Shown piece after piece: positions 1 to 64,000 of a DNA stretch of 64,000 nucleotides; positions within the stretch are counted from its first letter, which is position 1, and the number at the start of each line of letters is the position of its first letter. The DNA comes from a virus. Taxonomy: Duplodnaviria > Caudoviricetes. The position numbers and the translations under genes were made by a program. The stretch is taken from IMG/VR virus record IMGVR_UViG_3300050343_000159. The stretch is one strand, 5' to 3'. A model generated the notes under the pieces. That model worked only from the letters and a program-made list of their open reading frames with translations, ran no database searches and was not told the origin of the DNA.

Positions 1-2
1 AT

Positions 3-1316
3 GATGCAGATATTCAATTCATTTATGACAAAATTGGTCGTATAAAGGAAGAAATCAATTCTCTTCCAGAAGTAAAATATTACGAGAGTGATCTCAGTTC
101 ATTAAAATCAAGAATTGAAGAAGTAAATCAAAGTATTCCTACATTTCCTGATTGGATTCAGGAAGTTCAGGAGGTTCCTGATTTCTCTTGGATTGGTAAA
201 ACTTTTAGTATCATCGATGATGACTTTAATAAGGTTCAAGGACATCTTGATCTTATCAGAGAAAAGATTGACTATCAGGTTAGTGAACTCAATGAGACTA
301 TTGGTAAGAAAGAATTTGAATTAAACATTGACATTAAGAATGTTGATAATAGTATCAATGATACAAATATCTATCTTAATGAGACTAAAGATAAAATTTA
401 CAAAGAACTTAGAGATTCTTCCGTAAGAATTTGGGAGCATCACAAAGAGTTTAAGGATGATGATAGAAAATTAAAAAAATCTATCATAAGTGAGCAGAAT
501 AAACTAAAACAATCTCTCCAAGAACAAATAAAGGAGATTGATAGTCAGAGTGTAAAGGCTGACGAAGCTCTTTTAAAGTTTTTCAATGATCTTAATGAAG
601 AAGTAAAATCACTTCCTGAAGTTAAGTATTATGATACTGAAGTATCTAATATTGTAGAAGATATTGATTCTTTAAAGGTCAATATTGAAGATATTAGAAA
701 TATTGTTTCTTTAATCAAAAAAGATCAAAAAGAATTAAAAGAACTAAAAGAAAATTATTTACTAAACGAACCACCAGACGAAAAAGAAAGTGTTGGTTCT
801 GGTGTTGATCCACTCACTCCGATGGATCAAAAGTTTGCTACTTTGGATGATCTGTCTAATCACTATAGAATCTTCATCAGTCGCATTCAAACTCAACTTT
901 CCACTATGGGTGGTGGTGGAGCAGGATTCATTAAGGATCTTGATGATGTAACATTTGATCAAACAACAGGAAATAATAAACTTTTAATTTACAACTCAGA
1001 AATATCTAAGTGGGTTGGAATTGGTAGTGATGAATTCAATGCTGTTGGTGCTGCTGGAACTTGGGGTGTCGATTCTGTAGGAATTCATACTACAAAGGTT
1101 GTTGGTATCAATACAACATCCGCAAAGTCTGATGTTGCTCTTTTTGTTTTTGGTGACATTGAGGCTACTGGAAATGTAACCGTTGGTGGAACTATCACAT
1201 ATGAAGATGTCAAAAATGTAGATTCCATCGGTATTGTTACTGCAAGAAGTGGAGTCAATGTTGGTACAAGTGAAGAAATAGTATTATCACCAAATGGTAG
1301 TGTACCTTACTTCTGA
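3..1316 (+). CDS. 5'-partial coiled-coil virion/neck-region protein with C-terminal Gly-rich fibre-like segment
   Basis: Frame 3 is open from base 3 (DADIQFIYDKIG...) into track ORF 822..1316; two LPEVKYY repeats; heptad-rich; C-terminal GIHTT/VDSIGIVTARSG motifs typical of cyanophage fibre proteins. Confidence 0.75.
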   Translation, partial: DADIQFIYDKIGRIKEEINSLPEVKYYESDLSSLKSRIEEVNQSIPTFPDWIQEVQEVPDFSWIGKTFSIIDDDFNKVQGHLDLIREKIDYQVSELNETIGKKEFELNIDIKNVDNSINDTNIYLNETKDKIYKELRDSSVRIWEHHKEFKDDDRKLKKSIISEQNKLKQSLQEQIKEIDSQSVKADEALLKFFNDLNEEVKSLPEVKYYDTEVSNIVEDIDSLKVNIEDIRNIVSLIKKDQKELKELKENYLLNEPPDEKESVGSGVDPLTPMDQKFATLDDLSNHYRIFISRIQTQLSTMGGGGAGFIKDLDDVTFDQTTGNNKLLIYNSEISKWVGIGSDEFNAVGAAGTWGVDSVGIHTTKVVGINTTSAKSDVALFVFGDIEATGNVTVGGTITYEDVKNVDSIGIVTARSGVNVGTSEEIVLSPNGSVPYF

Positions 1317-2373
1317 AGCACAAAGTCTTAATGGTGTTTTGGCACTTGGCAATACATCATCTCTTGGGATGAGTGTTGGTGTTGTTACTGCTGCAGCATT
1401 CTTTGGAGATGGTTCTGGATTAAGTAATATTATTAGTGGTGTCGGTATTCAATCTGGCGGCGTTCGTATTGGAACTGGATTTACTGATTTTAATTTTACC
1501 GGTGCTGGAATTTCCAGTATCGTTGGTGTAGGTGATACCATTACCATTGATATTCCCACTACCACAATTAGAAGACAGTTTGAAACTACATCGGGAGTAA
1601 CAACTAATTTTACCATCACTGATGGATATACATCTGGATTTATTGACGTATTTTTGAATGGTGTAAAACAAAGAAGTGGAACTGATTTTACTGCAACTTC
1701 AGGAACCACAGTCACCATGACACCAGCTGTTGTTGGTGGAGACGTATTAGAATTCCAAGTATATGAGACTACATCATTTGGGAGTTCTGGAGGTAGTGTA
1801 AATACAAGTGATGTAAGAGATGCGATTCAAGGTTATTATGGATATACCACTGACTACTATACTGTAGGAGTAGCAAATACCACTCAAGAAATTGGTGCGG
1901 GTGTTACTACAATGATTCAACCTAAGGTTGCTGCGGTATATCAATACATGCCTACGGTCATGTCTGGGGTTAACACTAACCCTTATGTTGGTACTGGTGC
2001 GACTATCGGTACTGGACAGACACAATTCTCTTTAGCAGGATTAAGTTCAGGTGCTTCTTGTATTGTGAGAACTGCACTTGCATTCAACCCTGATGATGAT
2101 AACTCTAACCTTGATGTTCAGTTGAAGTTCACTACTAATACTGCAACACAGGGAACTGGGTTAACTAACTTTACAATCAAAAAAGAACAGGCACTCATTA
2201 TGAACGAGGGTGCAGACCAGCAATATATAAGTGAGAATCTATTCTCATTCTTTGTTGGAACAACATTAGAAGGGTCCACACAATCAAACGCTGGTAGTTT
2301 CAATATTGAAGTTGTTCCATCATCTGATGGAGAACTTGAAGTCCTCGCAGTAACCGTTAACGTAGTAGCATAA
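1294..2373 (+). CDS. Gly/Thr-rich structural (fibre-like) protein
   Basis: DVFLNGVKQRSGTDFTATSGT motif seen in cyanomyovirus fibre proteins; Gly/Thr/Val-rich. Confidence 0.6.
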   Translation: MVVYLTSEAQSLNGVLALGNTSSLGMSVGVVTAAAFFGDGSGLSNIISGVGIQSGGVRIGTGFTDFNFTGAGISSIVGVGDTITIDIPTTTIRRQFETTSGVTTNFTITDGYTSGFIDVFLNGVKQRSGTDFTATSGTTVTMTPAVVGGDVLEFQVYETTSFGSSGGSVNTSDVRDAIQGYYGYTTDYYTVGVANTTQEIGAGVTTMIQPKVAAVYQYMPTVMSGVNTNPYVGTGATIGTGQTQFSLAGLSSGASCIVRTALAFNPDDDNSNLDVQLKFTTNTATQGTGLTNFTIKKEQALIMNEGADQQYISENLFSFFVGTTLEGSTQSNAGSFNIEVVPSSDGELEVLAVTVNVVA

Positions 2374-2374
2374 A

Positions 2375-5153
2375 ATGGCAAGAGCAGTAAAAATCTTTGG
2401 TGACGCATCACAAGGATCCCTTTTCTTTGAAGGAGTTTCAATTCCTCCTGCACCTTTGGGTGGTATTGTCGTAGCAATTGAAAATCCTAATCGTCCAGGA
2501 AAGATTCGAGTTACTAGAACGGATCAGTTCCAGAAAGATGGTGTTACTCCAAGGGTTCTTTTCAAAAGAATGCTTCCTAGTAGAGTTAGGAATAAACAGA
2601 ACCAGTCCCTTATTTCTGACCTTGGTTTAGTCTGGCACAGGTTATAAGTTACATCAATGACGAAGCAAACAGAAAAGCAAACGAGATTGACTTTCAAAAG
2701 AATGGTTCTGTAGTTGGTAGTGGTAACACAATAAACTTTACTGGAGCAGGAGTTTCTGCTGTCACTGTTAGTGGTGATGTTGCAACTGTAACTATTACTG
2801 GTGGAGGGGGATCTGGAAATCCTGTAGCCAGTGGTGCAATAGTTGGAGCAGGATCCACAACACTCAGACTTACTCTGATGACTCAACTAATGTTGATGTT
2901 GATGTAACTAATCTTGAGAAGTACAACAGCTATTGGTTCATCAACTTCTTACTTCTTCCTGAATAATGGTGCTCAACTTGCTAACAACCAACATGATAAG
3001 GGTGGTGGTGTAGTTTTCTATGGGACCAAAGTAAAGAGAGGAGAAGAACTTGTTTTTGGATTACCATCTGATAACCTTCACATTGGTATATGGGATGGTG
3101 GTAATGGAGTAACAGGTGTTACTAATGTAAATAATAAATCCAACTGGTCTACCAAGTGGGCGTATGACGTCTAGTAACACTAGATGGTCAGATCATAATG
3201 TTACTAGAGGACAAACAGGAACAGATCTATCATCTGATGTTGAGACAGATAGTAGCACCTTATAGTATCAAATTTGATTATGATACACAGAAACTACAAC
3301 TTTGGGAAGTTGATACTGCATATAGTTGGAAGTTATCAAGTGCTAATGTTGCAGTAGGAGCAACTGAAACTTATATCTACTTCTCAACTGAATCTGATAC
3401 TCAAGCAACACCACCAGGTTCTCTTCCAGGTATCTCAACTCTAAGAGCATCAGAGTGGACACTTGAATCTTTTGTCAATACTCAAGCTGGTCCTACTATT
3501 CATACTGGAGTACAAGATGATGACATCTGGAAATCTACCAGATCATTAAGACCTGGTATGAAGATGAAGCAACACTGAGTGGTGATATTAAACTTCATCA
3601 CTGGGGTGTAGGATATGGTGGTACAACTGGCATGGGTAATGGACCACAAAATCCATATGGTGATGCAACTGGTTCCTGGAGATCTTCAAATTCTCAGGAG
3701 ATTAGATCAGAGCAAAACTCTACTTTTAACAATAATTATACTGCTGCTGTTGATACAAGCACAAATCTTACCTTAGATTTAGAAGGAAGAAATATTTCTT
3801 GGAGATATAACTCAGACAATAGTTGGGACCTATTTGATGAGGATACTGACGAGGTAATCCTCACTGGTGATACCAATCTTGATGGTGGTGATATGTATCC
3901 ATATCTCTTTGGTGCATCAACCATTAATAACTACACAACAGAAGTTCCACAATGGGAATGGGAATGGAATGCTTCTCAGTGGTTTACTGAGTATCGTGAT
4001 TATAGTGGTGGTGGAACCACCTTCGTGGGTAAGGTTCCAATTGTGAAACCACTGAAGACATACACCAGCAGTGGATCTCTGTCTGGTGGTTACTACTATC
4101 TTAGTAATGCAAGGTATAGATATACTTGGGGTGAGAAGATGAGACCTGGACAAGAGTTCTCTTGGACTCAACTTACAGACAACTCTAATGGTGCTACCAA
4201 GAACAATATGGTTATTGGTGTTTTGAATAGTGACTCTGATGATTTCACACATGGTGTCAGATTCCACCAATTTGGTTATCCAAAAGTACAGTCAGATCAA
4301 GATAGTGGATTTACACTCTCTGCTGGTATTGGTACTGATACTGCATGTGCTGGTACAAGTATGAGATTGAAGTATGAGTATGGAACTAATAAACTTGTAT
4401 GTGAAAGAGTTACTGCTGGTGTAAGAACTAAAATTGGTGAATCCTCATCCGCACTTGATGGTAATCCAATCTTCATTAGTCTTGGTGGAGAATCAACTAG
4501 AGTTCCTACCACACAGGGAGTTTCTGTATATGGTTGGGAGATGTGTTCATAAAGGAGTTGGACACTATAATCCTTGGAACAACTGGAGAATTGGTGGATT
4601 CCCTGAGAACCAAAGTAGTCTTGCTGTTGGTATTCATAGCACTGGTGGAGTTCTTTCATATAAGGCAGACCAGGTATGGAGACATAAGGATGGTCTAGCA
4701 CCAGGATATAAGATGCACTGGTTGCTGCCTACCACTCAAATCAATGGTCAGATTGGTCAGTGGTCATCTTCTAATGCATCTTCTGGTCTCACTAATGTAG
4801 AGAACCTTGATACCTATTGGGATTGGAGTTGGCAATCAAACACTAGTGAAGAGATTGATGCACTGAAAGGATTTACTTTCAACACTAGTAACTCTAACTA
4901 CTCTTCTACTAAGTGGACAGACCCAAGTCCTGGTAACACTAAGTTCTCTATCAGATACCACTCTAATAATAGTATTGATATCTTTGATGAATCAAATAGT
5001 GCTATCATTGCAACTAAGGATGCTGCTGGCGACGGTAACCCCATCTATATCAGTTGGGTAGCAGGTGGTAATACTAATAGTCAAGCACAAATGCAAGATG
5101 ATTTCTTCGGTGGTGGAGATGTCGGTATTGCACTTACATCAGCATCAGTATAA
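2375..5153 (+). CDS. Large (~900 aa) Trp/Gly/Ser/Thr-rich putative virion protein, split by several frameshifts
   Basis: Track ORFs 2375, 2914, 3198, 3632 and 4434 abut or overlap with coding-like sequence continuing across frame changes (e.g. near 2625, 2875, 2915, 4545); no intergenic signals between pieces. Confidence 0.55.
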
Positions 5154-5172
5154 TAAATAACTATAAAATACC

Positions 5173-6960
5173 ATGAGTAGGACAAGAGACACTGCGAATA
5201 TTGCTTCGTCTGAAGGGAGATTTACCGGCAGTATTGTCGGTGTCGCTGCTACTTTTAGTGGAAATGTCAGTGTTGGTGGAACACTAACTTCTGATGATGT
5301 AAAGAACATAGATTCAATTGGTCTTAGTACTTTTAGAAGTGGAATTGAAGTTAAACCTGGAACTGCGACTACAGCACTTTTAGTTCAGGGTGATGCTAGA
5401 ATTGTTGGTATTCTAACAGTTGGTACTGCTTCTGTTACGATTGATGGTGAAAATGAAACAATCGGTGTTGGTATTGTTACCATCTCCAATTCTACTATTG
5501 AGATTGGTCCAAATGTTACCATTAACTCTGGTGCAACTGGTATCAACTCAGCACCTAATGTATTCTATGTTGCTAAAGATGGTATTGATACCAACAACGG
5601 AACATCAATTGATAATGCAAAGTTGACTATTGCAAGTGCTGTTTCTGTAGCACAATCAGGTTCAGTCATCAAAGTATTGTCTGGAAACTATGTTGAAAGT
5701 AATCCTATTACACTTCCAGCGTTTGTTGCTGTTGTTGGTGATGACCAAAGAACTGTAAAGGTTCTTCCAAGCAATACCACACAAGATCTGTTCCATGTCA
5801 ATAAAGGATGTAAGTTAGCTAACATGACCTTCTCCGGTCATCTGGCTCCTTCATCTGCAGTTGCATTCCCAACAGCTGGTGCTACTAATGTTGGTGGTGG
5901 TAAGTGGAAAGGTCCATACATCCAGAACTGTACTAGTGACACCACTACTGGAACTGGTATCTTAATTGACGGAGATAAGGCAGTCAAAACTAAATCGATG
6001 AATGTTGATGCATTCACTCAGTACAATCAAGGAGGAGTTGGAGTTGCTGTTACTAATGAAGGATATGCTCAGTTAGTTTCTGTATTCACAATTTGTTGTG
6101 ATAAAGCAATAACTGTCCATAAAGGTGGTCAAGCTGATGTTGCTAATAGTAATTGTAGTTTTGGAACATTTGGATTAGTTGCTGATGGGGTAAGTCCTCA
6201 ACAGTATACTGGTGTTGTAACAAGTTCTGGAGCAGTTGGTCAAGATAATATTGTGATCAACATTGGTGCTGCCACAACCAGGCCATATGACGGTCAAGTT
6301 GTTTATTTTGATCAACTCTATAAGTCTATAGAATCAATTACAATCACGAATGGTGGAAGTGGATATACATCTACTCCATCGGTTACGATCGCATCCCCCA
6401 CAGGTCCAAATGGAGAGGTAGCTACATCGTTTGTTACTCTAGAAGATGGTGTGGTTACTGAGATTACCATCATCAGTAGTGGAAGTCAATATACATCCAC
6501 TCCAGTTGTTACCATCTCTGCTCCAGATTCAGGTACAACCGCCACTGCAACAGCTGTTATGGCAGATACCTATTACACGATAAATAGCTCGACTCCTATC
6601 ACCGCTGGTATAACTACATTAACACTTGCTGAAAATCTACTCAACACAGTGGGGGTAGCATCTACGGCATACTTCTTCCAACAAAGTAAAATCATCGCTA
6701 GTTCTCATACCTTTGAGTATATCGGTTCTGGTAATGATATTACTACAGCAACACCTAAAAGAGGTGGAGTTACAATCCAAGCAAACGAAGTTGTATCTAC
6801 AAATGGTGGAAGTGTAATTTATACTAGTACTGACCAATCTGGCAATTTCAGAATTGGCGATGACTTCCAAATCAATCAGGCAACTGGAACAGTTAGTGGT
6901 AGAGCATTCTCCAAAAGTCTGTTCTCAGAAATGACCCCTTTCATTCTAGCACTTAGTTAA
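5173..6960 (+). CDS. Virion structural protein with beta-helix-like and ITNGGSGYTSTP repeat domains
   Basis: FYVAKDGIDTNNGTSIDNAKLTIASA (pectin-lyase-like start motif) and two xGSxYTSTPxVTI repeats. Confidence 0.7.
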   Translation: MSRTRDTANIASSEGRFTGSIVGVAATFSGNVSVGGTLTSDDVKNIDSIGLSTFRSGIEVKPGTATTALLVQGDARIVGILTVGTASVTIDGENETIGVGIVTISNSTIEIGPNVTINSGATGINSAPNVFYVAKDGIDTNNGTSIDNAKLTIASAVSVAQSGSVIKVLSGNYVESNPITLPAFVAVVGDDQRTVKVLPSNTTQDLFHVNKGCKLANMTFSGHLAPSSAVAFPTAGATNVGGGKWKGPYIQNCTSDTTTGTGILIDGDKAVKTKSMNVDAFTQYNQGGVGVAVTNEGYAQLVSVFTICCDKAITVHKGGQADVANSNCSFGTFGLVADGVSPQQYTGVVTSSGAVGQDNIVINIGAATTRPYDGQVVYFDQLYKSIESITITNGGSGYTSTPSVTIASPTGPNGEVATSFVTLEDGVVTEITIISSGSQYTSTPVVTISAPDSGTTATATAVMADTYYTINSSTPITAGITTLTLAENLLNTVGVASTAYFFQQSKIIASSHTFEYIGSGNDITTATPKRGGVTIQANEVVSTNGGSVIYTSTDQSGNFRIGDDFQINQATGTVSGRAFSKSLFSEMTPFILALS

Positions 6961-7293
6961 ATGGCACAGTTAGCACTTAATAGATTCAAAACAGAAACGA
7001 TTGTACTGACCACATCTGATCAGACAATTTACACTGCACCGACTGGATATACTGGTATTGTTCTTTACGCACACGTCACCAATTATGCCAGTGATGCTAC
7101 GACTGTGACAATTTCACATGTAAGGAACTCCACTACAACTGAGATTATTAAAGAAGCTCAGGTACCAGTCAATGATGCCTATATCCCTCTTGATGGTAAG
7201 TTGGTCCTTCAGACTAATGACTCAATCAGGGGTAGTGCTGGTGCTAATAGTACATTAAAAGTTCTTCTCTCAGTATTGGAGACTGCTAACTAA
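6961..7293 (+). CDS. Conserved cyanophage hypothetical (probable virion protein)
   Basis: 110-aa ORF abutting upstream stop; IYTAPTGYTGIVLYAHVTN. Confidence 0.65.
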   Translation: MAQLALNRFKTETIVLTTSDQTIYTAPTGYTGIVLYAHVTNYASDATTVTISHVRNSTTTEIIKEAQVPVNDAYIPLDGKLVLQTNDSIRGSAGANSTLKVLLSVLETAN

Positions 7294-7469
7294 TGCCAAG
7301 ACTTATTAGCGAAGTAAATTCTGGTGGAGGCGCTGTTGGTATTTCCAGCGATGGTGTTGATTTAGGTAAAATGAAGACTTTGGATTATGAAAGTAATAGA
7401 ATTGAGTTTGATAATACGACAGGTGTAGCCACTGTGTTCTCAAATCCGTTGACTATTATTGGACTATAA
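7293..7469 (+). CDS. Small hypothetical protein (58 aa, MPRLISEVNSGGG...), missed by the track
   Basis: TAATG coupling to upstream stop; open frame to TAA at 7467-7469. Confidence 0.6.
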   Translation: MPRLISEVNSGGGAVGISSDGVDLGKMKTLDYESNRIEFDNTTGVATVFSNPLTIIGL

Positions 7470-7472
7470 ATA
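7465..7472 (+). promoter_or_regulatory. T4-type late promoter TATAAATA
   Basis: Exact gp55 consensus just upstream of ORF 7483. Confidence 0.7.
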
Positions 7473-7482
7473 ATAAAAACTC

Positions 7483-8999
7483 TTGTGTGTGATGATTAAA
7501 GAAGAGGGACTTAGAGATTGGTTTGGTAAATCTAAATCCAAAGATGGTAAACCCGGATGGGTTCAATCAGATGGTTCCCCTTGTGCCAATGAACCTGGTG
7601 AAAAAGGAACACCTAAGTGTTACTCTTCGGCTAAGAAAGCCAGTATGTCGAAGAAAGAACTTCGATCAGCTGATACAAGAAAGTCAAGACAAGACCCTGG
7701 ACAACAAAGTAAGTCTGGAGCAGCCAAACCAACCTACGTTTCTACTGATAAACCTAAGAAGAAAATGAAAGAAGAAACTTTTAACGAAGCAGAAGACAAG
7801 AAGACTAAAGGTAGTGGGACTAAAGACGCCTGTTATACTAAGGTAAAGTCTCGTTATTCTGTATGGCCTTCGGCATATGCCTCTGGTGCATTGGTAAAGT
7901 GTCGTAAGGTTGGTGCAGCTAACTGGGGTAATTCTACTAAGAAAGAAGAGTTTGAAGGTTTCTATGACCTTCCTGCTTTCACTGAAACTCAGATTGCAGC
8001 TATGAAGTATGCTGGTATTGAGGTAGAAGTTATTGATGAGGCATGTTGGAAGGGATATGAGAAGAAAGGTATGAAGACTATGTTTGGAAAGAGATATCCA
8101 AACTGTGTCAAGAAAGAAGAAACCGAAGTTACTGGTGGTATCCTTGTTCAGGATGCAGAAGATTTCAAACCCCGTGAGATTGAATCAGTTGATATCATCA
8201 AGGCTGACCCCATCAAAGGTGGACAACTTCAAGAAGTTGTAAGAACTAAGGTCCAAACCGGTAACATGTATCAAGTTATCTTTGGTTGGAGAGGTAAGAT
8301 GATGATGGTGAAGTTGTTCTTCCCTGATGTATCTGTTCCAAACAGACAGAAGGTTGCTGATGCTTTGGATAAGATGTATCCTGGTTCTCAGTTGAGATCT
8401 TATTCACACTCAGTTGTTGATTATGATGATCCATATGTCAATGTAGGTGAGGAAACTATTCTTGAGAAAAAAGAAGAAGAAAAGTATTGTCGTCTCTGTG
8501 AGAAAAGAGAAACTCGTGGAACATGTGGTTATGGACCCAAAATGTTTGACAAGTTTAGTGTAATAATGTTAGTGATGCTGTAAAATCATCCGCAGCATCT
8601 GAGTCTGATATTACAGAGGACATCAATAAAGAAGTTGAAAGTAGAATGCAGTCTGATGAAAATAGAAAGAGATCTTTGATTAGAAGTAAGATGATGGCTT
8701 CTCGTTCGAAACAGAAAAGTGATCTACAATCTGAAGAGAACATCGAAGAAGATATGACTGGTATGTCCCAGAAGTCTGGTGACAAAAGAAGTACTGATAG
8801 TGGAGCTGGTATGACAGCTAAGGGTGTTGCTAAGTATAACAGGAGAACAGGTGGTAACCTGAAAACTGCTGTCACAACTCCTCCCTCTAAACTGAAACCT
8901 GGTTCCAAAGCCGCAGGACGTAGGAAGAGTTTCTGTGCAAGATCCAAGAGTTGGAAAGGTGAGAGAGGATTAGCTGCACGTCGTCGTTGGAACTGTTAG
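7483..8999 (+). CDS. Modular Lys/Glu-rich hypothetical protein (probable internal head protein); one gene with a frameshift near 8560
   Basis: Frame of 8646..8999 is open upstream to about 8565 (NVSDAVKSSAASE...); short modules EEGLRDWF, GTKDACY, EACWKGY and C-terminal RRKSFCARS...ARRRWNC. Confidence 0.6.
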
Positions 9000-9005
9000 T
9001 AATTT

Positions 9006-10673
9006 ATGAGTAATGATGTTTATCTTGGTAATCCCCTTCTAAAAAAGGCGAATACACCAATTGAGTTCACACAAGAACAGATTGAGGAGTATATTAAGTG
9101 TAGAGAAGACCCTGTATACTTTGCTCAAAACTATGTGAAGATTGTGACCTTGGATCATGGTCTTCAACCGTTCAAAACTTATGACTTCCAAGAGAAGTTA
9201 ATCAATAATTTTCACAATAACAGATTTAATATCTGTAAGATGCCTCGACAGACTGGTAAATCTACCACATGTGTGTCGTATCTACTTCACTATGCTATTT
9301 TTAATAGTAGTGTAAATATTGGTATTCTGGCAAACAAAGCCACAACTGCTAGGGAACTATTAGCGAGGTTAGCTACTGCATATGAGAACTTACCTAAGTG
9401 GATGCAACAAGGCATTCTGGTCTGGAATAAAGGAAACATCGAACTGGAAAACGGATCAAAAATACTCGCAGCATCAACTTCCGCTTCAGCTGTCCGAGGA
9501 ATGTCTTTTAACATTCTTTTTTTGGACGAGTTCGCCTTTGTTCCTAATCACGTTGCTGACGCATTCTTTGCCTCTGTATATCCTACTATCACTTCAGGTA
9601 AATCAACGAAAGTAATTATTGTATCCACTCCTCACGGAATGAACCACTTTTACAGATTGTGGATGGATGCAGAGAAACAGAGAAACGAATATATTCCAAC
9701 CGATGTTCACTGGTCAGAAGTTCCTGGTAGAGATGTTGTATGGAAAGAACAGACTATTGCCAACACATCAGAACAACAATTCAAGATTGAGTTTGAGTGT
9801 GAGTTCCTTGGATCTGTTGACACACTAATTGCACCGAGTAAACTAAAGTCCCTGGTATTTGAGAAGTCCATTCAAAACAATGCTGGTTTAGATGTATATG
9901 TTAAACCCGAGGACAAACATGATTACGCGATTACTGTTGACGTTGCACGTGGGGTTGGTAATGACTACAGTGCTTTTGTTGTTGTTGACATAACTACTTT
10001 CCCTCATAAAGTTGTAGCTAAGTATAGAGATAATACTATCAAACCAATGTTGTTCCCAAGTGTCATCTATGAGGTGGCCAGGAGTTACAATCAGGCTTTC
10101 ATTCTGTGTGAAGTGAATGATGTTGGTGATCAGGTAGCTTCAATTCTTCAATATGATCTAGAGTATCAAAATCTACTGATGTGTTCTATGAGAGGTAGAG
10201 CAGGTCAGATTGTGGGACAAGGTTTCTCTGGACAGAAGACACAATTGGGTGTCAAGATGTCTAAGACTGTGAAGAAGGTCGGATCACTGAACCTCAAGAC
10301 AATGATTGAGGAAGATAAGTTACTCTTCTGTGACTATGATATAATCTCAGAACTTACAACCTTCATCTCTAAATCGAATTCTTTTGAAGCAGAAGAAGGA
10401 TGTAATGATGACTTGGCTATGTGTCTTGTCATCTACGCTTGGTTGGTTGCTCAGGACTACTTTAAAGAACTCACAGACCAGGACATTCGTAAAAGGTTAT
10501 ATGACGAACAAAAAAATCAAATCGAACAGGACATGGCTCCATTTGGCTTTATCGATGATGGGTTGGATTCTTCTAGCTTTGTAGATAGTGAGGGTGACAG
10601 ATGGTCTGTTGCTAAAAACGATGAGTATGGGACAACAGCTGGTGGTATGGATTATATGTGGAATTCTTGGTAA
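9006..10673 (+). CDS. g17: Terminase large subunit
   Basis: CKMPRQTGKSTT Walker A, ILFLDEFAF Walker B, STPHGMNHFY, nuclease DVARG and DDLAM motifs. Confidence 0.98.
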   Translation: MSNDVYLGNPLLKKANTPIEFTQEQIEEYIKCREDPVYFAQNYVKIVTLDHGLQPFKTYDFQEKLINNFHNNRFNICKMPRQTGKSTTCVSYLLHYAIFNSSVNIGILANKATTARELLARLATAYENLPKWMQQGILVWNKGNIELENGSKILAASTSASAVRGMSFNILFLDEFAFVPNHVADAFFASVYPTITSGKSTKVIIVSTPHGMNHFYRLWMDAEKQRNEYIPTDVHWSEVPGRDVVWKEQTIANTSEQQFKIEFECEFLGSVDTLIAPSKLKSLVFEKSIQNNAGLDVYVKPEDKHDYAITVDVARGVGNDYSAFVVVDITTFPHKVVAKYRDNTIKPMLFPSVIYEVARSYNQAFILCEVNDVGDQVASILQYDLEYQNLLMCSMRGRAGQIVGQGFSGQKTQLGVKMSKTVKKVGSLNLKTMIEEDKLLFCDYDIISELTTFISKSNSFEAEEGCNDDLAMCLVIYAWLVAQDYFKELTDQDIRKRLYDEQKNQIEQDMAPFGFIDDGLDSSSFVDSEGDRWSVAKNDEYGTTAGGMDYMWNSW

Positions 10674-10897
10674 TGAATATTGATGATCAACTATCACTAG
10701 GTCCACTATTCCTTACAGATAGGAAATGTAGAACTTGTGGTATAACGAAAAACTTGATTGATGGATTTTATAAGAAAGGAAGAGGAATAAATCCATCCTC
10801 ATATTCTTATGAATGTAAATCTTGTTCTATAAAAAGAATTATAAAAAATAGAAGAAAGAGGAATACATCTACAGATTGGTCATATCCTGACTGGTAG
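10670..10897 (+). CDS. Small Zn-finger-like hypothetical protein
   Basis: CRTC...CKSC Cys pairs; ATG overlapping g17 stop (MNIDDQ...). Confidence 0.65.
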   Translation, partial: VMNIDDQLSLGPLFLTDRKCRTCGITKNLIDGFYKKGRGINPSSYSYECKSCSIKRIIKNRRKRNTSTDWSYPDW

Positions 10898-10980
10898 ACT
10901 TGCTTACCCATTGTTTTCCCATCTAAATGTCTAATTTTCATAAATATTTTCAGGTATAACTGAGAACTAAGGAGAAACAA

Positions 10981-13170
10981 ATGGCTACTCCTCAATTATC
11001 TCCTGGTATTCTAATCAGGGAAGTTGATCAAACAGTAGGAAGGTCAGAGAACGTTCTCGACAACATCGGAGCAATTGCAGGACCTTTTGCTATCGGTCCT
11101 GTCGATGAAGCGATTACGATCGAGACTGAGCAACAGCTTATCAATACATATGGTAAGCCAATGTCTACTGACAGACAGTATGAGTATTGGATGTCTGCAA
11201 GCTCTTTCCTGAGCTATGGTGGTATTTTGAAAGTAGTAAGAACCGGTGGCGGTTCTTTGAATAACTCTAACGCTGCTGTTGGAGCAGCTAGCGCTACACT
11301 TAAGATTGACAACTACGATGATTATGAAGAGAATCATCTGAACGATAACTCTTTCGTATACGCTTCTAAGAATCCCGGATCATGGGCAGACAATCTTAGA
11401 GTTTGTACGATTGATAACGAAGCAGATCAAAGAATTGGAATCAACACCACCAGTCCTCTATTGGCTGGAGCTATTGTTGGACATGGTGTAACAAGTGCAC
11501 TTTCTAATGTTGTTATTCCTGGAGCAGGAACAACTACAACATTTACTGGTTACCTGAAAGGTATTATTACCGGTGTTTCTACCGATACTGTCAACGGAAA
11601 CTCCACAATCGATGTTAAGATTGTATCTCAGGTTTCTTCAACTGGCACAGAAACCAGACTGAACTATCAACAATCTAATGCAGCTCGTTCGTTTGAAGCA
11701 GCTGATGGTATTAAGTTTGTAAACAACGTTGGTGTCAACACTGGTAATGGAAAAGTAACAGCTGCTGATTCAGCAGTTGATTGGTACGAACAACAAACAC
11801 TTGGTTTGTCCAACTCTGTTGTTTATTGGAAATCACTGGCACCTAAGCCTATTGATAACAACTTCTCTTCTTCAAGAAGTGGACATAACGACGCTATTCA
11901 CGTTGTAGTTGTTGATGATCAAGGTTCAATAACAGGTTCACAGGGAACTATTCTTGAGAAATTCCTCAGTCTTTCTAAAGCAAAAGACGCAACAGCTGAT
12001 GGAAGCAATCCTACCAGAACTTACTACAAGGATTATGTTGCACTGAATTCCAGTTATATCTACGCTGGATACAATAGTTCACAGGCAATTGACGCATTCC
12101 ACGGCACTTCACCCAAAGCTAACGGATTCTCGACAGGATATACACCAAACACAATTGGTGCAGGTCTTTGGGGACAAGATGCACAGGGAACTGATTTCTC
12201 TTCTATTGGAAATAAGTCATACACCCTATCTGGTGGTGTTGATTATCAATCTGGTGGTGGTATGGCCGCTACACTTGGTGGATTGAATACTTCTTACAAT
12301 ATCTTTGGCAATAAAGAAGAAATTGCAGTTGACTATATCATGATGGGTCCATCACTTTTGGAAGAAACAGAAACACAGGCCAAAGCAAACCTGGTTATCT
12401 CTCTGGCTGAGGGAAGAAAGGATTGTATGGCTGTCATTTCTCCACATAGAGCTAACCTTGTTAATGTTAACAACGTAGCAACACAAACTGAAAACTTGTT
12501 GAGATACTATTCTTCACTAAGTTCTTCTTCTTACGCTGTATTTGATTCCGGTTACAAGTACACCTACGATAGATTCAATAACGAGTTCCGTTATCTCCCA
12601 TGTAACCCAGATGTCGCTGGTTTGATGGTTAGAACATCTATCGAATCTTTCCCTTGGTTCTCACCAGCTGGATTGACTAGAGGTGTTTTGAATAACGCTA
12701 TCAAGTTGGCTTACAACCCATCCAAAGCACAAAGAGATGTTCTTTATGGAGCTAGAATCAACTCTATTGTAAATCAGAGAGGATCTGGTATTCTCCTGTT
12801 TGGTGATAAGACGGCTCTGGCTTACTCTTCAGCGTTCGACAGAATCAACGTTAGAAGATTGTTCCTCACAGTTGAACAAGCTCTTGAAGGAGCAGCTAAC
12901 GCACAACTCTTCCAACTCAATGATTCAATTACAAGGTCTAACTTTGTAAACATCGTTGAACCTTATTTGAGAGATGTTGAGGCTAAGAGAGGTCTTACTG
13001 GTTTCTTAGTTGTTTGTGATGATACAAATAACACTCCTGATATCATTGATAACAATGAATTCAGGGCTGACATCTATCTGAAACCCACTAAGTCTATCAA
13101 CTACATCACTCTCACATTCGTAGCCACCAGAACTGGTGTTGCGTTTGAAGAAATTGTTGGTACTGTTTAA
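10981..13170 (+). CDS. g18: Tail sheath protein
   Basis: MATPQLSPGILIREVD start; WFSPAGLTRG, FDRINVRRLF, FVATRTGVAFEE. Confidence 0.97.
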   Translation: MATPQLSPGILIREVDQTVGRSENVLDNIGAIAGPFAIGPVDEAITIETEQQLINTYGKPMSTDRQYEYWMSASSFLSYGGILKVVRTGGGSLNNSNAAVGAASATLKIDNYDDYEENHLNDNSFVYASKNPGSWADNLRVCTIDNEADQRIGINTTSPLLAGAIVGHGVTSALSNVVIPGAGTTTTFTGYLKGIITGVSTDTVNGNSTIDVKIVSQVSSTGTETRLNYQQSNAARSFEAADGIKFVNNVGVNTGNGKVTAADSAVDWYEQQTLGLSNSVVYWKSLAPKPIDNNFSSSRSGHNDAIHVVVVDDQGSITGSQGTILEKFLSLSKAKDATADGSNPTRTYYKDYVALNSSYIYAGYNSSQAIDAFHGTSPKANGFSTGYTPNTIGAGLWGQDAQGTDFSSIGNKSYTLSGGVDYQSGGGMAATLGGLNTSYNIFGNKEEIAVDYIMMGPSLLEETETQAKANLVISLAEGRKDCMAVISPHRANLVNVNNVATQTENLLRYYSSLSSSSYAVFDSGYKYTYDRFNNEFRYLPCNPDVAGLMVRTSIESFPWFSPAGLTRGVLNNAIKLAYNPSKAQRDVLYGARINSIVNQRGSGILLFGDKTALAYSSAFDRINVRRLFLTVEQALEGAANAQLFQLNDSITRSNFVNIVEPYLRDVEAKRGLTGFLVVCDDTNNTPDIIDNNEFRADIYLKPTKSINYITLTFVATRTGVAFEEIVGTV

Positions 13171-13203
13171 TCGATACTAACACATTAAAGAGGAACCCTA
13201 AAA

Positions 13204-13836
13204 ATGGCAACAACAAAAACACTATCTAATTTCAAATCCAGGTTAGCGGGCGGTGGTGCCCGCCCTAATTTGTTTGAGGTAACTCTTCCTTCATTTCCCG
13301 GAGCCGCTGAGGATTTCTGGGGTGAGGGTGAGAACGAATCAAACACTAAAATGAGTTTCTTGTGTAAAGCAGCTCAACTTCCTGCCTCCACTGTAGCATC
13401 AGTACCTGTTGCTTTCAGAGGTAGAGAACTGAAGGTTGCTGGAGAAAGAACCTTTGATCCTTGGACCGTCACCATCATTAATGATGAGGACTTCGGCCTG
13501 AGAACATCATTCGAAGCTTGGATGAACAAACTTTCCAAACTGAATGATGCAACCGGTGTTACTAACCCAACTTCTTACATGACTAACGCTTACGTTAAGC
13601 AACTTGGTCGTGGCAAAGAAAAATTTGCTACTGAGAATACTGGTGGTGAGTCTTCCGTTCTTAGAACTTATAAGTTCTATGATATCTGGCCTTCTAACGT
13701 ATCGGCTATCGAACTTAGCTATGATACTACCAATACTGTAGAGGAATTTACAGTTGAATTCCAAGTTCAGTACTTCACTATTGGTGAAAGAGAAGAGTCT
13801 GGATCATCTGATGATCAAGAGGGAACAATCCAGTAA
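13204..13836 (+). CDS. g19: Tail tube protein
   Basis: GGARPNLFEV, FRGRELKVAGERTFDPWTVTIINDEDF. Confidence 0.97.
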   Translation: MATTKTLSNFKSRLAGGGARPNLFEVTLPSFPGAAEDFWGEGENESNTKMSFLCKAAQLPASTVASVPVAFRGRELKVAGERTFDPWTVTIINDEDFGLRTSFEAWMNKLSKLNDATGVTNPTSYMTNAYVKQLGRGKEKFATENTGGESSVLRTYKFYDIWPSNVSAIELSYDTTNTVEEFTVEFQVQYFTIGEREESGSSDDQEGTIQ

Positions 13837-13886
13837 GTTTTAGCCTGATAAATAGATAGAACGGAAGTTTCTAGTTTTATCTAATA

Positions 13887-15527
13887 ATGGCGAGATTATT
13901 TGGATTCTCAATTGAAGATAACGAGAAAAACCCGCCTGGTGTAATATCTCCGGTCCCACCGAATAAAAACGATGGGCAAGAGAGTTATATCAGTAGCGGG
14001 TTTTTTGGTTCGTATGTAGATATTGAGGGCGTTTATCGTAACGAAAACGAACTTATCAGAAGATACAGGTCTATGGCTTTGTATCCAGAATGTGATAGTG
14101 CGATTGAAGACATTGTAAATGAAGCAATTGTTTCTGATACGAACGATAGTCCCGTATCAATCGAGCTATCAAACTTGAATGCCAGTGATGGTATTAAAAA
14201 GAAACTAAGAGAAGAATTTAAATATATCTTAGAACTTTTGGACTTCGATAAGAAGGCTCATGAGATCTTCCGTAACTGGTATATCGATGGAAGACTCTAT
14301 TACAACAAAGTAATTGACCAGAAAAATCCTCAAGATGGTATTCAAGAACTGAGATATATTGATTCTGCGAAGATGAAGTATGTTCGTCAGGTTAAAAAAA
14401 CCAGAAATGATGGATTAGCTAGAGCTGAAAGAGATAACCCATCAACATATGATTTCCCAGAACTTGAGGAGTATTTCATCTATACTCCTGGTGGAAGTAA
14501 CCAGTATGGTTCTTCACCAGCTAAGGGAATTAAACTAACTAAGGATTCGGTTACATATTGTACCTCTGGATTGGTAGATAGAAATAAGGGATCAACCCTT
14601 TCGTGGCTCCACAAATCAATCAAACCACTCAATCAATTGATGATGATTGAGGATAGTCTGGTAATCTATCGTCTCTCAAGAGCACCAGAAAGAAGAATCT
14701 TCTATATCGACGTTGGTAATCTACCTAAACAAAAGGCAGAATCATACCTTCGTGATGTGATGCAACGTTATAGAAACAAACTTGTCTATGATGCTAACAC
14801 TGGTGAAATCAGAGATGATAAGAAATTCATGTCAATGATGGAAGATTTTTGGCTTCCTAGACGTGAAGGTGGTCGTGGTACTGAGATTACTACACTTCCA
14901 GGTGGACAAAACCTTGGTGAAATCACTGATATTAACTACTTCCAGAAGAAATTGTACAGGGCACTGAATGTGCCTGAGACAAGACTTCAGGGAGATAGTG
15001 GTTTCTCGATGGGTCGTTCTTCTGAAATCCTCAGAGATGAAGTCAAGTTCTCCAAGTTTGTTGGAAGAATGAGAAAGAGATTCTCTGAAATGTTCAGTGA
15101 TATGTTGAAGACTCAACTTATTCTGAAAAATATCATTACTCCTGAGGATTGGGAGTATATGAATGATCATATTCAATATGATTTCCTCTATGATAATCAC
15201 TTTGCAGAACTAAAAGATGCGGAACTTCTAAGAGAAAGACTGACTCTGGCAGAACAAACACAACAATATGTTGGTAAATATTATTCTAATGATTATGTGA
15301 GGAGACATGTTCTTCGTCAAACTGATGAAGAAATTATTGAACAGGATAATCTTATTGAAAAAGAGATTGAATCTGGAGCAATCCCAGATCCTGCAATGGC
15401 AGCTCTAGATCCTATGGCGGGTGGTGCTCCTGCACCTGGTGGAGCTTTACCTCCAGCTGGTGGTGGAGCTCCTCTCGATCCACCAACACCAGAAGCTCCT
15501 GAAACTCCCACTGGTGGGGAGATCTAA
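13887..15527 (+). CDS. g20: Portal vertex protein
   Basis: YRLSRAPERRIFYIDVGNLPK, EDFWLPRREGGRGTEITTLPGGQNLG. Confidence 0.98.
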   Translation: MARLFGFSIEDNEKNPPGVISPVPPNKNDGQESYISSGFFGSYVDIEGVYRNENELIRRYRSMALYPECDSAIEDIVNEAIVSDTNDSPVSIELSNLNASDGIKKKLREEFKYILELLDFDKKAHEIFRNWYIDGRLYYNKVIDQKNPQDGIQELRYIDSAKMKYVRQVKKTRNDGLARAERDNPSTYDFPELEEYFIYTPGGSNQYGSSPAKGIKLTKDSVTYCTSGLVDRNKGSTLSWLHKSIKPLNQLMMIEDSLVIYRLSRAPERRIFYIDVGNLPKQKAESYLRDVMQRYRNKLVYDANTGEIRDDKKFMSMMEDFWLPRREGGRGTEITTLPGGQNLGEITDINYFQKKLYRALNVPETRLQGDSGFSMGRSSEILRDEVKFSKFVGRMRKRFSEMFSDMLKTQLILKNIITPEDWEYMNDHIQYDFLYDNHFAELKDAELLRERLTLAEQTQQYVGKYYSNDYVRRHVLRQTDEEIIEQDNLIEKEIESGAIPDPAMAALDPMAGGAPAPGGALPPAGGGAPLDPPTPEAPETPTGGEI

Positions 15528-15546
15528 ATAAAGGAAAATTACACCT

Positions 15547-15765
15547 ATGGATATGGATGAACTTATGGATTTACTAGTGAAGGATGAATCACCTTCATCA
15601 GTAAGTGATGCTATTAAAGATCAGTTGTTCTCACGAACTGCTGAAAAGATTCAAGGAATTAGACCTAATGTTGCCGCATCAATTTTTGATGATAACATTG
15701 ATCTAGATTCTGAAGAAGCACCTGAAGTTGATGGAAACATTGACTTGGATGCGGAAATTCAATAA
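15547..15765 (+). CDS. Acidic small hypothetical protein (prohead core-like position)
   Basis: Position between g20 and g21, acidic composition. Confidence 0.6.
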   Translation: MDMDELMDLLVKDESPSSVSDAIKDQLFSRTAEKIQGIRPNVAASIFDDNIDLDSEEAPEVDGNIDLDAEIQ

Positions 15766-15790
15766 ATAACATCATACACTAGGTATATCA

Positions 15791-16063
15791 ATGGCCAGAA
15801 CATTACTAGTCGGTGCAGAGATTGCATGTCCGACGACTGCAGGAGCCGCCACTAGTTTTACTGAAGCTACTGTGGTCCGTTTAGTTAATACTCATGCTAC
15901 ATCTGCATTTAAAGTGACTCTTCTTGAGACACAAAGTGGAGCTGGCATTGGTTCTATGACTCTTCCCGCAGGTAACGTTGAGTATCTGGAAAAGAGATCA
16001 TCACAAGTGATCTTTGCAGCTAATGCAGCTGTGCTCGGTACTAAAGTAGGTTACACAGCTTAA
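15791..16063 (+). CDS. Conserved cyanophage hypothetical protein
   Basis: 90-aa ORF preceded by TAAATA (15763-15768). Confidence 0.65.
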   Translation: MARTLLVGAEIACPTTAGAATSFTEATVVRLVNTHATSAFKVTLLETQSGAGIGSMTLPAGNVEYLEKRSSQVIFAANAAVLGTKVGYTA

Positions 16064-16067
16064 AACC

Positions 16068-16718
16068 ATGAAACTAATTAGAGAAGAAATTGAACAGGTA
16101 GAAGTTATCGTTGAAGAACGCAACGGTAAGAAAAACATGTTCATCGAAGGTATCTTCCTACAGGGAGACCTCAAGAATAGAAATGGTCGTATGTATCCAA
16201 TGGAAACTCTGAGAAGAGAAGTCCAAAGATACAGTGAGAACCACATTCATGCAGGTAGAGCTCTTGGAGAACTGGGACATCCAGATGGCCCAACAGTTAA
16301 TCTGGATCGCGTCAGTCACAAAATTGTTTCTCTCAAAGAAAGCGGAAACAATTTTATCGGTAAGGCCAAAATCTTATCGACTCCGATGGGTAAGATTGCA
16401 GAGTCTCTCATTAGCGAAGGAGTTAAGTTGGGCGTTTCTTCTAGAGGAATCGGATCACTCAAACAAACAAGAGAAGGTGTAAATGTTGTTGGTGATGACT
16501 TTATGTTATCAACAGCAGCCGACATCGTTTCCGATCCTTCTGCTCCCGATGCTTTCGTTGAAGGTATTATGGAAGGTAAGGATTGGGTTTGGGATGGTGG
16601 CATCTTGAGAGAATCTCAAGTAGCTAAGACCTACAAGTATATCAATACACTGGTCGATCAAAAACAACTTGATGAGAAAAAGTTGGATGTCTTCAACAAT
16701 TTCTTAAATAGTCTCTGA
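16068..16718 (+). CDS. g21: Prohead protease
   Basis: NRNGRMYP, ALGELGHP, LGVSSRGIGSL, DIVSDPSAPDAFV. Confidence 0.97.
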   Translation: MKLIREEIEQVEVIVEERNGKKNMFIEGIFLQGDLKNRNGRMYPMETLRREVQRYSENHIHAGRALGELGHPDGPTVNLDRVSHKIVSLKESGNNFIGKAKILSTPMGKIAESLISEGVKLGVSSRGIGSLKQTREGVNVVGDDFMLSTAADIVSDPSAPDAFVEGIMEGKDWVWDGGILRESQVAKTYKYINTLVDQKQLDEKKLDVFNNFLNSL

Positions 16719-16738
16719 TAATACAGAGATACCAATAT

Positions 16739-16746
16739 TATAAATA
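16739..16746 (+). promoter_or_regulatory. T4-type late promoter TATAAATA
   Basis: Exact consensus upstream of g22. Confidence 0.75.
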
Positions 16747-16788
16747 AATATAGATTAAATAAATAAGGTTAATCGGAGTAAAGTTCAA

Positions 16789-17844
16789 ATGTCTCGTGGA
16801 GATCTACAAGAAATGGAGCAATCCAAAACTGCTGTGAATGCGAACGCCAAAGCCGGTGATCCCATTCAGAAACTGGCCCCTGGAGCTGTAGCTGGACAAC
16901 CAGCTGTAGAAGACCTCGGTGGACCTACCCCTGAAAACTATAAATCTGATGACGATTCAGCAAAGCTCAAAGAGCCTAAGATCGCCACCGTTAAAGATGT
17001 AGTTAATAAAGGAGCCAAGGCCGCTGATCCTATGAAGGGAATGAAAGAAGAGGAAGAAGTTTCCTCTGAAGAAGTTCTGGAAGAGGAGCCCGTCGCAACA
17101 GAAGCTACTGTCGAAGAAGAGATTGACATCGAAGAAGATGTTAACGCTCTCCTCGGTGGTGAAGATTTGTCTGAAGAGTTTAGAGAGAAGGCCAAGATGG
17201 TCTTCGAATCAGCTCTCAACTCTAAAGTTTCTGAAATCCATGAGGCACTAGAAGCCCAGTATGAAATCAAACTGGAAGAAGCTAGAGAGGGCCTGAAAGA
17301 AGCCCTTACCGATAGAGTTGATTCGTATCTTGAGTACGTCGCTGAAGAGTGGATGACCGAGAACGAATTGGCCATCGAACATGGTCTCAAGACCGAAATG
17401 ACCGAGTCCTTCCTTTCTGGAATGAAGGGACTCTTTGAAGAACATTATGTAACAATCCCTGAAGACAAATATGATGTACTTGAGAGTATGGTAGAAAAAC
17501 TTGATGATATGGAAACCAAGCTCAATGAGCAAATTGACAAGAACATTGGTCTGAATCAGCGTTTGTCTGAATCAGTATCTGACAATATTCTTGATCAAGT
17601 TTCTGAAGGACTTGCAGTCACTCAGAAAGAAAAGCTCGCCTCACTTGCTGAAAGTGTTGAGTTTGAAAGTGAAGAAGAATATCGTGAAAAGCTGGAGACC
17701 CTGAAGGAGTCATACTTCTCCAAGGCCCCAACTGCAAAATCGGAAGCCCCACAGACACTTTCTGAGGGTGTAGATACAACTGATGCTCCTGTAGCATCTA
17801 GTATGGAAGCCTATCTCAGAACTCTGAACGCTTTCAAAAAGTGA
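16789..17844 (+). CDS. g22: Prohead core scaffold protein
   Basis: Acidic coiled coil; DSYLEYVAEEWMTENELAIEHGLKTEMTESF; position before g23. Confidence 0.93.
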   Translation: MSRGDLQEMEQSKTAVNANAKAGDPIQKLAPGAVAGQPAVEDLGGPTPENYKSDDDSAKLKEPKIATVKDVVNKGAKAADPMKGMKEEEEVSSEEVLEEEPVATEATVEEEIDIEEDVNALLGGEDLSEEFREKAKMVFESALNSKVSEIHEALEAQYEIKLEEAREGLKEALTDRVDSYLEYVAEEWMTENELAIEHGLKTEMTESFLSGMKGLFEEHYVTIPEDKYDVLESMVEKLDDMETKLNEQIDKNIGLNQRLSESVSDNILDQVSEGLAVTQKEKLASLAESVEFESEEEYREKLETLKESYFSKAPTAKSEAPQTLSEGVDTTDAPVASSMEAYLRTLNAFKK

Positions 17845-17891
17845 ATTTTAGATTAATTCAAACAAAACACAAAATCAAAAGGTAAAAGCAA

Positions 17892-19331
17892 ATGTTCCAA
17901 TCCGAGCATCTGCAGGAAAAGTGGAGTCCCCTCCTCGATTATGAGGGTCTCGATCCTATTAAGGATTCACATCGTAGAAGTGTGACCGCTGTCCTGCTTG
18001 AGAACCAAGAAAAGTTCCTCAAAGAAGAGCAAGCATTTAGTCAGGGTATCAACCTGATGGAATCACCCACCAACTCAGCTAACGCTGCTGGTGCTTCAGG
18101 TGGTTTCTCTGGATCCGCAACCGCAGCTGGTCCTGTTGCTGGTTTCGATCCCGTTCTGATCTCTTTGATCAGACGCGCAATGCCTAACCTGGTCGCTTAT
18201 GACCTGGCTGGCGTTCAACCTATGAATGGACCTACTGGACTCATCTTCGCGATGAGATCCCGTTATGAGAATCAGGCTGGAGCTGAGGCTCTATTCGACG
18301 AAGCTAACACTGTATTCTCTGGACAAAACAAGAACGGAGCCCTTAACGCTGGTTGGGAAGACCAGGCCGTTGGTCTGGGAACCGGAACACAGAGAGGAGA
18401 CAATCCTGGTGTTCTTAACCCCGTTGGTGCTGCTTCTACTAACGTAGCTGCCTACACCACTGGTCCTGGTATGGCTACAGGCGACGCTGAGAACCTTGAT
18501 GGTACCGGCAACGAAGCCTTCAACCAGATGGCTTTCTCGATCGAGAAAGTTACTGTTACCGCTAAGTCTAGAGCACTGAAGGCTGAGTACAGTCTGGAAC
18601 TGGCTCAAGACCTTAAGGCTATCCATGGTCTTAACGCTGAAGCCGAACTGGCTAACATCCTTTCTACTGAAATCTTGGCCGAGATTAACCGTGAGGTTAT
18701 CCGTACCATCTATATGACAGCAGAACAGGGTGCAGCTCAGAACGTTGCTACTCAGGGTGTATTTGACCTGGACATCGACTCCAATGGTCGTTGGTCTGTT
18801 GAGAAGTTCAAAGGACTTCTTTTCCAAATCGAGCGTGACGCTAACGCGATCGCACAAAGAACTCGTAGAGGGAAAGGCAACATGGTTCTGTGTTCCGCAG
18901 ACGTTGCTTCCGCACTTACGATGGCTGGTATCCTGGATTACACTCCAGCACTCAACGCTAACTTGAACGTTGATGACACCGGTAACACTTTCGCTGGTAC
19001 GATCAACGGTAAGTTCCGTGTATACATCGACCCCTATTCGGCCAACCTGACTTCGGGTAATGGTCCTAATGGTAACCAGTACTACGTTGTTGGATATAAG
19101 GGTTCTTCCCCTTATGACGCTGGACTATTCTATTGTCCTTACGTTCCCCTTCAAATGGTTCGTGCTGTTGGAGAGAACTCCTTCCAGCCTAAAATTGGCT
19201 TCAAGACCCGTTATGGTCTGGTTGCTAACCCATTCGCCGAAGGTTCGGCAGCTGATGGTCAGGGTCTTGGTAGACTCCGTGTTAACTCCAACCGTTACTA
19301 CAGACGTGTTGCTGTTAAGAACCTCATGTGA
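17892..19331 (+). CDS. g23: Major capsid protein
   Basis: LIRRAMPNLVAYDLAGVQPMNGPTGLIFAMR, AKSRALKAEYSLELAQDLKAIHGL, FQPKIGFKTRYG. Confidence 0.99.
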   Translation: MFQSEHLQEKWSPLLDYEGLDPIKDSHRRSVTAVLLENQEKFLKEEQAFSQGINLMESPTNSANAAGASGGFSGSATAAGPVAGFDPVLISLIRRAMPNLVAYDLAGVQPMNGPTGLIFAMRSRYENQAGAEALFDEANTVFSGQNKNGALNAGWEDQAVGLGTGTQRGDNPGVLNPVGAASTNVAAYTTGPGMATGDAENLDGTGNEAFNQMAFSIEKVTVTAKSRALKAEYSLELAQDLKAIHGLNAEAELANILSTEILAEINREVIRTIYMTAEQGAAQNVATQGVFDLDIDSNGRWSVEKFKGLLFQIERDANAIAQRTRRGKGNMVLCSADVASALTMAGILDYTPALNANLNVDDTGNTFAGTINGKFRVYIDPYSANLTSGNGPNGNQYYVVGYKGSSPYDAGLFYCPYVPLQMVRAVGENSFQPKIGFKTRYGLVANPFAEGSAADGQGLGRLRVNSNRYYRRVAVKNLM

Positions 19332-19332
19332 T

Positions 19333-19413
19333 ATGAGTGGATGTTGTGGGGCCGGGTGTCCCACTTGTCCTTACAGACCCCCCTCAAGGGGTCTTTTTTA
19401 TGCAGTTTTATAA
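19333..19413 (+). CDS. Putative 26-aa Cys-rich mini-protein MSGCCGAGCPTCPYRPPSRGLFYAVL
   Basis: ATG 1 nt after g23 stop; CCxxGCxxCPY motif. Confidence 0.45.
   Translation: MSGCCGAGCPTCPYRPPSRGLFYAVL
19375..19400 (+). terminator. Rho-independent terminator after g23
   Basis: AGACCCC-loop-GGGGTCT stem followed by T-tract. Confidence 0.8.
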
Positions 19414-19416
19414 ATA
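19409..19416 (+). promoter_or_regulatory. T4-type late promoter TATAAATA
   Basis: Exact consensus upstream of ORF 19436. Confidence 0.7.
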
Positions 19417-19435
19417 GGTCACTTACATCACTACT

Positions 19436-19978
19436 ATGAAAAGTAACCAATTGGGAAAGAAGGTTGTAGTAGGTTTGATTCTATTTGTTGGAGTTGCAAA
19501 TGCTGGCGCATTGATTGGTCACACATTTAGACAACCAATACAACCATCACAAATTAACTATCCACCAGTTGGAGATTATTCATCATACACTGTAACTGTA
19601 AATCCTGATGGAAGTTACAGTGTAGATTATAAAGGACATGATCCTAAGGTATTGGATAATGAATCATATGTAGACACATCTAATGGTTTATTTGGTATTG
19701 GTGGTAGATCAACTACTACAAGAAATACTCAAGAAATAGCTGGAGGACAGAATAAGGTGGGAAAGAACGATGCGAGGTCCGAAGAGTGTATCAAGGCGGA
19801 AGGTGGAGGAGAGTCAAACGGTGCTCTGGTGGGAGCTAGTTTAGGTACAGCTGCTACACCATTCTTAGTTGGTATCCCTTATGTTGGATGGCTCGCATCA
19901 GGTTGGGCTGTTATGTTAGGTCAAGATGTGGGTTCATCAATTGGTGGTTCAGTAGCATCTTCAATCAAAGGTTGTTGA
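19436..19978 (+). CDS. Membrane-associated hypothetical protein with glycine-zipper C-terminus
   Basis: N-terminal hydrophobic segment; GALVGASLG...GSSIGGSVA. Confidence 0.7.
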   Translation: MKSNQLGKKVVVGLILFVGVANAGALIGHTFRQPIQPSQINYPPVGDYSSYTVTVNPDGSYSVDYKGHDPKVLDNESYVDTSNGLFGIGGRSTTTRNTQEIAGGQNKVGKNDARSEECIKAEGGGESNGALVGASLGTAATPFLVGIPYVGWLASGWAVMLGQDVGSSIGGSVASSIKGC

Positions 19979-20023
19979 TAAATAGTTAATAATAAACTTA
20001 TGATCCTATTCTAGAGGAGTAAT

Positions 20024-20227
20024 ATGGCATTTCACATCAAAAGAACATCAGCCGCTGATAGTTCAAAAACTGTTTATTACGTCAAAAAATCTAATGGTAG
20101 TGCTCACTGGTCTGATGACTATAGTGAGAGAAAAACCTGGGAAACAAACACAACACCCACCAATATGATGGTCAATAATGACGGTAAGAATGGTGGTTGG
20201 ACTGGTGCATCTATTGTGGAAGAATGA
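20024..20227 (+). CDS. Small hypothetical protein
   Basis: GAGGAG RBS, 67 aa. Confidence 0.65.
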   Translation: MAFHIKRTSAADSSKTVYYVKKSNGSAHWSDDYSERKTWETNTTPTNMMVNNDGKNGGWTGASIVEE

Positions 20228-20805
20228 GCGAATCAAGAGTCCCAGATGCAAGCTTTTCTAGACAAATAGAAAATAGAAATTTTCTGGCACCAACAGGATT
20301 TCAGTTTTCTGTTGTCAGGGCACCTAAAGTATCCTTCTTTGGATATCAAGTCAACGTGCCTAGTTTAGATCTGGGTGTTGCGATACAACCGACTTATCTA
20401 AGTGATATTCCTCGTGCTGGTGAAAAGATTGACTTTGGTGATCTTACACTTACATTTTTGGTCGATGAAGATTTGACAAATTATCTTGAGATCCAAAATT
20501 GGATGAGAGGTCTTGGGTTTCCAGAATCTCTTAATGAAATCTATCAGTGGCAAAAAGATAAAGCCCCGTCACACTACCCTTCAGACTATAAAAGTGAAAA
20601 TGAGTTGAACTTGTATTCTGATGGAACACTGGCTATCTACAACTCAGCTGATAATCCAAACTTTAAAGTTAAATTTGAAAATATATTTCCATACTCTCTA
20701 TCATCACTTCAGTTTGATGCACAATCTACCGATGTTCAATACTTGACAGCAACGGTCAATTTCAAGTATACTGTATATAACATAGAAGGTGTAATCTGTT
20801 GTTAG
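20224..20805 (+). CDS. g3: Tail completion/sheath stabiliser protein
   Basis: NRNFLAPTGFQF, FLVDEDLTNYLEIQNWMRGL; ATG at 20224 overlaps upstream stop. Confidence 0.9.
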   Translation: MSESRVPDASFSRQIENRNFLAPTGFQFSVVRAPKVSFFGYQVNVPSLDLGVAIQPTYLSDIPRAGEKIDFGDLTLTFLVDEDLTNYLEIQNWMRGLGFPESLNEIYQWQKDKAPSHYPSDYKSENELNLYSDGTLAIYNSADNPNFKVKFENIFPYSLSSLQFDAQSTDVQYLTATVNFKYTVYNIEGVICC

Positions 20806-20806
20806 T

Positions 20807-21241
20807 ATGATCGACCTTGAAACTCTTCAAGGAATGTGGAATGAAGACTCTAAGATTGATCCAGATAATTTACACACTGAGTCTCTTAATATACCTGTTC
20901 TACATTCCAAATATTATGACATATATAATACTCTGATGTTACTTCGAAAGAAGGCAGAACAACAGAGAAAAAACATTAGACACGAACGTTATGAGTACTT
21001 CTCTGGTAAAGCAGACCCAGAAGTTTACATTGATAACCCGTTTCCTAAGAAGATTAGAGATAAGGAAACTATGCAAAAGTATCTGGATGCAGATACAAAG
21101 CTCTCAGGAGTTTCGTTAAAGATTGAATACTATGAAGTAATGTTGAGGTTCATAGAAGAGATCCTCAAACAGATAACGAACAGAACATATCAGATCAAGA
21201 ACGCGATCGAATTCATGAGGTTTAGTTCAGGATTAGGCTAA
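20807..21241 (+). CDS. uvsY: Recombination mediator UvsY
   Basis: ESLNIPVLHSKY, YFSGKADPEVY, RTYQIKNAIEF. Confidence 0.92.
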   Translation: MIDLETLQGMWNEDSKIDPDNLHTESLNIPVLHSKYYDIYNTLMLLRKKAEQQRKNIRHERYEYFSGKADPEVYIDNPFPKKIRDKETMQKYLDADTKLSGVSLKIEYYEVMLRFIEEILKQITNRTYQIKNAIEFMRFSSGLG

Positions 21242-21423
21242 TGGACCCAGACGGTTACTATCACATAGAATTACCCATAGAAGGTATTCGTCTCATCCAC
21301 ACAGGATTATCTCAAGCAATTGAGAGGTGGCCTGGTGGAGATCCTCGCGAACAAGAAGGTCTCATTCAAATGAGAGACAACTTCTACAGAATTATTTTAG
21401 AACATAGGTTTGCAAACACCTGA
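21241..21423 (+). CDS. Small hypothetical protein
   Basis: TAATG coupling; 60 aa. Confidence 0.6.
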   Translation: MDPDGYYHIELPIEGIRLIHTGLSQAIERWPGGDPREQEGLIQMRDNFYRIILEHRFANT

Positions 21424-21451
21424 TAAATATGTATAGGTGAAACCTATATGA

Positions 21452-22943
21452 ATGGCTCATTTGATAATCGAGAAGGTAAATGAAGTTTACCTCAAGATTG
21501 ATACCGAACCACATGTTGAACATGAACTAAGAGACCGATTTACCTTTGAGGTAGAAGGTGCAAAGTTCATGCCTCAATATCGAAGACGACATTGGAACGG
21601 AGAGATTCACTTGTTCGATATGAGAACAAAGAGGATCTATGTTGGTCTGCTTGATAAGATTGTAACCTTCTGTGAGCAATCAAGTTATACCTATGAGTTC
21701 AAGGATAATAAGTTTTATGGTTTACCTTTTGAAGTCAATGAGATGATTTCAAAGGAAGGTGTCAAAGATTATATGGCATCTATCACCGGTCCTGACATCA
21801 AAGCCAGAGACTATCAGATTGATGCTGTATATGATGCCCTGAGATATAACAGAAAACTTCTCATCTCACCAACTGCATCTGGTAAGTCATTCATGATTTA
21901 CTCTGTAGTAAGATTCCATGTTGGTCTAAAGAGAAAGGTTCTACTTGTAGTCCCTACTACATCCCTTGTGGAACAGATGTATAAGGACTTTGAATCATAT
22001 GGTTGGGATGCTCAGAACCATTGTCATAGGATCTATGCCGGTCGTGAGAGAGTGAATACCAATGAGGTTACTATCACCACCTGGCAATCTGTCTATCAAT
22101 TAGATCGCTCCTTTTTTGAGGAGTATGATGTTGTGATTGGTGACGAGGCTCATCTCTTTAAGAGCAAGTCTCTTGTGGGTATTATGGATAAGTTACATCA
22201 TGCCAAGTATAGATATGGGTTCACAGGAACTTTAGATGGAACACAGACCCATAAATGGGTGTTAGAGGGATTGTTTGGACCATCATACAAAGTAACAGGA
22301 ACTAAAAAACTTATTGATGAAGGACATCTAGCAACTCTAGATATTCAGTGTATTGTTCTGAAGTATAAACCACAGAAGTTTGATGTGTTTGAGGATGAGA
22401 TTCAGTTCTTGATTGGTCATCCTACAAGGAACAAGTTTATTAGAAATCTAGCTCTAGACCTGAAGGGTAATACTCTCATTCTCTATGCAAGAGTAGAGGC
22501 TCATGGTGCTATTTTATATGAAGAGATAAATAAAAGAGTGAAAGAAGATAGGAAAGTCTTCTTTATTCATGGTGGTGTAGATGCTGAAGATAGAGAAGAA
22601 GTTAGGCGTATCACTGAAGAAGAGAGTGATGCCATCATTGTAGCTTCATATGGAACATTCAGTACTGGTATTAATATCAAAAACCTACATAATGTAATAT
22701 TTGCCTCTCCATCAAAAAGTAGGATTAGAAACCTACAATCTATTGGTAGAGTCCTCCGTAAAGGCAAAGATAAGGTGAAAGCAAAACTATACGATATTGC
22801 TGACGACACTACACTCAATAGTCGTAAGAACTATACACTGAACCATTTCAATATTAAGACTGAACCATTTCATTGAACGCGTTAAGATTTACAATCAAGA
22901 ACAATTTAACTATGAAATATCAACAATCGATATCAAGGAGTAA
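21452..22943 (+). CDS. uvsW: DNA helicase UvsW (C-terminus frameshifted by a 22-nt insertion at about 22851-22872)
   Basis: SPTASGKS, GDEAH, GFTGT, QSIGRVLR; expected C-terminus ...LNHFIERVKIYNQEQFNYEISTIDIKE resumes after the duplication and ends at TAA 22943. Confidence 0.93.
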
Positions 22944-22946
22944 TCT

Positions 22947-23333
22947 ATGGAAGAAGAATTCTATGCATCAATTAAACTAAAACATTCAGGAGAAGAAATC
23001 TTTAGTAAGGTATGTGCAAATGAAGAGGATGATAGGACAATGTTGATTCTATCAAATCCAATTATAGTGGAAGAGATTAAGTTCAGAGGGAAACCTGCTG
23101 GATATAAAATGGAACCCTGGTTGAAAACAACCACTCAAGATATGTTCGTCATTAACTTATCTGATGTATTAACTATGTCGGAGTCTTGTGATGTGGAAAT
23201 GATTTGTTATTATGAAGATTATATTTCTAAGGTTGATAAACCTAATCAATCAGAGTTGAATAGAAAGATGGGTTACTTAGGAACCGTAGAGGAAACTAAG
23301 AAGAATTTAGAGAAACTCTTTAAAGCTAGCTAA
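22947..23333 (+). CDS. Conserved T4-like cyanophage hypothetical protein
   Basis: FYASIKLKHSGEEIFSKV...KMEPWLK; position between uvsW and g55. Confidence 0.7.
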   Translation: MEEEFYASIKLKHSGEEIFSKVCANEEDDRTMLILSNPIIVEEIKFRGKPAGYKMEPWLKTTTQDMFVINLSDVLTMSESCDVEMICYYEDYISKVDKPNQSELNRKMGYLGTVEETKKNLEKLFKAS

Positions 23334-23381
23334 GCCCAACCTTTATGGTTAACAAACCTATTGTAGTGAAATCTCATGAGT

Positions 23382-23410
23382 TTGTTAAGTCCAGTATTTT
23401 CAGGTATAAT
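23382..23410 (+). promoter_or_regulatory. Sigma70-type promoter for g55
   Basis: TTGTTA-17 nt-TATAAT. Confidence 0.55.
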
Positions 23411-23431
23411 ACTTGAAGATATTTCAATATT

Positions 23432-23935
23432 ATGACTACCGCCCATGCTTATGGAACAATGAGAAGAAAAGCAAAACCCGAACACTACGTTAATAACAAA
23501 GAGTTCCTAGAGGCACTTGAGAACTACTTCGCAGAGATCGAACGAGCTAAGCTGAATGATAAGCCAAAGCCTCAGATTCCTCGTTACATCGGTGAGTGTT
23601 TCTTGAAGATTGCTAATCATCTCTCCTATAAGCCCAACTTTGTGAACTACATGTTCAAGGATGATATGATCTGTGATGGTATTGAGAACTGTGTTCGATA
23701 TATCCACAACTTTAGTCCTGAGAAGTCAAAGAATCCTTTTGCTTATTTCACTCAGATTATCTACTTTGCTTTCCTCCGTCGTATCTCCATGGAGAAGAAG
23801 CAACTAGAGATTAAGAATAAGATTCTTGAGAAGTCAAACTTTGATGAAGTGTTTGATTCCAATGACCTTGACAGTGACAACTATTCAGACTATAATCAAA
23901 TCAAGGATGCTGTTCACTCTAAGCTAAGAAACTGA
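23432..23935 (+). CDS. g55: Late-transcription sigma factor gp55
   Basis: HYVNNKEFL, KPNFVNY, NPFAYFTQIIYFAFLRRI. Confidence 0.97.
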   Translation: MTTAHAYGTMRRKAKPEHYVNNKEFLEALENYFAEIERAKLNDKPKPQIPRYIGECFLKIANHLSYKPNFVNYMFKDDMICDGIENCVRYIHNFSPEKSKNPFAYFTQIIYFAFLRRISMEKKQLEIKNKILEKSNFDEVFDSNDLDSDNYSDYNQIKDAVHSKLRN

Positions 23936-24993
23936 TGAGTAAGGTTGCTATCATTACGGATACTCATTTCGGAAACCAACCCTAAAAAGCCAGGAAAGGG
24001 TCTAAATTATTTCATGATTATTTTGAGAAGTTCTATAATGATATCTTCTTTCCTAATCTAGATGAACATGGAATTGATACCGTCATTCATATGGGTGATG
24101 CTTTCGATAGTCGAAAGGGTATTGATTTTAAAGCACTAGATTGGGCAAAACGAGTAGTATTCGAACCTCTCAAACAGAGAGGTATTACTATGCACCTTAT
24201 GGTTGGTAACCATGATGCATACTATAAGAATACTAATAGTATCAATGCTGTTGAACTCCTACTACAGGAGTATGATAATGTAATCACATACTCCAAAGCC
24301 CAAGAAGTTGAAATTGGTGGATTGGGTGTCCTGTTTATTCCTTGGATTAATGATGAAAATTCTGAAGATACTTTCAAGCTTATTAAAGATAGCAGTGTGC
24401 GATGCGCGATGGGGCATCTCGAACTCACGGGATTTAGAGCTCATCGTGGGTGCATCATGGAAAACGGTCTTGACAGCCAACTATTTGAGAACTACGAAGT
24501 GGTCTTCTCTGGACACTACCACACTCGATCATCCGATGGGAAGATCTTCTATCTGGGAAATCCCTACGAGATGTTCTGGAACGATGTCAACGACACAAGA
24601 GGATTCCACCTCTTCGACACAGAAACCCTAGAACATACTCCTATTGATAATCCTTATCAGTTGTTCCACAACTTATACTATGAGGATACGGATCATCAGA
24701 TGTTTGATGTGACATCTTATGAGAATAAGATTGTTAAAGTGATTGTGAAGAAGAAGACTGATAGTAAAAAATTTGAGAAGTATATTGACAAACTTTACTC
24801 TGTTGGTGTAGCAGATTTGAAGATTGTTGAGAACTTTCAACTCACTGAGTCTGAGGACTTTGAGGTTGAAGAATCAGAAGATACCCTTTCTATCCTTGAT
24901 AGATATATTGGAGAATCAGAAACAGACCTGAGCAAAGAACGTATTCAGAATGTTATGAGATCAATCTATCAGGAAGCATGTGAAACCGTCTAA
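23935..24993 (+). CDS. g47: Recombination endonuclease subunit gp47 (SbcD/Mre11-like); 15-nt insertion with in-frame TAA near the 5' end
   Basis: ITDTHFG...ARKGS, HMGDAFDSRK, GNHDAYYKN, SGHYH; 23935 and 24091 are in the same frame. Confidence 0.92.
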
Positions 24994-25265
24994 TGTTTAT
25001 TATTGCAGTTGAAGGTAAAGAAAAAGAAGGAGCATACTCAGTTATCGATGAGGATGGAGAACAGGTTCTTTATATCTTTGTTGATGGTGATGATGCCACC
25101 AGATACTGTATGCAACTTGAAGAACTGGACTATCCTAAGATGAAGGTTCTAGAGATAGATGATAAACTTATGGTCAAGACCTGTGAAATGCATGAACACA
25201 GGTATACCATCATTACACCTAATGATATTGTGATTCCCCCCGACAACGCAGATGATTATCTTTGA
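24993..25265 (+). CDS. Conserved hypothetical protein
   Basis: 90 aa, TAATG-coupled, between g47 and g46. Confidence 0.7.
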   Translation: MFIIAVEGKEKEGAYSVIDEDGEQVLYIFVDGDDATRYCMQLEELDYPKMKVLEIDDKLMVKTCEMHEHRYTIITPNDIVIPPDNADDYL

Positions 25266-26961
25266 GAAGGTAAGATGGCGGAACTTTTTAAGTACCGGCA
25301 ACCAATTTACAGAAATACAATTGAATGAATCACAATCTACAATGATTGTAGGAACCAACGGGGCCGGGAAATCTACGATTTTGGATGCTCTGTGTTTCTC
25401 TCTGTATGGTAAGGCATTCAGGAAGATCAAGAAGGATCAACTAATCAATACTACCAACGAGAAAGGTGCGGTAGTTGAGATTGAGTTTAATGTCAATAAA
25501 GTTGATTGGAAGATTGAAAGGGGAATCAAACCAAACACATTCAAGATCTGGCGTAATGGTGAAGAACTAGATCAAAAAGCATCTGCCATTGATCAACAGA
25601 AGTGGTTAGAACAAAATGTATTGAAGATGAACTATAAGAGTTTCACACAGATTGTGATTCTAGGTAGTAGTTCGTTTGTACCATTCATGCAACTCCCTGC
25701 AACCAGTAGGAGAGAAGTAGTAGAAGATTTGTTGGATATTAAGATCTTTTCTTCTATGAATGTATTAATCAAAGATAAGATTCGTAGTCTGAAAGAAAGT
25801 ATTAGAACTCTAGAACTAAAGAAAGAGTCACTCAATGATAAGGTTCGGATGCAAAAGAACTTTATTGATGAGCTAGAAACTCGTAGTCAGGATGATATCA
25901 AACAGAAAGAATATAAGATTGGGGAACTTCTAAACGAAGAGAATAGTTATATGGGTAGTAATGAGAACCTGAACCGGGAACTTGTTACACTACAGGATGA
26001 ACTCAAAGACTACTCTGACACTGGTAAGAAACTTCGTGAGTTTGGTAACATCAAAGGTAAACTATCTCAACGTATCTCTACATTAGTTAAAGACCATAAG
26101 TTTTTTAACGATAATACGGTTTGTCCCACCTGTGATCAGGACATTGAAGATTCGTTTAGGTTAAATAGAATTGAACGCTCTCAAACTAAAGCAAAAGAGT
26201 TGCAGAAGGGTTATGAAGAACTCTTAGTGGCAATTAAAGATGAAGAGAATAGAGAGTCTCACTTCAAGTCCTTATCAGGAGAAATCAGTAAAGTACTTAA
26301 TGGCATTACTTCTAACAACTCTCAGATCACTAGTTGTCAACGGCAGGTTAAATCAATTGAATCAGAAATTCAAACACTTACCAAACAACTTGAAGACCGA
26401 AATACTGAGCACGAAAAGCTTGAACAGTTTAGAGAAACACTCCAAACAACTTATGAAGAGTTAGCTGTTAAGAGAGAAGATATCTCCTACTATGACTTTA
26501 CATATAACCTCTTGAAGGACGGTGGTGTAAAGACAAAGATTATCAAGAAGTATCTTCCACTGATTAATAAACAGGTGAATAAGTATCTCCAGAAGATGGA
26601 GTTCTATATCAACTTCACCTTGGACGAAGAATTCAACGAGACAGTACAGTCTCCTATTCATGAAGACTTTTCCTACTCTTCTTTCTCAGAAGGTGAGAAG
26701 ATGAGGATCGATCTTGCTCTTCTATTCACATGGAGAGAGGTTGCAAGGTATAAGAACTCAGTAAATACCAACCTTCTGATTATGGATGAGGTATTTGATA
26801 GTTCTCTGGATGGTTTTGGTACAGATGAATTCCTTAAAATCATTCGTTATGAGATACAAGATGCTAATATTTTTGTAATCTCTCACAAGGAATCACTATT
26901 TGATAAGTTTCAAAATGTTATTAAGTTTGAGAAATGTAAAGGTTTCTCAAGAAAAGTGTAA
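25252..26961 (+). CDS. g46: Recombination ATPase subunit gp46 (SbcC/Rad50-like)
   Basis: GTNGAGKST Walker A, CPTC zinc hook, FSEGEKMRIDL signature, MDEVFDSSLD. Confidence 0.97.
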   Translation: MIIFEKVRWRNFLSTGNQFTEIQLNESQSTMIVGTNGAGKSTILDALCFSLYGKAFRKIKKDQLINTTNEKGAVVEIEFNVNKVDWKIERGIKPNTFKIWRNGEELDQKASAIDQQKWLEQNVLKMNYKSFTQIVILGSSSFVPFMQLPATSRREVVEDLLDIKIFSSMNVLIKDKIRSLKESIRTLELKKESLNDKVRMQKNFIDELETRSQDDIKQKEYKIGELLNEENSYMGSNENLNRELVTLQDELKDYSDTGKKLREFGNIKGKLSQRISTLVKDHKFFNDNTVCPTCDQDIEDSFRLNRIERSQTKAKELQKGYEELLVAIKDEENRESHFKSLSGEISKVLNGITSNNSQITSCQRQVKSIESEIQTLTKQLEDRNTEHEKLEQFRETLQTTYEELAVKREDISYYDFTYNLLKDGGVKTKIIKKYLPLINKQVNKYLQKMEFYINFTLDEEFNETVQSPIHEDFSYSSFSEGEKMRIDLALLFTWREVARYKNSVNTNLLIMDEVFDSSLDGFGTDEFLKIIRYEIQDANIFVISHKESLFDKFQNVIKFEKCKGFSRKV

Positions 26962-27029
26962 GAAGATACAAATGTTAGTGAACTAACACAAAGTATACTA
27001 TATAATAAAGATATCATGGGAGAAACATC

Positions 27030-27200
27030 ATGAAAAACTTGGTATCACGTAATGAGCTCGCAACTTGGGAGTGGGATGAAAAAACTACAGGGGAGGAAAA
27101 GTACGATCAAGTGACAGAATACTTTCAATGTATTACTGAGTGCGACATTCCAGATCACGACGCTAAACGATTCTGTAGACACATTTTAACTACTACTTAA
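27030..27200 (+). CDS. Small Cys-containing hypothetical protein (56 aa), missed by the track
   Basis: GGAG RBS; MKNLVSRNELATWEW...YFQCITECDIPDHDAKRFCRHIL. Confidence 0.6.
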   Translation: MKNLVSRNELATWEWDEKTTGEEKYDQVTEYFQCITECDIPDHDAKRFCRHILTTT

Positions 27201-27235
27201 TCATATAAAAACAACTCAGGAGTTGCCTACCAAAG

Positions 27236-27256
27236 AACCCCCCGAAAGGGGGGTTT
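27236..27256 (+). terminator. Intrinsic terminator hairpin
   Basis: AACCCCCC-GAAA-GGGGGGTT, GNRA loop. Confidence 0.7.
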
Positions 27257-27343
27257 GGTGTGCCAGTTGTTAAAATGGTAGAACCCTCTCAATAATTTTG
27301 TTACTCACCACTAAAATGCTTTATAAGTGAATGAGACACCACA

Positions 27344-29410
27344 ATGGTAAATTACGAGATCAAGTCACAACTAGCAAAACTCCTGGCTACTGAGGATCTT
27401 GTGGTTGAGAATCGTAATGCTCAAACTGCATCCTTTGATGTTGAGAACAGGGTATTGACTCTACCAATGTGGGAGAAAGCATCAGGAACTGTTTATGATA
27501 TGTTGGTTGGTCATGAGGTAGGTCACGCACTCTTTACTCCTGATGATTGGTCTTGGGAGAAGAGAGTTCCCCGTTCTTTTGTGAATATCACAGAAGATGC
27601 TAGGATTGAGAAACTTATGAAACGTAAGTATCCTGGACTGACTAAAACATTTTACAGAGCATATAAAGATCTATCAGAGGAAGACTTCTTTGAACTGAGT
27701 GATGTGGATATCAATGAGATGAACCTGGCTGATCGTATCAATCTGAAGTATAAGATTGGAAACTGGGTTGATGTTCCATTCACTGATGAAGAAATGGAAC
27801 TGGTTGAATTGGTTGGTAAAAGTGAAACCTTTGGAGAAGCAGTATTTGCAGCAGAAGAAGTATATCGATATACCAAAGAACAACTCAATACACAAACTCC
27901 ACAACCAAATCTTGAAGAAGTAGTGGAGACACCTCAGGGAAATGGTAAAGAGATTGAGCCTGAAGAAACAGAAGAATCTAGTGAACCAACACTCGATACT
28001 CCTGAGATGGAGGGTGAGGATCATAGTGAAGGTGAGTCAATCCAACAACAACCTCAAGAGATAGAACCTGAAGTTACAACTGATGATGTATTCTCAGAGA
28101 ACATATCTGAGTTGAACAGTCGATCAGATCTAACAGGTGGCAACTCTTACTATCAGATTCCTAAGTTGAACTATGATGATGTTGTTGTTCCTAACTCCGA
28201 GATTCATGAGTTGGTTGATGTATATTGGAGAACTTATGTGGACGATGTATTTGAAGAAGCAGACAGTGATTACTCCAAGTTCAAGAAGTCGGCACAGAAA
28301 GAAGTAAACTATCTTGTAAAAGAGTTTGAGTGTAAGAAGTCAGCTGACTCATATGCTAGAACCACTACTTCAAGAACTGGTGTTCTGGATTGTACTAAAC
28401 TTCACACCTACAAATACAACGAAGATCTCTTCAAGAAAGTATCTGTAATTCCTGATGGCAAGAATCATGGTCTAGTCTTTATTCTTGATTGGTCTGGATC
28501 TATGTGTGATTCTCTTCTTGATACAATCAAACAACTCTATAACTTGGTCTGGTTCTGTAGTAAGGTCAATATCCCTTTTGATGTCTATGCTTTCAGTAAC
28601 ACATACAATCGTGGACAACAAGAGTCTAAGTTTCATAATGAGGTAGAGAAAGGTAATTTTGTAGTTGGTGGTGATTTTAAGTTGATGCACTTCTTGAGTA
28701 GTAAGGTAAACAAGAAAACACTTGATAATCAACTACTCAATATCTGGAGAATTTCTCGTCAGTTCCGAGTTTACTCACCCTACAATATTCCATTACAAGT
28801 ATCTCTTTCTGGTACACCTCTGAATGAATCACTGGTAGCTTTACATACTATTCTTCCTAAGTTCAAAAGAGAGAATCAACTTCAAAAAGTTCAGTGTGTG
28901 ATTCTCACTGATGGTGAAGCACATCAACTTTACTACTTTGACTACTACACTGGATACTACGATAAAAAGGAACAGTTAGCTCCCCGTCAGTGTAGAGGTA
29001 TGAGAGGTTATCTTCGCAATCGTAAGACTGGATACACTTATCAGATTGGATATCAGTATTGGGATTTTACTGATATTCTTCTCAAGGATCTCAAACAATC
29101 TTTTCCTGATACGAACTTCATTGGTATTCGACTTGTAGCTCCTCGTGACTTCGCTACCTTCCTTAGGAGGTACGGTTTCCTAAGTGAACTAGATCTCAAG
29201 AAAGCACGTAAGGATAAGAGTTATAATATTCAAGGATCTGGATACGATGCATACTTTGCAATGATCCAAAACTCTCTTTCCTCAGATGCAGAGTTTGAGG
29301 TTGAAGATGAGGCAAGTAAGACTAGAATCAAATCAGCATTCATGAAGTCACTTAAAGCCAAGTCCCTAAATAAGAAGGTTTTAAGTAAGTTTGTGGATTT
29401 GGTTTGTTAA
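27344..29410 (+). CDS. Metallopeptidase-like/vWA domain protein (CobT-like partner)
   Basis: GHEVGH (HExxH); FILDWSGSM MIDAS motif; SGTPL; LTDGE. Confidence 0.85.
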   Translation: MVNYEIKSQLAKLLATEDLVVENRNAQTASFDVENRVLTLPMWEKASGTVYDMLVGHEVGHALFTPDDWSWEKRVPRSFVNITEDARIEKLMKRKYPGLTKTFYRAYKDLSEEDFFELSDVDINEMNLADRINLKYKIGNWVDVPFTDEEMELVELVGKSETFGEAVFAAEEVYRYTKEQLNTQTPQPNLEEVVETPQGNGKEIEPEETEESSEPTLDTPEMEGEDHSEGESIQQQPQEIEPEVTTDDVFSENISELNSRSDLTGGNSYYQIPKLNYDDVVVPNSEIHELVDVYWRTYVDDVFEEADSDYSKFKKSAQKEVNYLVKEFECKKSADSYARTTTSRTGVLDCTKLHTYKYNEDLFKKVSVIPDGKNHGLVFILDWSGSMCDSLLDTIKQLYNLVWFCSKVNIPFDVYAFSNTYNRGQQESKFHNEVEKGNFVVGGDFKLMHFLSSKVNKKTLDNQLLNIWRISRQFRVYSPYNIPLQVSLSGTPLNESLVALHTILPKFKRENQLQKVQCVILTDGEAHQLYYFDYYTGYYDKKEQLAPRQCRGMRGYLRNRKTGYTYQIGYQYWDFTDILLKDLKQSFPDTNFIGIRLVAPRDFATFLRRYGFLSELDLKKARKDKSYNIQGSGYDAYFAMIQNSLSSDAEFEVEDEASKTRIKSAFMKSLKAKSLNKKVLSKFVDLVC

Positions 29411-29456
29411 TGTTACTCACCTCCAAATTGCTCAATTACTGAAGAACCTTATTATC

Positions 29457-30551
29457 ATGTCTCTGTCTACCGAATACATTGTTTCATCCCTTCAATCACT
29501 TTACGGTGAATCCGTAACCACTGGTGATATTAGAGCCTGGTGTGCAATGAATGGTTGTTCCTATCCAACTGTAACTAAAAAGATTTCTGATTATAAATCA
29601 GGTCGTGGTAAGTGGGAACTTAGTGTTCAAGAAATCAAAGAAGAACTAGAAGAAACATATACATCACCATCGGTAGAAAATCACATCGAGCAAGATCTAG
29701 TCCCATCAAAAGATGATACCTTCGTCCAGTTTGGTAACTTTGTTGATATTAAAAAGATTATTAAGTCCGGTCTATTTTACCCTACATTTATTACGGGTCT
29801 TTCGGGCAACGGTAAGACGTTGGGTGTCGAGCAAGCTTGTGCGGTACTTAAAAGGGAGTTGATTCGTGTCAACATTACCATCGAAACTGACGAAGACGAT
29901 CTTATTGGTGGCTTTCGTCTTGTTAATGGTGAAACTGTTTGGCATAATGGTCCAGTCATCGAAGCTCTGGAACGGGGAGCTGTTCTTCTTCTAGACGAAG
30001 TTGATCTGGCATCTAACAAGATTCTGTGTCTTCAATCTATCCTGGAAGGTAAGGGTGTATTTCTCAAGAAGATTGGTAAGTTTATTCAACCTAAAGATGG
30101 TTTCACTATCATCGCCACAGCAAACACTAAGGGTAAAGGTTCTGAGGATGGTAGGTTCATTGGTACCAACGTTCTCAACGAAGCCTTCCTAGAGAGGTTC
30201 TGTGTAACCTTTGAACAAGAATATCCTACCCCTCAGGTAGAAACCAAGATTCTTGGTCATCTGTGTGATGATAAGAAGTTCTGTAAGCACTTGGCTGACT
30301 GGGCTGATATCATCCGTAAGACCTTCAATGAGGGTGGTATTGATGAGGTTATTAGTACCCGTCGTTTGGTTCACATCGTCAAAGCATATTCAATCTTTAA
30401 TGATAAGACCAAAGCAATTGGAGTTTGTCTCAATCGTTTCGATGATGAGACGAAACAATCTTTTATTGAACTCTATGATAAGGTTGATCTAGAATTTCAA
30501 ATGGACGAATTGGAGGACCAAATGTATGTTGAAGAAACACCTGAATTCTGA
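29457..30551 (+). CDS. cobS: MoxR/CobS-like AAA+ ATPase
   Basis: GLSGNGKT Walker A, LLLDEVD Walker B, ATANTKG, NEAFLERF; likely ATG at MSLSTEY. Confidence 0.88.
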   Translation: MSLSTEYIVSSLQSLYGESVTTGDIRAWCAMNGCSYPTVTKKISDYKSGRGKWELSVQEIKEELEETYTSPSVENHIEQDLVPSKDDTFVQFGNFVDIKKIIKSGLFYPTFITGLSGNGKTLGVEQACAVLKRELIRVNITIETDEDDLIGGFRLVNGETVWHNGPVIEALERGAVLLLDEVDLASNKILCLQSILEGKGVFLKKIGKFIQPKDGFTIIATANTKGKGSEDGRFIGTNVLNEAFLERFCVTFEQEYPTPQVETKILGHLCDDKKFCKHLADWADIIRKTFNEGGIDEVISTRRLVHIVKAYSIFNDKTKAIGVCLNRFDDETKQSFIELYDKVDLEFQMDELEDQMYVEETPEF

Positions 30552-30563
30552 TATACTTAAACT

Positions 30564-31076
30564 ATGAACGCATGGTCACTACTTTATGAGGAACTTGACA
30601 TGAGCAACATTGAAGAGGGAAATCCCCAAGAATTTTGGACAGAAGATGGAATCAGTCTAACAGGAAATCCCTATATTACTGGAATTGATACTGGAACTTT
30701 TGTTGGAAGTGGTATCCTAGGAGGAATGGGTGACGATCACATCACCTTTGATGGTCCAGTCAGTATTCCTGATTTTCCTACAACAAAACCACGATGGAAG
30801 TATGATGAGGAGAAGATCCTCTCGGAGTTGTCCGATTATATTTCTGGCACATATAACCAACACTATTCTGCTGGTACTGATAAGGTACAGACACTTGATC
30901 TCATTGAAGCCTGTGGTGACGGTGAATCATTTTGTCGATCTAACATCCTAAAGTACGCCTCTCGATATGATAAGAAAGGTACAGCACGACGTGACATCAT
31001 GAAGATCCTGCATTATGCTGTTCTTCTGTTACACTTCAACGACAAAAACGCACAACGAGAAACCTATCCTCAATGA
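30564..31076 (+). CDS. DUF3310-like conserved phage protein
   Basis: HYSAG...QTLDLI...FCRSNILKYASRYDKKG...DIMKILHYA. Confidence 0.75.
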   Translation: MNAWSLLYEELDMSNIEEGNPQEFWTEDGISLTGNPYITGIDTGTFVGSGILGGMGDDHITFDGPVSIPDFPTTKPRWKYDEEKILSELSDYISGTYNQHYSAGTDKVQTLDLIEACGDGESFCRSNILKYASRYDKKGTARRDIMKILHYAVLLLHFNDKNAQRETYPQ

Positions 31077-31744
31077 CAATGAAACTTTCTGAATCAACCG
31101 TTAATCTTCTCAAGAACTTTAGTTCTATCAATCAATCTATCCTGTTCAAGGAAGGAACTAAACTTCGTACTATTTCGGTTATGAAGAACATCCTGGTTGA
31201 AGCAAATGTAGCTGAGGAGTTCCCACGGGACTTTGGTATCTACGATCTAAACCAGTTCCTTAATGGTTTGTCTCTTCATGCTAACGCTGAACTGAACTTT
31301 GATAATCAGGAATATGTTCTGATCAAAGAAGGTCGTATGAGGAGTAAGTATTTCTTCGCTGATCCTTCTGTGATTGTTGCACCTCCTGAGAAAGAGATTA
31401 CTCTTCCTTCTGAGGATGTTAAGTTTGAACTCACATCACAACAACTAGAGAAACTGAAGAAAGCATCTTCTGTGTATCAACTTCCTGATGTGTCTGTGGT
31501 TGGTGAGGCTGGTGTAATCAAACTGGTTGCACGAGACAAGAAGAATGATACTTCCAATGACTTCAGTATCATTGTTGGTGAGACTGAAGATGAGTTCACA
31601 TTCAACTTCAAAGAAGAGAATCTGAAGATTGTTCCTGGTAACTATGATGTTACAGTATCTTCCAAACTCCTTTCCAAGTTCGTCAATCAGAACATCGACG
31701 TAGTATACTACATTGCATTGGAACCTGATTCTACCTTTGGCTGA
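31073..31744 (+). CDS. g45: Sliding clamp
   Basis: LKNFSSINQSI, FGIYDLNQFL, YYIALEPDS. Confidence 0.96.
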   Translation: MTMKLSESTVNLLKNFSSINQSILFKEGTKLRTISVMKNILVEANVAEEFPRDFGIYDLNQFLNGLSLHANAELNFDNQEYVLIKEGRMRSKYFFADPSVIVAPPEKEITLPSEDVKFELTSQQLEKLKKASSVYQLPDVSVVGEAGVIKLVARDKKNDTSNDFSIIVGETEDEFTFNFKEENLKIVPGNYDVTVSSKLLSKFVNQNIDVVYYIALEPDSTFG

Positions 31745-32271
31745 TGAACATTTTCGTTACTGACCCTGACCCTATCAAGTCTGCTCAAGTCCTTCCTGAC
31801 AAACACATTGTCAAGATGCCACTTGAGACTTGTCAGATGTTGGCTATTGTCTGTTCTGACAAATGGGGTCATGGGTTTGGTCAACTCCATCGTCAAGATG
31901 GTGAACCATACAAGACAGAGAAAGGTGCATTCCGTAACCATCCCTGTACTGTGTGGGCTAACTCTTTTGTGATGAACTGGCAGTGGCTCCTTCGCCACGG
32001 TCTTGCTCTCTGTGATGAGTACAAGAACCGTTATGGTAAGGAACACACTTGTCTGCAACCACTACAAGAAGCTCGTATCATACTCCCCACTGGAGACCCT
32101 ACAGGACGGTCTGGCAAAGATACCACACCGTTCGTTAGAGCTATGCCTGATGAGTTCAAACTAGATACTAGTATCTCAACCTTTGATGCATACAAGATGT
32201 ACATTGGTTCTAAACCGTGGGTATCTGACAACTACCTTCGTATTCCTGATCGTAAACCTGAATGGGTATGA
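31744..32271 (+). CDS. Pyrimidine-dimer DNA glycosylase-like protein
   Basis: MNIF...DKHIVKMPLETCQML...HPCTVW...LCDEYKNRYGKEH. Confidence 0.8.
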   Translation: MNIFVTDPDPIKSAQVLPDKHIVKMPLETCQMLAIVCSDKWGHGFGQLHRQDGEPYKTEKGAFRNHPCTVWANSFVMNWQWLLRHGLALCDEYKNRYGKEHTCLQPLQEARIILPTGDPTGRSGKDTTPFVRAMPDEFKLDTSISTFDAYKMYIGSKPWVSDNYLRIPDRKPEWV

Positions 32272-32960
32272 ATGAAATCTTAAAAGGAAAAGTAAAAACA
32301 CTTTTCGAAACAGACAATCCTGAAGAAGTGATTATTCGTTATGAGGATTGTGTAACTGCTGGAAACGGACAGATGATTGAATACCCAAAAGGAAAGGGTA
32401 CAGTCTGTTGTTTGATGACAGCAATGTTGTTTGAGTATCTTGAAAGTAACTCAATCAGAACACACTTTATTGATTGTCCTTCATTGGATACTATGAGGTG
32501 TAAGAAACTAAAGATCGCTCCTGTGGAAGTTATCTGTAGGAACATCGCAGCTGGTTCTATTGTAAAAACTACAAATATCACTGAGGGTTTCCTTATTCAA
32601 CCTCCCATCATTGAGTTCTTTCTCAAGGATGATAGTAAGAATGATCCCTTACTCACACCAGATCGTGTGAAGTTGATGGGTATTGATACAGAACCACTGA
32701 TTGAAAAGGCTCGCAATGTTAACGATCTGCTACAACCACTCTTCTTATTGTGTGGTATTGACCTAGTTGACTTTAAACTGGAGTTTGGGTATGACGCCCA
32801 TGGTGATCTCTTCTTGGCTGATGAATTGTCACCAGATAACATGAGGTTATGGAGTAAAGACAGAACAGAACGGTTCGATAAGGACTTGTTCCGTAAGGGA
32901 GAAGGTGATATAGTAGAAGCCTACAAGATTATTTTGACAAAACTGAGGCAGTTTGTATGA
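32268..32960 (+). CDS. purC: SAICAR synthetase
   Basis: GKVK, PVEVICRNIAAGS, EFFLKDD, LVDFKLEFG, LADELSPDNMRLW, FDKDLFR. Confidence 0.93.
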   Translation: MNEILKGKVKTLFETDNPEEVIIRYEDCVTAGNGQMIEYPKGKGTVCCLMTAMLFEYLESNSIRTHFIDCPSLDTMRCKKLKIAPVEVICRNIAAGSIVKTTNITEGFLIQPPIIEFFLKDDSKNDPLLTPDRVKLMGIDTEPLIEKARNVNDLLQPLFLLCGIDLVDFKLEFGYDAHGDLFLADELSPDNMRLWSKDRTERFDKDLFRKGEGDIVEAYKIILTKLRQFV

Positions 32961-33904
32961 GTCGTAATGAATTCGTTTGGGTGGAGAAGTATCGCCCCCA
33001 GACTATTGATGATTGTATTCTTCCTGATAACATCAAGAAGACCTTTATTGATTTCCTAGATAAAGGTGAGGTTCCAAATCTTTTGTTATCGGGACCACCT
33101 GGATGTGGTAAAACCACTGTAGCTAAAGCACTTTGTAACCAATTAGGAGTAGATGTTTATGTCATTAACGGATCCGATGAGGGGAGATTCCTCGATACTG
33201 TCAGAAACAATGCGAAGAATTTCGCTTCGACCGTATCGCTTTCGTCAACTGCTAAACACAAAGTCATCATCATTGACGAAGCAGATAACACAACCCCGGA
33301 TGTACAACTTGCCTTACGGGCGTTTACTGAGGAGTTTATTGGCAACTGTCGATTCATCTTCACCTGCAACTACAAAAACAAAATCGTTGCTCCCCTCCAC
33401 TCCCGATGTGCAGTCATCGACTTTGCCATTAAGGGAAAAGAAAGACAGGAACTTGCAGGAAAGTTTTTCAAAAGACTCCAACAAATCCTGGATCAAGAAT
33501 CTGTTGGATATGACGCAAAAGTCCTTGCAGAACTTATCAACAAACATTTCCCAGACTGGAGAAGAGTACTCAACGAAGTTCAAAGGTATTCGGTCGGGGG
33601 CAAAATCGACTCAGGAATCCTCGCAAGTTTTTCGGATGTAAAGACTAATGATCTCTTTAAAAAACTTAAGTCCAAAGACTTCTCGGCAGTTAGGAAGTGG
33701 GTTGTTGATAATCTTGATAACGATCCCACTGTATTGCTACGTTCTATATACGATGCAATCTACGCCCATCTTGATGGTCCTGGTATCGCTGCCGCTGTAC
33801 TTATTATTGCGAAGTATCAGTACCAAAGTGGCTTCGTTGCTGACCAAGAAATAAATATGTTGGCTTGTCTAACTGAAATCATGGTGGAGGCTGAATTCAA
33901 ATGA
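32957..33904 (+). CDS. g44: Clamp loader large subunit
   Basis: WVEKYRP, GPPGCGKTT, IIIDEAD, PLHSRC. Confidence 0.97.
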   Translation: MSRNEFVWVEKYRPQTIDDCILPDNIKKTFIDFLDKGEVPNLLLSGPPGCGKTTVAKALCNQLGVDVYVINGSDEGRFLDTVRNNAKNFASTVSLSSTAKHKVIIIDEADNTTPDVQLALRAFTEEFIGNCRFIFTCNYKNKIVAPLHSRCAVIDFAIKGKERQELAGKFFKRLQQILDQESVGYDAKVLAELINKHFPDWRRVLNEVQRYSVGGKIDSGILASFSDVKTNDLFKKLKSKDFSAVRKWVVDNLDNDPTVLLRSIYDAIYAHLDGPGIAAAVLIIAKYQYQSGFVADQEINMLACLTEIMVEAEFK

Positions 33905-34182
33905 AAAAACTATTAATAGCTTTGGGTGGAGTTCTCTTACTCTCCTCACCTGTAATGGCTCACAGTAAGGGATATCGTCATCATAGTCGTGGTAGTCACA
34001 CTCACTGCCATAACCACCACAAACGTGGATACAGTCACTGTCACTGGCACTCCCATAGACCTGGAAATGGTCACCATGGAAAGGAATATATGCATGGTAG
34101 AAAACATCATATCCATCATGATCATCGTGGTTATCATGATCACTATGATCATGATTTTGATTTTCAAATTATTATTCGTTGA
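33901..34182 (+). CDS. Secreted His-rich small protein
   Basis: Signal-peptide-like first 20 aa (MKKLLIALGGVLLLSSPVMA); 23 His in the remaining 73 aa; ATGA overlap with g44 stop. Confidence 0.75.
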   Translation: MKKLLIALGGVLLLSSPVMAHSKGYRHHSRGSHTHCHNHHKRGYSHCHWHSHRPGNGHHGKEYMHGRKHHIHHDHRGYHDHYDHDFDFQIIIR

Positions 34183-34185
34183 TTT

Positions 34186-34569
34186 ATGGAACTTAAAGAT
34201 TGGTTGAATTCTCTTAACTTTACCAAAGAGAATCTTATTAGTGATGAACCCCATCTTGCAAAAGAGTATCCACCCTACATTATCAATCGTTGTATGTCTG
34301 GACACATGGATTCAGTCATGTATGCCCAAGAGATGAACAAGTATCACTTCCTTGATAAAGATTTGCAATATAATTTTTATCTAAATACTCTGAGAAAGAG
34401 GAAGAGATTCTCTCCTTGGATTCGGAAGGATAAAGTATCAGATCTTGATTATGTAAAACGTTACTATGGTTATAGTAATGAGAAAGCATCTCAGGTTATG
34501 AAGATTTTGACTCCTGATCAAATTACATACATTAAACAACGACTTGAAACTGGTGGGAGTAAAAAATGA
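34186..34569 (+). CDS. g62: Clamp loader small subunit
   Basis: YPPYIINRCMS, LRKRKRFSPW, VKRYYGYSNEKA. Confidence 0.93.
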   Translation: MELKDWLNSLNFTKENLISDEPHLAKEYPPYIINRCMSGHMDSVMYAQEMNKYHFLDKDLQYNFYLNTLRKRKRFSPWIRKDKVSDLDYVKRYYGYSNEKASQVMKILTPDQITYIKQRLETGGSKK

Positions 34570-35009
34570 GTCAAACTACTGAACCTCAGGTTCAATGGTC
34601 TCAAGATAAAATGATTGAGGTCAGATTGAATGAACCTGATGATTTCCTGAAAGTCCGTGAAACTTTAACTCGTATTGGTGTGGCTTCTCGTAAAGAGAAA
34701 AAACTATATCAGTCTTGTCATATCCTTCATAAGCAAGGTAAGTATTATATCGTTCACTTCAAAGAACTATTTGCTCTTGACGGTAAGTATGCAAACCTTA
34801 CTATCAATGATGTACAACGTAGAAACCGTATCACCAAACTCCTCTCTGATTGGGGTTTGATTGATGTATGTACAGAGGATGAGATTATCGATATCGCACC
34901 ACTGAACCAGATTAAGGTTCTTCCGTATAAGGAAAAGAGTGAGTGGATCTTGGAACAGAAGTACAATATCGGATCGAAAAAGAACCAGGGTAGTGAAACC
35001 CCACAATAA
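34566..35009 (+). CDS. regA: Translational repressor RegA
   Basis: DDFLKVRETLTRIGVA, LYQSCHILHKQGKYYIVHFKELF. Confidence 0.97.
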   Translation: MSQTTEPQVQWSQDKMIEVRLNEPDDFLKVRETLTRIGVASRKEKKLYQSCHILHKQGKYYIVHFKELFALDGKYANLTINDVQRRNRITKLLSDWGLIDVCTEDEIIDIAPLNQIKVLPYKEKSEWILEQKYNIGSKKNQGSETPQ

Positions 35010-35017
35010 ATAAGACT

Positions 35018-35093
35018 GAGACTCTTTTCGTGCGGTCTCTACGAAAGTCGGAAACCCGAAACCCCAGAGGTGCTTGACACTTCTGGGGTTTTT
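35018..35093 (+). ncRNA. Candidate small RNA: H-type pseudoknot followed by terminator hairpin
   Basis: TAAATA at 35007-35012; GAGAC/GTCTC and TTTCGT/ACGAAA interleaved pairings; AAACCCCAGAGGTG/CACTTCTGGGGTTT hairpin plus T-tract. Confidence 0.4.
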
Positions 35094-35102
35094 CCTTATA
35101 AT
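35074..35102 (+). promoter_or_regulatory. Consensus sigma70 promoter driving the inserted cassette
   Basis: TTGACA-17 nt-TATAAT; the -35 box lies in the loop and stem of the terminator hairpin. Confidence 0.8.
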
Positions 35103-35123
35103 GGGTTTCTATAGAATAAACCA

Positions 35124-35729
35124 ATGGAAGTCCAAGCACACGGCAACGTTTATGAAGATTGCGTTATTCGTGAAAGAACTGACATGTCTAAGGATCAGTA
35201 TGATGCACTGAAACCCAATGGATATACTTCTGAGTTTGATTTATCTAAGGGTCTTGTAGTTGACTACAACGGCAGTATCAAAACTACTAAGAACAATACT
35301 ATTTGTTGTTCAGATGTTGTCCGTAAGATGACACATAATAACTATCGTCTTATTGTTGGTCAGTATACTCAGGTAGGTAAAGAGAAAGTATTTCATACTG
35401 AGTATGAGTTCTTTATTACTCCAGACGATGATAAGGCACTCTGGGGTCAGATGGACATTCAAGAAGTACGTGAGTTTGTTGACTATGTAAAGAGCATTCC
35501 TTCTGGTAAGGAAGCACAATTAAGCACTAAGTCTCAACGTCAAACACTTCAAAAACAAGCACAAGACAAAAGTGCATTGTTCAAACTCAATCCAAAGGTT
35601 GATAGTAAGAAACAACGTCGTGTTCAATGTTCACTTCACATTAACAAACTGATTGCTGCTGGTGTAAAATATACAAAGAAAGATATCAATTACACTGTAG
35701 TTTCTGCACCCCGTAAGTTTAATAAATGA
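35124..35729 (+). CDS. Putative type II restriction endonuclease (PD-(D/E)xK-like)
   Basis: QAHGNVYE helix, FD...SIKT putative catalytic motif; coupled to a methyltransferase. Confidence 0.5.
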   Translation: MEVQAHGNVYEDCVIRERTDMSKDQYDALKPNGYTSEFDLSKGLVVDYNGSIKTTKNNTICCSDVVRKMTHNNYRLIVGQYTQVGKEKVFHTEYEFFITPDDDKALWGQMDIQEVREFVDYVKSIPSGKEAQLSTKSQRQTLQKQAQDKSALFKLNPKVDSKKQRRVQCSLHINKLIAAGVKYTKKDINYTVVSAPRKFNK

Positions 35730-36235
35730 GAGCATTCTGTCCACCTAAAAATACTCCCGACAAGGATATTGTCATGACGCCAGAATATCTGGCAGTCGAG
35801 ATTATCAATCATTTTGCACCAACTGGTGTCATTCTTGATCCTAGTCACGGGGGACAGGTGCTTTCTATGATAACTTTAACACTGATAATAAACGAGTGGT
35901 GTGAACTTGCAGAGGATAAAGACTTTCTAACTTACAATAATAAAGTAGATTGGATTATCACCAACCCACCATGGAGTTTGATGCAAAAATTCCTTGCACA
36001 TGGTATGGAGATTGCTGATAATATTGTGTATCTCACAACTATCAATCACTACACTACAAAACGTAGGATTCGTGATATGTGTAAATCAGGTTTTGCATTA
36101 AAAGAGATATACAATGTTCCTACACCTACGAAACCTTGGCCTCAATTAGGGTTCCAACTTGCTGCTGTTCATACTCAACGTGGATGGGATGGTGATATTA
36201 AGTTTAGTTATTCTACCAACAGTATGATGTATTGA
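35726..36235 (+). CDS. DNA amino-methyltransferase (N6A/N4C)
   Basis: WIITNPPW motif IV; motif I (LDPS-GTGAFYDNF) is recoverable in an alternative frame between two compensating indels at about 35845-35890. Confidence 0.8.
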   Translation: MRAFCPPKNTPDKDIVMTPEYLAVEIINHFAPTGVILDPSHGGQVLSMITLTLIINEWCELAEDKDFLTYNNKVDWIITNPPWSLMQKFLAHGMEIADNIVYLTTINHYTTKRRIRDMCKSGFALKEIYNVPTPTKPWPQLGFQLAAVHTQRGWDGDIKFSYSTNSMMY

Positions 36236-36323
36236 ATAAATGTAGTATAATTATTGAGTTACTAAATAACACTGAGATTTGATAAGTCAGATCTTATAAC
36301 CCTATAATTTTGGAGATTCCAAG

Positions 36324-37499
36324 ATGGCAAAAAAATTAAAGTGGGGAGCTTTCTCCACGGATGAATTGTCTCTAGACAGAGATGATGATATTTTCATTGA
36401 TTTTCCTTTCCTTGAATATGTTGGAATGGAAATGAATAACGTGAACGAATTTAGTGTTGGTGATAACACAGTTCGTGGAACTAAAGATACAGTATCTCAA
36501 AAGATTGTAGGACTGTCTGGATCACTTCCTGGTGGATGGGAACGTACATCTTGGCCAATCCCCTTTCTTCCTGATAAAAAAACAACTAATGTTAAGAATA
36601 AAATAGCATTTGATCGTCGTCACACTCTTAAGGTTTGTCGATTACTTCCTGGAATTAAGCAAGTTCCCTCAGCAGAATATAAGAGAGTTTTTCCATCTTT
36701 TGGTGGAGTTATCAATTCTTTTAGTGACCATTCAATTCTCACCATGGGTGCAATGTGGGGAAATGTGCATGGTCCTACCAAAGATGATACAAGGGATCAT
36801 ATGTTTGAGATTGCTTGTGCAAGTATTCTAAAAGATGAAAATAATTTACATGAAGAAGATCTTCTCACTAGAGATTTTGTGAAAAGAATTCTTACTTACA
36901 TGAGTTGTTATGATCGGTATAACAACAATAATACTGTTGTAGAGAGAATTGTAACTAAGATATTGGATTCTTTGAGAGATCCTGAAACAGTTTCTGGAAG
37001 ATTGTCACAAAATATCAATCAAGAAGACCTTGATAATTTTATTAATGAGTCTGATGATTGGCAACCACATAATACAGAGAACGACAAATATAAGTTTGTA
37101 GTGGTTCCCCTCCAAGATAATCCCAGTTTTTGCTTCACTTATGCCGAAAGGATTCTTACAACCGTGTGTAAGAATGAGGCAGAGGCAACACAGGTAACTG
37201 TTGAAGGAACTTTACCACCAAAAATTACAAGAGTATTACTCTGGAACGGAACTAATCCTTCTCCTCAAAAAATTGTTGCATCACGTCAAAAGTTCAAAAA
37301 ACAACTTAACATTTCCTGGCAAACAAGAAGAGATAATGTTCTTAAAACTATTGAGAATATTTTGAATCCCACTATTATTGATAATTATCGGAAAAAACTT
37401 TCTGATTTGAATATGGAAATTTGGTGTATGAATCAAATTGATGATGAGAATGAACCATTTGAAATGTGTTTTGAAGATGAGGTGTGTGAACCCGAATAA
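36324..37499 (+). CDS. Hypothetical protein, possible ParB/Srx-like N-terminal domain
   Basis: 391-aa clean ORF; FDRRHTL resembles the ParB-like (I/V)DGxHR motif (weak). Confidence 0.6.
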   Translation: MAKKLKWGAFSTDELSLDRDDDIFIDFPFLEYVGMEMNNVNEFSVGDNTVRGTKDTVSQKIVGLSGSLPGGWERTSWPIPFLPDKKTTNVKNKIAFDRRHTLKVCRLLPGIKQVPSAEYKRVFPSFGGVINSFSDHSILTMGAMWGNVHGPTKDDTRDHMFEIACASILKDENNLHEEDLLTRDFVKRILTYMSCYDRYNNNNTVVERIVTKILDSLRDPETVSGRLSQNINQEDLDNFINESDDWQPHNTENDKYKFVVVPLQDNPSFCFTYAERILTTVCKNEAEATQVTVEGTLPPKITRVLLWNGTNPSPQKIVASRQKFKKQLNISWQTRRDNVLKTIENILNPTIIDNYRKKLSDLNMEIWCMNQIDDENEPFEMCFEDEVCEPE

Positions 37500-37604
37500 A
37501 AAGTAGGGGTTACTACACCCCGTTTTTTATACATCTGTTATAATTAGTATGTGGTCGTCGAAAGAGGCCACACATTTCAAACTCGCTTACTAAAGGAGTA
37601 ACAC

Positions 37605-38048
37605 ATGACTACACTAGCACGCTACAACTCTGCAAACATCAACCAACTGATGGAACGTTTGCAACGAAACACGATCGGTATGGATGATTATTTTGATCGT
37701 GTATTCAGCTACGAAGCACAAAGCTATCCCCCATATAACCTCGTTCAGGTTTCTGAGGATGAGTCCCGTCTAGAACTGGCTCTAGCAGGTTTCAGTCAGG
37801 ATGAGGTAAAGGTCTACACTGAGAAGGGTTATCTGGTTATTGAGGGACAGAAGGAGAGCTCAGACGGACGGGAGTATATCCACCGTGGTCTGGCATCACG
37901 TTCCTTCACTCGTTCCTGGTCTATCTCAGAAGACACTGAAGTCTCTGATGTAAACTTTGAGAATGGTCTTCTGGTAGTAACACTGGCGCGAGTTATTCCT
38001 GAGAACCGCCGCCGTCGTTATCTTATGGGAGGTGCCGACACTAAATAA
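37605..38048 (+). CDS. hsp20: Small heat shock protein Hsp20
   Basis: YPPYNL, LELALAGF, YIHRGLASRSFTRSW, FENGLLVV; AAGGAG RBS. Confidence 0.95.
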   Translation: MTTLARYNSANINQLMERLQRNTIGMDDYFDRVFSYEAQSYPPYNLVQVSEDESRLELALAGFSQDEVKVYTEKGYLVIEGQKESSDGREYIHRGLASRSFTRSWSISEDTEVSDVNFENGLLVVTLARVIPENRRRRYLMGGADTK

Positions 38049-38064
38049 TCTATATCGTCGCCGC

Positions 38065-38108
38065 GGGAGGCACCTGGTCAGTAATCAGGTTGCCCTCCCC
38101 CTTTTTTT
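38065..38108 (+). terminator. Long GC-rich hairpin plus T7 tract after hsp20
   Basis: GGGAGGCACCTG / CAGGTTGCCCTCCC then TTTTTTT. Confidence 0.7.
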
Positions 38109-38139
38109 GCACTATAATAATAGGAGATACTGTCTGAAT

Positions 38140-38286
38140 ATGGCAACCCGTACATACAAGAAAATCGATAGTAAAGGTCGTGAAGAAACTTGGGAGTGGG
38201 AAGAAACTCCTGAAGTTGTGGCAGCAGTCAAACAACTTCATGCCACTATCGCACAAAACAAACTGAGACTCGAAGAACTAAAATGA
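38140..38286 (+). CDS. Small hypothetical protein (48 aa)
   Basis: AGGAG RBS; MATRTYKKIDSKGREETWEW. Confidence 0.55.
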   Translation: MATRTYKKIDSKGREETWEWEETPEVVAAVKQLHATIAQNKLRLEELK

Positions 38287-38645
38287 CTGTAAAAGTAGTA
38301 TTACTCAAATCAGGTGAAGACATCATCGCTGATGTTGAGGAGATGATCGTAGGCGAACCCGCAAAGGTAGTTGGATATTTCTTTAACTATCCTTGTTCTG
38401 TAAAACTTCTAGGCAATGAACCTGTGAAGGATAGAAAGAGTTCTCCCTTCAAGCTTCGTATCACACCATGGGCACCACTTTCTAAGGATCAAAAGATTCC
38501 TGTGGTAGCAGATTGGATTGTCAGTATTATGGAACCCATCGATGATCTTCTAGATATGTACACAACAAGTATTAAAGACTATGAACAAAGACAATCTAAA
38601 ACTACTAGTTCTACCGACGAATCAGATTCTACTGACTCAGATTGA
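38283..38645 (+). CDS. Conserved cyanophage hypothetical protein
   Basis: VVLLKSGEDIIADVEE; usual position between hsp20 and g43. Confidence 0.75.
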   Translation: MTVKVVLLKSGEDIIADVEEMIVGEPAKVVGYFFNYPCSVKLLGNEPVKDRKSSPFKLRITPWAPLSKDQKIPVVADWIVSIMEPIDDLLDMYTTSIKDYEQRQSKTTSSTDESDSTDSD

Positions 38646-38844
38646 AGAAGCTGGTGGTGATATCGGTGAACCTGATTGTAGGTTGGTTGAACCTTTTGTA
38701 GTGAATGGTGATGGAACTCTGGCTCCATGGTTAGTTTCTCTTACCAATCAGAACTCATTCATGATTCATTCTGATAAGATCTTGACTATCGTGGAACCTA
38801 ATGGTACACTAGTAGATAAGTACAGCGACCTGGTGAAGGAATGA
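38581..38844 (+). CDS. Conserved cyanophage hypothetical protein
   Basis: EPDCRLVEPF...LAPW...IHSDKILTIVEP. Confidence 0.75.
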   Translation: MNKDNLKLLVLPTNQILLTQIEEAGGDIGEPDCRLVEPFVVNGDGTLAPWLVSLTNQNSFMIHSDKILTIVEPNGTLVDKYSDLVKE

Positions 38845-40301
38845 ACTTTTACGCCAATGTGATTATGGTTGGAAATGATTTCCTCGTTCGTGGTTATGAA
38901 AATGGCAAAAGAGTTCAATACAGAGAAAAGTTCCAACCCACCTTGTTTGTCAAATCAAACAGGGAGAGTGAGTGGAAGACATTGGAAGGTGAGAATGTAG
39001 AGCCCATTCAACCTGGGTATGTTCGTGATTGTCGTGAGTTCTACAAGAAGTATGATGGTGTAGATGGTTTCAAGATCTATGGAAATGATCGATACATCTA
39101 CCAATACATGTCTGAGAAGTTTCCACAAGATGAAATCAAGTGGGACATGTCTAAGATTAAACTTGTTACTATTGATATTGAGGTGAAGTCAGAAGATGGA
39201 TTCCCCTCACCAGACTCTTGTTCGGAGGAGATGCTAACCATCTCTATTCAGGATTACAACACCAAGCAGATTCTTACTTGGGGACGTAAACCTTACACTC
39301 CATCACAAAAGAATGTCACATATTTCCATCATGAAGAAGAAGTGGATATGCTGAGAGCATTCATCAACTGGTGGAATGAAGATCCCCCAGAGGTTATTAC
39401 TGGATGGAACTGTAGGTTGTATGATATTCCATATCTTTGTGGTCGTGTGGATAGGATAATGGGAACCAAAGAGATGAAGAGATTGTCTCCTTGGAATATC
39501 ATTCAACACGATGAGGTATACATCAATGGTAGACCACACAATGTATACAATATTGCAGGTGTAACTACACTTGACTTTATGGATCTCTATAAGAAGTTCA
39601 CCTATGTGAACCGAGAGAGTTATCGATTAGACTTTATTGCAGAAACAGAATTGGGACAGAAGAAGTTGGACCACTCAGAGTTCAACACTTTCAAAGAGTT
39701 CTATGATGGAGACTGGAAGAAGTTTGTAGATTATAACATCGTTGACGTGGAGCTGGTTGATAGGATGGAGGATAAACTTCGTCTGATTGAACTGGTGATT
39801 ACTATGGCATTTGATGCTAAAGTGAACTTTGTTGATCCTATGTTCCAGGTTAGATTGTGGGATACAATCATCTATAACTATCTAAAGAAAAGGAATATTG
39901 TAGTTCCTCAAATGGATAGAACAGACAAGGATTCAAAGTTCGCAGGTGCATATGTTAAAGAACCGGTACCGGGAGTCTATGATTGGGTTGTCAGTTTTGA
40001 CCTTAACTCTCTCTATCCTCATCTTATCATGCAGTATAACATCTCCCCAGAAACTCTCTTGGACGAAAAACATCCAACGGCCACAGTTGATCGAATTCTT
40101 GATGAGACGGTGAACTTTGAAATGTATAAAGACAATGCAGTTTGTGCCAATGGTGCAATGTATCGTAAGGATGTAAAAGGTTTCCTACCTGAGTTGATGG
40201 AGAAGATGTATGCTGAACGTAAGGCATTCAAGGGTAAGATGTTGAAGAGTAAACAGAAACTCGTTGACATTGAAGCTGAAATGAAGAAGAGAGGTTTGTG
40301 A
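38841..40301 (+). CDS. g43: DNA polymerase gp43, N-terminal part (exonuclease domain plus palm motif A)
   Basis: TIDIEV (ExoI), TGWNCRLYD (ExoII), YNIVDV (ExoIII), SFDLNSLYP (motif A); ends in the first fingers helix. Confidence 0.95.
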   Translation: MNFYANVIMVGNDFLVRGYENGKRVQYREKFQPTLFVKSNRESEWKTLEGENVEPIQPGYVRDCREFYKKYDGVDGFKIYGNDRYIYQYMSEKFPQDEIKWDMSKIKLVTIDIEVKSEDGFPSPDSCSEEMLTISIQDYNTKQILTWGRKPYTPSQKNVTYFHHEEEVDMLRAFINWWNEDPPEVITGWNCRLYDIPYLCGRVDRIMGTKEMKRLSPWNIIQHDEVYINGRPHNVYNIAGVTTLDFMDLYKKFTYVNRESYRLDFIAETELGQKKLDHSEFNTFKEFYDGDWKKFVDYNIVDVELVDRMEDKLRLIELVITMAFDAKVNFVDPMFQVRLWDTIIYNYLKKRNIVVPQMDRTDKDSKFAGAYVKEPVPGVYDWVVSFDLNSLYPHLIMQYNISPETLLDEKHPTATVDRILDETVNFEMYKDNAVCANGAMYRKDVKGFLPELMEKMYAERKAFKGKMLKSKQKLVDIEAEMKKRGL

Positions 40302-40564
40302 TGGAATTACCAGAGATCATCAGAAAGAATTCATTTGCTTGTTTTGGTAGTTTAAATGCTTCTGAGAGATCAGTCATCTTAATGGGTGATGATGAGTATC
40401 GTAAATCACTAGACCTTGAGAATGATGATGCTCCCTGTTGGAAGATTCCAAGTAAGGAATCAACAACATTTGTTGGATGGAATCCCCAATGTATTCCAAC
40501 AATTGATTACATAGTATGGAAACTAGAACGCCTTGAAAAAATTACTACAGGAGAAATTCACTAA
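40298..40564 (+). CDS. Hypothetical protein inside the split g43
   Basis: Start overlaps g43A stop; 88 aa. Confidence 0.7.
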   Translation: MMELPEIIRKNSFACFGSLNASERSVILMGDDEYRKSLDLENDDAPCWKIPSKESTTFVGWNPQCIPTIDYIVWKLERLEKITTGEIH

Positions 40565-40764
40565 TGGCATTATCTAATTCAGTTGAAGAGTCACTTAAAG
40601 AAGCATCTGGACATTTACGCAACGCATTATCATTTGCTGCTAGACAAGAAAGACCTGTTGTTTGTGTACAAATTTCTAAGTTGATTAGTGATATTGAAAA
40701 CATCGGTTCTTTTGATAATATTCTTGATACACTCGACAACACAATTGCGGAGATGGAAGACTAA
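40564..40764 (+). CDS. Hypothetical protein inside the split g43
   Basis: TAATG coupling; LRNALSFAARQERP. Confidence 0.7.
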   Translation: MALSNSVEESLKEASGHLRNALSFAARQERPVVCVQISKLISDIENIGSFDNILDTLDNTIAEMED

Positions 40765-41678
40765 TGGATTACAAAACTTCTGGCGTTGATATTGAAAAGG
40801 GAAAAGCATTCGTAGAACATCTTAAAATTATGGCACCTAAAATTGGTGGATTTAATGGAATGTATCCTCTTCCAAAAGGATATGAAAGACCGGTCTTGGT
40901 ATCTGGTGCTGATGGTGTCGGAACTAAGATGAATATCTGTAGGATTGCCTTTGACTACACTACAATTGGAATTGATTTAGTTGCAATGTGTGTCAATGAT
41001 GTAATCTGTAGTGGTGCTAAACCATTGTACTTCTTAGATTATATCTCTACTAAAAATATAAACTCTAGTGTCAATGAAATTGTATCTGGAATTGTCAAAG
41101 GATGTGAGATTTCTGGAATGGACCTTCTAGGTGGAGAGACTGCAGAACATTTCAGAGCAACTGATTATGACCTTGCTGGTTTTGTACTGGTATTGTAGAG
41201 AAATATGAGATTGTTAATGGTAGTAGTATCCGAGCTGGTGATGTAGTCATTGGTATTGAGAGTAGTGGTCTTCATAGTAATGGATACACTCTTATCAATG
41301 ATATGTTGAGTAAACATAAAATCTTCTATAAAGGATATGCCAGAGTTGTTAACACCAACTACAATCTATTCTCCTTTGATTCAATATCTTTTGGATCAAG
41401 TTCCTATTCTTGGTATGGCACACATCACAGGTGGTGGTATTCCCGAAAATCTTCCTAGGTGTCTCCCCGAAGGATTGAGTGCAAATGTTGATTACAATTC
41501 TTGGGAAAGACCAGAACTCTTTGATAAGATACAAAAAGCTGGTGATATCACTGAAGAGGAGATGAAAAACGTATTCAATCTTGGTATCGGATTCTGTTTG
41601 GTTGTTCCACCAGATGTGGTAGAATTGACTCAATCACTTATTAGTATGAAGTCCTGGGTCATCGGAGTAGTTGAATGA
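40764..41678 (+). CDS. purM: Phosphoribosylformylglycinamidine cyclo-ligase (AIR synthase); two homopolymer indels
   Basis: [56 protein letters not shown]; breaks at about 41180 (T-run) and 41330 (A-run). Confidence 0.92.
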
Positions 41679-41953
41679 AGTTTAAAGCATTAGTATTCAT
41701 CCGACTACGATCACAGGTTGATGATTCGCCAGGTAATGCTGTGAGAGATTGCTGTAAAAGAATGTCTGAGTTAGACATCAAGAAACTTAGACTTGGTAAG
41801 GTCATTGATGTTTGGTTGGAAGCAGAGAGTAGAGAGTATGCTGAGAAGGAACTCGAAATGCTATCGGATAGATTTCTTGCTAATAAAGTTATGGAAGACT
41901 GGGATTATGAATTGACTGAGATTGAAAACTTTCCTAAAGGTATTGAGGAATAA
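41675..41953 (+). CDS. purS: FGAM synthase subunit PurS
   Basis: VDDSPGNAV...RLGKVIDV...LANKVMEDW. Confidence 0.85.
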   Translation: MKFKALVFIRLRSQVDDSPGNAVRDCCKRMSELDIKKLRLGKVIDVWLEAESREYAEKELEMLSDRFLANKVMEDWDYELTEIENFPKGIEE

Positions 41954-43113
41954 TGGGATATCTAATCGGTGGTGCTGGTGAAGGTGTAGAAGAGGAGATC
42001 GTACAATCTGGTAAAGACTATTCTAAACTGTCTGATAGAGAACTTCTAAGTCTCAGGGATCAGACAGTAAAGGATGTTGCTAAGTTCAATAACTTTCAGA
42101 TGGTGAGAAAGATTTGTTTGAACTCAGCTTATGGTGCGGTTGGTAACCAATACTTCAGATACTTCAAACTTGCAAATGCAGAAGCTATCACTCTGTCAGG
42201 TCAAACATCTATCAGGTGGATTGAGGATAGGTTAAACAAGTATCTGAATGAACTCCTAAAGACTGATAGTGATTATGTTATTGCCGTTGATACTGATTCT
42301 GTATACCTTAACCTTGGTCCTCTTGTTGATAAGTTCCTAGCAAAACAGAAGGATGATAAGGAGAAGGTGGTGAACCTTTTGGATAAGGTTTGTCAAGACA
42401 AGTTAGAACCTTTTATTGACGACTGTTATGTGAAACTGGCTGACTATGTGAATGCATATGATCAGAAGATGCAGATGAAGAGAGAAAATATTGCTGATCG
42501 TGGTATTTGGACCGCCAAGAAAAGATACATTCTTAATGTGTGGGATAGTGAGGGTGTTCGTTATGAAGAACCCAAACTCAAGATCATGGGTATTGAGGCT
42601 GTCAAATCATCTACACCCGCTCCCTGTAGGAAGATGATTAAGGATGGTCTCCGAGTGATGATGGAAGGAACTGAGGATGAGATGATTAAGTTTATCGATG
42701 AGGCTAGAATTAAGTTCAATAAACTATCGGTAGCCGAGTTGTCATTTCCCCGTTCTATTTCTGATGTAAATAAACACAAGAGCCATACAACCATCTATGG
42801 AAAGGGTTGTCCTATCCATGTGAGAGGTTCGCTACTTCATAACCACTACATTAAAGAGAGAGGTTTGGATAACAAGTATTCTCTTATCAATAATGGTGAT
42901 AAGATTAAGTTTGTTTATCTTAAGAAAGCCAATCCTATTCGTGAGAATGTGATTTCATTCTTGAATGATTTCCCGTATGAACTCGGACTTGATAAGTATA
43001 TTGATTATGAGTTACAATTCAACAAAGCCTTCCTTGAACCTGTAAAGGTCATTCTTGATTCCATTGGATGGAATGTTGAGAAAGTTGCAAACCTAGAGTT
43101 ATTTTTTAGTTAA
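41953..43113 (+). CDS. g43: DNA polymerase gp43, C-terminal part (motifs B and C, thumb)
   Basis: RKICLNSAYGAVGN (motif B), VDTDS (motif C), AKKRYIL, KIMGIEAVKSSTP, C-terminal clamp-binding NLELFF. Confidence 0.95.
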   Translation: MGYLIGGAGEGVEEEIVQSGKDYSKLSDRELLSLRDQTVKDVAKFNNFQMVRKICLNSAYGAVGNQYFRYFKLANAEAITLSGQTSIRWIEDRLNKYLNELLKTDSDYVIAVDTDSVYLNLGPLVDKFLAKQKDDKEKVVNLLDKVCQDKLEPFIDDCYVKLADYVNAYDQKMQMKRENIADRGIWTAKKRYILNVWDSEGVRYEEPKLKIMGIEAVKSSTPAPCRKMIKDGLRVMMEGTEDEMIKFIDEARIKFNKLSVAELSFPRSISDVNKHKSHTTIYGKGCPIHVRGSLLHNHYIKERGLDNKYSLINNGDKIKFVYLKKANPIRENVISFLNDFPYELGLDKYIDYELQFNKAFLEPVKVILDSIGWNVEKVANLELFFS

Positions 43114-44123
43114 TGGATTTCCTTAAAGAGATTGTAAAAGAGATTGGAGATGAGTACACCCAACTGGCAGCCGACATCGACGAAACCGAAACTTACGTGG
43201 ACACGGGTTCGTACATCTTTAACGGACTTTGTTCAGGTAGTATATTTGGTGGCGTATCTGGGAATAAGATTACTGCCATTGCTGGGGAGTCTTCTACTGG
43301 AAAGACTTTCTTTAGCTTGGCAGTCGTCAAGAACTTCCTTGATTCTAACCCTGGTGGTTATTGTCTATATTTTGACACTGAAGCCGCTGTTAACAAGTCT
43401 CTTCTTACAAGTAGGGGGATTGACTTAGATCGGTTTGTTGTAGTGAATGTAGTTACTGTTGAACAGTTCAGACAGAAGGCACTACAAGCTGTTGATATCT
43501 ACCTCAAAACACCAGAGGAAGATAGGAAACCATGTATGTTTGTGTTAGACTCTCTGGGTATGTTGTCTACAGAGAAAGAGATTCGTGATGCTCTTGATGA
43601 TAAACAGGTTCGGGACATGACTAAATCACAGTTAGTCAAAGGAGCCTTCAGAATGTTAACCCTGAAGTTGGGACAGGCTAAAATCCCAATGATTGTTACT
43701 AACCACACCTACGATGTTATCGGATCTTATGTCCCGACTAAGGAAATGGGAGGCGGCAGCGGCCTCAAGTATGCCGCGTCTACGATCATTTATCTCAGCA
43801 AGAAAAAAGAAAAGGATGGAACGGCTATTGTCGGAAACCTTATCAAGGCTAAAACAGCAAAGTCAAGACTTAGTAAAGAAAATAAAGACGTAACAGTTCG
43901 TCTCTATTATGATGAGAGAGGATTGGACAAATACTATGGTCTCCTTGAGTTAGGAGAAGTTGGTGGTATGTGGAAGAATGTGGCAGGTAGATATGAAATG
44001 GATGGTAAAAAAATATATGCAAAAGAGATTCTTAAGAATCCAGATAAGTATTTTACACAGGAAGTTTTAGAACAGTTAGATGAAATCGCGAAAGAACAAT
44101 TCTCCTATGGTTCAAGTATTTGA
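43113..44123 (+). CDS. uvsX: RecA-like recombinase UvsX
   Basis: AGESSTGKT, VLDSLGML, GGGSGLKYAAS. Confidence 0.96.
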   Translation: MDFLKEIVKEIGDEYTQLAADIDETETYVDTGSYIFNGLCSGSIFGGVSGNKITAIAGESSTGKTFFSLAVVKNFLDSNPGGYCLYFDTEAAVNKSLLTSRGIDLDRFVVVNVVTVEQFRQKALQAVDIYLKTPEEDRKPCMFVLDSLGMLSTEKEIRDALDDKQVRDMTKSQLVKGAFRMLTLKLGQAKIPMIVTNHTYDVIGSYVPTKEMGGGSGLKYAASTIIYLSKKKEKDGTAIVGNLIKAKTAKSRLSKENKDVTVRLYYDERGLDKYYGLLELGEVGGMWKNVAGRYEMDGKKIYAKEILKNPDKYFTQEVLEQLDEIAKEQFSYGSSI

Positions 44124-44625
44124 CCATGTTCTCCCCGAGGACTTGTGTCACAATCTCATAGATCTGTTTGAAGACTCTGAGAAGAACCATGAATACTTTA
44201 ATGATGATTATAAACCCTGCTTTACACAACTGAATCTTAATCAACATAATCCAGAACTTGTAAAGGTTTTAGTTGGTTTTGTTCAGAAAGCATATGGAAT
44301 GTACTCAGTTGAGGTTAGGAGAAAACATTTACCAAGATTGAAATCTCTTGAAGAGTTTAGACTTAAGAGATACCTTCCTGGTGGAGAACAGAGATTTGAT
44401 GAACACGTAGATGTTGTTGATCATCCCTCTGCAAGGAGATGTCTTGCCTTCTTATTTTATCTAAACGGTAGTGACGGAGAAACATACTTTCCTGAACATG
44501 ACGTGACAATCCACCCAAAGTGTGGTAAAGTATTAGTGTTCCCTCCAACATGGGAATACCCACACGCTGGGTTACCACCAACAAATACAAAGTATATTTT
44601 GAGTACATACATTCATTATGAATAA
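44098..44625 (+). CDS. 2OG-Fe(II) oxygenase
   Basis: FDEHVD (HxD), LAFLFYLN, FPPTWEYPHAG, KYILST. Confidence 0.88.
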   Translation, partial: NSPMVQVFDHVLPEDLCHNLIDLFEDSEKNHEYFNDDYKPCFTQLNLNQHNPELVKVLVGFVQKAYGMYSVEVRRKHLPRLKSLEEFRLKRYLPGGEQRFDEHVDVVDHPSARRCLAFLFYLNGSDGETYFPEHDVTIHPKCGKVLVFPPTWEYPHAGLPPTNTKYILSTYIHYE

Positions 44626-45991
44626 GGTTGAGTTTCTAATCCTAAGAAGTCTTCTTCACAATGAAGAATATTTGCGTAAGGCTTTACCATTCCTCAAAGA
44701 TGAATACTTTGAGGACGAGGATCAGAAAGTTGTATACCAAGAGATTCTCAGTTTTACAACTGAGTATAATGAACTTCCTACAAAAGAGGTTCTTTCTATT
44801 GAGGTTGAGAAACGAAAGGATATCAATGAGGATCAGTTCAAGAAAATTGCTCATCTGATTTCACATCTAGATGATGAACCAGCAGAGTTTGATTGGTTGT
44901 TAAACACTACTGAAAAGTGGTGTCGTGAACGTGCTATCTACTTGGCACTGGTTGAGTCTATTGGTATCGCAGATGGTCAGAGTAAAGATAAGACTCCAGA
45001 TGCAATTCCTTCTATCTTATCTGATGCTCTAGCTGTTAGTTTTGACAACCATGTTGGACACGATTACCTGGAAGATTATCTAGAAAGATATGAAGCCTAT
45101 AATAGAAAGGAGAATAGAATACCATTTGATTTAGAATACTTCAACAAAGTTACAAAGGGTGGTCTTCCTAATAAAACACTGAATATTGCTCTTGCTGGCA
45201 CAGGTGTTGGTAAGTCTTTGTTTATGTGTCATATGGCTGCCTCTGTTCTTCTTCAGAACAAGAATGTTTTATACATTACTATGGAGATGGCTGAAGAGAA
45301 GATTGCAGAACGTATTGATGCCAATCTTCTGAATGTCAACATCCAAGAGGTGGCAGAGCTTCCTAAACAGATGTTTGAAACCAAGGTAAATAATCTAGCA
45401 AAGAAGACTCAGGGAACCCTGATCATCAAAGAATATCCCACAGCATCGGCACACAGTGGACACTTTACATCACTTCTTAACGAGCTTGCACTTAAGAAAT
45501 CATTTAAGCCTGATATTATTTTCATTGATTACCTTAATATATGTGCTTCCAGCAGGTATCGCGGAGGTAGTAATGTCAATTCATATACGGTTATCAAGTC
45601 TATTGCTGAGGAGCTTAGAGGATTGGCTGTTGAAGCAAACGTCCCTATCGTTTCTGCCACGCAGACCACTCGTTCTGGTTATGGTAGCTCTGATGTTGAG
45701 CTTACTGACACTAGCGAATCCTTTGGTCTCCCTGCTACTGCTGATCTTATGTTTGCCCTTATTTCAACTGATGAGCTTGAGGGGCTCGGACAGATACTGG
45801 TAAAACAACTCAAGAATAGATACAATGACGCTAATGTGTATAAGAGATTTGTGATTGGTATTGACAGAGCCAAGATGAGGTTGTATGATTGTGAGCAGTC
45901 AGCTCAGGACGATCTCCTTGAAAGTAAAACCGAAGAGGAGTATAATTATGAGGACAAACCTAAGAAATCATTTGAGGGATTTAAGTTTTGA
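44618..45991 (+). CDS. g41: Replicative helicase gp41
   Basis: LAGTGVGKS, IFIDYLNI, SATQTTR, SESFGLPATAD, KQLKNRY. Confidence 0.97.
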   Translation: MNKVEFLILRSLLHNEEYLRKALPFLKDEYFEDEDQKVVYQEILSFTTEYNELPTKEVLSIEVEKRKDINEDQFKKIAHLISHLDDEPAEFDWLLNTTEKWCRERAIYLALVESIGIADGQSKDKTPDAIPSILSDALAVSFDNHVGHDYLEDYLERYEAYNRKENRIPFDLEYFNKVTKGGLPNKTLNIALAGTGVGKSLFMCHMAASVLLQNKNVLYITMEMAEEKIAERIDANLLNVNIQEVAELPKQMFETKVNNLAKKTQGTLIIKEYPTASAHSGHFTSLLNELALKKSFKPDIIFIDYLNICASSRYRGGSNVNSYTVIKSIAEELRGLAVEANVPIVSATQTTRSGYGSSDVELTDTSESFGLPATADLMFALISTDELEGLGQILVKQLKNRYNDANVYKRFVIGIDRAKMRLYDCEQSAQDDLLESKTEEEYNYEDKPKKSFEGFKF

Positions 45992-46302
45992 ACGGTTACT
46001 ATTCAGTGTTTAATCCCAGAGGTGAAAAGATTGCCGATTGTGGTAGTCAAAGAGATGCCGTTAATCTTATTGGTATGAGGAATGCACGATGGGACGGACA
46101 TTACTATATGTTCAATCCTCTCCCTGGTGATATAATTGATGTTAGTTCTGACAAACAACTTCCTACCCGAGACATCGTAGTTAATATGGATGGTGGAGTA
46201 GGTGGTAGTTGGGAACAAATTGAATATTTCGAAGTTGGTGGTCAGAAACTTCCAACCCAACAATCTCTCCCTGAAAATCAACAACAACCTTTAGACTTAT
46301 GA
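45988..46302 (+). CDS. Hypothetical protein
   Basis: TTG start overlapping g41 stop; 104 aa. Confidence 0.55.
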   Translation: MNGYYSVFNPRGEKIADCGSQRDAVNLIGMRNARWDGHYYMFNPLPGDIIDVSSDKQLPTRDIVVNMDGGVGGSWEQIEYFEVGGQKLPTQQSLPENQQQPLDL

Positions 46303-46703
46303 CTGTAGACACACAACGATACCTTGAATTTGTAAATGGCGTTACCTCGGAACAAAGTAAAGATCACGAAGCTTTTGTATATCGTATCCAAGAACTTGAA
46401 GGACAGGAATTTCCTACCGAGCGATTGCTTACTGCTGCTGTAGGAATGTCTGCTGAGGCAGGTGAGTTTACTGAGATTGTCAAGAAGATTGTATTCCAAG
46501 GTAAACCTGTTAATGAAGAGAACTTGTTTCATATGAAACGAGAACTTGGTGATATTATGTGGTATGTGGCTCAAGCCTGTATGGGGTTAAATACCTCGAT
46601 CGATGAGATCATTGAGATGAATGTAGATAAACTTGAGAAACGATACCCTGGTGGATCGTTTGATGTTCACTACTCTGAAAACCGTAAACAAGGAGACCTC
46701 TGA
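46299..46703 (+). CDS. mazG: MazG-like nucleotide pyrophosphohydrolase
   Basis: GMSAEAGEFTEIVKK, KRELGDIMWY, NVDKLEKRYP. Confidence 0.93.
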   Translation: MTVDTQRYLEFVNGVTSEQSKDHEAFVYRIQELEGQEFPTERLLTAAVGMSAEAGEFTEIVKKIVFQGKPVNEENLFHMKRELGDIMWYVAQACMGLNTSIDEIIEMNVDKLEKRYPGGSFDVHYSENRKQGDL

Positions 46704-46822
46704 TGGATGGCGCAGTTCATGCATGGAATACCATGAGTTATGGAGAAGGATTTCTCTTCTCCGTTTGGTTACTGGGGATGTATTTTATTAAACTAAAAAT
46801 GGATCAGAGGTTTGGGCGATGA
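46703..46822 (+). CDS. 39-aa membrane peptide
   Basis: TGATG coupling; MDGAVHAWNTMSYGEGFLFSVWLLGMYFIK. Confidence 0.5.
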   Translation: MDGAVHAWNTMSYGEGFLFSVWLLGMYFIKLKMDQRFGR

Positions 46823-46980
46823 ATCTTGAAATGAGTAGACGTGACGCAATTGTTCTACGTCATCATCTTTTCTTGTATACAAAAGATCACCCTGGTTTCT
46901 TCTCTGATGAAGGTATTCTAAAGATCAGAGAGATTTCACAACAACTAGATAAACAAATTGGTAAAGAGGAAAACCTATGA
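46819..46980 (+). CDS. 53-aa hypothetical protein
   Basis: ATGA overlaps at both ends; MNLEMSRRDAIVLRHHLF. Confidence 0.55.
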   Translation: MNLEMSRRDAIVLRHHLFLYTKDHPGFFSDEGILKIREISQQLDKQIGKEENL

Positions 46981-47195
46981 TTAAAATTGAAATGGATGTT
47001 AGAGCTGCAGCCGCAGTGAGAGCATCACTCTTTCGTGATACAAAAGAGTATACATATGATCCAACCTGTTGTCCTCAACGAGTTGTTGATCTTCGTAACG
47101 TAATTTTAGATTTGGACACACAAATCGAAACAGAAATCCAAAAAGTAATTGAAGCACAAACTGAGGAGGAATCCAATGAAACTACTGACGCTTGA
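46977..47195 (+). CDS. Hypothetical protein
   Basis: 72 aa; DPTCCP. Confidence 0.6.
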   Translation: MIKIEMDVRAAAAVRASLFRDTKEYTYDPTCCPQRVVDLRNVILDLDTQIETEIQKVIEAQTEEESNETTDA

Positions 47196-47397
47196 AGACT
47201 ATCAAAAAGCTGGAGAAGAGTTTTGGCCTAAGTATTGGTACGTCTCTAAAGAACTTGGAGAGGGAGCTAAGGTTGAGGACATTCTAAAAGTTATGGAATC
47301 TCTTGGTGCTGTTGCTTTAAAAATTAAAGTAGAAGACAAACTCTCTGGACCATTTGGATTTAACAAAAAGAAAGATGACGAATCAACGGAAGAATGA
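47176..47397 (+). CDS. Conserved cyanophage hypothetical protein
   Basis: GAGGA RBS; MKLLTLEDYQKAGEEFWPKYWY. Confidence 0.65.
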   Translation: MKLLTLEDYQKAGEEFWPKYWYVSKELGEGAKVEDILKVMESLGAVALKIKVEDKLSGPFGFNKKKDDESTEE

Positions 47398-47605
47398 AAC
47401 CCTGGTTGATGAAGCATTCTATGTCTGGGAAACTAGATATGGACTGTGGTCAACAGAAACAAAAGAAGGTCGTGGTATGATGACTGGAGCTACTAGAGAT
47501 GCTGTTGTTGTAATGACACGGTGGCATCTCAAGTGTGAACAAGATGGAACTCTTGAACAATACACAAGAGTTGTAGGTAGTTCTGTGGTTGATGGGAAGT
47601 TGTAA
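47378..47605 (+). CDS. Hypothetical protein
   Basis: FYVWETRYGLWST...VDGKL. Confidence 0.55.
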   Translation, partial: TNQRKNETLVDEAFYVWETRYGLWSTETKEGRGMMTGATRDAVVVMTRWHLKCEQDGTLEQYTRVVGSSVVDGKL

Positions 47606-47805
47606 TGGACCAAATATTCAGACTGTTGTCTATGTTTGTTATGTTGTTCAATATCTGTAATCAGAGTGACTTCAATAGACAACAGTGTATGAAAGACTGG
47701 GATGTGTGGTTGTATCCTGAACTTATAAGTGGTTGGAATCTATACACAGAAAAAGAAAAACCCTATCAAAGAGAGAAGGAAATATTAGAAGACATAAATA
47801 ACTAA
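47605..47805 (+). CDS. Hypothetical protein
   Basis: TAATG coupling; 66 aa. Confidence 0.55.
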   Translation: MDQIFRLLSMFVMLFNICNQSDFNRQQCMKDWDVWLYPELISGWNLYTEKEKPYQREKEILEDINN

Positions 47806-47827
47806 TAATAGATTTGTTGCTAGAACC

Positions 47828-49079
47828 ATGCAAGATATGAGAGATCTGTATAAGGCATATTCTGCCGTACATGATACTACTATTAAGGAAGAACTAGATA
47901 ACTCGAAAGATCAGATTTCTGCAATGAACTTGGGTCAGCTGACCGAAGATGATTTGCTTGAAGTTTGTGAGGAGATTGTAGAAGGTTTGTTCCAGTATGG
48001 TTGTGTTCTAAACACTGTACATGAAGTTGTTGGTTCTGTTATGGAATCGACTGTAGAAGGTGAACTTCCTGCACATAGACAAGAGAAGATTGTTCGTATC
48101 TCTGAAGCATTTGATAAGACATTTGAAAAGGTAGCTAGTAGAGCTGAGAGAAACTGTGAAGAAGAGTTCCTCAAGTATCGCACTAATAAGCCTCTGAATG
48201 AGAAGTGGCAAAATAAGTTGAATAATGAAGTTGGTAACGAGAAACTTCATGCAGCTTTGATTCACGAAGATAGAGAAACCATCAAGGGTGGTTTGATTGA
48301 GATGATCTCTAAGGTCATTGAAGAGAAGAAAGATTCTTCTTATCTTGAGACAGATATGAAGAAGAGAGAGAAGAATAACGAGAAGGCTCGTAAGGACATG
48401 GAGAAGATGGGTTCTATGAAGAATCCAGCCTTTGAAGAAGTATCAACTCTGAGAAAGGGTTGGGGTGATGCATATGCCGCCATCTACGAGAAGAAACTTG
48501 ATCCTGTAGGTCAGGAAGATGGTGATATCGATAATGACGGTGACAAGGATTCTTCTGATAAGTATCTTGCCAAGAGACGTAAGGCTATCGCTAAGTCCAT
48601 GAATGAAAGAAGGTAAGATGTCTGATGAAGACATCAAGAAGCGTGTTGGTTACACTTCTGATGAAACTCGCCAGAAGAGACTTGATAAAATCAAAGTCAA
48701 GTTTATGAAGAAAGAAGAGACTGAAGTACAAGAAGGTATCCGTGATCTTGATCAAGAAAAAGGAACCAAAGAAAGAAAAGCAAGTCTCGAAAAGAAGCGT
48801 GGTATGAAACTTGATGATCATCCCCAGTATAAGAAAGAAAAAGTCGAAGGTTACATGCCTATGACACCTGAGAGAACTGCTCGTGTTGACAAATCAAAAG
48901 CAAAGGCTTATGATAAGGACATGATGGCACAATCCAAGGGTGACACTGAAGGAGCAGATAAACAGTTCAAACGTCGTATGGCAATGGACTTCAAAACTAA
49001 GATGAAGAAAGAGGAAGTAACTTTCTCTGAAGCTGAACTGAAGAAGTTTGAAGAGATTGCAAAATCCTGGGAAGATTGA
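47828..49079 (+). CDS. Glu/Lys-rich probable internal head protein (probably one gene; 4-nt TGAA duplication near 48600)
   Basis: LDPVGQEDGDIDNDGDKDSSDKYLAKRRKAI module; track ORFs 47828 and 48603 join at KSM-KEGK. Confidence 0.55.
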
Positions 49080-49082
49080 TCG

Positions 49083-51061
49083 ATGACGAGAGACGTATTT
49101 AAATATTTTAAACATGTAAGGTCTCTCCAAGAAGATAAAGGAGCTGAGAAAGCAGCAGAGCTTGGTTACCAACACCAGGCTCGTGGTGTGTATATTGATC
49201 CTAAAACTCAGAAGAGATACAAGAATGTTGGCGATAAGTTAGAACCTATCGTTGTTGAACCAACTGCCGAAAAGGGTGGTGGTCAACAGAAACCTGATAC
49301 CAAATCATTGGGTCAGTTTAAAAAAGATGCTACTAGCAACACAACCAGACACCAACAGCATTGCCACAAATTCCTGATGGAGTTAGTGACGATGAGTTTG
49401 CTGCTGCTAAGGCAAAAGAATTTACTGGTGGTAGAGATGTAACACCAGAAAGAAAGGAGTTCCTTGATAAAGTATCTAAGACACTGGTTGCATTAGGTAA
49501 TCGTCAGGCGGCAGCTGAGGTATCTGATGAAGAGGAACCTGAAACACCAGAAGAAACAGAAGCACCAGAAGAAAAGACAGCTGATGATTTCCCTACTATT
49601 GATCAGAAACTAGAACAGGAATCTGAAGAGGCTACTGAAGACAATGATTTAGATGAGGATGAAGCATTTGAAACTGAGTATGAAAGGTTCCAACAGGAAG
49701 CCGAAGAAACCATGAGAGGTTTGGCTGATAGGCAACGCAAGATGATGGAAAAGAAGTTCGGTAAATTTACTGAATCTCTGAAGAATATCCCTAGTGCTAC
49801 TGATAAGAAATCATTCTTGGCATCAATGGCACACGCCAAGACATTTGAAGGTCGTGTGAATGCAGGTGCTGGTAAGAACAATCTTGGATATGCTGATGTG
49901 CAGAACTTGATGGCCAATCGTGACAGATTGATTGAAGGATATGGTGATGGATCACCTGAACATATTAAAAAGTTTGTTGATTCTGTTCGTTCGATCGAAG
50001 TATCTGATGAATTTGTTGATGCATCTTATGATGTTCTTCCTGAAACTTTCAAGAAATCATTGAAAGGTAAAGGTCAAGTTACTGGTGATAAGTATGTGTC
50101 AGATGATAAGGCACATAAAGACATGCACTATCTGGGCAAAAACCCAGATGGTACAGCAAAGAGAGGTATGGCTAGTACTAATGATAGGGCTAAGTTGATG
50201 TGGAAGATCTACCTGGAACAGGGTGGTCGTGATGCCTATACAGGTCTCCCACTTGATATTCAGTCAATGGATTTGGAACATGTTCGTGGTTTCAACAATA
50301 AAGATGGTGGAAAACCAGGTAAAGAAGAGTGGGAACAGAGAGAAAATGATGATAATATGACCCTTATCAACTCTAATATCAACCAAACAAAGGTTGATTT
50401 GTCAATGAAAGACTTCTTTGAACAGAGAGTTGATCCAGATAAGGACAAATCAGAGGAAGACTTTGGTGGTATTGAGAAGTTATTTGACAAACAGAATGAA
50501 ATTATGAGTGTTGGTGAGGAACTTTCCAAAACACTTTTAGGTGAAGGTGGTAAGGGACTTGGTAACGAAGTAACTAGAGAAGTTCTTAGAGAACACTTTA
50601 GTGGTGATGATACCAGGTATAATGATCTTAGAGAAGAGTTCCGTAAGGTTGCCACTGATGAAAAAGATAAGAAAAAGGCCAATGGAATGAAGTCTAAGAT
50701 GGGTAAAACTCTTCTGAAAGCTACTGGTTTGGCTCGTGGTATTACTGACCCTTCAGGTAGAAGAACAGTAGCACTTCAAGAGAATGTGTATCGTGGTTTC
50801 TTGGAGTCGATGGCTGGAGCAAAATCATCAGATCGTCAAAAGTATATGGATGGTTGGGCAGAAGCAATTAAAGCAGGTAATGATGAGAGAACACCTAAAG
50901 CAGTCAATAGAAAACTGATTGAACTCGGATTGATCGATCAAGAGATCTTGGATGATAAGAAAGCTGGTCGAGTGTTCCGTGAAGAACTTGAATATCTTGA
51001 TAGGATGAATGGAAGAATGACTATTGATAAGTTAAAAAAATCATTAAGAAATCCCTTTTGA
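49083..51061 (+). CDS. Large protein with HNH nuclease domain (one frameshift near 49365)
   Basis: KIYLEQGGRDAYTGLPLDI..DLEHV...DNMTLINSNINQTK ββα-Me signature at about 50192-50395. Confidence 0.7.
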
Positions 51062-51062
51062 C

Positions 51063-51091
51063 TTGACACAGGGGTCAAGGTGTGTTAGTAT
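51063..51091 (+). promoter_or_regulatory. Sigma70 promoter for the phage sigma factor gene
   Basis: TTGACA-17 nt-TAGTAT with TG extended -10. Confidence 0.65.
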
Positions 51092-51115
51092 TGTCGTATA
51101 GTAAAAAAGTCATTA

Positions 51116-51796
51116 ATGTCCGTTAGTCTAAGACTCTCTCATATTGAGGAGATTGAGTTGTGTAAGTCAGCACAACAGGGTTGTGAGAAATCCATGGAGA
51201 AGATGGTAACTCATAATCTTGGTCTGGTAAGTAAACTTGCCAAGAAAATGTATTACAAGAATGAGCAGTTCTCCTATGAGGATATGTTCCAAGAAGGTGT
51301 CATCGGTTTGATGAAAGCCATTCGCAAGTTTGATCCAAAAGAAGGTTGTAGGTTTTCTACTTACTCTTACTATTGGATCTATTGTTTTGTAAGTAAGTTT
51401 CACACCAATCACTATGGTAGGGTTCGTGTTCCTTCACATGTAAAAGAGAAACTTCGTAAGTTGGAGAAGACTGATATTAAAGGTTTCACTACATTGAAGA
51501 ACTCACTTCCTTATGTTGTGTCAATGAACTCATCGATTGGTGATAGTTCAACACTTGAAGATCTTATCTCAGATGACTATTATCGAGAACTTGATTGTGA
51601 AGTAGAAGTTGTTATTGATCAGATGAGGAAGGTTCTGAACGAACGTGAATACAGTGTAATGTGTTATCGTTATGGTTTGGATGGTAAAGACCAAATGACA
51701 CAACGTGAGTGTGGTAAGGTATTTGGTGTAAGTTACGCTATGATCCACTTGATTGAGAAGAAATCACTAGATAAACTTAGAAGATATTTCAACTGA
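51116..51796 (+). CDS. Sigma70-family RNA polymerase sigma factor
   Basis: Region 2 NLGLV..LAKK, DMFQEGVIGLMKAIRKFDP..G.RFSTYSYYWI; region 4 LNERE...RYGL...TQRECGKVFGVS. Confidence 0.9.
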   Translation: MSVSLRLSHIEEIELCKSAQQGCEKSMEKMVTHNLGLVSKLAKKMYYKNEQFSYEDMFQEGVIGLMKAIRKFDPKEGCRFSTYSYYWIYCFVSKFHTNHYGRVRVPSHVKEKLRKLEKTDIKGFTTLKNSLPYVVSMNSSIGDSSTLEDLISDDYYRELDCEVEVVIDQMRKVLNEREYSVMCYRYGLDGKDQMTQRECGKVFGVSYAMIHLIEKKSLDKLRRYFN

Positions 51797-51824
51797 TAAA
51801 TACTACTATGGTTGTATGTAGAAG

Positions 51825-53093
51825 ATGAAAGATTTTTTCAACTTCCTTTCGGAGGCTAGAGTATCTAAAGCTGCTGAGAAGGCAAAGAAACTTGGCCTCA
51901 CTAGTGATGGATCAGGCGGATGGGTAGATAGACAAGGTAATGTTCAAGCAAGAACTGTAGGTGGGGAATTAGTATTCTCACAAAAGAAAGGACCAACTGC
52001 AGAGAGAGAAACGGCAGGAAGAGTTACCGCAACTAAGGAAGATCCTAAGGCACAATCTCAACAACAGGCAGAACCTGAGGTTGAGAAGAGTAAGGATGAT
52101 CAAACTGATGGTGATATGAAGAATGGGGAGACAATCACCCTAGTCTTCGGTAGGTTTAATCCACCAACAGTTGGTCATGAGAAGTTACTTAATGGCGCAA
52201 AGAGTATTGCAGGTGGTTCAGAACTGAGGATTTATCCATCAAGATCCACTGATCCTAAGAAAAACCCTTTGGAACCAGGTGAAAAAACTAATATGATGAA
52301 GCAAATGTTCCCTGATCATAAGGAGAGCATTATTAATGATGAAGGTATCAAGACTATCTTTGATGCTCTTAAGTTAGCAGATGATGAGGGATATTCTAAT
52401 GTCAAAATCGTAGTTGGATCTGATAGAGTATCTGAGTTTGATAGTCTGGCTCAGAAATACAATGGTAAGTTGTATAACTTTGATGAAATTGAGACTATTT
52501 CTGCTGGTGATAGAGATGCAGAGGGTGAAGGTGTAGAAGGAATGTCAGCCTCTAAGATGAGACAGGCTGCATCAGAGGATGATTTTGAGGCATTCAGACA
52601 GGGTATTCCATCATCGCTGGATGACAAAACTGCAAGACAGTTGATGAGTACTGTTCGTAAGAGAATGAAAGTTACTACAGAGTCTTGGAGTCTGTGGGAG
52701 ATTGCACCTAAGTTTGATTGGAGAAACCTCCGTGAGAACTATGTAACTGGTAAAATCTTTAACATTAGTTCTTTGGTTGAGAACCTAAACACTGGTTTGG
52801 TTGGTAAAGTTATCCGTAGAGGAACCAACTATCTAATCTGTGTGACAGAGGATAATATTATGTTCAAGTCTTGGGTAAGAGATCTCAAGGAATATACTGA
52901 AGTCAAGATGGATAGTGAGATGAGAGATAAGACTCATCCAAATACTTTGGTTGGAACTTCTGGTAACTTCAAGAGAGTTGCAAAACTTACACCTGGTTTT
53001 GAGAAGGGAGACCCCACTAATCTACAGGATGGTGGAAAACCATACAAGGGTTATGATATCAGAAACTTCATAAATAAGAATAAGAAAAAGTAG
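51825..53093 (+). CDS. Cytidyltransferase-like (HIGH-superfamily nucleotidyltransferase) protein
   Basis: FGRFNPPTVGH, VVGSDR, SAGDRD, GMSASKMR. Confidence 0.88.
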   Translation: MKDFFNFLSEARVSKAAEKAKKLGLTSDGSGGWVDRQGNVQARTVGGELVFSQKKGPTAERETAGRVTATKEDPKAQSQQQAEPEVEKSKDDQTDGDMKNGETITLVFGRFNPPTVGHEKLLNGAKSIAGGSELRIYPSRSTDPKKNPLEPGEKTNMMKQMFPDHKESIINDEGIKTIFDALKLADDEGYSNVKIVVGSDRVSEFDSLAQKYNGKLYNFDEIETISAGDRDAEGEGVEGMSASKMRQAASEDDFEAFRQGIPSSLDDKTARQLMSTVRKRMKVTTESWSLWEIAPKFDWRNLRENYVTGKIFNISSLVENLNTGLVGKVIRRGTNYLICVTEDNIMFKSWVRDLKEYTEVKMDSEMRDKTHPNTLVGTSGNFKRVAKLTPGFEKGDPTNLQDGGKPYKGYDIRNFINKNKKK

Positions 53094-53101
53094 TCAAAGA
53101 A

Positions 53102-54235
53102 ATGATTAACCCTCTTAATGAATTGTCTTCTGTGTATATGCAGGACATTTCAGAAAAAAAGAAGTGTGATGAAAAACTCCCACAGGGTGATAGTGTAGAT
53201 GGTGGAGATGCTGCTAAGCCTGGTAAGGATAAGAACTATGTGAAGCCTATGGCTACAGAAGGTCATTGTGCTGTTGATGGTGTTGAGTGTTCTCCAACAG
53301 AGAAGAAGAAAGACTCTAAGAGAATGAAGAAAGAAAGTGCATATTCAAATTGGAGAAATGATTCACAAGATCTCCTAGAAGTCATTGGTGGCGCATATGG
53401 TGGAGTTGCCGGTGTTGATAATGAGAAAAATCTTGAGAACCCTAAGGCTAAGAAAGCTTCTAAGTCTAACGAAAGAATTACTGAGAAAAGTGTAAAGAAT
53501 AAGATTAGAATCAATCCTCCTCAGGGTGTAACTGAAGGGTTCGCAGAACTCGGTGGTGTTATTGCAGAAATGTATGAAATTACTGAGAAGATTGATATCG
53601 CTAAGGCTGATATGGGTGATGTTGTAAAGGACTTCCGTAAGTCTGATGCACCTCAGTTTAAAGGTAAGTCGGATAAAAAGAAGCAAGAGATGGCTGTTGC
53701 AGCCAAACTAGCTACTGAGGAGACAGAAGAAGAGAAGAAGAAGAGAGAGTTGTTGGCTAAGACCAAGGAACATGATGATAAACAGTCAGGTAAATTAGCT
53801 GAGGCTGATATGGCTGGAGCTCCTTCCATTAAGAATATCAAACCAGTAAAGAAAACTAATGTGAAGTATGATCCTGACATGAAAGTTATGGCTCCTACCA
53901 TCAAGGCAGAAGGTAGAGCATTGGCTGGTGTTCTTTCTACCATCAGAGCAAAGAATGGAATGGGAACTGTAACAGCCAAGGGAGCTGATAAACTACAGGC
54001 TAAGAAAGAGAAGACTATGGGTGAAGAGATGTCTGTGAAAGATCAGATGGCAGCTACTATTAAATACAACAAAATGAATCCTCGTAAACCATATAAGCCT
54101 GGTGATGGATACAAGAGGAACCAACGTGATGCAGCTGCTAATGCAGCAAGACAACCTAAGGATACTAGAACTGATGCACAGAAGATGACTGATGCTACTG
54201 GACCTAGACCCGGATCCAACTATAGAGGAGACTGA
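53102..54235 (+). CDS. Lys/Glu-rich probable internal head protein
   Basis: DFRKSDAPQFKGKSDKKKQEMAVAAKL module; many xxE putative gp21 sites; preceded by TAAATA. Confidence 0.6.
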   Translation: MINPLNELSSVYMQDISEKKKCDEKLPQGDSVDGGDAAKPGKDKNYVKPMATEGHCAVDGVECSPTEKKKDSKRMKKESAYSNWRNDSQDLLEVIGGAYGGVAGVDNEKNLENPKAKKASKSNERITEKSVKNKIRINPPQGVTEGFAELGGVIAEMYEITEKIDIAKADMGDVVKDFRKSDAPQFKGKSDKKKQEMAVAAKLATEETEEEKKKRELLAKTKEHDDKQSGKLAEADMAGAPSIKNIKPVKKTNVKYDPDMKVMAPTIKAEGRALAGVLSTIRAKNGMGTVTAKGADKLQAKKEKTMGEEMSVKDQMAATIKYNKMNPRKPYKPGDGYKRNQRDAAANAARQPKDTRTDAQKMTDATGPRPGSNYRGD

Positions 54236-54717
54236 TGCAAGTTGGAACTGGAGGATTTACTAATAGTTCTCCTGCACAAGGACCAGTTGCTGGTATAGAC
54301 ACAAAGTTGTTCAAGGGCGAAGATGATCTTCTGGATCAAGATTATCAAACCCCTGGACAATCAGGTCAAGCCAAGTGGAGATTTTCTAATGTCTATCCTG
54401 TTCAGAGAGTAGGGTTACAAGATGTTGATGCAATGGTTGATGCATCTAAAGAGTATGTTAAGATGGTGGATGAATCAGCCTATCAACGTATCCGTCAGGT
54501 CTTCAATCAAGTGAGGTTAGAACAAAAGATGAGAGAGAACTATGATCTTAAACGTGAAAAAAGACTTGATGATCAAGAGAGGAAACATAAAGAGCAAGAT
54601 GAAAGAATGAAGTATGGTAAGAAAGGTTTTAATCAATATCAAAAAGATTCACTGAGACCTGGCGAAGTCAAAAGGTATGATAAAATGAAGAAGAAGTGGG
54701 TATCAAATAAAGATTGA
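54235..54717 (+). CDS. Hypothetical protein with gp23-like N-terminal motif
   Basis: GGFTNSSPAQGPVAGID; C-terminal RPGEVKRYD. Confidence 0.65.
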   Translation: MQVGTGGFTNSSPAQGPVAGIDTKLFKGEDDLLDQDYQTPGQSGQAKWRFSNVYPVQRVGLQDVDAMVDASKEYVKMVDESAYQRIRQVFNQVRLEQKMRENYDLKREKRLDDQERKHKEQDERMKYGKKGFNQYQKDSLRPGEVKRYDKMKKKWVSNKD

Positions 54718-54748
54718 TTTATATATAGTGTAGTTATGAATTATTACT

Positions 54749-54949
54749 ATGCTATCCTTTCTACTACCATTAGCAGCAAAGATTATTAAAGATGCTGTTG
54801 CAAACATTCCCGAAAATGAAGAACTGGGTGAGAAGATGGTTGAGATCTGTCTTGTTATTCTTTCTAAGGCAGTTAAGCTGACCAAGACTGATATGGACGA
54901 TCAACTTCTTGAGGTTGTCACAAAGGCAATAAATAATAGAGAAGAATGA
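54749..54949 (+). CDS. Conserved small hypothetical protein
   Basis: LLPLAAKII...TKTDMDDQLLEVV. Confidence 0.65.
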   Translation: MLSFLLPLAAKIIKDAVANIPENEELGEKMVEICLVILSKAVKLTKTDMDDQLLEVVTKAINNREE

Positions 54950-54954
54950 TAAAT

Positions 54955-54990
54955 GAACCCCCTATTAGGGGTTCTATTTTTTTATAAATA
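54955..54990 (+). terminator. Terminator hairpin abutting late promoter TATAAATA (54983-54990)
   Basis: GAACCCC/GGGGTTC stem plus T-tract, then TATAAATA. Confidence 0.7.
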
Positions 54991-55025
54991 TTTACTAACA
55001 TAACAAAGTTTATTAAGGCAGAAAC

Positions 55026-55544
55026 ATGGCACTTTGGGGAAATAACGATAACGTAGGATCGACGGGTACCGTTGCCCTGAACTACTCTACGGGCGTCGTA
55101 ACAGGAACTGGCACAACGTTCGGTCAAGTGGGTGCAGCATCAACTGGTGATGTTATTCGATTCGGTGCCCGTGGTGGTGCCTATTTTGGTGATGCAGTCA
55201 TCGTTAGTATCGCTTCTACTATTTCTTGCACGATTGGTTCGACCATGGGTCTGACTGGTGGTGCTATTAGTGGAGCTCAATTTAAAGTATCTCAACTTCC
55301 TAAGTCTAGCATTAAGGATTCTACTTACTCCAAGAAAGGAACACTATCAGGCGATTCTTTGGTTTATGGCGTGGCTAATGCTGGAGGAGTGATTCCTTCA
55401 TATCAGGTCACAGCAGAAGGTTGGGTTGGTGTTACTACATATAATGACTCCCAAGGAAATCTGAGAGTTAAGAAAGAGACTTTAGTTGCCATGTCTGGTA
55501 TTACAACTGGAGCTGGATCTATTGTATATCCTACTAACAAATGA
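55026..55544 (+). CDS. Gly/Thr-rich virion structural protein
   Basis: MALWG start; GWVGVTTY..GNLRVKKETLVAMS. Confidence 0.7.
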   Translation: MALWGNNDNVGSTGTVALNYSTGVVTGTGTTFGQVGAASTGDVIRFGARGGAYFGDAVIVSIASTISCTIGSTMGLTGGAISGAQFKVSQLPKSSIKDSTYSKKGTLSGDSLVYGVANAGGVIPSYQVTAEGWVGVTTYNDSQGNLRVKKETLVAMSGITTGAGSIVYPTNK

Positions 55545-55547
55545 TAA

Positions 55548-55940
55548 ATGAGATTTAATGAATTGAACGCAGATAACTTTCTGCTATTTGCGATTAAACA
55601 TTATGAGAATCCTCAGGCAGTCAGTGTTGATGACTTTGAGAAAGACTTAAACATCTTTCGATACATCAAACGACTCCTGAGGAAGTATAAAAATGGTTCA
55701 GATTTGAAGGTTCATCTTCTAATAAACCATTTTATTATTCTTTATAATATCTTTGGAGATGCTGCAACACCCATGCTTTTCTTTAAGCTGGATAAGGATT
55801 TGTGGCCTTCACTAAAGGCTTTTGTCTTATTCTTAGATAGATTACCAGATTACCCGAGAACATCTTTACATGATCTTGAGGTAGATGAATATTGTTTAGA
55901 AGAACTCAGAGGTATTACTGATGGAAAGGGAGAAAATTGA
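55548..55940 (+). CDS. Conserved T4-like hypothetical protein
   Basis: FAIKHYENPQ...LLINHFIILYNIFG. Confidence 0.8.
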   Translation: MRFNELNADNFLLFAIKHYENPQAVSVDDFEKDLNIFRYIKRLLRKYKNGSDLKVHLLINHFIILYNIFGDAATPMLFFKLDKDLWPSLKAFVLFLDRLPDYPRTSLHDLEVDEYCLEELRGITDGKGEN

Positions 55941-56232
55941 TAAGGTAATCGATGCATTTCGATCTGCCATGTATCAAGAGTTCAGTGTGAGTGAAGAAGG
56001 AATGGTAGCTAATCCTCCTGGTGGATCTGGTGGGTTTAGTGGATCTTCTGATGCAAAAGGACCAACTGCTGGTTATGATAAACCAATGAAGTTTGATGGT
56101 CGTAATAAGTTTGTTAGAAAGGCTATCAGTGACCTGATGAGTAGAAAGGAAAAAAGAGAAAATAGAAAAAACAAAAAGAAAGCATTAGAGTTCAACCCTT
56201 ACTTTAAGCCTCAAGATGGACGATCAAGTTAA
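55921..56232 (+). CDS. Hypothetical protein with gp23-like N-arm motif
   Basis: GGSGGFSGSSDAKGPTAGYD; basic C-terminus. Confidence 0.7.
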   Translation: MEREKIDKVIDAFRSAMYQEFSVSEEGMVANPPGGSGGFSGSSDAKGPTAGYDKPMKFDGRNKFVRKAISDLMSRKEKRENRKNKKKALEFNPYFKPQDGRSS

Positions 56233-56590
56233 GTTGGCTATACTACAACAGAGAGTTGATGACATCAAACCTCTGTTAGATAAATTAGACGTAACTATTG
56301 AAAAACTTTCTGAGGTAAATACAACAGTTAGCAGAATGCTTGCTGTTCATGAAGAAAGATTATCAAAGTCAGAAGAGATTGACTCTGTATTATTTGCAAA
56401 GATTGACGAACTCCGTGATAAAATGGACTCAGATCATAACAGTGTCTTGTCAAGACTACAGGATCTAGAGAAAAAGGTTTGGGTTGCTATCGGGTGCGTA
56501 GTAGCTGTGTCTTTTATAGCACAAACCAATTGGTTCGACTTGACTCCACCATCAGAAGTTGGTAAAATAACGAGTAGTTATATCAAGTGA
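56216..56590 (+). CDS. Coiled-coil protein with C-terminal TM segment
   Basis: RMLAVHEERL; KKVWVAIGCVVAVSFI. Confidence 0.7.
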   Translation: MDDQVKLAILQQRVDDIKPLLDKLDVTIEKLSEVNTTVSRMLAVHEERLSKSEEIDSVLFAKIDELRDKMDSDHNSVLSRLQDLEKKVWVAIGCVVAVSFIAQTNWFDLTPPSEVGKITSSYIK

Positions 56591-56591
56591 T

Positions 56592-57584
56592 ATGGATTTT
56601 ATTGATGTCAAATACATCAATTTGATCTCCTCCAGACTTCAAAAGTTCAAAAGAGTAAAGCCAAAGCTTTATAACTTCCGATGTCCCATATGTGGTGACT
56701 CTCAGAAGAATAAGAACAAAGCTAGAGGTTTTCTTTATCAGGTTAAGAACAATACTAATTTCAAGTGCCATAACTGTGGTATCAGTGTTTCGTTTGCAAA
56801 CTTCTTAAAGGATTTGGATCCTCAAACTTATAAACAATATACTTTTGAGAAGTTCAAAGAAGGTAATACTGGTAAGAACTTTGTAACAGAATCACCTGAA
56901 GATATGTTTAGTAAGATGAGAAATACTAAACCAACATTTAAGAAGAAGATTGTCATCGATCTCCCTTCTGCTTTCAGTATTCCATCGTCTAAACACTATT
57001 TGGAATCTAGAGCCATCTTGAGTGGGAACTTTTATTACGCAGAAAACTTCCAAGAGTTTGTTAATAGTATCAAACCAGGTTCATTTGAACATCCTAAATT
57101 TGGTGAATCTAGAATTGTAATTCCTCTTGTCAGGGATGAGAAACTTATCGGGTTACAGGGCAGAGCCCTATCTACAAACCCTGTTAAATACTTAACCGTT
57201 ATGTTGGATGAGGATGCCCCAAAGATCTATGGAACCGATGAGATTGACAAATCCCTTCCAGTTTATATTACAGAAGGACCATTCGACTCTACGTTCATTC
57301 GCAACTCGGTTGCTATGTGTGGAGCTGATGTTGATGTCGTCAGTTGCGGGATTAGTAATCCTGTCTGGATATATGATAACGAACCACGCAACTCCCAAAT
57401 CACCAGAAGAATTGAACAAACAATCGATCAAGGAGATAAAGTCGTTATCTGGCCCTCCAATATTCGGGAAAAGGATATAAATGATATGGTCTTAAGTGGA
57501 CATAAAGTTCAAGAGATTGTAGACAAAAACACCTACAAAGGATTAGAAGCAAAACTAAAATTTACCAGTTGGAAAAAAGTATGA
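56592..57584 (+). CDS. g61: DNA primase
   Basis: FRCPICGDS, FKCHNC, QGRAL, TEGPFDS toprim, KDINDM. Confidence 0.96.
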   Translation: MDFIDVKYINLISSRLQKFKRVKPKLYNFRCPICGDSQKNKNKARGFLYQVKNNTNFKCHNCGISVSFANFLKDLDPQTYKQYTFEKFKEGNTGKNFVTESPEDMFSKMRNTKPTFKKKIVIDLPSAFSIPSSKHYLESRAILSGNFYYAENFQEFVNSIKPGSFEHPKFGESRIVIPLVRDEKLIGLQGRALSTNPVKYLTVMLDEDAPKIYGTDEIDKSLPVYITEGPFDSTFIRNSVAMCGADVDVVSCGISNPVWIYDNEPRNSQITRRIEQTIDQGDKVVIWPSNIREKDINDMVLSGHKVQEIVDKNTYKGLEAKLKFTSWKKV

Positions 57585-59880
57585 GTAACGGTACAAAGGT
57601 TCAGAAGAGAGATGGTCGTGTTGAATCACTTGACCTGGATAAGATGCATCTTATGGTTGAAGAGGCGTGTGATGGCCTATCAAATGTGTCTGCTAGTCAG
57701 GTAGAGATGACATCTGGTATTCAGTTCTATGACGGCATTACTACTGCTGAGATCCAAGAGATTCTTATTAAGAGTGCCAGTGACCTGATTGACTTGGATC
57801 ACCCCAACTATCAGTTTGTAGCTGCAAGACTTCTTCTGTTCTCTCTTAGGAAGCAACTGTATGGTGGTAGGAGGGAGATGCCTTCCTTGATTGATCACAT
57901 CACCAAACTGGCATACGATGATCACTATGATAGAGATATCTTTACAAAGTATTCACAAGAAGAGATTGAGAAGGTAGAAACTTTTATTGATCACGATCGC
58001 GATTTTCTATTCACATATGCTGGTTTGAGGCAGGTTGTGGATAAATACCTAGTACAAGATAGGAGTGTTGGAAAGGTACACGAAACTCCTCAGTTCATGT
58101 ACATGATGATTGCATTGACAATCTTCCGTGAGTATCCAAAAGAAACAAGACTTTCCTACGTTAGAAGATACTACGATGCCATCTCAAAACACAGACTCAA
58201 CATCCCAACGCCAATCATGGCGGGTGTCAGAACTCCCCTACGCCAGTTTGCGTCTTGTGTTCTGGTTGATGTTGATGACACCCTGGATAGCATTTTTAGT
58301 TCTGATATGGCCATTGGCCGTTATGTCGCACAAAGGGCTGGCATCGGTATCAACGCTGGCAGGATCCGTGGGATCAACAGTAAAATCAGGGGCGGAGAAG
58401 TACAGCACACTGGCGTTGTTCCTTTCCTTAAAAAGTTTGAATCAACTGTACGATGCTGTACACAAAATGGGATTCGTGGTGGCTCAGCAACAGTCCACTT
58501 CCCCATCTGGCACCAAGAAATCCAAGACATCATCGTCTTAAAGAACAACAAAGGCACAGAAGACAACAGGGTACGGAAACTTGATTACTCAATCCAAATT
58601 TCAAAGATTTTCTACGAACGTTTCATTGCGAATGGAGAGATTAGCTTGTTCTCACCGCACGACGTACCGGGTCTGTATGATGCCTTTGGTACTGACGGGT
58701 TCGATGATTTATATGTTAGTTTTGAACGAGATGAGTCTGTTCCAAGAAAGAGTATTAAAGCACAAGAACTAATCCTTGATATTCTCAAAGAAAGAGCAGA
58801 GACAGGTCGTCTGTATCTGATGAATATTGACCATTGTAACTCTCACTCTTCCTTCAAAGATAAGGTTGAGATGAGTAATCTGTGTCAGGAAATCACTCTT
58901 CCTACATATCCTTTATCACATATTGATGATCAGGTTGGTGAGATTGCACTCTGTATTCTCTCAGCAGTAATGTTGGTAAGATTAAGACTGATGAGGAACT
59001 AGAAGACCTCTGTGACCTAGCTGTGAGGGGTCTAGACGAGTTGATTGACTATCAAGACTATCCAATCATCGCAGCTGAACTTGCAACTAAGGCAAGAAGG
59101 TCTCTGGGTATTGGTTACATTGGATTGGCACACTACCTGGCAAAGTTGGGTTACTCCTATGATTCACAAGAGGCATGGGATGCTGTTCATGGACTCTCTG
59201 AGTCCTTCCAGTATTACCTTCTGAAGTCTTCTAATCAGTTGGCTAAGGAGAAAGGTCACTGTGAATACTTTGGTCGCACCAAATACTCCAGTGGAACACT
59301 ACCTATCGATACATATAAGAAAGATGTAGATGAACTAGTATCAACGGAGTTGCAACATGATTGGGATATGCTTAGGAATGATATCCTCGAATACGGTCTC
59401 AGGAACTCAACACTGTCCGCACAAATGCCATCGGAAAGCAGTTCCGTTGTGTCAAACGCAACTAATGGAATCGAACCTCCTCGTGGATACTTGTCCATTA
59501 AGAAGTCCAAGAAAGGGCCTCTTAAGCAAATTGTTCCCCAGTATGCCTCATTGAAGAATAACTATACTCTTCTGTGGGATATGAAAGATAATGGTGGATA
59601 CATTAGAATAGTAGCTGTGATGCAAAAGTTCTTCGACCAGGCAATTTCTGGTAACTGGAGTTATAATCCAGAGAACTATCCTGATAATGAGGTTCCTGTT
59701 TCCCAGATGGCAAAGGATTTTCTCACAACTTATAAATATGGTTGGAAGACATCCTACTATCAGAACACTCACGACTTAAAGTCTGATGAAGTAGATGAAG
59801 AGCCGCAGTCGAAGTTAGATGAATTGTTATTAGAACTATCACAAGCCGAGGAGGGAGAGTGTGAATCCTGTGCAGTTTAA
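57581..59880 (+). CDS. nrdA: Ribonucleotide reductase class Ia alpha subunit (single-base frameshift at about 58970)
   Basis: ATP-cone VQKRDG; PTPIMAG; FASCVL; SNLCQEI; RSLGIG; MPSESSS; KTSYY; C-terminal ECESCAV. Confidence 0.96.
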
Positions 59881-61057
59881 AGTTTCACCAGTAGGTGGCA
59901 AAGATATCATGAATGAAGTGAAAGGTATGACGGTGTTTAACACCGAGGTACATGATGCAAAGAAACAACCAATGTTCTTTGGTAAACCTCTGGGAGTCCA
60001 GAGGTATGATTCTTATAAGTATCCGGTGTTTGAAAAACTTACTACACAACAACTTGGATACTTCTGGAGACCAGAAGAAGTTTCACTACAGAAAGATAGA
60101 GGAGACTATCAGTCTCTCCGTCCAGAACAGAAACATATCTATACTTCTAACCTGAAGTATCAGATTATGTTGGATTCTATTCAGGGTCGTGGTCCTGGTA
60201 TGGCATTCATTCCTTACTGTTCTCTACCTGAACTAGAAGCATGTATGGAAGTATGGGGATTCATGGAGATGATCCATAGTCGTTCCTACACATACATCAT
60301 TAAGAACATTTACTCTAATCCAGCTGATGTGTTGGATAAGATTGTCACAGATCAAAAGATCCTAGACCGTGCCAAGAGTGTAACAGAGTCATATGATGAC
60401 TTCATCAACACCGCACAAGTCTGGGGAACTACTGGTATGTGGTCTGCAGATTTTAGAGGATCTCCATCAACTGAGTATGAAATCAAGGAAGTCAAGCGTA
60501 AGCTTTACAGGGCTGTTGCGAATGTCAACATCTTGGAAGGCATTCGTTTCTATGTCAGTTTTGCTTGTTCTTTTGCTTTCGGCGAGCTCAAACTCATGGA
60601 AGGGTCGGCGAAGATCATTAGTCTTATCGCCCGTGACGAGAATCAGCATCTTGCAATCACGCAGAATATCCTGAATAAGTGGAAGAGTGGTGATGATCCT
60701 ATGATGAAACAGATCGCCAAAGAAGAAGAAGAGTGGGTCTATGCAATGTTTGATAGAGCTGTGAATGAGGAGAAGGCTTGGGCTGACTACCTGTTCAAGG
60801 ACGGTTCTATGATTGGTCTAAATGATACCCTATTGCAACAGTATGTTGAGTGGATCGCCAATCGTCGTATGAAGGGTATAGGATTGAAGCCAATCTATGA
60901 TATCCCTGCCAAGAACAACCCTCTTCCCTGGACCCAACACTGGATCTCCTCGAAAGGATTGCAAGTGGCACCACAAGAAACGGAAGTTGAATCTTATGTC
61001 GTCGGTGGAATCAAACAGGATGTACAAAAAGACACTTTCTCAGACTTTAAACTCTGA
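59861..61057 (+). CDS. nrdB: Ribonucleotide reductase class Ia beta subunit
   Basis: FWRPEEV, MLDSIQGR, EMIHSRSY, LEGIRFYVSF, RDENQH, APQETEVESY. Confidence 0.97.
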   Translation: MNPVQFKVSPVGGKDIMNEVKGMTVFNTEVHDAKKQPMFFGKPLGVQRYDSYKYPVFEKLTTQQLGYFWRPEEVSLQKDRGDYQSLRPEQKHIYTSNLKYQIMLDSIQGRGPGMAFIPYCSLPELEACMEVWGFMEMIHSRSYTYIIKNIYSNPADVLDKIVTDQKILDRAKSVTESYDDFINTAQVWGTTGMWSADFRGSPSTEYEIKEVKRKLYRAVANVNILEGIRFYVSFACSFAFGELKLMEGSAKIISLIARDENQHLAITQNILNKWKSGDDPMMKQIAKEEEEWVYAMFDRAVNEEKAWADYLFKDGSMIGLNDTLLQQYVEWIANRRMKGIGLKPIYDIPAKNNPLPWTQHWISSKGLQVAPQETEVESYVVGGIKQDVQKDTFSDFKL

Positions 61058-61138
61058 GATAGAAGGGAGATATCCCTATAACAAATCTCTTTTGTCCTAT
61101 AAGAGGTGGTCTGATAGTCTCAGGCCACCTTTTCGTGG

Positions 61139-61325
61139 TATGGCACATGAGGTATTGAAGAGATCTTTGGAGTGGTGGTATGAGAAACCCATCTATCTAC
61201 ATCCTTTACCTATGAATGAACAAGTTAAGAATGTAAGAAAGGTATATGGTAAGACTCAGTACCCTTCAACAGAAGATAGAGCTACAGAATATATCTGGAC
61301 TGGTGATGGGGATTGGCACCGATAA
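61139..61325 (+). CDS. Hypothetical protein (start uncertain)
   Basis: Open frame downstream of nrdB; first ATG at 61139. Confidence 0.4.
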
Positions 61326-61348
61326 ATACCCCCAGTTGAATACATTAT

Positions 61349-61777
61349 GTGTGTGACTACGAGAACCCCTGGACCTTTCTGGAGAGACCTTTTACTAGTG
61401 ATGATGTTCACGACTTTTTTGGGTTTGTGTATCTCATTACCAATCTCACAAACCAACGACTCTACATTGGGAGAAAAGTTTTTTGGTTCCACAGAAAACC
61501 TCCTGGAAAGAAAAGAAGAGTAAAGAAGGAGTCAGATTGGAAAGTGTACTATGGTTCCTCTGATGAACTGAAGGCGGATGTTAAACTTCTTGGAACTCAT
61601 ATGTTTCGTAGGGAGATTCTTTCACTGCACAAAACCAAAGGTAAGACAAACTTTGCTGAGACTGAGGCATTATTCAAGAACAATGTTCTCACAGAATCTA
61701 TGCCTGATGGTACTCCCAAATACTACAACTCCAACATTATGAATCGTTATTATCGCAAGGATTACTTTGAGATTTGA
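61349..61777 (+). CDS. GIY-YIG family nuclease-like protein
   Basis: GFVYLITNLTNQRLYIGRK; YYGSS; REIL; YYNSNI. Confidence 0.8.
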   Translation: MCDYENPWTFLERPFTSDDVHDFFGFVYLITNLTNQRLYIGRKVFWFHRKPPGKKRRVKKESDWKVYYGSSDELKADVKLLGTHMFRREILSLHKTKGKTNFAETEALFKNNVLTESMPDGTPKYYNSNIMNRYYRKDYFEI

Positions 61778-61802
61778 CTGAGATACATAATACTACTATA
61801 AT
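61774..61802 (+). promoter_or_regulatory. Sigma70 promoter
   Basis: TTGACT-17 nt-TATAAT. Confidence 0.7.
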
Positions 61803-61824
61803 ATTTAAGATTTTTATTTGACTC

Positions 61825-62418
61825 ATGAAGAAACTATTAACACCTTTACTAGCAACACTGTTGGTAGGATGTCAACAAGCCTCAACAGGAGCCAACTTGC
61901 CAGTTGATGTCACTGAAGACAATAACACAGCTGTACCTATTGAAGTTGTTCCACCAATCAAATGGACCTGTCCAACATGTACAGACAATGAAAAATATGT
62001 CCTCAAACAACTACAAGAAAAAACAAGAATCACAGATCGAAATGCCTTGGCAACGATCATGGGTAATATTAAACAAGAAAGTAAGTTCTATTCCAACATT
62101 TGCGAGGGAGGGACTAGAGTTCCTTACTCTGATTGTCATTGGGGTGGGTACGGACTCATTCAGTGGACCTCTACACAGCGTCATCTGGGGTTAGGATATT
62201 TCGCTAAAAAGTATGGATGTGATCCTAGCACTCTTGAGTGTCAGACACGTTATATGATTAACGAAAATATATTCCAACGGTACCTTCCTGAGTTTGAAGG
62301 TGGTGGACAAAGTATTGCTCAGTATATGGTTCCTTCCTACTACTGGTTAGGGTGGGGAATTAAGGGATCAAGAGAGACATATAGTCATCAATACAGATCA
62401 AAGCTAGTGAAGCCTTGA
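61825..62418 (+). CDS. Phage tail-lysozyme-like cell wall hydrolase with lipoprotein signal
   Basis: LLVGC lipobox; IMGNIKQES; GYGLIQWT. Confidence 0.75.
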   Translation: MKKLLTPLLATLLVGCQQASTGANLPVDVTEDNNTAVPIEVVPPIKWTCPTCTDNEKYVLKQLQEKTRITDRNALATIMGNIKQESKFYSNICEGGTRVPYSDCHWGGYGLIQWTSTQRHLGLGYFAKKYGCDPSTLECQTRYMINENIFQRYLPEFEGGGQSIAQYMVPSYYWLGWGIKGSRETYSHQYRSKLVKP

Positions 62419-62443
62419 CAAGGGTAGGAACACCCTCTATAAT
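62415..62443 (+). promoter_or_regulatory. Perfect sigma70 promoter for the ncRNA/tRNA operon
   Basis: TTGACA-17 nt-TATAAT. Confidence 0.88.
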
Positions 62444-62449
62444 ATAAGG

Positions 62450-62511
62450 GTTGAGAGATCAACTGCGGTGACCCCCTTGGTAGTTCAGGGTTAGCGGCGA
62501 TAGGAACTACC
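62450..62511 (+). ncRNA. Candidate structured RNA (GNRA hairpin plus pseudoknot) leading the tRNA cluster
   Basis: GTTGA-GAGA-TCAAC; CTGC..TGACCC/GGGTTA-GCGG; GGTAGTTC/GAACTACC. Confidence 0.5.
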
Positions 62512-62515
62512 TCTT

Positions 62516-62588
62516 GGGTCAGTAGCTCAGTGGATAGAGCATCGCACTTCTAATGCGTTGGTCGGGGGTTCGAGTCCCTCCTGACCCG
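62516..62588 (+). tRNA. tRNA-Arg(TCT)
   Basis: GGGTCAG/CTGACCC acceptor stem, loop CTTCTAA, GTTCGA T-loop. Confidence 0.93.
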
Positions 62589-62592
62589 CCTC

Positions 62593-62666
62593 GCGGAATT
62601 AGTTTAGAGGCAAAACTAAAGGTTTCCAACCTTTCGTCACCGGTTCGATTCCGGTATTCCGCTCCA
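62593..62666 (+). tRNA. tRNA-Gly(TCC)
   Basis: GCGGAAT/ATTCCGC acceptor stem, AAAGG-TTTCCAA-CCTTT, encoded CCA. Confidence 0.92.
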
Positions 62667-62667
62667 A

Positions 62668-62739
62668 TCCTCTATAGCTCAGTTGGTAGAGCTCGTGACT
62701 GTTAATTTCGCTGTCCTAGGTTCGAGTCCTAGTGGGGAG
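62668..62739 (+). tRNA. tRNA-Asn(GTT)
   Basis: Loop CTGTTAA; CTAGG-TTCGAGT-CCTAG T-arm; acceptor one G short and anticodon-stem mismatch (probable read errors). Confidence 0.8.
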
Positions 62740-62742
62740 TTA

Positions 62743-62814
62743 GCTCGAATAGCTCAGCGGTAGAGCACCTCCTTTACACGGAGATTGTCGGGGGTTCGAT
62801 CCCCTCTTCGAGCA
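62743..62814 (+). tRNA. tRNA-Val(TAC)
   Basis: GCTCGAA/TTCGAGC acceptor stem, loop TTTACAC. Confidence 0.92.
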
Positions 62815-62829
62815 TTTGTATTTTCTATC

Positions 62830-62988
62830 ATGCAACGATTGCCAGAGATCAAACCCGAACATTATGTTACTGAGAAACAGTGTCAGGAAATGATCGATAA
62901 AGCCATCGATAAACATAACAAAACAGCAACACTTATCAGTGCAAGTATCGGTCAGTGTTGTTGTTTTTCTATGCACAAGGGTTGCTAA
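62830..62988 (+). CDS. Small hypothetical protein (3' end probably frameshifted)
   Basis: MQRLPEIKPEHYVTEKQCQEMIDKAIDKHNK. Confidence 0.45.
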   Translation: MQRLPEIKPEHYVTEKQCQEMIDKAIDKHNKTATLISASIGQCCCFSMHKGC

Positions 62989-63044
62989 TTGTAATCGGTT
63001 TGTGGAAATAATATTGTAATAAATAAACCAACTACAACAGACTG

Positions 63045-63215
63045 ATGGAAGTTTTTTCTGTAGAAGAATTTCAAGAACGATGGGACGAACTAATAACTAG
63101 AGTGGAAAAGGGGGAGACGTTAGGAGTAGTGAATGAGAACGGGAATGCAGCTGTGATGGTTCCAGTTGATGATCCAGTATACAAGATGTATTGTGATCAC
63201 AACGAGGCCAGTTAA
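63045..63215 (+). CDS. 56-aa protein resembling a Phd/YefM antitoxin DNA-binding domain
   Basis: MEVFSVEEFQERWDELITRVEKGETLGVVNENGNAAVMVP; TAAATA upstream. Confidence 0.6.
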   Translation: MEVFSVEEFQERWDELITRVEKGETLGVVNENGNAAVMVPVDDPVYKMYCDHNEAS

Positions 63216-63283
63216 GTAACTGACCACTCACTTAACCCGACGGGGTTCGTTCCACTATAATATAAAAGTAATCAAACAGAACA

Positions 63284-63499
63284 ATGACTGTTACTTCGAA
63301 GTTTAAAAAGGATCTTCCTACTCTTCGCTCTGCTGCGAATGGTGAATTCTACCTTGATGTAAAGAATCCGAAACTTTTCAAAAAGGTTCGTAAGTACTAC
63401 GAGAACGATGGTGTTGAATTCTCAGGTGATCCACTGGATGACTATGATATTTTGATCGATTGTTTGAATGAAGACCTTGAAGTTGTTGAGGTTGGTTGA
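63284..63499 (+). CDS. Conserved cyanophage hypothetical protein
   Basis: KFKKDLPTLRSAANGEFYLDVKNPKL. Confidence 0.7.
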   Translation: MTVTSKFKKDLPTLRSAANGEFYLDVKNPKLFKKVRKYYENDGVEFSGDPLDDYDILIDCLNEDLEVVEVG

Positions 63500-63904
63500 T
63501 GAAAGTTCTTAACGAACGTTTTCCCTATCGTTATGTTGAGTGTGGAACCCTAGAGAATGGGTTCCCTCTTTCGCATTCAGAAAGCCGACAGTTACACAAA
63601 ACGATATCGTGATATGTACCTCTGTGATAATGGAATGCAAATAGCATTGGCCATGGAAGATTTTGACTACACTAAATGGTTAGACCCTGAAGGCCTTTTA
63701 GGTTTGTTGAAAAGGGTATATTGAATCAATGGTAAACCTGATTATAGATTACAGGAGCAAGACTACTACAATCGTAGATGGTTTGATGTTTACCTGTTCG
63801 ACAACCAGGAACAATGTCTTTTAGCAATGGAAGATGTTGAGTATCCTAAGTGGTTGACAGGTAAACCCTGCTATATCAAAGACTCGGTAAGTCGTGTAAA
63901 CTAG
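63499..63904 (+). CDS. Two tandem paralogous small hypothetical genes (frameshifted, junction garbled)
   Basis: RYVECGTL...YLCDN.MQ..LAMEDFDYTKWL and RFVEKGIL...YLFDNQEQCLLAMEDVEYPKWL. Confidence 0.45.
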
Positions 63905-63977
63905 CCCTGGTCGGGATTTGAGACTTAGTTATTACTCAACAATAAAAATAACTTGGCGCGGCATGTGTAACCCCATC

Positions 63978-64000
63978 AAAGAGACCTTCGGGTCTCTTTT
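63978..64000 (+). terminator. Intrinsic terminator, UUCG loop
   Basis: AAAGAGACC-TTCG-GGTCTCTTTT. Confidence 0.85.

Follow-up and report, generated by a model that had tools for sequence, protein, structure and literature searches.

This cyanomyovirus appears to translate its T4 gp43-type family B DNA polymerase as two separate proteins. In the window (the whole 64,000-nt stretch of viral DNA analysed here), gp43A would run from the N-terminal domain through the proofreading exonuclease and palm motif A to the first fingers helix; the second fingers helix (bearing motif B), palm motif C, the thumb and the C-terminal tail would come from gp43B. The two chains may fold without a covalent bond into one RB69-like enzyme, whose active site would therefore be drawn from both. 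The break in the fingers-tip loop is probably an old, widespread allele of marine cyanophages, marked by a conserved tail on gp43A and a conserved head on gp43B. The gap between the genes would be an insertion hot spot into which, in this lineage, purS and a copy of the ORF88-ORF66-purM stretch of the common cyanophage pur locus apparently inserted. Taken as a whole, this explanation (a non-covalent two-protein gp43, an old split allele, a cargo hot spot and a pur block) is very likely correct. The split is common to many marine cyanophages and of an already known kind; the novelty lies in the pur cargo. The features of the locus are listed in Table 1.

Table 1. Features of the split polymerase locus, with positions in the window
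Feature	Position	Strand	Description
g43A	38841..40301	+	ORF, 486 aa; N-terminal domain, exonuclease, motif A, first fingers helix
g43A tail, residues 474-486 (LVDIEAEMKKRGL)	40260..40298	+	conserved extension of first fingers helix, immediately preceding the break
ORF88	40301..40564	+	87 aa from ATG 40301, or 88 aa from GTG 40298
ORF66	40564..40764	+	phrog_1179, E 3e-32
purM (AIR synthetase), three reading-frame segments	40764..41678	+	AIRS and AIRS_C domains
First purM indel, 1 nt missing	41180..41183	+	four T, against TTTCT or five T in relatives
Second purM indel, 1 nt extra, frame 0 restored	41330..41334	+	AAAGG, against one base fewer
purS (FGAM synthase small subunit), 92 aa	41675..41953	+	Pfam PF02700 PurS; stop overlaps g43B start
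GAGGA Shine-Dalgarno-like element	41945..41949	+	inside purS, at its end; 3 nt separate it from the g43B ATG
g43B	41953..43113	+	ORF, 386 aa; head, second fingers helix, motif B, motif C, thumb, C-terminal tail
g43B head, residues 1-22	41953..42018	+	MGYLIGG constant in split relatives, missing from intact cyanophage gp43
uvsX (RecA-like)	43113..44123	+	Pfam RecA; start overlaps g43B stop (TAATG)

The three exonuclease motifs (Exo I DIE, 39174-39182; Exo II NCRLYD, 39408-39425; Exo III YNIVD, 39732-39746) and motif A (DLNSLYP, 39999-40019) all lie in g43A, which ends in ...LVDIEAEMKKRGL and a stop codon. Motif B (KICLNSAYG, 42109-42135) and motif C (DTDS, 42289-42300) lie in g43B, which begins with MGYLIGGAGEGVEEEIVQ. 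The coordinates, lengths and motifs given for both genes in a preliminary description of this DNA proved exact when the sequence was read again. Pfam assigned DNA_pol_B_exo1 (E 4e-21) and the first third of DNA_pol_B (positions 19-144) to g43A, and the remainder of DNA_pol_B (positions 146-237 and beyond) to g43B. With RB69 gp43, g43A aligned from residue 3 to ~494 (E 1.5e-69) and g43B over ~531-897 (E 4e-61). This alignment gap (494-531) falls inside the RB69 fingers domain, which we take to span residues ~469-572, and the break is therefore at the fingers tip, in agreement with the earlier placement of the cut in the fingers domain. Together the two halves carry the full T4/RB69-type set of family B motifs (Exo I-III; A, B and C), in two ORFs 1651 nt apart rather than in the single polypeptide of a T4/RB69-type gp43. 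The start of g43B had been described as an extra linker, which holds against intact cyanophage gp43; RB69, however, has ~36 residues where the head stands, and the head is extra only relative to the intact cyanophage enzymes.

Judged by substitution patterns, both polymerase halves are under strong purifying selection, with dN/dS values of 0.02-0.06 for g43A (against three relatives) and 0.03-0.05 for g43B. Exo motifs I-III are unchanged across 19 relatives, and the tail residues L474, V475, D476, I477, E478, E480, K482 and R484 are constant in 19 split relatives. The stop codon after g43A residue 486 is kept in relatives, and g43B M1-G7 is constant across 19 sequences whose codons there differ synonymously.

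Window positions 37769-43681 have a colinear counterpart, 95% identical, in the IMG/VR contig L191. Contigs L092, L112 and L021 are arranged likewise, and X3, an independent contig from a metagenome, spans 40385-42526. A misassembly, which the preliminary description had named as grounds for discarding the layout, was rejected on these colinear contigs and the bridging X3. The g43 break, together with its tail (...KKRGL, then stop) and head (MGYLIGG...), recurs in 105 distinct IMG/VR sequences, and a back-translated head pattern matched at least 120 IMG/VR contigs. The halves abut (TAATG) in 76 of the 105, with a stop codon between them and in different frames. The other 29 carry 100-2871 nt of cargo in the gap, comprising HNH endonucleases, thioredoxin, DruA-like genes, small ORFs and, in nine cases, pur genes. 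This variety strongly supports the earlier proposal that the split site tolerates cargo. Among 50,697 phage records, the full head occurred in 45 ACG-2014f records, and one further record, S-CREM2, gave a weak partial match beyond the head.

The Synechococcus phage ACG-2014f (Atlauavirus) encodes gp167 and gp170, both annotated 'DNA polymerase', with the same break, tail and head. Its B half is 70% identical to that of the window from residue 1, apparently starts at an ATT, and has its database start 50 codons too far downstream. The neighbouring Hsp20 and DUF6561 genes, uvsX, 2OG oxygenase and gp41 are shared as well, but the gap cargo consists of two small ORFs (377 nt) without pur genes. 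The complete circular genome of ACG-2014f encodes PolB solely as these two halves. A search of the literature available found no paper discussing this split.

A more distant counterpart, Aeromonas phage 44RR2.8t, bears out the Aeromonas precedent cited in the preliminary description. It has two cistrons, 43A (498 aa) and 43B (391 aa), and no intein. In pairwise alignment its break lies within a few residues of that in the window, after the first fingers helix, with the 43A tail ...KKILASRGVKLDH (stop) aligned with ...EAEMKKRGL (stop), and ...ASRGV... with ...KKRGL. However, its halves are only 31-38% identical to those of the window, and the 43B head, MELELFRDF..., is unlike MGYLIGG. The gap is a 49-nt untranslated spacer in 44RR2.8t and holds a seg-type endonuclease gene in phage 25, neither of which is metabolic. 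Aeromonas phages 25 and 31 are reported to have the gp43A/gp43B split as well (Petrov et al. 2006, via PMC2988022 and PMC2677866), and gp43A and gp43B of phage 25 reportedly purify together and are active as a polymerase (the same study, via PMC2988022). As in these naturally split polymerases, the window's break is at the fingers tip, leaves halves of ~490 and ~390 aa, and comes with no intein and no evident need for RNA splicing across the gap.

In a structural prediction, the g43A/g43B complex scored an ipSAE of 0.82, against 0.00 for the best control; the mark used for ipSAE is attained in 58 of the 80 solved complexes and in 2 of the 110 mismatched pairs. The runs share at least 94% of contacts, with partner pLDDT of at least 84. 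The modelled interface is formed mostly by the palm and both fingers helices and includes g43A residues 470-481, 484 and 486; g43B residues 1-15 were placed without confidence. The score probably reflects likeness to the solved single-chain RB69 gp43 structures, and therefore shows likeness rather than binding of these particular copies. Non-covalent assembly is nevertheless supported by the model, together with purifying selection on both halves and a viable cultured phage that has only the halves. The preliminary description had tentatively attributed this assembly to extended fingers helices; both are in the predicted complex, but most of the predicted interface is palm.

The 1.65-kb gap holds ORF88, ORF66, purM and purS, with overlapping stop and start codons (junctions TGATG, TAATG, TAATG, ATGA and TAATG), and the cargo genes overall have dN/dS values of 0.04-0.21. 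ORF88 belongs to phrog_1132 (E 2e-47; dN/dS 0.17-0.21) and is 73% identical to a 90-aa ORF between purC and purM in ACG-2014b; ORF66 is 74% identical to the 66-aa ORF immediately upstream of purM in the same phage. Sequence comparison thus marks both ORFs as conserved purM companions in cyanophages. The PurS domain is complete (PF02700, E 1e-16, profile positions 1-77 of 77), and purS is 87% identical to that of ACG-2014b (dN/dS 0.04-0.12). Of the four coupled genes described earlier, ORF88, ORF66, purS and the overlaps stand, but purM is frame-broken; because it is not one open gene, the cargo amounts to three intact genes and a broken purM.

The relatives L191, L092, L021 and L003 have an intact purM of 306-310 aa. 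In the window no single open frame of ~306-345 aa contains both PurM domains, the breaks falling at ~41183 and ~41333. Frame 0 runs over 40764-41198 (AIRS), another frame over ~41184-41335, and frame 0 again over 41337-41678 (AIRS_C). The first indel was located by alignment with L021 and L191, and the second by alignment with L191. Either the pair arose by mutation very recently and inactivated the gene, or it stems from sequencing error. Genuine inactivation by two recent mutations, which would make purM a fresh pseudogene, is a reading to which we give somewhat less than even credence. Both indels stand in the given sequence, with a frame 0 stop at 41196-41198, and the cargo content is fluid: ORF66 is missing from L092 and from one metagenome variant, L184 lacks purM, and L003 has purM alone, so a loss of purM function would be unsurprising. 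Against this reading, both indels are length changes of short single-base runs, as is typical of sequencing error, and they compensate exactly. Contigs from three DNA metagenomes each insert one base at 41179-41182, and the two that cover the second site (X3 and X6) drop one base at 41330-41334, where X1 has zero depth. Neither indel was found in any relative contig or metagenome variant listed, apart from depth without the inserted base at the first site of ~200/690 in X6 and ~3/29 in X1. The segments are moreover still constrained, each with a dN/dS of 0.06-0.20 in its own frame. As it stands, the broken purM leaves a gap in the translational coupling that would link the upstream genes to purS and g43B.

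ORF88-ORF66-purM is syntenic with the pur loci of ACG-2014b (purS-x-purC-hyp90-hyp66-purM) and S-RIM44, which have the same genes with the hyp90-hyp66-purM order kept, at a DNA identity of 76-82%. Those usual cyanophage loci, in contrast, have photosynthesis or structural genes around them and lie far from gene 43, whereas that of the window is inside the polymerase. Furthermore, purS follows purM in the window but precedes purC in ACG-2014b, and the window's purC stands apart at 32262-32960, adjoining g44.

Essential enzymes cut with genes in the gap are likewise known in NrdA of Aeromonas phage Aeh1 (mobE) and the T4 topoisomerase genes 39 and 60 (mobA), where the cut is at a functionally important region and activity is rebuilt from the pieces (PMC2988022). 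These are other enzymes, and in each the gap is occupied by a homing endonuclease gene, the presumed cause of the split. The window gap differs in having no endonuclease, although its relatives L007, L031 and L072 have one there. A bolder and rather doubtful reading is that the fingertip break is not a mere tolerated scar but a conserved "landing pad" that spreads laterally and whose gap exchanges metabolic cassettes. Recombination could then carry the tail-stop-start-head cassette from one polymerase gene to another, and the free-standing HNH endonucleases of some gaps might drive this. If so, cassettes of the ORF88-ORF66-purM-purS type would be tied to an essential, replication-timed operon.

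Translation in two proteins was weighed against three other explanations of the split. Group I introns occur in T4-related phages, and the cargo might be removed from RNA as a large self-splicing intron or otherwise, leaving a contiguous gp43 to be translated. We consider this very improbable. A permissive Rfam scan of 38500-43400 (E up to 1) returned no intron family or intron core and only three chance-level matches to small RNAs; with no endonuclease gene in the gap, this upholds the earlier statement that neither an intron nor a homing endonuclease is there. In the 76 relatives with abutting halves there is nothing to splice, yet the stop codon and the frame change remain, and the A stop, the B start and the B head are all conserved. 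The cargo consists of coupled ORFs on which purifying selection acts. No 40301-to-41953 joint was found among RNA-run contigs, which is weak evidence, as these are assembled contigs of related phages from which a rare spliced form could escape.

It is just as improbable that the split g43 is a decaying pseudogene and that another polymerase replicates the genome. The search covered 64 kb of the genome, and purM of the same locus is frame-broken. However, this window contains no other PolB, the halves have dN/dS values of 0.02-0.06 with every exonuclease and polymerase motif intact, and cultured ACG-2014f, whose genome is complete, encodes its PolB in these two halves and nowhere else. Least credible of all is joining of the halves after translation by an unusual split intein: such inteins are known in the fractured cyanophage-like genes gp41, NrdA and DnaE (PMC2677866), but, as the preliminary description had noted, no intein is evident here, since Pfam detected no Hint or intein domain in either half, the tail, at 13 residues, and the head, at ~22, fall short of the length of an intein half, the tail begins with neither Cys nor Ser, the head does not end in His-Asn followed by Cys, Ser or Thr, and blocks A/B, F/G and the terminal HN of a split-intein "fractured gene" (Dassa et al. 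2009) are absent. Tail and head together (~35 residues) equal in length the fingertip segment of RB69 (495-530) and are therefore polymerase sequence.

Regarding expression, the + strand showed no terminator-like site between ~37.6 and 44.3 kb, nor does the region contain a TATAAATA late-promoter box. g43A, the cargo, g43B and uvsX are probably carried on one transcript and translated by coupling together with local ribosome-binding sites, and the GAGGA element may serve as that of g43B. Expression of the purine genes would in that way be tied to that of the replication genes. The overlap of g43B with uvsX is context that points to one tightly coupled replication operon.

The polymerase is genuinely encoded by two genes, an arrangement of a known kind; new are the purine cassette nested within it and, more generally, the break as a polymorphic insertion site. 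The catalytic motifs lie where the preliminary description had placed them: Exo I (DIE), Exo II (NCRLYD), Exo III (YNIVD) and motif A (DLNSLYP) in gp43A, and motif B (KICLNSAYG) and motif C (DTDS) in gp43B. From g43A through uvsX, successive genes overlap by TGATG, TAATG, TAATG, ATGA, TAATG and TAATG. The locus is neighbored by genes for Hsp20, two DUF6561 proteins, UvsX, a 2OG oxygenase and gp41, and this neighborhood, together with the best matches, identifies the phage as a T4-like cyanomyovirus. The nearest polymerase, with 75% identity, was that of Synechococcus phage RN05-S, which is intact and 845 aa long. When the locus was compared by megablast with 50,697 phage records, no close relative emerged; its cargo alone matched (about 80% identity), and did so in pur loci at other places in other genomes.

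Features of the split gp43 locus and of the gap between the two halves in relatives (L numbers denote relatives' contigs from IMG/VR; other positions are those of the window)
Feature	Position or contig	Strand	Annotation
g43A, 486 aa	38841-40301	+	DNA_pol_B_exo1 and first third of DNA_pol_B (Pfam)
ORF88	40298/40301-40564	+	
ORF66	40564-40764	+	
purM	40764-41678	+	AIRS and AIRS_C in two separate pieces (Pfam)
purS, 92-aa ORF	41675-41953	+	PurS (Pfam)
g43B, 386 aa	41953-43113	+	remainder of DNA_pol_B (Pfam)
uvsX	start 43113	+	
HNH endonuclease genes in gap	L007, L031		phrog_374
Another homing endonuclease in gap	L072		phrog_655
Thioredoxin-like gene and small ORFs in gap	L006		
354-aa DruA-domain gene in gap	L120 2852-3916	-	Pfam E 1e-10 and 3e-9 for the L120/L172 pair
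354-aa DruA-domain gene in gap	L172 3804-4868	-	Pfam E 1e-10 and 3e-9 for the L120/L172 pair
Several small ORF families in gap, including the ACG-2014f gp168 family			no assigned function
purM alone	L003/L125 and L119/L143/L173		
ORF88-purM-purS	L092		
ORF88-ORF66-purM-purS	window, L191, L112		
ORF88-ORF66-purM-purS and two small ORFs	L021		
purS and ORF88, no purM	L184		

In an alignment with RB69 gp43, gp43A reaches residue 494 and gp43B starts at residue 531. Within a fingers domain that we take to span about residues 469-572 of RB69 gp43, these limits place the break in the loop at the fingers tip, between two long helices. Compared with the intact RN05-S enzyme, gp43A stops just past LVDIE and the first ~27 residues of gp43B are unmatched, as expected from the extra linker first noted at the start of gp43B. 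However, the split form is not simply an enzyme with a linker added, because the 13-residue tail of gp43A and the ~22-residue head of gp43B together equal the ~36 residues that RB69 has at the same spot. The shorter tip thus belongs to the intact cyanophage enzymes.

The kind of arrangement is already known from the 43A/43B splits of Aeromonas phages, and this precedent held in pairwise alignments, in which the break of phage 44RR2.8t (43A 498 aa, 43B 391 aa, 49 nt between them) falls within a few residues of that in the window. The tails can be aligned (...KKILASRGVKLDH and ...EAEMKKRGL, each ending at the stop codon), whereas the 44RR2.8t 43B head (MELELFRDF...) is unrelated to the MGYLIGG of the window. 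For phage 25, reviews describe split 43A and 43B proteins that purify together and are active as a polymerase, with a seg-type endonuclease gene in the gap between their genes (PMC2988022, PMC2677866).

Both halves are conserved ORFs with complementary motif sets and are under strong selection (dN/dS 0.02-0.06). Pfam searches of both halves revealed no intein domain and no Rfam intron family was found at the locus, in agreement with the initial view that neither an intein nor an intron is present. Relatives with abutting halves keep the stop codon and the frame change, so nothing needs splicing. None of the contigs from an RNA run joins g43A to g43B, which is a weak result. The RNA contigs cover parts of the cargo only and were not taken to speak for or against its expression. 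Promoter and terminator scans gave counts at chance level, with no plus-strand terminator-like site within the locus, and no TATAAATA late box was found in 38-43 kb. A single polycistronic transcript would extend from upstream of g43A to uvsX, each ORF being started by coupling or from its own ribosome-binding site; GAGGA is located at 41945-41949, 3 nt ahead of the g43B start.

The two proteins would then assemble into an RB69-like enzyme. A model of the complex reached an ipSAE of 0.82, compared with 0.00 for the best of three controls, but this pass probably reflects likeness to RB69 gp43, whose single-chain structures have been solved, and is no proof of chain binding. Of 80 solved complexes, 58 reached the same ipSAE mark, as did 2 of 110 mismatched pairs. 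Between runs, at least 94% of contacts agreed, with a partner pLDDT of at least 84. The modeled interface combines a shared palm sheet (gp43A 377-403 with gp43B 109-122 and 165-190) with paired fingers helices (gp43A 463-486 with gp43B 16-56). Residues 1-15 of gp43B had no confident placement, and AlphaFold2 applied to gp43B alone (19 sequences) gave a poor model, uninformative about the head, with a mean pLDDT of 49 and values below 50 for head residues 1-20.

The split is a large cyanophage allele class that is in GenBank already but has gone unremarked. With gp43B as the query, the identical break was found in 26 of the 80 best IMG/VR loci, with the consensus [KR][KR]RG[LIV] followed by the stop codon, at times after 1-3 further residues, and then by the gp43B start and GYLIGG. 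The back-translated head pattern matched at least 120 IMG/VR contigs. Removal of duplicates left 105 distinct tail-to-head sequences among the matches listed; the halves abut in 76 of these (gap of 12 nt or less, mostly a TAATG overlap) and cargo fills the gap in 29. Across 19 diverse carriers, codons vary synonymously while M1-G7 of the head and eight positions of the tail never change. The MGYLIGG head is a concrete, unexplained target for mutation. Among 50,697 deposited phage genomes, the full head occurs in 45 records, all of Synechococcus phage ACG-2014f, and one further record, S-CREM2, matched weakly and beyond the head only. In the annotation of ACG-2014f, each half is a "DNA polymerase" CDS, and two small ORFs separate them. 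The complete 223-kb circular genome of ACG-2014f has no family B polymerase beyond the two halves, so a viable cultured phage replicates with the split enzyme. The allele class is an example, widespread in the sea, of an essential replicase made as two chains; ACG-2014f is a cultured representative. A literature search returned no description of a cyanophage gp43 split, nor of purM or metabolic genes in such a gap, although this is no proof of their absence.

In three cargo-bearing relatives, the gp43B head starts at ATT (L001, i.e., ACG-2014f, 5998-6003; L007, 4734; L031, 2361), with GAGG or GGAGG just before it and no in-frame ATG, GTG or TTG upstream. The GenBank start of ACG-2014f gp170 is 50 codons downstream, at motif B, and would delete most of the second fingers helix. 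The gp170 CDS thus looks mis-annotated, with a non-canonical ATT start. Gene callers and surveys based on amplicons or marker genes will be misled by split halves, ATT starts and nested cargo; gp43 is in common use as a cyanophage marker.

A maximum-likelihood tree was calculated for 67 polymerases, including 22 split rows, with the tip region excluded. The split state changes at least five times on this tree, and forcing the 22 split rows into one clade cost 400 log-likelihood units (AU p 3e-27). The 208 junction-proximal residues also rejected a single split clade (6 changes, AU p 2e-4), and the junction-distal parts gave 8 changes each, so that long conversion tracts are not clearly indicated. 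The cassette of tail, stop, start and head may move from one polymerase gene to another through recombination over short tracts; alternatively, deletions may have re-fused an old split several times. At least two types of shortened tip were found among the intact enzymes, and these would fit re-fusion by deletions.

The suggestion that the break site tolerates cargo was borne out by the IMG/VR survey, in which the gap emerges as a hot spot of insertion and the 29 cargo-bearing sequences among the matches listed vary in content (table). The scattering of the split over the polymerase tree and the varied cargo (endonucleases, a redox protein, DruA-like genes and pur genes) make this locus a natural system for studying gene entry and exit in phage core modules. 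The two phages with a DruA-domain gene, a domain of Druantia defence, are more distant but have the same fingertip break; the gap in L172 has an additional 498-aa gene without a Pfam match.

Among the matches listed, pur genes are present in 9 of the 29 cargo-bearing sequences. The pur loci of ACG-2014b and S-RIM44 contain hyp90-hyp66-purM, which corresponds to ORF88-ORF66-purM of the window with 76-82% DNA identity; in those phages, however, the block is far from gene 43 and has purS and purC upstream. The shared block and its changed placement indicate that the cargo is a rearranged copy of a purine-gene cluster that is standard in cyanophages. Purifying selection acts on ORF88, ORF66 and purS (dN/dS 0.00-0.21). 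Auxiliary metabolic genes reach beyond the known hyperplastic regions, with a purine-synthesis block inside the polymerase gene. Such nesting would synchronize purine supply with DNA synthesis and tie the cargo to a gene that the phage cannot lose. The window purC is located apart at 32262-32960, alone and directly upstream of the clamp-loader gene g44, and is 59% identical to ACG-2014b purC; the purine genes of the window are therefore scattered through the replication module rather than kept in one locus.

Metagenome contigs revealed a variant without ORF66 and also a different sequence directly past the g43A stop. A contig joint at 40559/40760 in the metagenome run X6 hints at a variant missing ORF66 alone, in agreement with L092. 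Another X6 joint, 40285/40764, may place purM after g43A through a 15-nt linker, but it was not counted because it was seen in a single contig, one side of which spans 30 nt.

Four coupled genes had been described in the gap. This was correct for ORF88, ORF66, purS and the overlaps, but purM is not one open frame. Frame 0 ends at a stop codon at 41196-41198, the ~150 nt that follow give good PurM sequence only when read in a different frame, and frame 0 is used again from 41337. Compared with the 94-95% identical relatives L021 and L191, the T-run at 41180-41183 of the window is one base short, and an additional base stands at 41330-41334. Contigs of three independent DNA metagenomes add one base at the first site, where part of the metagenome depth lacks the inserted base, and both contigs spanning the second site (X3 and X6) have one base fewer. 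An intact purM ORF of 306-310 aa is present in L191, L092, L021 and L003, and each of the three purM segments has a dN/dS of 0.06-0.20 in its own frame. Since the relatives and metagenome contigs lack the break, it is private to the window sequence, and from these comparisons it would be either very recent or due to two errors within short runs of a single base. Programmed frameshifting would give the relatives' protein through a -1 slip on GGT-TTT-G together with a +1 shift at AAA-G, but we rejected it as highly improbable, because two recoding events in one metabolic gene, missing from every relative, are far-fetched.

A different, second split of cyanophage gp43 was observed in L049 (3719-7047) and L050, and L032, L043, L059 and L073 probably share it. 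The first gene stops ~15 residues past motif A (...SPETLVEKHELNNRIAELEKML, then stop) and is followed by a 188-aa HNH endonuclease gene and then by a second half of 462 aa whose N-terminus is new and helical. An Rfam search of six relatives with this interruption found no intron.

Directly upstream of g43A, the two DUF6561 paralogues (38283-38645, 120 aa; 38581-38844, 87 aa) share 65 nt, which they read in different frames. This pair is also conserved ahead of gp43 in relatives, whose annotations list it as hypothetical. L092, a 94-96% identical relative, lacks window positions 35014-37491, which contain a candidate restriction-modification pair and a 391-aa gene, and 38142-38278, indicating recent insertions or deletions in the window lineage.
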